Assembly (NCBI GenBank): GCA_000165425.1
Contig: CT867986.1
Location: 635,399-685,516 of the forward strand
Length of the DNA: 50,118 nt
Reading direction: 5' to 3'
DNA from: Paramecium tetraurelia
Lineage: Eukaryota
In this document: piece by piece, positions 1-50,118 of the stretch
Numbering within the stretch: the first letter of the stretch is position 1
Layout: each line of letters starts with the position of its first letter
Made by a program: the position numbers and the translations under genes
Notes under the pieces: model-generated
What the model was told of the DNA's origin: nothing
The model's input: the letters and a program-made list of their open reading frames with translations, nothing else
Databases searched by the model: none

Positions 1-215
1 TTTTAACTATTTCTTACTTAAGGACTTCAAACGGAATTACCTAACATTCTACATATTCCAATAGGTAATTTATATTAAAAATGTAATTAAAATTAACAAA
101 AATGGCGTCAAATTGAAAGTTTGTAATTATATTATTTGTTTATATTTTCACTGGAAATTATATTTTATATTATAAAAACACAGTATAATTATGAAAAAAA
201 GATAATAATAAAAAT

Positions 216-656
216 ATGTAGGGCACAGTTTAATAAGTATTCTTGCAATTCACTGCAAATAAACCAGAAATGGATGGAAAAACCTTTGCTAAAGTTTCCA
301 AAGACTGTCATCTCCTAGATAAGAAATTGACATCTACAGATGTAGATTTAATCTTTGCTAAAATCAAACCTACACCAGCAGCTAGATCAATAACCTATGC
401 TTAATTTGAAAAGGGTTTATAAATGATGGCTGAAAAGAAGGGAGTTGGAATTCAAGATGTTCAGAATCAAATTCTTAATGCTGGTGGACCTCACTTTTAG
501 GGTACAAAAGCCGATGCTGTGAAATTCCATGACGATAAAAACCTATACACAGGAGTTCATGCAAATGGTGGACCATCAACAATAGATAAGAATCACGGGG
601 GTTTGAATACCATTTGTGACAGATCCTAAGCAGATGTGAGAGGAGTTAAAAAATGA
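216..656 (+). CDS. TPPP: Short-type TPPP / p25-alpha domain microtubule-binding protein (146 aa, intronless)
   Basis: Table 6 ORF ATG216-TGA656: MQGTVQQVFLQFTANKPEMDGKTFAKVSKDCHLLDKKLTSTDVDLIFAKIK...FHDDKNLYTGVHANGGPSTIDK...DRSQADVRGVKK. The MDGKTFAK..KDC, TDVDLIFAK and YTGVH..GGP motifs are p25alpha hallmarks. Confidence 0.92.
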
Positions 657-1146
657 TAATATTACATGATTATATTACACAATTAATTATTAAATAATAA
701 AGATTTACATTCTGAAAATATCAGTGATTTTATATTTCTAGAAAGAAATGTTTCTTAAATACTGTCTTCTATATCTGAGAATTTAACAGGAGTCTCTATT
801 TTAAAAGGAACCATGGATTTTAATTACCCTAGAATTACATTGTTGAATACGACTAATTTTATTCCTAAATATAAAGTTGTTAATTATTGTAAATGGTGGG
901 GTGGCCAACTAATAAATTAGATAGCAATAGAATAAATTATAAATATCAATTTTTAAAGTTATATTAATTATTTGGATGGATTCTTTATTTAATAAAAATT
1001 GATACCGGTCTTAATTCTCATATATGCGACTTATATGATGAATTCCTTAAGATACACTTTTGCTCAAATTGATATTTTTTTGAAAATTGTAAGGTTTTAT
1101 ATCATCTGTCATTATTTTTAATTCACTTATTTAATATTATAGAAAA

Positions 1147-2630
1147 ATGGATGAGAAAATTAAAGATTCTTTTTTTGATGATCCTGAAACTACCACCTTC
1201 TGGATTAATAGTAGTCTACCCAGTTAAGATTAAATTTTACATTTGCAAGATTCTATGTACATCTAAAAAGATTAAGAGTTTCACAAATGCACCTTAGGTA
1301 TTTAGTATCATAACTTACTTTATTTTAAACAATAAGTAAATTGTAAACAATAACTAATAGACTGTTTAAAAATGGGTTAATTTGAACAATTCTACAATGG
1401 AATACATCAAACATTAAACTGCAGGAGTGGGAATTAGAATTTCAAAACATAAACAATACTTCGAATTCTTCGGAGATGTTGAACCTTGGTATAATTATTT
1501 GAGATAATACTGTGTATAAAGAAATTTTTCCTAAAGTTACACTTTGTTAAAGAAGATAGGACAAGGAAATTTTGCAGAAGTAAATAATTTTCTTATTGTA
1601 GGTTTACAAGGCAACTAACAAATTGGATGGAGCTGAATATGCCATCAAATGCTTCAGAAAGAGTAAATTGAAGGAGAAAATTGATAGATTATCAATGATC
1701 AAAGAAATATCAATCATGAAGAAAATGTAACATGAGTCTGTCATTAAATTATACGAGGTTTATGAAGGACCGGAGTGTTTGTACTTGGTTTTGGAATATT
1801 TGAGAGGTGGAGAAATTTATTAGTATATCAAGAAGTCACATCCCTTTTCAGAAGAGAAATGCTAAAAATTAATCTATAGAATATTGAAAGCGGTTCATTC
1901 AATACATGAAAAGGGAGTATTACATAGAGATCTCAAACCTGAAAATATTATGCTAAGAAACAAAGATGATCTTGATAATATTTGCATTGGAGATTTTGGA
2001 TTGGCCGATTATTATTCTCCAAATGGTTAATATCTTTTTACTCGCTGTGGAACTCCAGGATATGTTGCCCCAGAATTATTATAAGATAAGCTCTATGATT
2101 ATAAAGTTGATATCTACAGCGTTGGAATACTCATGTTTATTTTGATTGCAGGTAAGTCACCATTCGATGGAAAAGACTATGACGATGTTGTGTTGAGAAA
2201 CTACTATGCTAAAGTTAAATTTGAAGATTGTAAATTAAGCGAGGTTGGCATGAATCTCTTAAAAGGTTTAATGAACAAAAACCCAATCGAAAGATTAAGT
2301 GCTGAAGATGCTTTAAATCATCAATGGTTTGTAAAAGAAAATTCAAATAAATGTTCTTAATTTAAAATTCGGAAATAGAACTATGTTCTTAAGAAATTGA
2401 CTCATGGTGAATTATAAATCAAAAAGAGTTCTACTCTTTCTACATAGTTTAGCCCTTAAAGTTCAATATCAAGTCTCAGTCCTTATGGAATAACCAAATA
2501 CAATCTGGATGATAGTCCAAAAAGTCCTAACACTCCAAATGCATTGCATCCCAGCTTAGCATCCAAAAGTACTGGAATGGCTTAATTAAGACCAGTTCGA
2601 CGTTCTTAATTTACTTTAAAATAAATATGA
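1147..2630 (+). CDS. Ser/Thr protein kinase, CAMK-like, with N-terminal PH-like region; canonical catalytic motifs
   Basis: [23 protein letters not shown] (1992-2000), [12 protein letters not shown]. Introns 1336-1360 (25 nt) and 1580-1601 (22 nt). TGA at 2628-2630. Confidence 0.92.
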
Positions 2631-3318
2631 TTTTAATAAAATTTATTGTTTAGAACAATCATATAATTTGTTAATAGAAATTCTTCAATAGTAAATTTAT
2701 TATAAATCTCTCCCGAAGATAAGATAAATTAGAGAGGGTTTTAATAATAACCAAAGATGAATATCATAATTAATGGAGATAATACTATTAAGAAAGTTTA
2801 AGATAAATTGAACATCACACTCAGATAAAATTAGATAGAGTCATATCTTATATTCCACTTAAACTTCAAATTTATAATAAAATCTAATTAAAGATATTAA
2901 AGAACAGTTATAAAAATATTCAAATTGATTATGTGATTCTGAGCATAATTTTAAGTAATATAAATAAATTTACTTATTAGTTCAATTAGAAATGTTATCT
3001 GAGTAATAAAAAGTCTTTAGGTTTATCAGCATTTGAAGAGAATACAAGAAAAAGGATTAAAAGTAAGATAATACAAGTGAACACTTATAAAATAGTAAAT
3101 ATAGGCAATATCCACCTAACAAGTTCTACATTACCCTTCATTATTATTTTGAACCCTCTAATATAAATTTTAGTCATTTTTTATTCAACTTATAAACACA
3201 ATTTTAAATATTTAACTAAATTTAACTTAAATGTTATCAAGAGATCATTGAGTTTTGGTATTTTATTAGAAATCTATATGAGTCAGCCCAAAAGAATAAC
3301 AATATAAAAATTCAATGA

Positions 3319-4418
3319 TCATGCTTCACTCTTTAATCTTTTTTCTTTTCCTTCACACCAATAGCTTTCATTTTAAACTCCATTTTTATCAATAAGGATT
3401 CCCTTCCCATGTTATTTTCCATCCCTAAATTCTCCTTTATAGATTGTTCCATCTGCCCATATGAATTCTCCTTCGCCATGTTTCAGATCAAAACAGTAGT
3501 ATCCCTTATACTCTCGTCCATCTGGCCAAATAAAATGACCCTTTCCATGCATTTTAAAATCCTTAAATTAACCTTTGTAGTTTCTGCCATCTTAGAATTT
3601 CAACTCTCCAAACCCTGTAATTGAATCATTTTCTAATTATCCTGTATAAATATCTCCATTGGCAAACTTGACTCTTCCCTATCCTTACTTCTTTCCTTAA
3701 AAGAAAGACCCTTCGTATTCTTAACCATCAACCAGAATTTCCCTTCCTTATCCATGCTAATAATTAGTTATCATTTACTTTTTAATCCTATAACCATTCT
3801 CCTTCATATCTAGATCCATCAAAGTCATAAAAGACTCCATAACCATTCGACATATTGTTTTTCCAATCACCCTCATATGCATTACCATTGGAGTGTATAA
3901 TTCTCCCTCTCCCATTTGCTTAATCAAACTTCCAATAACCCTCATAGATTGATCCATCAGCAAAATATTATTTCCCTCTACCATGTCTTAACCTGGATAA
4001 CCACTAACCAACATATATATTGCCTTAATTTCTTTTGTGTTCCTAAAATTACGCTTTAATAATCTACATGTGCAACAAAGAATCTACACTCATTAAATTC
4101 TTAAGGAAGCTTTTTATCGAATTTGAATTTCCCAAGCTTATTTTAGGTGATTAAAACATTTTATTCAATATGTTTAGGTTCTTTGCTCTAAAACCAAGTA
4201 TCACCTGGTCTCTCTTTCTCAGCTTCTTCCTTAATCTACGCTGCAACATTTTTTGCCTTCTTCTTTCTCATTGAAGATTAAATTTTGACAATTTCTTCTC
4301 GATACTCTTCAAAGTTGATTTGTTGTGGAACTAAAGTGGGCATCACAATTGGTTCAAATTGTCTATATTCTAAATTCTAGATCTCTCCTCCTTATTATTA
4401 TGAACAGCAAGTGCCCAT
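3319..4418 (-). CDS. MORN-repeat protein with N-terminal MGTCCS acylation motif and IQ-like motif
   Basis: Repeated Y.G.W..G..HG.G units (e.g. DGSRYEGEWLQDQKHGQG, DGRNYKGQFKDFKMHGKG) and IVKIQSSMRKKKAK. Removing introns 4043-4067 and 3757-3778 gives 351 codons. Confidence 0.9.
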
Positions 4419-5091
4419 GAATAATTATTTATATTAATAAATAAAGAATGGCAATGATACTTTATTTTATGTCATCCATCATTTGCTCATAAAATTACTT
4501 AGTAATATTAATATTATGTCTAACGTCACAATTACCCTTTCTTGTTTAATAGGATCTCAGAATGAGGAGTTTAAATTAATTATTAATCTACATTTTCTGC
4601 TTAACGTTGTTAACTTTGTTTACTATGCTAATTTTAAGTTCAATTTTATTCTGAAAATGGGAATTTTTTATTATTTTATCAACCCATCTCGTCGCTTTCT
4701 AAACAAATATGTCTTCCAATCATTTTGCACTTTCAATGCGTATGCCTTAATGGTTTTTTGAATTCTAAAATGGATGAATTATCAGTATCATATTCACAAT
4801 ATTTTAGATATAATAGAACCCTTCAAGGTATAAATGTTCTTATACTTAATTATTTTTATATTTTAAGATATTATCTTGGTATTTTATTTAGACTCAAAAC
4901 AAATCATCTATGATATTATTTCATTTTTGTGTAAATAATTTATTCATTGCAATAATAAATATTTGAAATTGAGAATATCATTCAAATATCTTTCAGCTTG
5001 CAAAATCATCACATTAGTTGATCAATATATTTGCTATAAAATAATTTTAAACATAGAGATTAATTAAATATTAAATTAATAATAAATCAAG

Positions 5092-6576
5092 TCACAAGTC
5101 ATTTTACTTAAATACTTTATTTATTAATTTTAACTTGTTTTTTTTCTTAATTGTATTAAGATGGCTGGTGAGGAGACATTAGGATTTGGGACTTGATGAG
5201 AGACTTTTTTCAGCAGAAGTAGAAGCATCTCGATTTATAGGTGGAAGTTTAACTGAATTATCTGAATTATCTAATTTTTCTCTTTCTGATTAACATGGAA
5301 CAAATTTGCTCATTCTTCTAGGAAGTTAGGGAAATTATTATTTAGAGACAAAATTTTAAGAATTTCTTGGTTTTTGGAGAATTCTAAATATATCCAAACC
5401 CAATATCTTTTCACAAGTCAAAAATTCGGTTTATATTTTGTGTTTGTCTGTAAAAATCATTTCAAAAAATCTTTAAAGTGGAAGTGATAATTCCATATAC
5501 TCTGTTTGAGTAATATATTGAAAATTCTTCATTAATAGTTCATCCACCACTTAATTCAAGTTATATACTTTTTTTGTAAAAACTGTCAACAAAATAGTAC
5601 TCAAGGAATATATGTCCCTTTTTATACACAGATTAACAATCCTTTCTTAATCTTAGTGATTATTTTAATTAAGACTGCAATTTTTTGAAGGTATTTGCAT
5701 AGCCTTTCCATAATTTATAAAACAGGCAGTTTTTAAATCTTATGGATCTCTAAGTAAGATGTTATCATATCTAATATCATTGTGATAAATATTATTTTTG
5801 TGAAGTGCATATAAACTATTGAAAAGAGAATGCATGAATTTAATCATTTCTTATTCTTTGAAGTGATTATTTAGAATCTCTTCTTTTATGGTGCCTCCTT
5901 CTAATAATTCAGTAATTATATATATGTTTTATTCTCCTTCATGAATTTCTTCTAATTTTAACAAATTATCATGATCTATTTATCTTAAGATACTTATCTC
6001 GTTCAAAAAGTAATCCTTCTCAAACTTACTGCATCTTGCTAGTACTGATTTTTTTACTATTTTAGCAGCAAACATCTACCCACTTATGCTATGCTGAATT
6101 TTATAGACCTAATGATAAATTACAAATTTTACAGATGATAAATTGCCACTACCAATTTTTTCTATTATTTGATATTTCTTTTAAAACTCTGATTAGATCA
6201 CATATTTCTTAATATTTTCTATTAATTCTAAGCTCGTCCCATAAAATTCAGCTTGTTGACCATTTTTACTTATTCTAAAACCAAATTACTAATTTTTTTA
6301 ATTCATGACAACTCTCAGATAAGCATTTTGAATGTGAATAAACTTAGCAGATTTCTAATTAATATTATGAGATTCAAATACTTCTTCAACGATTTTCAGA
6401 TAATCTTCTGCCCATAGAACATTTATCTAGGTAACCCTGTTGATATATTTCATTTGAAAACTTCCTTGATCATGAAATTGCAAATTTTCATTCACTAATT
6501 GCATAAATAGATGGTTTCCATCATTAAAAAATGTAGCTTTAGAATGATCAGATTGATATCCTCCATTTTGTTTCAT
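5092..6576 (-). CDS. CAMK-like kinase paralogue, probable pseudokinase (HND, NYG in place of DFG, no APE)
   Basis: IGSGNLSSVYKI, FAAK, IYHNDIRYDNILL, CFINYGK. Same N-terminal architecture as the kinase at 1147-2630. Two short GT-AG introns. Confidence 0.85.
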
Positions 6577-7600
6577 TAAAATATAATTAATTTGGATTCT
6601 ATCGGCAGTAATACGCTAAATACGATAAAATTAATAAATTTATATCAATGCAGCAATTATTTCTTAATTTAACCAAAATTTGTATCTAAACATCTCAGTA
6701 TAAATCAATATTTTATACATACCTATTATTACTGGTATTCTGATAATAATTATAAAATTGATCAAATAAATATGTATTATTTAAAACTGAATTATGATTA
6801 ATTCAGAATTATTAAAAAATATATCTGAAACTATTAAGGTGAAATTTAAGTAATTTTTATATAATTTTAGTAATCCTCTTTGAAGAATTTAGCATCAAAT
6901 TTATAAATTAATATATGAAGTAAAAGAATTAATATAAGATTAAAATCACTATATTTTGAAGTACATTGGTGATCAATAAACTCATATTGTTAAGTGAAGC
7001 TTAGAGTAAATATCTTTAAACCTAATGTGTAATTGAAACTCTTTATATGGCTTTTTTATGTCTAAACAAATTTTTTTCATAAAAAAGAGATTTTATTGAA
7101 TAATTCTATAATCTGTTATCAATTTATTATTTTAATTATCAAAAGAATATGCTATAGAGTCTCTGATATTAGACAACTACTTTGAGTAATATCTTCTATT
7201 CTTAACCTAACATTTAGAGTTATAATTGGACAATAAAATAATTTAATTTTCAATCTTGTTGAGAATTGACAAATTGATCAGTTTTGTAGTATTTTTACTT
7301 TACAGATAATAAGATTAGATTTATATATTTTGTATTCATTTTTTTTTTGTTCTCACTTTTTTATCTTAAATATTGAAATAATTAAACGGAAAATTTTCAA
7401 TTGAGACCAAAAATAACAATAAATATATGATTTATCTAAATTTTTTTATTTTGTCATATATCGATCCAAGTTCTATTGTATATTTGTATTAACCATTTAT
7501 TAAGTATTATCTTCTATTGTAATAAAATAATAATAAAACAGGAGTGTGATAATATATAGTTTTCAAAAAAGGATATAAATACAAAATAAATTATAAATAA

Positions 7601-9056
7601 TCAGTTGAATTAAAGTCTGTTAGTAAAACGATTACTATCAGATTAATGTTTTTAATTAGTTAACATTGTTTTAGATTGTTATCTAGGGGTTTAAGAAATT
7701 AAATTGTATTTTTTTTATGAAATTTAGGATAATTGGGGATTGGTTTCTTCAATGTTGGTTCTCTTACCTGATGTCAATTATTATGTATTCAAATGAGGTA
7801 CTGTTTATTTAGTAGTGAGACTATATAGGATGGGCTATTGTGTGATTGTCTGATCATAGGTATAACCATTAAATTAATCCTAAATTGATTGTCTTCTTAA
7901 CAATTATCCGTTCAATAAGTTAGACTCATAATCTTCATCTTCTTTCATATTTGCAAATTTGGCATCAAAATTATCATTGTTAATCTAAATATTTATTATA
8001 GAAATACATTTATGGAGTATTGTGGGGTAGCTGATTAATTCATATGACTATTCCAATCAATATCTCTAAACCATGGATGTGATTACACTTCCTCAGGACC
8101 ATTAAATCCTAGTCTATTCACAGGTTTCCTTTGCAAAGTTCTGTTGATAAAATCTGCTGCTTCTTCTGACCATCCTTTCGGTATCTAATTCAATTTAACC
8201 AAGACCTATTTAGCCAATATTTGATCTCTAATTTCTTTTCTAGTCTTCCCTAAGTATGGTCTCTACATACTCAGAATTTAATTACTTTTCCCATCATACA
8301 TTCGTAAGCTATGACTCCAACAGCAAAATAATCAGAAGCTACTCCATGAGCTTGTCGACACATAACTTCTGGAGCCATATAGCCAGGAGTTCCACTAGTG
8401 TCGTTGTCGTTGTCAGGTTTCCAAATTCTGGCTATGCCCAAATCTGTTAACCGTAAATAACCTATTAATCTTTAATATATTTTCATACCATTTCTATCAA
8501 ACACTAGGTTTTCTGGTTTAATATCTCTGTGCAATACTGTGTTAGTATGCAAATAATCCAATGCTAACAACAAACACACTATAAAAAATTCTTTTAAATA
8601 TTAGTTAATCTATACTTGTCTATTTTTCATCGAACTTTCTTTGTTTGCATAGATGATACCTTAGGTCACCACCTTGCATCAAATCCATTACTAAATATAA
8701 ATTTTCTCTGTCTTAAAACGCTGTATGCATATTTACTAAAAACCTAATTAGTGTAATTTTCTTACGGATGCCGTAAATTACTTAATAAATATCTTTCATT
8801 CATGACTGAACTAACACTTTTCTTATTAATTATCCTAATAATCCTAGTATATCTTTACTTGCATTTGTTCATTTCTTTGATTGCAAACTATTATTTCGAC
8901 TTTTTATTCTCAGCCTTCCAAACTCTTCCAAAACCACCTCTGCCAATAACAAAAAGCAATGCAAAATCAGCCTTACAAGGCACTAATGAAATTATTAGAT
9001 TAATTACACAAAGCATCATCAAAATTTACATCTTTGCTGTTATTACAATTTCCCAT
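7601..9056 (-). CDS. AGC-family Ser/Thr protein kinase with N-terminal MGNC motif
   Basis: IGRGGFGRVW, FAIKEM, HRDIKPEN, LTDLGIAR, TSGTPGYMAPE, RLGFNGPEEVQSHPWFRDIDW. Several 21-27 nt introns. Confidence 0.92.
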
Positions 9057-9301
9057 TTTTATAATTATAATATATACTTTAGAAAAAATTTAGAAAAATT
9101 ATTTATTTAAATAATAGATCTATAAATCGAGAATAAGCAATTATTTAAATTGATATAACCATTACGAGGAGATTCTGTATTTTATCATTTGAGATTCCAA
9201 AAAAAGGTTCAAAAATGCAAAAATAAATCATTTGGGTAATTATAAGATCGAATTTCATACAAATTTGATTATTTAAGTGATTAAATTATTTTTTTTTTAA
9301 T

Positions 9302-12300
9302 ATGATACTTGAATATGCTGTAATATATTTATCGATCAATAGCTAAATGAAGAGGATGATTATAAACGAATGACTAATATTACGAGAGGATGTTAATAAT
9401 TAGCATAATAATTGCCTTTTTATTCTAACTTTACAAACTCAAATCTAATTAGACAATGTAAATAAATTTTTTACTATTTGAGTATTTTGTTGTTATCCTT
9501 TTTAACAAGAGCCTGTAAAATTATTATTGTCAATAATGATGGACAGATTTCAAAATGTTGAATTTTTGAATAGTTTTTATAAAGGGTTACTAGAAATAGC
9601 ATTGCTTTAAGAATAGAAGGCAATGTTGAGCAGTAGATCGCCTGGGAGAGGCAGAAAAAGTTTTTCAAAGTACTTGAGCTATGATATTAGGAATATAAAA
9701 TGGATAGTAAGGCTTGGCAAAAAATGTTATTGAAAATCTAGTAATTTCCAAACAATTTGCAGTTTCATTTTTAAAGCCAATGTTCCTACTGGTGCAACAA
9801 CTAAGGTAGTCTCTAGAGAGTAGAAGTGGAATCTTCATGACCTTTATTTTTAATACCAGGGACGAATAAGTAATAAAATTGGTTGTGGACAATTTTGAAG
9901 AGTGTAAAAGTGAGATCTTTGGAGCATGTACTTGGGTAAACAGAATTGATGAATAGATAGTTTAATGTAAATAGAAATATCAGTTTTAGTTTTTTATTCA
10001 AATTAAATAATAAGGTCTTCAAACATTATTTAAGTGGATTAAGACGGTGTTGATGAACAATAAGAATCTTCTGAATCTTCAATTGAAATAGATCCAAATG
10101 AGGAAATATAAAAATGGATTTGTTAGAAGAACACACCTATGGTTAATGAATAATTAGATTACTTTCGAAGTTTTGAATATTTGGACTTAATTTTCAAATA
10201 TATGTTTGATCCTTGTCATTTCAGTGCAATACATGAATGGGTAAGTAATTGAATTTTCTATTTTTTAGGAACATCATTATGATGATATTTAAATCAAGCA
10301 CACTTAAAATTCAAGGAAATTAAATTAAAATAAAGATATAGATAAATTATTATTACTTCGCTCATTGAAGACTATAAAAATACTTATGCATGAAAACAAT
10401 TACCCAATCATTACTAAACTTGTACCTTAATTTCTATTTAAATTATGTATCTTATTTTTACTTATAATTAAGTTCATTATATTTACGATTCCTTAAATGA
10501 TTATGAAAGAAACATTGATTTAAATTAGATTGCATTTATCTTAGACTTTCTATTACAGACAAATCCTAGACAATCGATATTGATGATAGTAGAATTTAAT
10601 TTGATGTTTCAATTGGTTTCCATGATATATAATGAAAATATAGCCATGCTTGTATAGAGTATTGATTTATGATTATCATTAAGAAATAATCTCAGATGAA
10701 TATGATATGGGGAATTATGTGTTTGATCATCTTTGGTAATACTTAGATTGCACAAATTGGATTCAATATTTCCTAAGCATTGCCTTAACATTGTAAGTTG
10801 ATACATTCAGAGCAAATAAAAATAATCAAAGCGATAAAACAGTTTAAATCATAGGTTTATTAAAACAATAGATAAATTATGACAGATTAATTCATTAAGA
10901 AGAAATAAATGTGGACGAAAAGAAGTTGTTAACAGATTACTTAGGTTAATTACAAGCAGGAAAGAACTACATTTAGTTTTACAGTATGAATCAACTTAAT
11001 TGGCATATGAACTAAAATGTTAAAGAGAATATAACAGTAAGTGAACTATTGGGTAAGGATGTAGACAACTTAATGCAATTCAGAACAGAGAGACAGATGT
11101 ATTAATCAAAAGTTTAAATGTCAATAAGAGAAAAACTGTTTGTTCCTCAAATGACATAATAAGAAACAAAGTTTATTAGAGGAAATAGTAAAAGATAAAT
11201 AAAGGAAACTTTACAATAGAGGGAATTGACTAATAAATAAATTGCTCAAACTGTAAAATAATTGCCAAGGTTGACTATTGGAAATTAAGAGTTATCAAAA
11301 TGGATTAATGCAGGAAAGAATCAGATTAATCTTAGTGTTGCAATGTCTCCAAAGAGAACACCAAGAAGCTTTCAAATTAAAACTGAATAGAGCACTGATT
11401 TTTCTTCATTCTATGAAGGTTTTTCAAGTGGAAGACTAAAAGGATTGTATCCCAGTCCTAAGATCTCGATTTAATCTAGTAGTTTTGAAAGAAAAGCCAA
11501 AAAATTTCAATCAGATGTTAAACTTCTACCAAGTTGTATATCTATTTTAAAGTAGATAATACAGAGCATCTTCTAAAACATGATGAGTCTTACCTCATAG
11601 AATAAAAAATAAGCATAACGATTAAAAATTGAATAGGACAGCATTTTACCATCCTTTTTAAACAAGGAAATGTTGAGTTAATTATTCAGAGTTTATTTAT
11701 ATGACATCAATAATTAGGATAAAACGATATCAGATGCATCTTGTGAGTGTGGTTTGATTATAAATGAAATTTATTTAAATTGCAAATAGCATTCAGAACT
11801 TCACTAATATAAATCTCTTTTAAAGTCTTGTTTTTATGAAATTGGGGATTATATTTGTAAGGTTATAGTCAAATTGCATGATTCCGAATAACCATCAAAA
11901 TTTAAGAGGCATTTGCTAACATCTACACTACAAGAAGGTTTGATCCTATTTGGGGAATAATAAGACACTCCTAAGAATATATTTGGTATCTTAAATGAGA
12001 CTGCCCTACATTTACTGATAATTTGGTTCTTTGATAGCGATCAAGCTAATACCTACTAGTAAACATTTGTGAAGTATTTACATTTATTAATTTAAGGTTA
12101 TTTACGATAATATTTTCAAGAGCCCCTTAGTATTTGCTGGGGATAATCCTTTTTAAACTTGGATTGATTAGTTCTTTGTAAAATGCTTACTTTAATTTCT
12201 TCATAAACAGTGTAAAATTTACAACTGGAGCTGAAAGTCTTTTTTATTATGTTAGTGTAATGATATACGCCATTAAACGTTCTTTGCTAACTAGGAAGAC

Positions 12301-12649
12301 TGAATCTATCTTAAGTAACTTAGAACCTTTGAGTTCATGGAAACAATTCAAGGAAGTGGAAATAGATAATAACTCCAAATTTGTATAGCACATTGAATCC
12401 ATATTATAAGAGCATGATGGAAAAACTCCGAGATAAATTATAAAAAAGAAAACAATTACGATTCACTCTAAAAACGTTATGTAAAGTCGAAGATCATAGT
12501 TATAAATGCAATTTCAAAATAAGTAATTACATTAATTAAGGGTTAGGATTACAATGCAATAAACGACAAACGATATTGTAAATTTGATGAGAGTAAAGGA
12601 TAAATTACTTCATAATAAGAAAATTATGCCTTCATAAAATAATTAATGA
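9302..12649 (+). CDS. Large alpha-helical uncharacterised protein (about 1050 aa); C-terminal part weakly resembles SAPS/SIT4-phosphatase-associated proteins
   Basis: Long table 6 reading frame with multiple tiny introns, from ATG9302 (MILEYA|LNEEDDYKRM) to TGA12647-12649. The segment LLIIWFFDSDQANTYQQTFVK...LSSWKQF recalls the SAPS FF.Y..NN motif. The family call is tentative. Confidence 0.7.
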
Positions 12650-12666
12650 TTTTATTTATTTTAAAC

Positions 12667-14008
<1,342 letters not shown>

Positions 14009-14031
14009 TTAAATATTATATTATTATTAAA

Positions 14032-15375
14032 TCAATCAATATGATGCATCTCTTATACTGCCAATTAAAAGGCTTTTACAGATACTTTGTCATCATACGC
14101 ACTTTGCTTTAATTAATTATAAATTTCATTACAATTTCCCTTGCTCTTTTAAATATGCCTTCAAATTTTCCAATGCCATATTTAATCCCAATTGATTCAA
14201 AAATTTCCTTAATTTCTTTTTTTGTTCTCAAACGTAAAAAATCTTGTTCTGTTAATCCCATATGTGAAAACTTTTCAGGGAACAACAGAGCTACAGCAGG
14301 TACTTCATCACCATAATTTTGGGGATCTGCAACAGATTTCATTCCTTTTTTATTTATGTCATTTCTGATTGCAGGTACTCCAAAAGCCCTAGTTTCATCC
14401 CCTGGTTTCGGTTAATTTCTAAAGCCAAATTTCGTGGCTTTGCCTAAATCAAGATCAGGCTTAACTTCTTTTTAAGTAGGCTAACCATTTATGCATTGTC
14501 CAGCAGTCCATTATTCATCCTTTTTCATCTCCCCAAAAATCTATGGCATCCTGGGATTCAACTACGCTTGATTCTTCGGTTTTCCCAAAGGGTCCTCATT
14601 GTAATTCTTCCAATCTTCTTGATTCTTTGAGATTATAGTAGTCTTAGGATATTAATTCTAAGTGATTTCATGTTATAATATTTTCTTCATCTATTCCTAT
14701 TCTCTGTCTTCCTTTTTGCCAAATCTATAATCATTAGGATTGATCTTCCAATTATATTCTCTATTTTTCTATTCCCCTGCTTCAAAATTACCATGACTTT
14801 TCAAATACATCAATCTAGTTCTCTCCTCATCTCTCTTCGCATCTGGAGGAAATACAACCTCTTTAGCTGAATATTCAGATGGAGGAATCTTCTGACCAAA
14901 TGCAAATCCATCTGACTTAGCTTCTTCAGGCCAATTATAATTTCTAGTTGGCATTGTACCCAATGGCTCTTTGATATGAGATGCATATTTTTATTCATTA
15001 ATTTCATTGATCAATTCCCTTATTCCTTATGGCTATTGTCTAAATAATTCGCCAGCCTTGTCTGATAAATCAGTCTTTCTTCCATATACCCAATTTCCCT
15101 ATGGTTTTGGAGCATCAACTAATCCAGGATGTAACTAAAATTTAGTCTCTTTCTTACTATTGAACAGCCAAATTAATGCTTATAAGATTTTCTATATTTT
15201 TTTATATGAGGAGGAGTTTCAGGGACCTACGTAACTGACTAACATTACTTAATATTGAATTGGTTGTATACAAGCACCTGCGCTTTCTTCCTTCAAAACT
15301 GTTTTTCCAGCCTATAATAACACAAGTTGATACTGATTTCAAGGTCCCAAAATGATCTCTTGTTTTTCCTGACAT
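14032..15375 (-). CDS. EFHB: EFHB / CFAP21-like axonemal microtubule inner protein
   Basis: TPPHIKKYRKS, YASHIKEPLG, SAKEVVFP, MYLKSHGNFEAGEQKNREYNW, AFGVPAIRND, KSVADPQNYGDE...LLFP are motifs of the EFHB family. Confidence 0.82.
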
Positions 15376-16569
15376 TTTAATTTTTATATATACTATATTA
15401 AGAATAAACCAAATTTATTAAATTAACATAGTGTTATTTAGAACCATTAACTACCTTATTAAGTACTCTAGTTATAGTAAAACCACTCGAATATTCTTGT
15501 CCACCTTAAGTTCAATATACTTTGTAATAAAATGGTCTTGATTAGCAGAATCTTCAAATATAAGAATATTTTAAAAGTTTAACTTTTCATTTTATTTACT
15601 TCTTTCTTAAATTAATGAAATTTGAGTGTTTTAGCATATACAATCATTATTTTAATAATTTTTAATATTTAAATTTCAACTTAACAAATTCCATTCTACT
15701 AAATCTCTAGATATGGATAATCTCAGCAGTTATTTTAATTATTCGAGTCTAATTTAGATCTTTCATGCAGCTTAAATAGAATGAGACATATTTCAAAGAT
15801 TATTTTAACAAATTATTATTTATTCATGTTCAAATTAATATTTTAGACTTATCAATATATTTATACAATTTTTGGATACTCTTTAAAGATTAGTATTTAT
15901 TAATTAGTCAATAATTATAGTCTCAATTTTCTCAATTATATTTTTCAAGTATCAACTTGAAATATTCTTATAATTTAATAAATCGTTAAACCCAAATAAA
16001 CATATTTGATAATTTTTAAAAGTTATCCTTTGATTTTAGCAAGGATCTGTATTTGTAAATATTAAATATACTGATAATTGATATATTAACTAATAATTTT
16101 CCTATCACTTTCATTGTGAGTTGAACTGGTCTATATTTTAGATTAATTTGAATTTGGAAAATTAATAACATTTTATATTCTCAGTTGATTTGCGTTATCC
16201 TGAAATCTAGATGAGTCAAATATGCTGGTTTAGAATTATTTAAATAAATTACTGCTCAATAAACTTTGTTAATGAATCCAATTATATGTAACAATATTGA
16301 TAAATCACAAATAATTAAAATAGTTCTTGAGGAGAAGAAATGGTTCTTTACTTTAGGTAAATAAAATGGCAGAGAACTATGTTAAACATATATTATAAAG
16401 GCAGGCTTATTTTTTTAGAGAGTTTAGAAAATTTAATTTCAATAATTTTAATACTCAAGAATTTTTTTGAAATCAGCCAAATCAGCAAATAATTTAATTG
16501 TTAATGTTAATGGAGGGCATTTATAACTGAAATTATTTTGAATCAAAAAATTATCAAAAAAAACCACAA

Positions 16570-17776
16570 ATGTCAACCGAGGTCAACGATTTTAACTATA
16601 GAGAAGATTATGAAAATTCTCAAACAAAATATAATATGAATACAACCAATATTGATCAATATTTAGATTCTATTACAAATTAAGATTAATTACTTTTGAT
16701 TTAAAACGTAGTGAATTGCTTTAAGGACCCAAGAGAGGAAATTAAATAAGTTGGAGAATAATTAATGAAATAATTAGAATAGAGAGTAAAACAATAAAAT
16801 TAAAATCAAAATCAAAATGCCTATGAAGAACAAAAGGAATCACTTAAGGAACCGATTTTATACAAAAAAAAAAAGATGGGTGTCTCTATTTTATCACTTG
16901 ACGGAAGTTTCAGTAATATATTATGTAATCCTAGTTTTAACTGACAAAGAAACAACCCAAATGTTGGAATGGTAGTTCAACAAAAATAAATAAAAAAGAT
17001 TATAAGACTCTTGCGCTGATGCTGGTAGAACTAACCTATATAAGTAAATCAAGAGCGAGGATTAATTACTTGCAACAGATGAAAACGAAAAAACTATCAA
17101 AATGACAATTTATTCAGAATTAATGAGAAAGAAGGGTATGAGATGGCTGAGTACAAAATGGTCAGAGAAGATACCAATAGATCGTATAAAAGAATCCCTA
17201 AAAGAGATCTAAGGTTTCAATAAATATGACAAAATGAGATTTAAATTTCTAAAAACTTTATCAATAGAACTAATAAGAGGAAGGATCTATAAAAAACGTT
17301 TGGATAAGAAGAGTGATAATTAAGACATTTTGACTCGGCCTCAACTAGAATACATCTCTAGAAAGTCAGCCGATTTAGATGATTTTTTGATTTGTAAAAT
17401 TACAAATGATGATACAGTTGAATAAATAGATGAAAGTGATATGGCAAATGATAAAATCCTTGCAATTAAAGAAAGTATCATCATATATTAATTTCTAGTT
17501 AAGTGGTAAGAGAAGGTGAATTCTTTCAAGGAAAATAAAAATAAAATTGAAAAGCAGTTAGAAAAAATTGAAAAGCAGTAAGACAAATTTGAAGAGCAAT
17601 AAGAAAAAATTGAAAAGCCGTAAAAAAAAATTAAAAAGCTGTATAAAAAAATAATGTAGCAATCTGAGAATAAAGTTAGTCACACGATTGATTTTCAATT
17701 ATTTTCTGAAAGCTTTCAACATGAATATAATTCCTACGCTTAAAATGCCTTAGCTGATAAACATTTATTGATATGA
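16570..17776 (+). CDS. Uncharacterised protein with PAS-like segment and C-terminal heptad repeat
   Basis: ATG16570 to TGA17774-17776. One 22-nt intron (16912 region, GTAATATATTATGTAATCCTAG) gives 395 codons. Contains MGVSILSLDGSFILTDKETTQMLEW. Confidence 0.75.
17540..17644 (+). repeat. Coding minisatellite, 5 x 21 nt degenerate tandem repeat (heptads NKIEKQL/EKIEKQQ/DKFEEQQ/EKIEKPQ/KKIKKLY)
   Basis: Units resembling gaaaaaattgaaaagcagtaa start at 17540, 17561, 17582, 17603 and 17624. Confidence 0.9.
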
Positions 17777-18316
17777 GATATATATATATGTTTATCACAA
17801 TTTTATATCTAAATCATTTATCTATATTTATTGCAGAAACTAATAATTGTCTGGATTCTATTTTATACCTATCTGAATCATTTTTAAAGATATAAATATA
17901 AGTAATTATTTTATATTTTTTTGAATTATAATAATATAATAATATAATTTATTATAAAAATATTTATAAAATGATATATTAGGATTTAATTATAGATTTC
18001 TAATTAATTATATATTTTCCATATCTGACAACTTTATTTAAATATTTGTTTGAAGTCTAAATCTAGACTATGGTTATTGACAATGAAGGATTTCAAAATT
18101 GCAAAAGATAAGAACAATTCCTAAAATTATTATAAAATTTGAATTCTTTTGAGTGTAATTTTTCTTCTAAAGCGGAATGTAAATATCTCATTAAGCAAAA
18201 TGATTTTATATAAGGATGTTCCCCATAATCTTCGTAAACCAGCCAGCAAAAACAGAGTAAAAATATAAACAATTTTTGTTAAATACTATAAACTATAAAC
18301 AAATTCAAAAGGAAAC

Positions 18317-18905
18317 TCAAGAATGGTCATATACTACTGCAATTGGTTTCTTCTAATTGTTTTCCTCTATAATTTTAAATCTATGTATATAATCAACTAA
18401 TTTACTTTCTGTATTAAGCTTTCTTTATATCCATCATAGACAAGAATATTTTTTTCTTCTAAACAGTTTCCTACTTTTGCTCCTTCACATTTTCAAGAGT
18501 ACAAGCTGCCTTTTTTTCCAAAGCCTTAGATTATTTTTTAGTTTATTTAGATGATATTGGTTTAATCAAAGTAGTCTCATCTTATTTTTGGACTTAGTGA
18601 GATAAAGAGTCATTATCGTCTAAATTCTTTTGTTTTATTGGTTATTATTTGAGTTTGGGTTACGATTAGGTTCTAAAGTGGAAGAATAAGAAATTAGAGT
18701 TACTTTAAGTAGAGCATTTGGTTGTAGATGATCATTTGTTAAAGGAGGAGTTGTTGTTGTAAAATTATGTTACTGTCGAACATTGAAATGCTATTCATCA
18801 AATAGTAAGAATTATTTATAGAAAAGATAGGGATTGTTAAGCTTTGTACTATAAAATCATGCGTCAGCAGTTAATTATTCATACACTTTACAAATGATCT
18901 TGCAT
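18317..18905 (-). CDS. Small low-complexity uncharacterised protein (start uncertain: 18905 with a 36-nt intron, or 18860)
   Basis: TGA-free table 6 frame from 18860 to about 18406. A 25-nt GTAAATTAG..CATAG intron then leads to TGA at 18317. No recognisable domain. Confidence 0.5.
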
Positions 18906-19062
18906 TATAATAATTAAGAAATTAAATAATTATTATTAAAAAGAACAACTATGATTTATAATATTTATTAAGATAATATATAAAATGCCCTTCGATTTTA
19001 ATAATTTGATATGTTATTTAATTGAATAATTATAAAATAAACATTATGTTTCTTCATTATAA

Positions 19063-20212
19063 TCAAATTCTGGCCTTAGTGAATGAGATCTAGACATTTC
19101 TATTGTCAACCTCTTCATTATGCATTAAAGCCATCACTTCCAAAGCCTACTTAAGATTTTCCATCTTGACTAAACACATAAATTTGAACTAAGTATTAAG
19201 AACTTTGACTGCCTAAAAATGAGTATGTAAATAACCTCGACTATACCGAATTCAGAAAAGACATCCCACATAGTTTCAGCATTTGATGACACCTTTTTAA
19301 GATTGGAGACGTGTAAGACTTAACTTGGTGGTAACAAATTCATTTTATTGCTAGAATTGAATCTACAATGTCATTTCTATTTTACCTGTCTGTTTCTTGT
19401 GAACCAACATAATAATCTTGCTCATTGTAGAGTGTGTCAAGACTTAAAAGTTTTTCAATAGCATCTTCTGCAACGAAAGAAATAGAAATAGTGCTATCGA
19501 AGAATTACAGTTTTTAACAGTTTTCAAAAACGAATATTGAGTATTCTTCTTTTAGGTATTTAATGAGTGCGAAATTTTTTAACCTAGTTTATTCTGGATT
19601 ATACTTAATGAATAAGATTTTGTCAATGTTTCCGAAATTACTAAAGATATTATACAGTTTTTAAGCGTCTAAGTTCTTTCCTTTGATTCCATTCAAACAT
19701 AATGTTGTTGTGTGTTGAAGAGTGGTAGAAGAATTGATTTTCCTTTTGCTTGAAGGCTGTTGTTTATCATCTTCTTGGACAACTATACAGATATTGAAAC
19801 TTAATACTTTCATTTAGAGATGTAGAATGACGATTTCGTAAACTACTCATGGTAGAATCATTTATAAGATCGAGCGAGCAATTGTTTAAGGAACCTGATT
19901 GAGGAGGCTTCTCATCCGAATAAAACGAACATTTGATAAAGTTCGAAGATAATTAATCAAGAAATGACTTAGCTGATTTCGCAGCCTCTGGGGTTCCCAT
20001 CTCAACTAATACTTTGTAGTCCATTAAGGATTTGTTTAAAATTGTCACTTAACTGACCTATCCATACCTTGTTTTTGATAAATTTCATACTGGGTTAAAA
20101 GGGAACCGAAATATTCGGGACTCAAATTTTCTGGTGGAGCAATTAGACTTAGAAGAAGCATATTTGAATTCATCCAAGAGTCAGGTAAAACTGGCGAAGA
20201 GAAACTAATCAT
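19063..20212 (-). CDS. Polypyrimidine-tract-binding / hnRNP L-like multi-RRM RNA-binding protein
   Basis: RRMs: LYNIFSNFGNIDKILFIK...ALIKY, and LPPSQVLHVSNL...FSEFGIVEAVKVL...MCLVKM...ALMHNEEVDNRNVQISFTK, which is typical of PTB/hnRNP L RRM3-4. Confidence 0.85.
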
Positions 20213-20306
20213 TTTAAGTTTCTTTTAATAAATTATTAATCATTTTTATATCTTCAAGGTCAGATTTCCATCTAAATCTTATTAATTTTATTAAATTTAT
20301 ATAAAC

Positions 20307-21653
20307 TCATTTGCGAATACCAAATCTAGCTTAATAAGCATTCTTTGCCTTTTTCCTTAAAGTGCTTATCTTAGCCATTGCCCTTGCCTTAGTCTTCCTG
20401 CCACCTTGTCCTTTGATGTATCCGCCCGTGTGTCTGTTGAGTTGAGGTTCAACCTAATCAGGTTCCAAATAAACATTCGGAATGCTGTAACCTTACAATA
20501 AATTAATTCGATTACTCTTGTTCTTTATAAGTTATTCTGATTGTCTCTTGACGTCGGTATATTCCTCTGGATCATAGGCTTCAAAGTCAGGAAGTGGATG
20601 CACAGGTCTGTTAACAGGAATGTAATGCATACTATTAATCGATAAAGTCATCATCCTTACGTTTCAATAATGTCGTGTTTTAGATCCTTATGTTATTCGT
20701 TGGGGACGACTTTCTGTCTACCATTCCTATTTCTCAGGAAATCGTCAATGAAAGCTCTGCTCACCACTTGGCTTGAAGCATAGGCGAAATCATAAATCCT
20801 CTTGAGAGCAATTCTAGCAGCTCTCACTCGTTTTCTAACCTTAAGAATGTATCTGAAGGCTTCGTCTTGATTTAAAGGAATTAAATCTAGTGTTATCAAT
20901 TGAAATACCATTGATCCAGGTTTATTTGTCTTCTAATGACTTCTAAGTTTGAATGGCCAAATTTTAAATCATTATTTGTTCTTTCAAATTTTTATTGTCT
21001 ACTTTGATGTTTGCTTTCTCTTGGGAAAGTTGCTTCAAACCTTCCATCTACTTTTCTGTAAACCATTGCTTAGCGATTTCATTGATCTTCTTGAAAACCA
21101 GCTCTTTCTTCTCTGGATTTACTGCTTTGTTGTCCTTCTCGATTTAATAGACCTCTGCTCTCAATCTGTCCCATTCCTTTTCTAATTCCACTGAAGTGGC
21201 AGGAATTTCTTCTACCTTTTATTAAGAATATAAAATTTTCCTTTTCAAATCATTATTCACTTAATTTTCATTTATTTTGTCCAAGAATTGGTATTCAATT
21301 GAGCTTTAAAAGGGCCTATTGAAGGGCTTGAATGTATCAACTGAAATTGGGGTTTTGGGTTTTTCATACAAGGTCTTAGATCCGAATTTGATGAGGGGAG
21401 GTGGCAATAAATCGATCCAAGACAAAAATCTGTGTATTTTTGGAGTAACTCCTGCTCCCTAAGCCAACCAGTATCGTATTCTAGGTTTATTCAGAATGAC
21501 TGATCTCTGTACAACCTTTCTTTCATGAGGTACCCAATATCCAAGATGCTCTATGAATCTACCTTTAACGTTTCGTTTCCTTGGTGCCACTACTATCCAC
21601 CAGAACTTGTGATTCCTACAACCATGGTTTTGAAGTCTGATAACGACGTGCAT
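20307..21653 (-). CDS. MRPS16: Mitochondrial ribosomal protein bS16m with long C-terminal extension (about 430 aa)
   Basis: N-terminal S16 domain MHVVIRLQNHGCRNHKFWWIVVAPRKRNVKGRFIEHLGYW...RIRYWLAQGAGVT. The frame continues through TAG (Gln) and short introns to TGA at 20307. Confidence 0.88.
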
Positions 21654-22038
21654 ATAAATAAATAAAAAATATTTATGTCAAATATTATTCAAATCACTTA
21701 TGTCCAAATACATTTTGAATTATCATAGTATTTCATCCAACCCACAATGTATTTGTCTTAAATTGCAATCAGCTATTGCTCAAACATTCTCAATTTCAAA
21801 ATTATCATGCTAGACCTTAGTATTAGTAATTAAGTATTATCATTTATATGAAATTGTAATTTATATTCACAAATTAAGAATGGTTTAGACTTTATATTCT
21901 TAAGCATTTGACTCTATTGCAATCGTTAAGAAACATGATGAGTGGGAGGATTGATTGTAATAAGTAATCAAAGTTAAAGGCCACTCTAAATATACCTATA
22001 AATATATTAGTAAAAGGATAATTATTAATTATCAATTA

Positions 22039-23537
22039 ATGATTAATATCTCCAAACTCATAAAGCAAAGACAATAGTACTCTACCATATTGGAAGACAA
22101 CTCAAAATTATTCATCAAACCTATTGATGAGCTAGGGGATGTCACCTTTAGGGGTGAGTTTTTAATTGAGAAGAACGGAAAACTGAAAAAGAAATAAATT
22201 TAATTTTAGCAACACATCCTTGTTTATTCCAAAAATGTAATATATTTACAAATATCTAAGAAACATATTAATATATTGAATGCTACATTGTTGTTACATC
22301 TCACTAATCTCAATGAAATTGAAGGGTTGAAGTTTATAAAATCAGGTACATCTATCGACATCTATAATAACGTAATTGAATTATACAATTATGCTCGTAA
22401 GTACTGTATTTAGAGGGATATTCCAGAGAGATACAAAATTACTTCAACATTATATTATGGCAGTAATGCTACTGTAAATTATTGTTCAATTATTTAAGTT
22501 CCTGTAACTAGAGTCTACATTGCAGCATAAGGCTGTTTACGTTGCCAAAATCTATGAAAAATAAAACTATACTACTTAAGACTAGGTTTCTGGACTTAAG
22601 AAAGAAGTTCAGATTCTAAGATAGTTGAATCATTCACAAATTTCAAATCTTGTGGAGATATATGAAAATGATGAATTGATTTTTTTGATAATGGAGGAAT
22701 TGAAAGGGGAGACTTTATAAGGACTTTTAGAAAATTCATAAGAATTCAATGAGAGCCAAATCAAATAAATCATGAGACCTCTATTTGAGTGTGTTGCCTA
22801 TTTACATAATAATAATATTTTTCATAGAGATATTAAGCCATAGAATATTAAATTTAGATAATCTGATGATTATCTTTAGCCCTGTTTAATTGATTTTAGT
22901 TTGGCTGATAATTGGAATAAAAATGGCAGATACTTGTTCACAAGATGTGGAAGTGTTGGTTATGTGGCTCCTGAAGTGCTTTAAGACAAGAAATACATTC
23001 TCAATATAGATGTCTATAGTTTAGGAGTCATTCTATACATATTGGCCACTAAGAAACATCCCTTCGAAGATGCAGAACATAGTAAAAAGATACTCAAAAA
23101 TTATAATGGCAAAGTAGATTTTACTTAAGTTCAATGTTCTCAAATTCTTTTGGATCTAATAAGAAAATGTCTAGAGGTAGATTTTACAACGCGACCAAGT
23201 TGTAAAGAAATATTGAGTCATCCCTTTTTCAGTAACAGAATTCCAAAATTGCTTTCATTTAAAATAAAAGATCAAAGGAAATCTACAGGTATAAAATCTG
23301 CAAGAATTATACATTTTAATAGTGCTAATAATTTAGCATTAGAAGAATCTATGAATAGTCTCAGCTAATCCAAATCTCCTTCCTCATTTGGTAGTTAAAG
23401 ACGTTCTCTCAAATTATAAAAACAAAAAACTGTATTTCCTGAAAGTATTAATTTCAATATTTATAATAGTCAATATTTCATAAAGCAAATCAAAGTATTT
23501 TTAAACTAGATACACTCAATATGAAAGTTTGAATTGA
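22039..23537 (+). CDS. CAMK-like kinase paralogue with degenerate Gly loop and DFS motif
   Basis: LYYGSNAT, YVAK, HRDIKPQN, LIDFSLAD (22892-22900), TRCGSVGYVAPE. The stop is at 23537 if the 25-nt terminal intron is spliced, or 23524 if not. Confidence 0.88.
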
Positions 23538-23650
23538 ATGTATGAGTATAATATAATCAGAGAAAATAAATAATATAAACGATTTCTCGTGATCCTAAAT
23601 ATAATTGAAATAAATGTCACTAATTTAAGATTCATGTTTTACAATATTGT

Positions 23651-25334
23651 TCAATTTTCATCTATGACCTTATGTTTTACTTTTTATTTCATAAATGGGT
23701 ACTAGAATGAAAGTGATTGTGAAGGTCTTTAAGAATTCGTAAGCAAAGATGGAGAAGGTTAATTAAGTTTGGTATATAGACTATGATGTTGTGATTAAGG
23801 GATTGAATTAATATCTTTTGGACTGAAACTCACATTTAAATTACTTATTCTACGAGTAGAATTTGTATAGAGAGAACTTCTTTATGCACTAGTTAATTGA
23901 GATAGTCTAGGACTGCCATAGGGCTAATCTAATCCTTATTTAATTGCCAACAGTGGAGGTAAATTCTTATGATTTTAAATGCTTTGTCTGTATTGAGGAC
24001 TTTTAAATTGGATATTTTTCATCTTCGTGTTCACTTTTAATTCCATTAATTTTGAGATTTTCTCATTCCTAAACCAAATATGATTTAATGCCATTTAAGA
24101 AGTAATCCGTTCTTTTGGATCTGGTTACAAGATACTTTCTATGAAATGGATCCCCTCCTTAGTCAGTTTCAAAGGTGAAAGGTCTACAATCCCTTCTTCA
24201 TTTTTTTCAATTATTTCCCTATAATTTTATGAATCAAAGGGTTTCTTCCCAGTCAAAGAATAATATAGAATGATTCCGACACTGTAAACATCCACCTTGC
24301 AGTTATATTCTTGGTTTTTTAATATTTCAGGAGCAACGAATCCCGGTGTTCCACATCTCTGAAAAAGGTATTTGGGAACATCTTCATCGGAGTCTGAATC
24401 ATGAGTAATCCTAACAGTATCTGCCAGACCAAAAGAAGTTATACAAGGATTATCTAAATTACCATTTAATCTAAGTCCAATATTTTCAGGTTTGAGATCT
24501 CTGTGCATGACACCCTTAGAATGTAAGTATGCTAAGCTTTTAAACAATTTAAAAAATAACTTGGATGCCTTTTCTTCTGAAAGCAAGGGCCATTTTAATA
24601 AGTATTGATCCAAATTTCCTCCTATAATTAATTCTTAGACAATTATAATTTAATCTTAATTTTCAAAAGTTTCTATATATTTTTACACATTTTCATCGTT
24701 AATTCTTCTTAATATACGTAATTCTTTCTCTAGTGTAACTTCTATTGTAGCGTTTATCAATTTCTTATTATAAATTTTGCATTGAAAATCATTTTTGTCC
24801 TTTCTACTTCTTATTCTGAAAACCTTGATAATAAGTTATTATACTTACCTCTGCTTTATCATTGGAACTAATCTTCTTAAGAATTTGATAATGATTCGGA
24901 AATTCTCCAATTGAATAGTGAATTTCTTTAATACACACATAAGTCTATCCAAATCTCCAAACATCTCAAATTAATCAAAGCATTTGATAAGCCTTATTCC
25001 ATCTCCATATTATGCGTTGTGAATCATTTCTAAAATAGAGTTTTCATAATCAATCCAACACAAAGATCCCTATATAGATCAGAATTAGTACATCCTTTTT
25101 TTGTTTAACTATGATATTTTCATGAACCATTATGGTTTATATTTTTTTCTAATGTTGTTTAGATTCCATAACAACTATCTAAACAACATTCAATTCAGTA
25201 GTAATTTTAGGAATTTTGGACCTATTCCACTACATCCTTACAAAATCCTTTTAAAAGAAACACTTTCTGTGAGTTTATTCATATGTAATCTTTTTTTCAG
25301 TCTCCAAATTTAGTTTATGAAATAATCTTTTCAT
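23651..25334 (-). CDS. CAMK-like kinase paralogue, probable pseudokinase (no Gly loop, SFG in place of DFG)
   Basis: [33 protein letters not shown] (24428-24436), QRCGTPGFVAPE. ATG25334 starts MKRLFHKLNLETEKKITY. Confidence 0.88.
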
Positions 25335-25567
25335 AAAATAATGAAAAATTTTAATTAAAATTCATTTTGAACATTTTAGAAATGCTCCTAAAATCAATAT
25401 TAAACGTAAATTTAAATATGATTTAATAAGTAATAATATAACAAATAGAAGTGTAATCAGGAAAGAAAGCACAAATAATTGATGTTATTAGTGCTGTCTG
25501 TGCTTGAAAAAATTGTCATTAATAAAATGTATAGAAATAAAAAATAATATATAATAAATAAATTTTA

Positions 25568-26346
25568 ATGTCAATTTTTCACGTGACAGATATATCTGAA
25601 AAACCTTCTTCATACACTAGCCAATTGGCAAACAAAGATGTTAGTTTCATTTCTTATCTAGATCAATTATTAAGCTTTAAGGAGTGAAGTTAGAACTTCT
25701 ATAATAGATAAATACAACCATTTCGAAAAATTAGGACAAAAACCAAAAAGTCCAAAAGGAGGGTAACAAAGCAAAGAAAGTCCAAGAAAACACTAAAATA
25801 CTTTACGAACTTTAGACATTTTATTTGGGAAACCACCTTAGAATCAGGAATAAGTATCTCAATCTTCACCTGCCAAGATTAGTGGATTAAAGAAAAAGTA
25901 ATATTCATAACTATAAATTCCTTAGGATGCAACAAATAGGCACTTAAGAACAAACAGGCAAGTTTCACCTTTCAACAGGAGCCTAAGATTTTAAGAGCAC
26001 TTATTATGATTAGTCAGGAGCCAAACACTCGTTCTTATCTCCATAAAGTAGAAACACTCAGGATGGCTTAATGAGATCGGGATCCCTGACATCAAAGTTT
26101 TATCCAGAAAGAGGGTACAATTAAATAATAAATTGAAAGCACATAACTCAGTAATGCTGTCCCAATCTAACGATTAGTTGAGATACAAAATTTATTAGAA
26201 TTGACTCCTTCAAGTGAACTTCAAACTCTACCAAGAAAGTATTATGATATAGTAATGATTTTAGTTATTTGGACGAACTTCAAAGAGTAGCCAGTTCAAT
26301 ATAAAGGAATTTGAAGCACCACAACGATATTCGCCTAAAATAGTGA
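25568..26346 (+). CDS. Uncharacterised protein (4 tiny introns)
   Basis: The frame is maintained after removing four GT..AG introns of 22-28 nt and ends ...YLDELQRVASSIQRNLKHHNDIRLKQ*. Confidence 0.72.
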
Positions 26347-26384
26347 AAATATCATATTTTAATAAACAAAAATTAATTTTTTTA

Positions 26385-28027
26385 ATGAGCGGATTCAAAC
26401 TATACAGATCTAGAATAATATTGGCGCTGTCATCTTAGGCTTATAAGAGAGCTCATAAGTTCTCATCGCAAACATCCACTGAGCCTGAATTTGTTGATTA
26501 GCCATTAAATAAGCAAATAAAATTAAACGATTAGAGTTTCATTAAAATATAATAAAATGAGCAAAAAACAAGCAACCCACCAACACAAAACATAGAAACT
26601 TAGAGGATCAATCAAAATCTATAAAAAACAGAAACTAATCCAATTCAAACCAAAGAAAAACAAGAGAATAGTGCCATAAAAATTCCTTTATAAAACAATA
26701 ACTCAATTAATCATAACAATTCTTAAACTCAAAAAGCATCAAACCAAAATACAACTATTGATAAAGATATTGTAATTCAAGCTTCAAAGCATGAATAAAA
26801 AAAAGAACTACCTTTATTTAATGGCTAGAATAAATTGTAGCCAAATAATTCGTCATTATAAATATAATAGTAATAATAAGTTAAACAAAATGGTCATCAA
26901 ATGGAACAAATGAATAAAGCTGTAAAAAAGGAGATTAAGTACTTCAAGGCATGTGGCTTACATAATATTGGAAATACCTGTTATTTTAACAGTGCTCTTT
27001 AATGTATTATTAATACTCCAAAATTTAATGACAAATTTTTATCCGATGAAATCAAATAAGAGTTAAATCCAAAGCACAAACAAGTGGCTCTTTAATATTG
27101 GAGATTACTAAAGCAAATGAGAACCACAAATAATACCAGTGAAAATCCAGTTTAATTGAAATAAGCTATTTGTAAATTTATTATTCTAATCATCAAGCAA
27201 GTTCAACTAAGAAGTTTGGTGGTCATAGACAGGAAGACTCCTAAGAATTTCTAAGAGCACTTTTGACCTGCTTACACGAAGATTTGAATAGAGTTACTGG
27301 TAAACCTATCTACAAAGAACTTACCGCTGATCTTAATAAATAATCACTTGAAGACATAGTAAAATTGTTGTTTTATTGAAGTCCAATACATGGTTTAATT
27401 ACTTTAAAGGGAGAGACAATAGTTTGGTTACAGATTATTTCACTGGATAATTATTAAGCAGGGTTACATGTAGTGTATGCAAAAACCAATCCCTAGCCTT
27501 CGATAACTTTTAAGATTTGTCCTTAGCATTCCCAAATATTTCAGGAAACTAAATTACCCTTGAAGATATGCTAAAATATTATCTGAGTGAAGAAAGCATC
27601 AATCAATATACATGTGGAAAATGTAGACAATAAAGAAAATGCACAAGATAACTTGAAATCTGGAGATTGCCAGACATTTTGGTTATTCACTTAAAAAGGT
27701 TCTATTACAAAGGTCCAATGAAGAAGAAAATAAACATAGATATTAAGTTTGGAGCCAAATTAGACTTGGGTTAGTTTATCATTAATAGTAGCGATAAATC
27801 AACTTTGAATTGCAATTACAATTTATATGGCATTGTAAAGCATTATGGAGATTTAAATTTTGGCCATTACTTTGCGTATTTATATTTTTCAATCAATTAG
27901 AGAATGCAAACATCCATTTACAATGAAGTGGTATTAATTGAATGATAGTTCTGTTTAAGAGATAAAGCCGAAGGTCTCATATGAATCCGATAATTCAGCT
28001 TATTTATTATTATACAGTCGTATCTGA
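26385..28027 (+). CDS. Ubiquitin-specific protease (peptidase C19, USP2/USP8-like catalytic domain)
   Basis: Cys box GLHNIGNTCYFNSALQC, QEDSQEF, LHEDLNRV, Zn-finger CxxC pairs, LPDILVIHLKRF, His box HYGDLNFGHYFA, WYQLNDS. Confidence 0.95.
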
Positions 28028-28331
28028 TAAATATATTTTGTGAATAAAGTGTATTATTTATGGTTAAGCCTTTTTGATTTCACTAATTTGAGAAGATATT
28101 CTCTTCAAAAATATAGAATTGACACTAAATCATTACTCCCCACTAAGAAAATAAATTATCAAGATAATACGAACTGTTTTTAATTAAATAATTATAATAA
28201 TTAAAATATTTAAATTAATTTAGATCTTTCATTTCAAAACACCCAACAAAATTTAAAATTAAGGTGATGCTATTAGATCTATTCTTTATAAATACTGATA
28301 AATTTATAATATCGATGTATATAGATTAAAC

Positions 28332-29111
28332 TCAAGAACTCAATATTAAACTGGTCATTGAAAATGAAGCCATTACTACTTCATCATTGAAGAAAGTCAC
28401 TTTATCAGCACTTTCTTGGAGTCCTAAAATGTAGAGCAAAGGAAGATAATGTTCTGGCGTTGGACTTGCTCTTAATCCATGTTCTAATTTTTTGTAGTTA
28501 ATTAATTTATCATGTTCTTTTTTTAGAATCATGTCTTTGACTTACAAATTGAATTAGGCAGCCCAAGGTCTAGGCTTTGCTGTATCTGTCCATTCCATTT
28601 CCTTGAAACTATGTATGATGTTTCCACTTCCTATTATCAGGACACCTTCCTTCCTCAATGGTGCCAATTTCTTTCCAATATTATAATGTTCTTGTTCTGA
28701 CAATCTAGTACTCAGACTTAACTAAATCACAGGAATATCTTAATCAGGGTATATTTACTACAGTATTGTCCAGGATCCGTGATCTAATCCCCAAGAGTTG
28801 TCAATTTTAGCATCTGGGATTAATTAGAGGATTCTTTCACATAATTTCAAATTTCCAGGAGGGGTATACTGTTACTCATACAATTTTTTAGGGAATCCTC
28901 CAAAGTCATGGATGGTTTTTTGTATTTTATTACCTGTTACTTTTACTCCATCGGTCTCCCAATGAGCTGATACAGCAAGGATGGAATTTGGTTTAGGCAA
29001 GGTCTTTGCAAGTTCTTTCCACTTGAGAGTGAACGCGTTTATTTCTATGCCATTCATTGGGGATCCATGGCCAAAGAATATAACAGGCAAAGTTAACACT
29101 GTTTGAAACAT
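28332..29111 (-). CDS. ygiD: 4,5-DOPA extradiol dioxygenase / LigB-family ring-cleavage dioxygenase (YgiD-like), 259 aa, intronless
   Basis: FFGHGSPMN, AVSAHW, TIHDFGGFP, WGLDHGSW, IGSGNIIH, PTPEHYLPLLYILG, SMTS. The 780-nt ORF is continuous in table 6. Confidence 0.95.
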
Positions 29112-29132
29112 TCGAAATTCTGAAATTAATTT

Positions 29133-30761
29133 ATGATTAAATTTGTGTTATCTATATCCAAATATACCATTTCAAATCAATTAAAAGCGATTTAGCAGTT
29201 GAAAATAAATAAAGAGAAATTCCAACCATTAGAATTGAGAAGTCAGTTATGGAATTTGATTTAAAATCTAACAGATCAGGATAGTTCATAATTCATCGAT
29301 ATTTATAAAGAGTTCGATTATGATTATAGAGATATTGCCGAATTTTATAACAAAAATCATATAGCGCATGATCTTATCATTAGTAAACACAAGAAAAATG
29401 AACCAAAAGTAATAATCGATTCAGCATATTAACATTTATTGTTATTAAATCCGACCCTATAATTTGTAGCAGATTTTGATTATGAAAATTTACAACAATA
29501 CTTGAATGAAGATGGGTTGAGGAATATCTTATCAGAAACTTAAAGTGACACATTGAAAAGAGCATATCCTAAAATTATTGAAAATACTTTTTATGGATTA
29601 TATTTACAAGCCATTAATAGAGGATAGGATTAAATCAAATTAGTAGAGATTTTGAAGAAATTGGAATCAATATTGCTTGATGAATAAAATCCAAATGAAT
29701 TGATATGGAAAACTTACCTCTTTAGTAATCTATAAAGCGGAAATGAAAAAGTCATAAATTATTTTGCATTCGTTATGCAAAATGTAGAAGAGCTGACTTA
29801 AAAAGAGTTGATCGTCTACTCATAGATTGTATTTCTATTTTCATTAAAATTTGGAAATCATAGAACTGTGTCGATATTATTCAGAAAGTTATTTGTATTC
29901 TTGACCAAGTTGAAAGATTAACTATCATTATAAGATAGATTATTCTTTTTAAAAAAGACTTAAAACGAATTGGATATCCCAAATAAATAAGAATTATTTT
30001 GTAAATAAATTTATGAGCAAATTCGAGATATTTCAATTTAACATTATCCAGTAACTTTGAAAGGACTCTGTAACTTTTATTGGGTAGAAATAAAGATAGA
30101 AGAAGAAGAAGATTTTGTATGATTATTATATTAATATTAGATTGAAAAAAATATGGAGCAATTCACAAAACAAATAGAAATAATTGATTTGTTGTTTGGT
30201 TTAATCTATGGCAACTCATAAAATATACAATTGATTAAGAATCTTTTTGCAAAATTGTAAAATTTAATGGAAAAATCAAGCACTCTAGAAAAATGCTATT
30301 ATTATCAAATTATATATATTCTTGAAAATAGCTACAATCTTACACTAAATGTTGAAAACAAAGAGGAACTTAGATCGATTTATTTTAATGCCACAAACCT
30401 AAAAAGTTCGGCTGAATTCAGTTAGGCAAATTTTGATATGGATGAAATACTATAGTCAATCCAACAAGAATTAAATAGTTAGAAAAGACCTGATTGGCGT
30501 ATCATCAAAATAAAGAAGCAAGCTGGTGTACAAATTTATCAAGTCGACTTCATTGTTGAATTAGAGGGTATTTATAGGAAGAGATTAATTTATCTTGATT
30601 TTATTTAGAGACAATCGTACATAGATGAAACAAATTTAATCGGAAAATAAAGAATTAGACAAAATATATTTAAAACAGAAGAAATTACTTATATAGATTT
30701 TAAAACATGGTACAAATAACAGGATAAGGTTGCCTATGTTAAGTAATTACTAGGGTTGTGA
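29133..30761 (+). CDS. Helical-repeat protein with C-terminal RAP-like domain, probably mitochondrial RNA-binding (542 aa, apparently intronless)
   Basis: 1629 nt from ATG to TGA, in frame. The C-terminus YQVDFIV...IYLDF...LIGKQRIRQNIF...ITYIDFKTWYKQQDKVAYVKQLL matches the RAP domain pattern. The N-terminus is basic and hydroxylated. Confidence 0.7.
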
Positions 30762-30807
30762 TTTAATTTATACAAATTATTATAATTTTAATAATAATAA
30801 CTATATA

Positions 30808-33467
30808 ATGAGCAAATACCAGCCCCCAACGAAGAAAAAAGTAACTAAACAAACTGTTCCCCAGCAATCCAAGAAGCAAGAATAATAACAGGAATAAATG
30901 TATATAGAGACTATACTCGATCCAACATAAGAAGCAATAATTAGTTTAATCTAAGAGTATCTAGTTAGATACTAATTGCTTAACACTTTAGATACATTAT
31001 CGAAAGAATTGGCTTCTGGATAAATGGGAGCTGAGACTTATCATCTGGATTCTGAACTACTTGAAGTATGTTACATTTCAAATTAATTAGTATTTTGATA
31101 AAGGATAATATGAAATGTTTTTCATGTTATGGAACAAATATCTTCCTTATAATTTAAGAATGAAGGACGATGACGCTAAGAAATTGGAGTTTTACATCTA
31201 AATCTATTTCTTAATCTATGAAATACATCCTAAAACTGGTAAAAAAGGAGGCATAATTGGCAAGGCTGCACTTCATTATTTTAAGACATACCTCGATACT
31301 AAAGGCTAAGAGTATGAAATTCTTGTTTAATTTAGGCTATCCAAAACCACAGAATTTCTTCCATATTATGCTCTTCCATATGTACAAAGGCCACAAGAAC
31401 ACTAAACTTACAAGCATTTGTTTTCAGGTCAATGGATTCTGGAGACGAAAGGGAAACTTGTTAAATTAACAAACGAGTTATTAAATAGAGAGTAATTAAC
31501 AGTAATGGAACAGATGTATCAAAACTTTACAGATGAACCTAAGAAAGTGGTACTATAATAGATCTAATGATAGAATTTAACATCATCTAATCAAAATTAC
31601 ACAACTTAATTGGGGATGAACAATTAAGAATTGTTGGCTGTTATATAGGATTATAATTTGAAATATAATTAAATGTAAAAGAAATTTAAAGATTATATTG
31701 AACAAAGCAAGTAAACTATGATAGAGGCTCAATAAAAATGGTATCAATTAAACAAGGAGGTTACAGATATTGCTAATTAATTAAATAAAATGCTAGAAGA
31801 GAGTAGAAAGGGAAAATAGGTTCCATAAGATCAATTGGATGAACAATTAAAGAAATTAGCTAAATTGTCTCAGTTTTTCAGTACGTCAGTGGAAGAGATA
31901 ATTAGTTAGAGTTAAGATATCTCTATGTATGATAAAGCAAGCATTTTTGAAAATGATCTGAGCATAAGTCCCATACCATAACATTCCTAATAATAACACT
32001 TTAATTTTAATTAACCTTAAATTCCTTATGTGTAATTAAATTATTCAAAAATCAAGTCAGTATTCTAAGATGGTTCAAGTGACCCTGGATTTATTTGTAG
32101 AATTTTGTAAGCCTTAAGATTTAGAATTACAACAGCAAAGGGTGCTAGAGTTAGAAGAGAAATCTTAATCTAATATGCTTAATTTGATATTTTGGGATGT
32201 ATTCCAGGGAATACAGCAGTGTTGTAAAGGTTGTTAGTTGATGCCCCTAATTCTGTTAAGGAATACACACTACGTTTAACTAATGCAATGGCTAGTGATT
32301 ATTAAGGAAGAAGCTATTTGATGGCATCATTTACATTAATAAAAACATTGATTGACATATTAAAAAAAGAAAAGGATGACTCATTAGTCAGAAGAAATGC
32401 CTTGGGAGCTCTTCAAAAGCTATCTTTAAGAAGAAAGCCTTAAGTTGTTATGATTGAAAATGATGTAATAAAGTGGATCGTGAAAACTTTGGAAAATGAA
32501 AAGGAGTCCTTAAGTGAATACTCATATGAATATGCAACAGCATTATTTATGAATCTCAGTATGAGAGATTAGGGAAAGTAGAAATGTGTAGAATTTAAGA
32601 GGGATGTTCTTAAAGTATTAAATGAACTATTAGAACATGACAATATGTAAGTTAGGACCTTTGTAAATGGTACTTTATACTCTTTGTTTTCCATTTCTTA
32701 AATGAGGGAGCAAGCCCAAGCTTTAGGAATGAAAGAAAGATTGGTACTTTTGATGTAGAATTCTGATGACCGATTCATTAAATAGATTTAATATATTTTA
32801 GAATAAATTAACAAAGTAGGTCCAGATGAGTTAGAGCCAGATGAAGATAATGATGTAGATGACATAGATGATATTGATGATAGTGAAGACACAATAGAGG
32901 AAGAAGATGCTGAAGATGCTTTAAAGGCTAAGGATGGAGAATTGGTTGGAGAAGAATTACTTAATGCTCATTTTAGTTTATCTCACTAAGAGGCAATTTA
33001 AGTTTATATTTATTAATATTCGCATAGTAAAATACAATGACCAGATCCATTATTATGCAGGAGAACTAAAATAAAAAAGCTATGACACCAAAGAGTTCTT
33101 AATAATAACCGTTTAGACCAACCACTCCTGTCATTTCTGCAAGTTAATTACAAAAATCTTAATTGCCATCTGAAATGAAACCTCGACCCAAACTTGCCAG
33201 AACACCAGTCGGATAGGATAGACCTGCAGTTAATTTTGAACAGACTGAATAGCAATTCTAGTAATAATAATAAAGTATGAAATCTTCTTAACAAAACAAT
33301 AATTCTCAGCAAAGATAACCCTTGCCAGAGATTAAACCAGCAATTGAAGCACCATTAGAATAACCAAGTTACGAAAGAAATGATGAAGTAATTCTTATTA
33401 ATATGGATAGTATAAAAATGCCTTTTAACATAAACCTAAAATTCCCAGAACACCACCCTAAAAATGA
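30808..33467 (+). CDS. ARMC9: LisH domain and armadillo-repeat protein ARMC9 (ciliary)
   Basis: LisH motif IISLIQEYLVRYQLLNTLDTL, KKLEFYIQIYFLIY, EFLPYYALPYV, LQALRFRIT, LTNAMASDYQGRSYL, LGALQKLSLRR, EYATALFMNLS, TFVNGTLYSL. Confidence 0.92.
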
Positions 33468-33622
33468 TATATTATGTTAATATATAAAATGTTTATAAAG
33501 TCAGAATAGCAGATCGATATAATCATGTACAAATATTAATTACAATTTTCATCATCAAATCATTGTTATTAATAAATTATATAATCAAAAACTTATATCT
33601 ATCATTATATTATGGGTAATTA

Positions 33623-35050
33623 ATGATTAAATTAATAACTAAGGCTGATTAATTTGGAGCTGTTTATCGTCCAACCTTCAATTCTAAAGATGCCTACTAA
33701 ACTTTCTTTGGCGGATTGATTACAATAACCCTCTACAGTCTATGCATCTCCTACATGGTTTATATGTTCATATAATGGGGAACTCATCAAATATTACCAA
33801 GAAGTTCATTGTCAGAAGAAGTAAAAGAAAACCTTTATATGGAATTTGACTATGATCTAGTTCAAATTAAACTTTCGAATGATGCTGATCCTTTCTCAAA
33901 GGTTAACAACATTCTGGTTCCATAATTTTATGTCCTAACTAATTAAGTTAAGTCAGATCCAGTTGTTGTATTTCCTAATGCTGATGGTTGGGTTATACCT
34001 AAAAATTATAAATTCAAATTAAGTCCAACTGAAAATCTTGACGCTTAACTGTAATTTATAGCATGTTCTTCAGAATATATAATTGAAGGTATGACTTGTG
34101 CAAGTGATCAAGAAATAAGCGATTTCTTTAATTCTAAAACCACTATTTCAGTTGTTATTTACGTAACCAAATTTAATGTGAAAACTGAAGAATTTTATAG
34201 GATACCTAAAAAATTAGAATTTATTATTTAAAAGGAATAAACTATATTTAATAAATATTCTGTCAAAACATCTTATGCTTATATCGATAATGGTGTTGTA
34301 TTCCCAGAAAATAACCAATATTAATTTATAAGTGATTATACATTAGCTACTCAATCACTCTAATTGAATACTCAACAATAAATATACAAAAAAAGCATTT
34401 ATGCACAATTCACTTTTTCATTAGATAATATCCAACAAATTAACTACATTACTTATGCACATTTAGATGAGGTGTTAGCTTCAATTGGTTCAATTTGGTC
34501 AATTATCTTAATATTATCCTATTGCGCTGTGTTATTTAATGAATTTAATCAATCAGAATATCTGTATAGAAAAATTATTTCGTTCTATTATCCTTAATTT
34601 AGATTTTTATAAATCAGGTAAAATTTCATTGGGAAAATAACTAAAGTAACTGGATATGGACAATCGTATGATCCTATAGAATTTACAAAATATTATGAGA
34701 AATTAAAACAGGATGCCGCTTAAAAGATGAAAGTCAAAAACATTTTATATGAGATCTCTAGGATATAATTTATACTTCAATCTATACAAGAGCGGAATCT
34801 AATTGTTAATAGTCATAATGTTGGCATCAAATTGAAGTTATTAGATAAAGATTCATCAGAATTCCCTAATATATTACCTCATGAAAACCAGTTGAATGAT
34901 AATGACTTTATGCTACTATCAAAACAAAAATTAAATAGCAAAACCGATCCAGGAAAAAATAAGTTTTATCAACTAAATGTAATGAATCATGCCAGAATTG
35001 AAACTACATAAGTTAATACAAGTTAAGATAAATTTACATTAATTACATGA
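33623..35050 (+). CDS. Two-transmembrane protein of a ciliate-expanded family with a large extracytoplasmic loop (475 aa, intronless)
   Basis: KADQFGAVY...YQTFFGGLITITLYSLCISYMVYMF (TM1) and YAHLDEVLASIGSIWSIILILSYCAVLFN (TM2). The ORF is 1428 nt. Confidence 0.85.
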
Positions 35051-35094
35051 ATTTATGTGTTTTTAATAAATATAAAAATAAAATCAATGAATAT

Positions 35095-36572
35095 TCAATT
35101 GCTTTATATTAGTTTTGAAGATCCTCCAGTCCTATTATGTGTTAAAATGGGGAAATCTCCATAGCGCTTATTCCTTGGTTAGTAAATATATTATGAATGA
35201 CCCTCTGGATTTCTATTGCTACTCTAAGAATATGACTATGCTGCATTGGCCAAATTTTCTTAAACCTAAATCTTGTCTATAGATTTTCTATCTTATGGAG
35301 ATCTACAAATTGGACAAATCTTTTATAAATAAATTAACTTACTAAATTTTATTTCATCCATTTATCAAAACATTTATAATGATAAACATGCATGCAGTAT
35401 GTGACTCTAACAAATTGTTCATATTTAAAAGAATCTAAACAAATCTAACATTCAATTTAATCCTTTATTTAAGGGGATTTTCTTAAAAGACTCTAATATT
35501 CGACAGCAGGAATTAAGTGAGTCCAGTCAAAAGAACTCTCAAATATCTTTAAGTTCTTAGAAAGATTTCCAATATTGTTGGCATTATTTGTTTATTATGT
35601 TTTCTCGAGTCTGAGTCTGTAACATTTAAAAATGCAAATCACAAAGCAGCATAAGCAAATAGCCCCAGTTGATACTACAGTTATGATAATAGTTTTGAAA
35701 TGGTCTACCTCTTCCTTTTAGTAGTATTGAATGTATAAAAAACCGACTGAATATTATTAGACTATAATATAATGCTGAGCCTTGGAAGATGATGTACTAG
35801 CCAATTGACATTTCATAATTTCTTCCGCAGATATTTTTATACTAGCTGATTCCTCAACTTCGGCTTTTCTTAAATAAGGATTTTCCATAAAACATTAATG
35901 ACTAACCTTTCCTGAGTTTTTAAATTCTAAAGAGAAGTCAGAACTTCCAATCTTCATTACATCAAGATAATAAAATTTATCTTTTTCTAGATAATCCTAT
36001 ATCAAAATATCAAATCCTTGATACTCACAATCATAACCGAAATACCCTTCAAGACAAATGCAAGTATGTTAAATACAGTATCCATTGTTCTTGCATAAAC
36101 TCTGATTAAAATAAATAATACCTTAAGCAATCATCTTGCAATTTTGAGTTTATTGATATGTTTATAGAATCACTATATTTTGAAAATATGCCGACATAAA
36201 GACTTACACTTTTTGAAAATTTGGTATTAGTAGAGTATGAATTATAGTTCTTTTCAGAATCTCTTATCAACATTAATTTTTACGAGGTTTCAGTAAATTC
36301 GAAAGCATTCCAATCACATATGCATTAAAAACTTCATATAATTAAGAATACTTTTAATCAACATAGATCTCAGTTAAACTTGTAAAGTTTGGTGTTGTTT
36401 CACAAATCATTAAAATGCTTACTTATTTTTCGCTAAAGTTTGCTTCAAATACTACATTATCATAATTATTATTGAGTATGTTTAATTATTGAAGTCCAAA
36501 GGTGCCTTATTAAATCCATTTTTCTGTGCATATTCCAAAATGGATTATTAATAAAAGAAGGTTATAGCTCAT
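35095..36572 (-). CDS. Type I membrane protein with signal peptide, EGF-like domain, TM helix and cytosolic RING-H2 (putative E3 ligase)
   Basis: MSYNLLLLIIHFGIC; CKNNGYCIQHTCICLEGYFGYDCE; IITVVSTGAICLCCFVICIF; CQICLDSF...TYCMHVYHYKCFDKWMKQNLICPICR. Confidence 0.88.
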
Positions 36573-36758
36573 TTTTGAGAATATTATGTTAAGATTTTAT
36601 AAACTAATTTTCATTAATTTTACAAGAACAAATTATCAAAATAGCTTAAAAGCAAAGAAGACACAATTTGAAACACATAATATAGAAATAATTTATATAT
36701 ACATATGATTTTATAGTTTTACAAAAGAACATTCTTTCTATATGATAAACAATTTTAA

Positions 36759-38729
36759 TCAAATAAGCAAAATTGTCATCTAATTTATTATGCCTTCTTA
36801 TGTTCCAAATAACCCAGATATGCTAATAATATAATCTCCTTGTTTAATCCATCCTTTCTATTTAAAATTTTCCAATATTCTAGGAGTTAATCTTAAATTT
36901 AATTGATTTTTCTTACTATTCAATTCCAACTAAGCTTCCAACCAAAAATGGAATCACACCATTTACTATATTGAGATTTCTTGCAATTGTTTTCTTTGCT
37001 GTTACTGCAACTATAGGACAAGGAGCATGCAATTTTGATAAACTTAAGGCTGTTTCTCCTGTAGTAAACAGTAATATCAGTTTCACACGCAGACTAATTA
37101 AATTCAATAATACCTGTAGGCATTCTCAATTGCATTTTAAGCTATAATGGAAGCTATGGGATTCTCTTAAATTTTAATTTAAAATAATCCCTGATATTAC
37201 AATCTGGTGTGCATTTCTATATTTGTGCTAATTCTCGCTAAAGCTTACACAACCTTAATAGGGTGATTTCCATAAGTAGTTTCTCCAGATAACATAATAC
37301 CATCAATATGTTATTCGACCACATCTGCAATATCTCCCATTTCGGCAAATGTAGGATTTGTCTAAGTAAGCATTGATTCCAAAATTTATGTTGAAATTAA
37401 AACCTAATTAATTAAAATACTACTGGTTTAACAAGTTTTCTGCAGTTTAATATCATATCGTGTTACATTTATACAACGTCCTCAATTTATGCCCAAGTTG
37501 CCAAATAAGCTCTAGCAATTATACAACCATCTGCAATTTCCATTATTTTATCAAAATTATTTATCCCTTCCTATGTTGTTATTCTAACAAAGATCTGAAT
37601 ATTGGTTGAAGAACCCAACAAGTGTTTTAACTATTTATAAGATATTAGAAAACTTCATGCACTTCTTCAGGTCTACTTACATTTGACAATGTAATAGAAT
37701 CAAAATCTAATCTTTTTGCTATTGTGAAATCATTTATGTCTTTAGAAGTAATCTAGGTTTCAATCTCTTCATCAGAATCATCCGACTGTTTTATAATCTA
37801 TTTTTATTCTTTAGACCTATTTGTAATAAATAATGGTTTAAATGGTCTCATTAAACCTTGAATTAGAGCATATTTTTACAATTTTATTCGATTTCACAAA
37901 TGAAAACTATTAAACTTTTTGTAGCAAGCTTTTGCTTTTTATTTTAAATGATTTAATCAATATATTTTTGTTTTTTGGATTACAATTGTGTTGACGAAGC
38001 TCCTCTTGAATTTTCACTGGATAAAGAACTTTTAGACTACAATTTACTTTTTTCGGATTTATCTTACTCAAATATACTATTTTTAAACATGGCTTCTGTG
38101 GGGTACAAATCTGGATATTTTTCCATTAAAATCTATTTAGCCCTTTTTAATTCCTTTATAATTTTACTCCTAATCTGTTTCTAAAGCTTTGATATTTAAC
38201 ACGATTTAGCCATAATCAATGAATATTTGATCTCCAACCTTTGCTTAAGTAAAAAGTTCATCTTAATCTACGCAAATGATGTTTTCATCACCAATCACTT
38301 TATTGTCTTAAGTAATTCTTATGATATTTCCTTTCTATTCTCTAAGAATAATGACTATACCTTTAGGTATATTTCTGGCTATCTTAAATGACCTATTCTA
38401 GTTATCTTTCCTTAAAGCATCATATTAATTGGGATTGTATGATCTAGTTCTTACTCCAATTAGTCTCTGATCATTTTTAATTTCTCATATTATCTTCTGT
38501 CATGAGTGTAAGCTGTGTTTATACTAATATAATTATGTCTAATAAGAACAAACCTGAGTGCATTAGCTCCTGCTTTTAACATTTCTCTTATTATATCGAT
38601 CTCACATGTTTTTTCATTTATAGAGCAGACTATTTTCGTTCTTCTTTAATGATGTGGTTCATGTTATTCATCCTTTAAGATATTTTCCCTGGATCGAATT
38701 GGCGTTAAATTAGAAAGCCTTGAATTCAT
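36759..38729 (-). CDS. Pyruvate kinase-like protein with substituted catalytic residues (probable pseudoenzyme)
   Basis: RRTKIVCSI, GDQIFIDYG, ADGCIIARAYLA, KPVLISTQILESM, PTFAEMGDIAD, DGIMLSGETTYGNHP, FTTGETALSLSK. The frame is intact across multiple tiny introns. Confidence 0.9.
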
Positions 38730-38742
38730 TAAAATAAATATT

Positions 38743-38790
38743 ATATTATGGATTAAAAGGGAGATGATATTATGGATTAAAAGGGAGATG
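38743..38790 (+). repeat. Perfect 24-nt tandem duplication spanning the PEX19 start codon
   Basis: atattatggattaaaagggagatg occurs at 38743-38766 and again at 38767-38790. Confidence 0.95.
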
Positions 38791-39492
38791 ATCTTCTGGA
38801 TGATATTGCTGATGCCCTTGATGGAGAGCACAAGCTTAACCTAACAGCTGATCAAAATGATGATGAAGGGTAATTAAAACTATATCAGGGAGATGAGGCA
38901 ATAAATAAGGAAGCCGTAAATTTTCTAAATTCTTTAAAGGGGGGAGAAGGCTAAAATGTAAGAAACCGATTAATTGGCTCAAACAGTTTCAAGGGATGAG
39001 TGGGAAATATTCCTAGAAGGAATCAATCTCGACCACAACTACGTAGCTTCAAATAATTTATTAATAGGGAATAATAAAAGGCATTTTAAGACACCTTCGA
39101 AAAACTCGAATAAGCTCCATAATTTGATGAATTAGCTGATAAAATGTTATTGTAATTTATGGATAAAGAAGTTTTGGAGCAACCGATGAAAGAAACTTAT
39201 GAAGCTTATAGCAAATTTATTTAAGTATTAATGATTAATTTCTAAGGAAAATAAAAATAAATTGAGTGAAGAAGAATTATTGAAATACAAGAAATAAAAA
39301 GACTGTGTGGAGAAAATAATTGATCAATTAAATAATAATCCTAACGACAAGGAAAAATTAATTTAATTATTTGAAAACATGTAGGCTGAAGGAGATCCTC
39401 CTTAAGAAGTATTTGGAGGAAATGAAAATCCGTTAAACTTTTTGAATGCACCAACTGATGGAGCCTAAGGTGAACCATGCAGTATATTTTGA
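38748..39492 (+). CDS. PEX19: Peroxisomal biogenesis factor 19
   Basis: N-terminal DDLLDDIADALD Pex3-binding-like motif; MLLQFMDKEVLEQPMKE, LSEEELLKYKKQ, FENMQAEGDPPQE; C-terminal CaaX CSIF*. Confidence 0.88.
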
Positions 39493-39871
39493 ATACCATA
39501 CAGATATTATTAATAAAAAATTTAATACGATTTTATCCTATTGTATATTAGTTATTCTCTAATGCCTTTTATCTATTATTTAAATCTTATTATTTATAAA
39601 CAGCATAATTAGAAGAGAGTGTGTTTAAGTAAGGATGCTGTAAAATATATTATTTATATTTTAATAATTCATAAAATTTATGAATTAAGCACGTTATTTT
39701 TTTCTCCCTAATTTAACTGAATTAAATAATAAAAAATAAATAGCACTTTGAAAATGGAGACGTCATAGCAATTGGATTTTATAATTCATAAGCATAATGG
39801 ATGAAGCATAAATGCTATTTATATTGAGAATTAAATGAATTGTTATTAGATTATTTTATTTAATTTATTTT

Positions 39872-40651
39872 ATGTTTGAAGGCACAAGATTACAATACAT
39901 TGTCCCTGGATATACTGGACATATTCCAAAAGGTTTTTTTGAACAATAAGTTGGGTACTACTAAGAAGAAAAACCATAAAATCATATACCAGGTTATTAG
40001 AGATAATTATTCTTATATTAGGCTATGCTGGTGAAATAAAATCAATGAAAGCTGAAAATTTGTTTGCTTAAACCTATGGCAAAATTACCTACTCAATTTA
40101 ACATGATGACTACTACAAGGGATAAGATGTGCCACCTGAATCAAGATATAAATCATAACTAAAAGACACTTATCAAAATTAGAATAAAGTATAGTTGAGA
40201 ACAGCAGCTGAAATTGTAGGAGTGAAGCCCAAGCCTATCGAATACAAGATTGTAATATCCTTTCTTAATTCAATATTAGCCTTAAACTGAAACTGCTAAG
40301 ACTTTTTTCAAAGTAGACCAGCAAGGAAATCCATAATTGAGAGAATCTTTAGAAAATTGGAAGAGTGAATATGAATAACATTCTGAAACAATTGATCAAG
40401 CAACACACAAGTTTTATGGTGATCCTGGACAAAAAGTGCCAAGTAAATTATATGTCAATATGATAGTACCACTTGGAACTCCATTACCTGGATATACTGG
40501 GATGCAAAAAAGAGTAGTAGCGGCAAATATTTTCGGTTAAACATTTGCAAATGCTCGTAAAACAGCATTATAGGATGATGCTAAAATTAAGGATGAAAAA
40601 ATGAATACATTCAAACAATAGGCTTCATTTATACCAGCTTTAAAAAGATGA
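39872..40651 (+). CDS. FAM166/CIMIP2-like (PGY-G repeat) ciliary microtubule inner protein
   Basis: IVPGYTGHIP, HIPGYAGEI..MKAENLFAQTYGKIT, PLPGYTGMQKRVVAANIFGQTF. Three tiny introns. Confidence 0.8.
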
Positions 40652-40830
40652 TTATTATTATTTTAACAATTGAACATTATAATTATCAGAATAGAAAACT
40701 CATTTCCAAAGCTCAGTTAATAATTGATTGGGCTTAAAGAAGAGGAGCAAACACATCAATTATAGTACAAAAAATGTTCAAAAGTTGTTTTAATAGTCTT
40801 ATATTAATTAGTACTTATATTATAAAATTA

Positions 40831-41247
40831 ATGAATAATAAAAACTAAGAGGTTTGTGCTCGCTAGAAACTTTTTAATGATCAAGAATTTAAGGAAGTCG
40901 TGAAGACTTTTCATGAGCTTATCATCCAAATAAATAAAAGTTGATGTGATTTTTCATATTTAGGTTTGAAGAAATAAAAGCGAAAAAAATAACATTAGCA
41001 GCCACATCAACAAATATAAAAAAAAAAATAAGTAGAATTAAAATAATTTAAACGAAACTCCTATCATATCCAAATCGCTTATAAGTTATACGAAAGAAAT
41101 AATAAATAAAATTAGATCGATGAATGTGATCCCACTTATCATTCAAAAAAAATAAGAAATAACAACTGTGCCATAGAAGTAGAAAATTAATAATAGACTC
41201 TTACAAATAACAATCTGAAATCAAACGAATCGACTGTACAAAGATGA
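40831..41247 (+). CDS. Small uncharacterised basic protein (130 aa)
   Basis: ATG40831 and a 24-nt intron containing an in-frame TGA give 131 codons. Contains FKRNSYHIQIAYKLY. Confidence 0.65.
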
Positions 41248-41598
41248 GACATAAATATATATTTTTAATGCTCTATATATGTTTTTATAATTACATTTTT
41301 CAAAAATTATTTTTATGAATGTTTTGGTTTTGTACATGTTCTTATTCGCTTTAAACTGAGTTTCATTGTAGATTGAAAAATGTTGAAGATACTTTCCCTC
41401 CTTCAGAAAATATTCCTTATTGTGCAATAAAAATTATAGGGGATATGATATTGAATTTCGTCCATGAGGGACATACACTTATTAAATATTTACTGTGAAA
41501 TAAGGTTTCTAATTAGACAAAATTTCACAAATATAAAATCAAAAATTAGTACATTTTGATAGATATGATGTTAATAATATTATACTTGATTAAACAAA

Positions 41599-42523
41599 TC
41601 ACACGCTTAAATCTTACTCAATATTTTCAACTAATTTATGTTCTATTTCTTCCTCATCTACATTCTACATGTGAATAGTAAAATGTCGGATTCCAGTTTC
41701 AATTCTGCTCTACATTCTTTAAAATCTTCTTCTTGCTCTCATAGGAGAAATCGCATTGCCTTCCTCATCTTCATGTTAGGATGGAGATTAAACCTTAGGT
41801 GGTTTGAATTTTATTTTAAAAATTTTAGACATTTCTTCTGGTATGCTATCTTCCAAAGATAGTTCCTCTATAAAACCAGTTTCTACTCTAAATAACCACC
41901 CATGAACCATTACGGCTAAAAATATATTTGGAAAATAATACGATGCCCTTCTTGCCATGATTTCTAGACAATTGGGTTTCTCCAAATATTTAATACTTAT
42001 TCCCTAACATTCATACAGCATAAACAATTTATTTAATCATCTTCCTCAGCAAATGAATTGATTAACTCTTAATGTTTTTCATAAACTAATTTAATTTAGT
42101 TTAACCATAAATCTAATAATCCACCCACTGAATCCTACTTCATAGCAGCCTTAATGCCACCACAGCATGTATGTCCCATGACAATTATGTTGTGAACCTT
42201 TAGATGCTCTATGGCATATTAAATTACACAGTTGATCTAAATTTAGTATTTTATTTTACATTTAAATCTGTAGGAATGACTATATTTGCAATATTTCTGT
42301 GGATGAAAATTTCTCCAGGATCAGTCTCTGTGATTTCATTTGGGGGTGCTCTTGAATCTGAGCAACCAATTAATAAATATTTAGGATTTTAACCCTTAGC
42401 TAATTTTCTAAAGTAATCCTCATCTTAAGCTAGTTTTTTCTTCACATAACTCTTGTTTCCTTCTAGAACTTTATTATAAAGCTTATATTCTTCTATGCTT
42501 TCATGAACAATTTATGTTTACAT
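41599..42523 (-). CDS. Beta-class carbonic anhydrase
   Basis: Zn ligands in LIGCSDSR and [28 protein letters not shown]. Introns of 23 and 26 nt give 292 codons. Confidence 0.96.
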
Positions 42524-42800
42524 ATTTAAATTTTGAATTATTATTTATTTAAATCACGTGACTGTATTGAATTTATAAGTGCTAAATTTATATGAAAAGT
42601 GATGTTGTTTGACGTATTTCGTATGTTTTTTCTAATTACAACATAATTCCTTCATTTTGTTGCTTTTTAATTAAATTACTTTTCTTAGAGATAATTATAA
42701 GATAATCATTAATTATTAGAAAGCAGGCTATCAAATCTGAATTAAATCAACTTAAGGAACAATTAAAATACATAATTTTTATAACATAAAATATTTCAAA

Positions 42801-45026
42801 TCATAGATAGTCAAATTAATAATCTAACCTTATCATTAAACTTACTACGTAAGTCTTTGATTATGATATGCTAATATTATAAATTAATATTATTACTAAA
42901 TTTTAATAATTTTGATAAGTTCTCTATAGGCTTCGTCAAAATTCTTTATGAAAGTTTCATACAAAGTTTAAAATTGCTTTCCACTAACTAATTCAGTAAT
43001 TTTTTCATTTATTTACACCTTTTTGGATACAAAATCATCTTTAAAAAAGGACATCAATGATGAATTTTATTTTTGAATTTATGAACTAAACTGACTGCAA
43101 AAATTTGTGCATTTGTTAAAGATTTTCCAAAAGTCCTAATCAATAATAAGAGATTCTTTCAAGCAATTCTCCGAAAATCTCATGTGCTATTCTTTAACTT
43201 CCTCAAAATTGTCTGCATTTTATAAGTTCTAAATTAAACTTGTATAATTCTTTTCTACTACATCATAAGACACATAATATAACTAAATATAGGTTTTATC
43301 ATATTACATAATTTTTCACTAAATGCTGCATTCTAGAAAGTAAAAAATTTTATTTCAAAAATTTTTAATGCAATCCAGTGTCTTTTAGTTATTTTTAAAA
43401 TACCCAGGCTTCATTCAGCTATTTTAATAAATAGTTCAAACTCATAAGACTTCTAAATAAAATTTAATAATTTAGTAAGCTAGCCCTAGAAAATATTAAA
43501 TTAGCAGGCCATTCAACCTTTATATCCAAAGTGAATAATTCTATTCCTTTTAATTTTTAATTTCTCGGAGGTTTATTTTCATTAATATCAATTCCTCTTA
43601 AATTTCTAATTGCATAAATTTATTCACTTATTGTATATTAATCAATATAACAGACCAAATCATCTTTATATGCATCATTACTGGCTATTGATCTAACAGC
43701 CAGGTCAAACAAACTTTCAAGCTTTTCTTTCGAAATTTCTCTTATATCTTTAACAAGTTCAGATTCAGCAGCCTCGATGAAATGAATAAAGAAATCCCCT
43801 GAATCAAATAGAAAGAAGGTTTTAATTGTTTTTAATCTTTTATGAATATTTTCTTTTTAAAACAAGAGGTTTATGATTTCTTTATTAGCCCATTCAAAGC
43901 AGGACACCAAGTGAGAGAAATCTTAATTTTACACTATATGACCTTAATTCTTAATTAAAAAATTATCAAAAGGAGATTCTTTTTATCCAATTACATTGAT
44001 ATATTTACCAGTCCTTAAAATTATATCTTAATATTTTTCAAGAAATTTCGGAATCTAAGAGTTTCTCAGTGCAAATCGCTAATCCCAAAAGTCGTTTTTA
44101 TAGTCAGTTTCCAAAGAGGATTTTTGAATTTTTTTTTCCGCTACTAAAAATTCTTCAAAGGGATCATCTATTCTACCATAATATATCCAATTTGAAAGTT
44201 GTTTCATGTATGGGAGAAACGATTTCTAAAGCAAGAATGAATAAACTTCAACTATTTAAGGGTCAGTGCTTGTATTGATAAAATGTGTAATTGTACTCAA
44301 TAAAGTGCCTCCTATTTACTTTGATAAACTTTAAATTAAAACATAAATTGAATTAATTATTCTTATTGATGGTTGAGTGTAATACCAAAATTTTTATAAA
44401 GTTATTTCTCCTTAATTAAATTCATAATCAAGTTAATTGACCATTAATAGATATTTTTACATTAATTCTTTAATCGCTGAGCAAAATGCTTAAGAAATGT
44501 ATCCATTTTCAAATTTTATTTTTTATTGGATATAGTTTTCAATGAAATCATGCTGAGAGCACATTGGCAGAATTTTGGACACCATTTATTATAATGATAG
44601 GTCACAAGTGCTTTACTCTAAATGGCCCTCTATTTGATACTCAAATGAACCATTTTTTTTTTTTATATACTAACCTTCTATGCTCATCATGGCATATAAA
44701 AGATCTTCAATTAAATATATTGATTAGAGTTGATAGGAGTGACTCCCTATTGGTTTTCTTTCATTTTATTTAACTAAACATTAAGTTAATTAATCGGAAC
44801 TTTGTAAATAGCTTAATGAGATAAATGGTCTTTGCTAGAACCAATCTGGCAAAGGCGGAAAATTGCTTCTTTACAGTTTCCAGGTAGAATCTTACGAAAT
44901 AGTTGGTCCATTCCAAGAGCAAAATAAAGATAGTTCTGATATCAAGTAATTAGCATCATTGAATTTAAATACTACATCATCATTTTCTGTGATTGCTTTT
45001 TTCAAATTTACAGTTCCTTATATCAT
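42801..45026 (-). CDS. TUBGCP2: Gamma-tubulin complex component 2 (Spc97/GCP2); the 5' end may extend further upstream
   Basis: FPPLPDWFQQRP, LIEDLLYAMMSIEGQYI, GYISQAFCSA, ILRTGKYINVI, IKTFFLFDSGDFF, VEWPANLI, YELLF, HEIFGELLERISLI, RLDY near the C-terminus. Confidence 0.88.
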
Positions 45027-45514
45027 GAATTTTGTAGCCTTGCTATGCGAGGCCTCCTGATAAGGAATATTTTCAAGCTTTAATTCTCCATTTTATTAAC
45101 AACAAAGATATGCTTATAAACTAAAATTGAGTTTAAAATTAAATTACGCACCCAGGATTATATATCAAAACGGCAGATTACATAATTATTGGTCCTACAT
45201 AATCTTAATTTGCTGCATTCAAAATTTAAAAAATTTCCCGCTATTTGTTACATTCTGTATGTTTAAAAAAAGGATGGCAACCTGAAGAAAGTAATCTATT
45301 ATTTTAATCAATTGTTAAGTATCGATTTGTTCTATTATTCTTAATTGCTAACTTTAATTAATGAGAAATTCTTTACACACTATTTGTATTCCATTAAATT
45401 TAATTAAATATAATTTATTATAAATATTTGATTTAAGAGACATTCTGTTCTTCAGATTTTCGATAATATTTAAGCTAATAATCAATGTACATTATTTTAT
45501 ATAATTTATGAACT

Positions 45515-46605
45515 TCATTTTATTTATTTTTCTAGGATGGAAATAATTTCTGATCCTTCGTCTAAACTTTGTAGCATCCAATCTAATTATTATGATGTTT
45601 GTTCAAGTTATTATGGTAAAAATATTGTTTATTAATGCAATTACTTTAATGAAATCAATCTACTAAGTATTTTTGGAATTTCATCAATGCTATTCAAAGT
45701 AAATTCATGCTTTTTTTGAATCATTGACACTTAATTAGATAAATCCTATTACTATTCTGTTTTATTTAGTGATTCTTATTATTCATAAATTCGATTCAAT
45801 TTTTAAATCATCTCTTCATCGTTTCTTAATAAATTAGCTTAAATTTTCAACAATTAAGTATGAGCCATTATATTTTATGGATCACTTTCTTATATAGGTA
45901 AAGTGTATTGTCCTATTAAATTAAAGTCATGCTTATCCTTTTTTTCATTCACTTTATCACTTCCGCTAAATAATTCACTACCCCTCACAAAAAATGTCTC
46001 CCCATTATTATTAGATTTAACTTAATTCATTCCAATTTTTTAATTTAACACCTCAATCCTCTTTTAAAATTGATCTAATTCTTTTTCATCAATAATTTAT
46101 AAGTTAATGTCTATATTATCCGATTAAGGAGGATCAGAAGAAATTTGATCTAGTTAATTTTGAAGTTTTGATTTATCCTATTTTGGTTTTCTTTTGATCT
46201 TTTATTTCAGAATTACAAGTTAACTCTAAACATCAGATAAATCTTTAAGATATTTGCTGGCTTCAGGTCTTGAAATTTCTATGTAGATAATATAATACAT
46301 TGCGATCCTATTACACTGCCATTAATTAGGTCATTTAAGACTTCACATTATAGAAGGAGCTGCTCTATCATTTATTTATATTCTCCTTCAGCTTTAAAAA
46401 CTGCTTTTTCAAATTTTTAATTTTCGTACAACTTTGAAAGAGCCTCTTTGAAAGTACAATTAATCCTTTCTAGCTCTCCTTTTTAATCCTTATCTTAAGA
46501 CTCTCTCTTTTTTGATGAATTATCATTAAAGCCATCAGCATCTACTTAATTATCAGCTGATTCATAATAATATCCTGATATAGAGACTTTCATATTCATA
46601 TTCAT
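45515..46605 (-). CDS. DCTN2: Dynactin subunit 2 (p50 dynamitin)-like
   Basis: YYYESAD and ERINCTFKEALSKL match the dynamitin N-terminal VYETSD / EHI..NPNAAYDKF pattern. Also FQKRIEVLNQKIG and IPKILSRLISLKQLHQQ (human LPELVQRLVTIKQLHEQ). Confidence 0.75.
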
Positions 46606-46624
46606 TATTAAATTTATATTATTT

Positions 46625-47487
46625 TCATAATTGGGAATTCCCATCTAGAGCTTATTATTTTGGTATCTTTGCTTCTGTAACCAATAGTTACTGCTTTAAC
46701 CATTTAGAATATTCTTCTGGATTTTATTGAATTTTCTAGATTTGCTCTGGTGTGTAGTTTGTTGGCTAATTTTGATAATCCTATTGTTAATAAGGTTAGT
46801 AGGGCTATGAGTAAGGTTATTGATATTATTATTAATAATTTTATTATGATTAATCGACAACAGCGCTTTGAGGTTGCATAGATGCAGAATATTTTATATC
46901 AATTTCACTTCGGACATTTTAGGAAATTTGTTAGGTTAGTTTATCCTCTTCTTTCAATAATTTTTATTGCATGTCTTATTTTTCATCATATTTTGCATAT
47001 TTTTCGCTTTTTGCTCCACAATGCCAAATGTACAAAAAGATTTCCATTACACCTACAAAGGCCATAGTAGATGAAACAATAACTACTAACACCCAAGTGA
47101 TATTTCTATCAGTTTCACCGTCGTTATTGATACTAATGATGTTTAGAAGCATTGTTCCTAAAAAGATATTATAAAACCCTCTAAAATATATTATGTCATG
47201 AATACCTTCCAAAATAATTGTCTAAAAATTTAAAGTGTTTTATTAATATTATCCATTCTGCTTCAGCAAATATCAACAAAATTCCAAAAAATATCAAATA
47301 GAAAGGAATGAAAACATCTGCAAAATTATTAAAATTCCCATCAGTGTATTTGTAAATTCCTTTAATAAATTAACTTGTTACCTAGTCCAATTACAGCCAA
47401 AGAAAAGAGAATATTAACCCACATCATAATATTTCGAAGAATGATCCAACAAGATACTGCTTTCACAACTTTTTTTTCTTTTTACAT
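46625..47487 (-). CDS. COPI-associated / Tvp15-like multi-pass Golgi membrane protein with Gln/Pro/Tyr-rich tail
   Basis: FYLIFFGILLIFAEAEW...HFKFLDNYFGRGFYNIFLG; four hydrophobic segments; tail QQYQQPYSQPYQPYQQQ. Introns of 22 and 25 nt. Confidence 0.8.
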
Positions 47488-47503
47488 TTTTTATAAATTA
47501 ATA

Positions 47504-48393
47504 ATGAAAATCTGTTTAAATATAGAAAATGAGGAGAAAAGACTCGTTGACGTCACAGAGCAACCAACTAAATTTTCTTCATCTTTTTATACTGATCAAA
47601 CAAGAGAAATAAAAATAATTAGAGAAGCATTTAACTCCAATAATTTTACATAGCTTAGGGAACTGCCAAATTTTAAAAGTAATCAAAAAAATTTTCCATC
47701 TAGGAAATGCTTTATTGAATAATTCCAAATAAAAAGTGTTTAATGTTTTCGACAATTTTTCGCCCACTGTTAAAGTTCAAGGGATGAACAAATATTTTGC
47801 ACCGTTTACATATATACCAACTGATTATGATTTTGCTAAGTATTTAAAAAGATTAAAGCAATTAATGGATTAAGAAAAATAAAATTACATAAGTACGAAG
47901 CCTTTCTTAAATTGTGCATCAGTGGGAAAGAAACTTAAATATAATGATTAATTTTTTATAAAAGAAAATTTGCTGCCTTTTCACTTATCCGAGGATATTT
48001 TTGATCTCAAAAAGCAATCAGAATCTAGATAAAAAATTATTTCTGAATGTTAAAGACTATCAGGAGCTTTCAAACCGGCTGGAAAACATTATCAAAAATA
48101 CGATGCGGAAATTATTCTTTCAAATCTAAAAAATGCAATCATTGAAGATTATCCAACTTCAAAATTTACAATAACTAATAACTTAGCAAATGTAATTACT
48201 GTTTAATTTCATTTTGAGGTATTTTATTTATAAACATTAGATTAACCCTAAAGAGTTGATTTATTATATGAATGCTTTACTGAATGATGAAAGATTAACT
48301 GATTATTAATTACATAAACTTATTAATGATTGGGGAATTCAAGTAAATTAATCAATAATGGCATTTTCTATGAAATCTCTTTGGATAAAATGA
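47504..48393 (+). CDS. Uncharacterised protein
   Basis: ATG47504 MKICLNIENEEKRLVDV...; two tiny introns; ends MAFSMKSLWIK* at 48391-48393. Confidence 0.75.
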
Positions 48394-48423
48394 ATATTTA
48401 TTTGATATTATTTTTATTTAACA

Positions 48424-49061
48424 ATGAGTTAATAGGAAACATAATAAATGTTAACAAACGAAAACTAATCAAATCTGTAAAATAGACCTTAATCTGCTAA
48501 AAACACATCATAACCTACAGAACAAAATAAATTGAGACCTCAAACATCCAAGCCAGTTTAGATTAATCAAAATATTTTTTCGACAACTCTATAAAAAAAA
48601 GAAATCGCTAAGGATAAATCTCACCCCTTCTTCTAATAAACCAGAGTTAATGATTGTGCCTGCATCAAAGTGGAAAATGGAGTTCCAAAAGCTGTTCCAT
48701 TTTTCTAAAAGCCACAAAAAACATACGCAGAATAGATGGTTAAATTGGGAGTTAAAGAGAGTTTATCTTAGTAATCAGTTTTTAAATTTTTAGGGAACAA
48801 TATAAATTTTAATCACCTGTTTTTGCCACTAGTAAGAGCAAACCTTTATGCAGATACAATCCAAATGCTTAAAGAAATATTTTATAATCTCCAAGCTACA
48901 AGACTCCAAAATCAAATGCATCATCAATACAATTTGGAACTGAAAAGATATAATACAAAACAAGTAGCAGTTATGGAAATCATGCAAATGTAGGATTTAC
49001 AACAAATCCTTTAGTTTTGGCATAAAAAACAAAAGACCTTTAGAAAAATATTTAAAAGTGA
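48424..49061 (+). CDS. Uncharacterised protein (204 aa)
   Basis: ATG48424 and one 23-nt intron give 205 codons. Contains RPQSAK, RPQTSK and KPLCRYNPNAQRN...TPKSNASSIQFG. Confidence 0.75.
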
Positions 49062-49093
49062 CATGTTCGCTTTCATTATACATATAAAATTAA

Positions 49094-49868
49094 TCAACTT
49101 TCTTTTCCAATATAATAATTTTATTTTGAAAATCTTTCTGGAGTTTAAATTGCTCCATTACATTAGACAGCTATCCATAAGGCAAATATTGAAACAAAGA
49201 AGACTATATACCCTGTTAATTGATTCGAAGTAACTGTGTATATCTACATATATAAAAATTCTTTTTACAGTATTGCTAGTTAGTTCGCTCTCATCAGCCA
49301 ACTCGACAGCTACGATTTAATCAGAGGGCTTAATAATCATACATAAATACCTCTGAAGTCTCAGTAATTTCTTCTAATACCTTAACATTTGAAGATATTT
49401 TTGAAAATAGCACAATCAAGATAGCATCCTATTGTTAAGCAAATTTGTCAAGTGCCTTCAAATTTTAAAAGTTCATCGGGATAGTTTATACTTCGAACTA
49501 GAATAAATAAAGCAGAATACCTGATTGTCCTTTTAGAGTCCTTAAGTAAACTAGATCGGAGAATAATCTACAAATGGGGAAACAAATGAGGATTTAGATT
49601 TTAACAATTTCTTAAAATTTTTTAAATTGTCTATCTTTTTCAGTAATTTGCTTTAAAATATTTCATTATCTTAATGAGATGTTTAAATATTTATTAAGAT
49701 CACTTTTTTGTTTTCCTACTAATGTAATATTTTACATACTTGCTATCTTATTTTATTCATCAAATCTATTTAATTGATAAATAAATCGGAGGAGCTCAAG
49801 TCTGTGTTCGTGACAACAATAGGATAGCAATATGCTACCGCAAATAAAACCACAATTATTAAATTCAT
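49094..49868 (-). CDS. Type I membrane protein resembling the V-ATPase accessory subunit Ac45/Voa1 (ATP6AP1)
   Basis: Signal peptide MNLIIVVLFAVAYC. The C-terminal TSNQLTGYIVFFVSIFALWIAVQCNGAIQTPERFSK matches the Ac45/Voa1 TM plus TxxRF tail pattern. Four tiny introns. Confidence 0.65.
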
Positions 49869-50020
49869 AATTATATTAATAAAAAATGGAATATTTTCTA
49901 TGCTATATCTTTATTAATATCTCTATTGAAGTTAACTCAATTAATTATTAATTGAATAACAGAATAAAAACATGAAGAGTAAATAATTTAGAATATCTAA
50001 ATTATTCTTTCTTAGGATTC

Positions 50021-50066
50021 TTTGGGTTTGGGTTTTGGGGTTGGGTTTGGGTTTGGGGTTGGGGTT
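50021..50066 (+). repeat. Macronuclear telomere, mixed G3T3/G4T2 repeats (Paramecium type)
   Basis: ttt gggttt gggtttt ggggtt gggttt gggttt ggggtt ggggtt at the window end, with the G-strand running 5'->3' outward. Confidence 0.95.
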
Positions 50067-50118
50067 ACTACGATCTATGCAGCTTCAGCCCTGTCCTATA
50101 TCACGCAGGAACGTGCAG

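Follow-up and report, generated by a model that had tools for sequence, protein, structure and literature searches.

A locus on the minus strand of a 50,118-nucleotide stretch of Paramecium tetraurelia contig CT867986.1 (the window) raises the question of what a full-length pyruvate kinase (PK) gene encodes when its catalytic residues have been replaced: a divergent enzyme, a decaying pseudogene or a protein retained for another role. An initial annotation made from the sequence alone reported that the catalytic Lys, Glu and Asp were lost, and read the gene as an inactive PK kept for a regulatory, hetero-oligomeric or structural role.

The window is AT-rich (GC 0.23-0.33) and uses the ciliate genetic code. 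The gene was modelled under that code by an intron-permitting, gap-free alignment of the window minus strand to P0001, a 592-aa protein of P. octaurelia, which gave nine exons, eight GT-AG introns of 20-30 nt and 592 codons, with an ATG at 38729, a stop ending at 36759, no internal TGA and three amino acid differences from P0001 (Table 1). The protein cluster of this closest relative contains six named Paramecium proteins, including the P. tetraurelia record of the window gene itself, P0005 (700 aa). P0005 is identical to our model across residues 1-549 and then misses intron 8 and reads through it, so its C-terminus is wrong; the function implied by its "pyruvate kinase" label is probably wrong as well. 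The full-length, stop-free gene first described is thus recovered as 592 codons with introns that are spliced in RNA, and the motifs IFVRITT (37594-37574) and ARAYLA (37516-37499) lie in the spliced model exactly where they had been placed.

Table 1. Features of the PK-like gene and of its degenerate paralogues; positions are those of the window unless a contig is given, and residue numbers in the remarks are those of PKM.
Feature	Position	Strand	Basis or remark
PK-fold pseudoenzyme candidate gene, 592 aa	36759..38729	-	Spliced model, RNA contig and stranded reads, Pfam
Nine exons	38729-38554, 38523-38361, 38334-38168, 38142-37880, 37856-37654, 37630-37424, 37403-37114, 37093-36917, 36891-36759	-	
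Intron 1, 30 nt	38524..38553	-	In frame, stop-free; spliced in X18 contig; position and phase as in L002, L003
Intron 2, 26 nt	38335..38360	-	Model, RNA, paralogue comparison
Intron 3, 25 nt	38143..38167	-	Model, RNA, paralogue comparison
Intron 4, 23 nt	37857..37879	-	Sole intron absent from L002/L003
Intron 5, 23 nt	37631..37653	-	Model, RNA, paralogue comparison
Intron 6, 20 nt	37404..37423	-	Unspliced in X18 contig; X24 read-depth dip
Intron 7, 20 nt	37094..37113	-	X18 contig and 3 junction reads in X24
Intron 8, 25 nt	36892..36916	-	X18 contig and 4 junction reads in X24
SINE for TIGP	38613..38624	-	T50, G52, P53 replaced
SINTAYT for R[LM]NFSHG	38505..38555	-	R73, S77, H78 replaced, N75 kept; interrupted by intron 1
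MLQGKITR for DTKGPEIR	38397..38420	-	K+ site D113, T114, E118 replaced; R120 kept as R101
S/K/Q-rich lid (B) domain insertion, ~80 aa, residues 167-245	37914..38175	-	Coordinates derived from exon list
FKPLF for KKGVN	37828..37842	-	K207 kept as K263
IFVRITT for IISKIEN	37574..37594	-	K270 to Arg, E272 to Thr
ARAYLA for ARGDLG	37499..37516	-	G295 to Ala, D296 to Tyr; R294 kept
STQILESM	37394-37371	-	Spliced model
PTFAE for PTRAE	37341..37355	-	R342 is Phe
MLSGETTYG	37269..37295	-	S362, E364 kept; position 367 aromatic
L002	G000:C666:246982-250260		Second degenerate subfamily, 509 aa, 7 introns
L003	G000:C14:230052-233327		Second degenerate subfamily, 509 aa, 7 introns

Expression, which had been left to an RNA check, was confirmed as spliced transcripts of the correct strand. 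In the oligo-dT run X24, 198 reads fell on 36680-38735, all of them oriented as minus-strand RNA; mean depth per bin over the gene was 0-14 with dips at the introns, and junction reads crossed introns 7 and 8. In X18, taken as an RNA run by guess, a single 1855-nt contig spans 36698-38724; seven introns, 172 nt in all, are precisely absent from it, and the remaining one, intron 6, is retained. Retention of intron 6 brings in a stop at codon 500 (at 37085). The X24 bin over intron 6 has a depth of 2.5 between flanks of 10.3 and 11.4; because this dip resembles that at intron 7, intron 6 is probably spliced in most molecules of X24. Seven introns are seen spliced directly and intron 6 indirectly. 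The X18 contig, with intron 6 retained and the other seven introns spliced, is a possible case of regulated unproductive splicing. Retention of intron 1 would bring back an Arg close to position 73 but was ruled out, as this intron is spliced in RNA and in the paralogues. Unspliced DNA of the gene is present in runs X8 and X16, runs X17 and X19 gave no contig, and the sampled-word share of the RNA-like runs (0.76-0.80) is too coarse to serve as evidence next to the values expected for eight (0.775) or seven (0.80) spliced introns. Expression is modest, since a neighbouring gene has a depth of 48-118 in X24, about ten times that of the PK-like mRNA.

The truncation caused by intron 6 in one RNA contig, together with the absence from the genome of a same-age duplicate of the window gene, could be taken to mean that the locus is a decaying pseudogene or that the gene model is wrong. 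We consider this extremely improbable. The reading frame is free of stops and frameshifts, seven introns are seen spliced, and five orthologous proteins of the same 592-aa length are 99.5, 96.3, 99.0, 95.6 and 91.7% identical to the window protein. These orthologues span three other species of the P. aurelia group, and because of their identity the gene is no decaying pseudogene. Among the six proteins of the subfamily 520 of 592 positions are invariant. The substitutions themselves are conserved, as the initial annotation had asked of sister species: they are common to all six subfamily proteins and, largely, to P. bursaria. As for the dN/dS ratio for which it had also asked, a sister pair of degenerate genes, L002 and L003, gave a value far below 1 (dN 0.033, dS 0.67, dN/dS 0.050, bootstrap 0.032-0.069); this pair is a proxy for the window gene, on which selection is read from protein identity only. 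The two canonical PK genes of the genome gave a dN of 0.022, a dS of 0.73 and a dN/dS of 0.030. If P0006 is a same-age duplicate, as we infer, its 8% divergence would imply similar constraint. The features of a pseudogene (stops, frameshifts, neutral evolution, absence of transcripts) were not found, and those of a pseudoenzyme were, namely a homologous fold without the catalytic residues, an intact gene with spliced mRNA, and purifying selection judged by the sister-pair dN/dS and by protein identity.

The protein is predicted to have a PK fold with A, B and C domains, in the same order as in PK (EC 2.7.1.40; PF00224 and PF02887; PKM, E. coli PykF, Leishmania PYK). P0001, 99.5% identical to the window protein, scored 174.5 bits for the PK family and 69.5 bits for PK_C in Pfam (cut-offs 30 and 28). 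A structure model had a mean pLDDT of 77.7 and a pTM of 0.75, being confident over the core and low at residues 1-26, 203-218 and 270-289, and all matches listed by a fold search with this model were PKs (best E 8e-44). The S/K/Q-rich insertion noticed at first in the lid domain is present, with S, K and Q making up 47% of residues 167-245; its size comes to about 80 aa, not the approximately 75 aa first given. At the lid position the protein has 92 residues as against 12 in canonical PKs, mostly helical in the model at low to moderate confidence, and a second insertion of ~15 aa follows (30 residues as against 15).

Residues were numbered as in PKM, calibrated on the 531-residue chain, and compared with 18 canonical PKs, of which two belong to this genome and 16 were found by searches; rows past about PKM 435 were unreliable, the numbering reference P0264 having an aberrant end, and were left unused. 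The window protein is ~27% identical to the genome's own canonical PKs and keeps 44 of the 81 columns that are invariant in at least 17 of the 18. The replaced residues include P53, R73, S77, H78, D113, K115, E118, D178, K270, E272, G295, D296, E300 and R342, which in established PK biochemistry bind PEP, divalent and monovalent cations and nucleotide. In alignments to solved PKM and bacterial PKs the catalytic Lys, Glu and Asp are Arg (a conservative change), Thr and Tyr, as had been reported; the equivalence of SINE to TIGP and of SINTAYT to RLNFSHG was read from alignments of the same kind, and the structural motifs TQILESM and MLSGET were found retained, at 37394-37371 and from 37295. The losses go beyond those first listed, extending to D113, E118, D178 and the cross-subunit R342. 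At the phosphate, nucleotide and K+ site, R73, S77, H78 and D113 have become Ser, Ala, Tyr and Met, with N75 alone kept; the change of R73 to Ser follows from the removal of intron 1. The available text of two docking papers places the replaced residues along the PK cleft. According to accessible parts of the structural literature, R342 crosses the large interface to R294/G295 of the neighbouring subunit (PMC3467265; also PMC11957543, PMC5719368), and mutation of its equivalent in Leishmania PK, Arg310, abolished activity (PMC3467265).

Without the two carboxylates for the enzyme-bound divalent ion, the K+ site and the Arg that binds phosphate, phosphoryl transfer would be lost, and on these alignments the window protein is predicted to be catalytically inactive. 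None of the residue sets used as marks of an active PK is intact (K270/E272, G295/D296, R73/S77/H78/D113, cross-subunit R342). Like PK, the protein keeps R120, K207, R294, T328, S362, E364 and T432; unlike PK, its PEP, divalent-metal, K+ and adenine-pocket residues are replaced, R342 is Phe and the lid carries the large insertion. That it is a divergent PK which still works is very improbable, although Pfam scores above cut-off, the pyruvate kinase label in UniRef and retention of R120, K207, R294, T328 and S362 would favour this reading. Against it, E272, D296, D113, S77 and H78 are present in all 18 canonical PKs and absent from every row that covers them in the degenerate clade described below, and PK activity is supplied by two complete canonical genes. 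Very probably the protein is dead as an enzyme and functional. The initial reading of an inactive PK kept for a role is supported; the inactivity itself and the type of role we infer.

Searches of the genome (72.1 Mb, 697 contigs) by protein and by Pfam profile agreed on at least five PK loci. Two are canonical with all motifs kept (L004, L005) and three are degenerate (the window gene, L002 and L003), which, together with the clade that they belong to, is what is new here. L002 and L003 are 93% identical to each other and degenerate in the same motifs as the window gene; the public model of L002, P0126, lacks the N-terminus. With P. bursaria P0007 they make up a second degenerate subfamily that has the losses of the window protein and is its sister group (99/97), differing in its 37-40% identity, a short lid insertion (31 residues) and a more changed C-domain phosphate loop. 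All seven introns of L002/L003 lie at the same column and phase as in the window gene, whereas none of the five canonical gene introns does.

Among 275 fetched proteins, K, E and GD were intact in 257 and not in 18. A tree of 37 rows picked from an 80-row first tree was built under a site-mixture model, with P0154, a shorter sequence clustering with P0284, omitted. Nine degenerate rows formed one clade (support 98/97), with long-branch attraction a risk, in the order Paramecium rows (99/97), then P0244, then P0213, recorded as Furgasonia blochmanni, then P0128 with P0284. Derived features agree with the clade, namely a lid insertion at the same position, Pro at 208 and aromatics at 78, 178 and 367. 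The insertion is found in all seven full-length rows (31-92 residues as against 12), and the aromatics in every lineage covering them (five of five at H78 and at D178, seven of seven at position 367). Over the 81 columns, 19 are kept and 17 lost in all seven lineages; the polar residues kept throughout are R120, K207, D238, D288, R294, K322, S333, E364, E386 and T432. R120 and K207 are counted here in the five reliably aligned lineages, P0213 and P0244 being N-terminally incomplete and the R120/K207 matches of P0213 possible alignment artefacts, and R294, whose backbone pairs with R342 of a neighbouring subunit, is kept in nine of nine rows. The deepest-branching pair, P0128 and P0284, retains R342 and G295 within an otherwise dead site. 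An AU test rejected a single clade of the degenerate rows and the Paramecium canonical PKs (p 0.028), for a group with long branches that was named after the tree was seen.

The degenerate clade is older than the window gene; to call it ciliate-wide rests on two named genera, Furgasonia and Paramecium, whose evolutionary distance is taken as general background. No named match from Tetrahymena, Stentor or spirotrichs was found among the best 120-150 of 1,603-10,477, which is not evidence of absence. A profile search from eight degenerate proteins gave P0001, P0007 and canonical-looking PKs in its best 120 of 1603, and scans of metagenome contigs returned 152 (P0001) and 91 (P0128) pattern matches with no confirmed relative. 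Six other degenerate sequences (P0127, P0144, P0151, P0220, P0261 and P0275) fall elsewhere in the tree, so PKs that look dead seem to have several origins. P0127 (1280 aa), outside the ciliate clade, carries a tandem pair of PK-like domains, neither with D296, and one more domain after them; P0261, P0220, P0144, P0151 and P0275 have changes in the KIE or GD motif and are scattered.

The cleft was compared at 23 positions, using a list that we take to represent it and in which R120 and K207 are presumed contacts to ATP phosphates. At these positions acidic, basic and aromatic residues number 6-7, 6-7 and 0 in canonical PKs, and two, four and five in the window protein. These changes suggest a pocket for a metal-free anion. 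Gain of a different catalytic activity is decidedly unlikely. It would account for a cleft that is invariant in the subfamily at 22 of 23 positions and identical to P. bursaria at 17 of 23, compared with 142 of 334 overall, and the protein still has T328, S362, N75 and, at 270, an Arg; the metal ligands are gone, however, and since T328 is lost in two of seven lineages and position 270 varies (R, K, G), the lineages show no new catalytic set in common.

A stand-alone sensor or scaffold is possible, if somewhat doubtful, and is the close rival of the damping role considered below. Such a protein would form oligomers of its own or together with the second degenerate subfamily and would use the rebuilt cleft, or else its C domain, to bind without metal an anionic ligand, either a nucleotide or a sugar phosphate; the lid insertion would pass the signal on to other proteins. 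The de-acidified cleft fits this proposal, as do the aromatics at H78, D178 and position 367 and the common lid insertion; T432 of the C-domain phosphate loop is likewise kept in seven of seven lineages, K207 is found in just two of six unrelated degenerate PK domains, and the joint loss of R342 and G295 in Paramecium fits pairing between dead subunits. On the other hand, R120 is kept in five of the six unrelated domains and may be structural, the aromatics could merely fill the cleft, and the cleft list and the ATP-phosphate roles of R120 and K207 are presumed. Derived cleft residues were more often identical to P0007 than other derived residues (9/15 vs 67/207, p 0.03), but a matched control gave p 0.11, and their conservation was not significant in comparisons with L002, L003, P0128 and P0284.

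Our tentative choice among the roles is a non-catalytic subunit that joins active PK oligomers and damps them. The window protein, lacking phosphoryl transfer, would still oligomerise; where it sat beside an active subunit, the Phe at its position 342 would leave that neighbour without the cross-subunit contact that it needs. Flux from PEP to pyruvate would then fall, in a cell for which gluconeogenesis has been proposed, and the effect would be tuned by the cleft with its reduced acidity, by the C-domain site or by the lid insertion. This choice was made because the interface segment is best conserved, R294 is invariant and Phe at 342 would withhold the contact. The segment bearing the large-interface helices is identical to P0006 at 102 of 104 positions, to P. 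bursaria P0007 at 56 and to canonical L004 at 40. In mammalian PK, a substitution in the R342 motif is reportedly dominant-negative. The choice also rests on physiology: in its available text a preprint proposes that ciliates favour gluconeogenesis, with PK cytosolic (bioRxiv 10.1101/2025.04.24.650466), and Bacillus gluconeogenesis is described as requiring PK to be off in the accessible part of PMC11834443.

Several results weigh on the damping proposal. Retention of R342 and G295 in the dead site of P0128 and P0284 fits an effect on the neighbouring subunit; since R342 is thus kept in two of seven lineages, a brake by its loss cannot have been the original role of the clade. Several positions of the large interface that do not vary among canonical PKs differ here (K311, N350, A351, D354, G355, G295), and may cause a misfit with an active partner. 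The AU rejection may mean that the window gene is not a duplicate of the enzyme to be regulated, and the low mRNA depth in X24 also counts against damping. A two-copy complex prediction for P0001 residues 12-470 scored 0.29 and 0.23 against a mark of 0.32, in a run with the alignment unused and without controls, and so weighs neither for nor against oligomerisation. As far as its accessible text goes, the preprint numbers Paramecium PKs up to PK5 and calls none inactive, and PK4 and PK5 lie outside the main cytosolic cluster (bioRxiv 10.1101/2025.04.24.650466); should these be the degenerate copies, they may be kept apart from the active enzyme.

The location of these two PKs would also suit a structural role in some unrelated complex of the cortex, cilium or organelle surface, with the PK fold used as a brick and no link to glycolysis. 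Strong sequence conservation without catalytic residues and the predicted helical lid insertion are consistent with this reading, as is, in the available text, the testis restriction of predicted dead fly paralogues (PMC11836677). It is quite unlikely nonetheless, given the low mRNA depth and the lack of a PK-like subunit of such a complex in the best 60 of 101 solved-structure sequence matches or the listed fold matches.

Dead paralogues of metabolic enzymes are a known kind; none has been characterised in the PK family in the literature searched. That search found predicted dead PKs in Drosophila only and gave no account of catalytically dead PKs in ciliates, with subscription journals mostly outside its scope, and a search on the accession numbers of the gene gave no related paper. 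The accessible part of a 2023 PK database paper knows no homologue without canonical activity (PMC10176505); a conserved clade of predicted dead PKs in a tractable ciliate offers a testable case. Drosophila Pyk-like paralogues, whose "like" suffix denotes predicted pseudoenzymes, stand as divergent copies beside one canonical gene, much as in Paramecium, but by the available text of these papers they arose within insects and are testis-biased, unlike the Paramecium copies (PMC11836677, PMC10755183). Independence of the fly and ciliate cases is read from the papers' placement of the fly copies in an insect clade, our own trees having held no fly sequence; the top Atlas look-alike of the window protein was an arthropod-rich "pyruvate kinase-like" cluster (score 0.94). 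Trypanosomatid prozymes of deoxyhypusine synthase and AdoMet decarboxylase offer a protist precedent of a dead paralogue beside an active one (PMC3663545, PMC5201418), in which, as the accessible text has it, a dead paralogue regulates an oligomeric metabolic enzyme (PMC3663545). An active paralogue in the same genome is found here too (L004, L005). In the prozymes, judged by the same partial texts, the hetero-oligomer is proven and activating, whereas for the window protein binding is proposed and the sequence hints at inhibition, a difference that counts against damping.

With three of the five genes counted as PK predicted dead, the reading of Paramecium metabolism changes, and the result bears on the oddly located PK4 and PK5 of the preprint and on the restraint of cytosolic PK under gluconeogenesis. 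The most extended account would join an ancient, separate ciliate family of dead PKs (three genes to two active ones in Paramecium) with an active site rebuilt as a metal-free anionic-ligand pocket, setting the switch between glycolysis and gluconeogenesis by entering and braking active PK tetramers; we regard this combination as unlikely in its entirety.

The genes on either side of the locus were also inspected. A Pex19-like gene (PF04614, E 2e-11) lies head to head with the PK-like gene at 38748-39492 on the plus strand and is matched only once in the genome, which gives no evidence of synteny with L002/L003. Its reading frame is broken in the window, and RNA reads lack single bases at 38960 (112/154), 38976 (123/135), 39000 (40/40) and 39010 (40/40), likely assembly errors or a strain difference. 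Its first ATG (38748) and the PK-like start codon (38729) are 18 bases apart. The segment 38730-38792 contains an exact 24-base tandem duplication, at 38745 and 38769, with many RNA ends at 38750 and 38759, and represents a very compact bidirectional promoter unless the duplication arose in assembly. The downstream neighbour, at about 35300-36270 on the minus strand, encodes an EGF-like RING-finger protein that is probably membrane-anchored.
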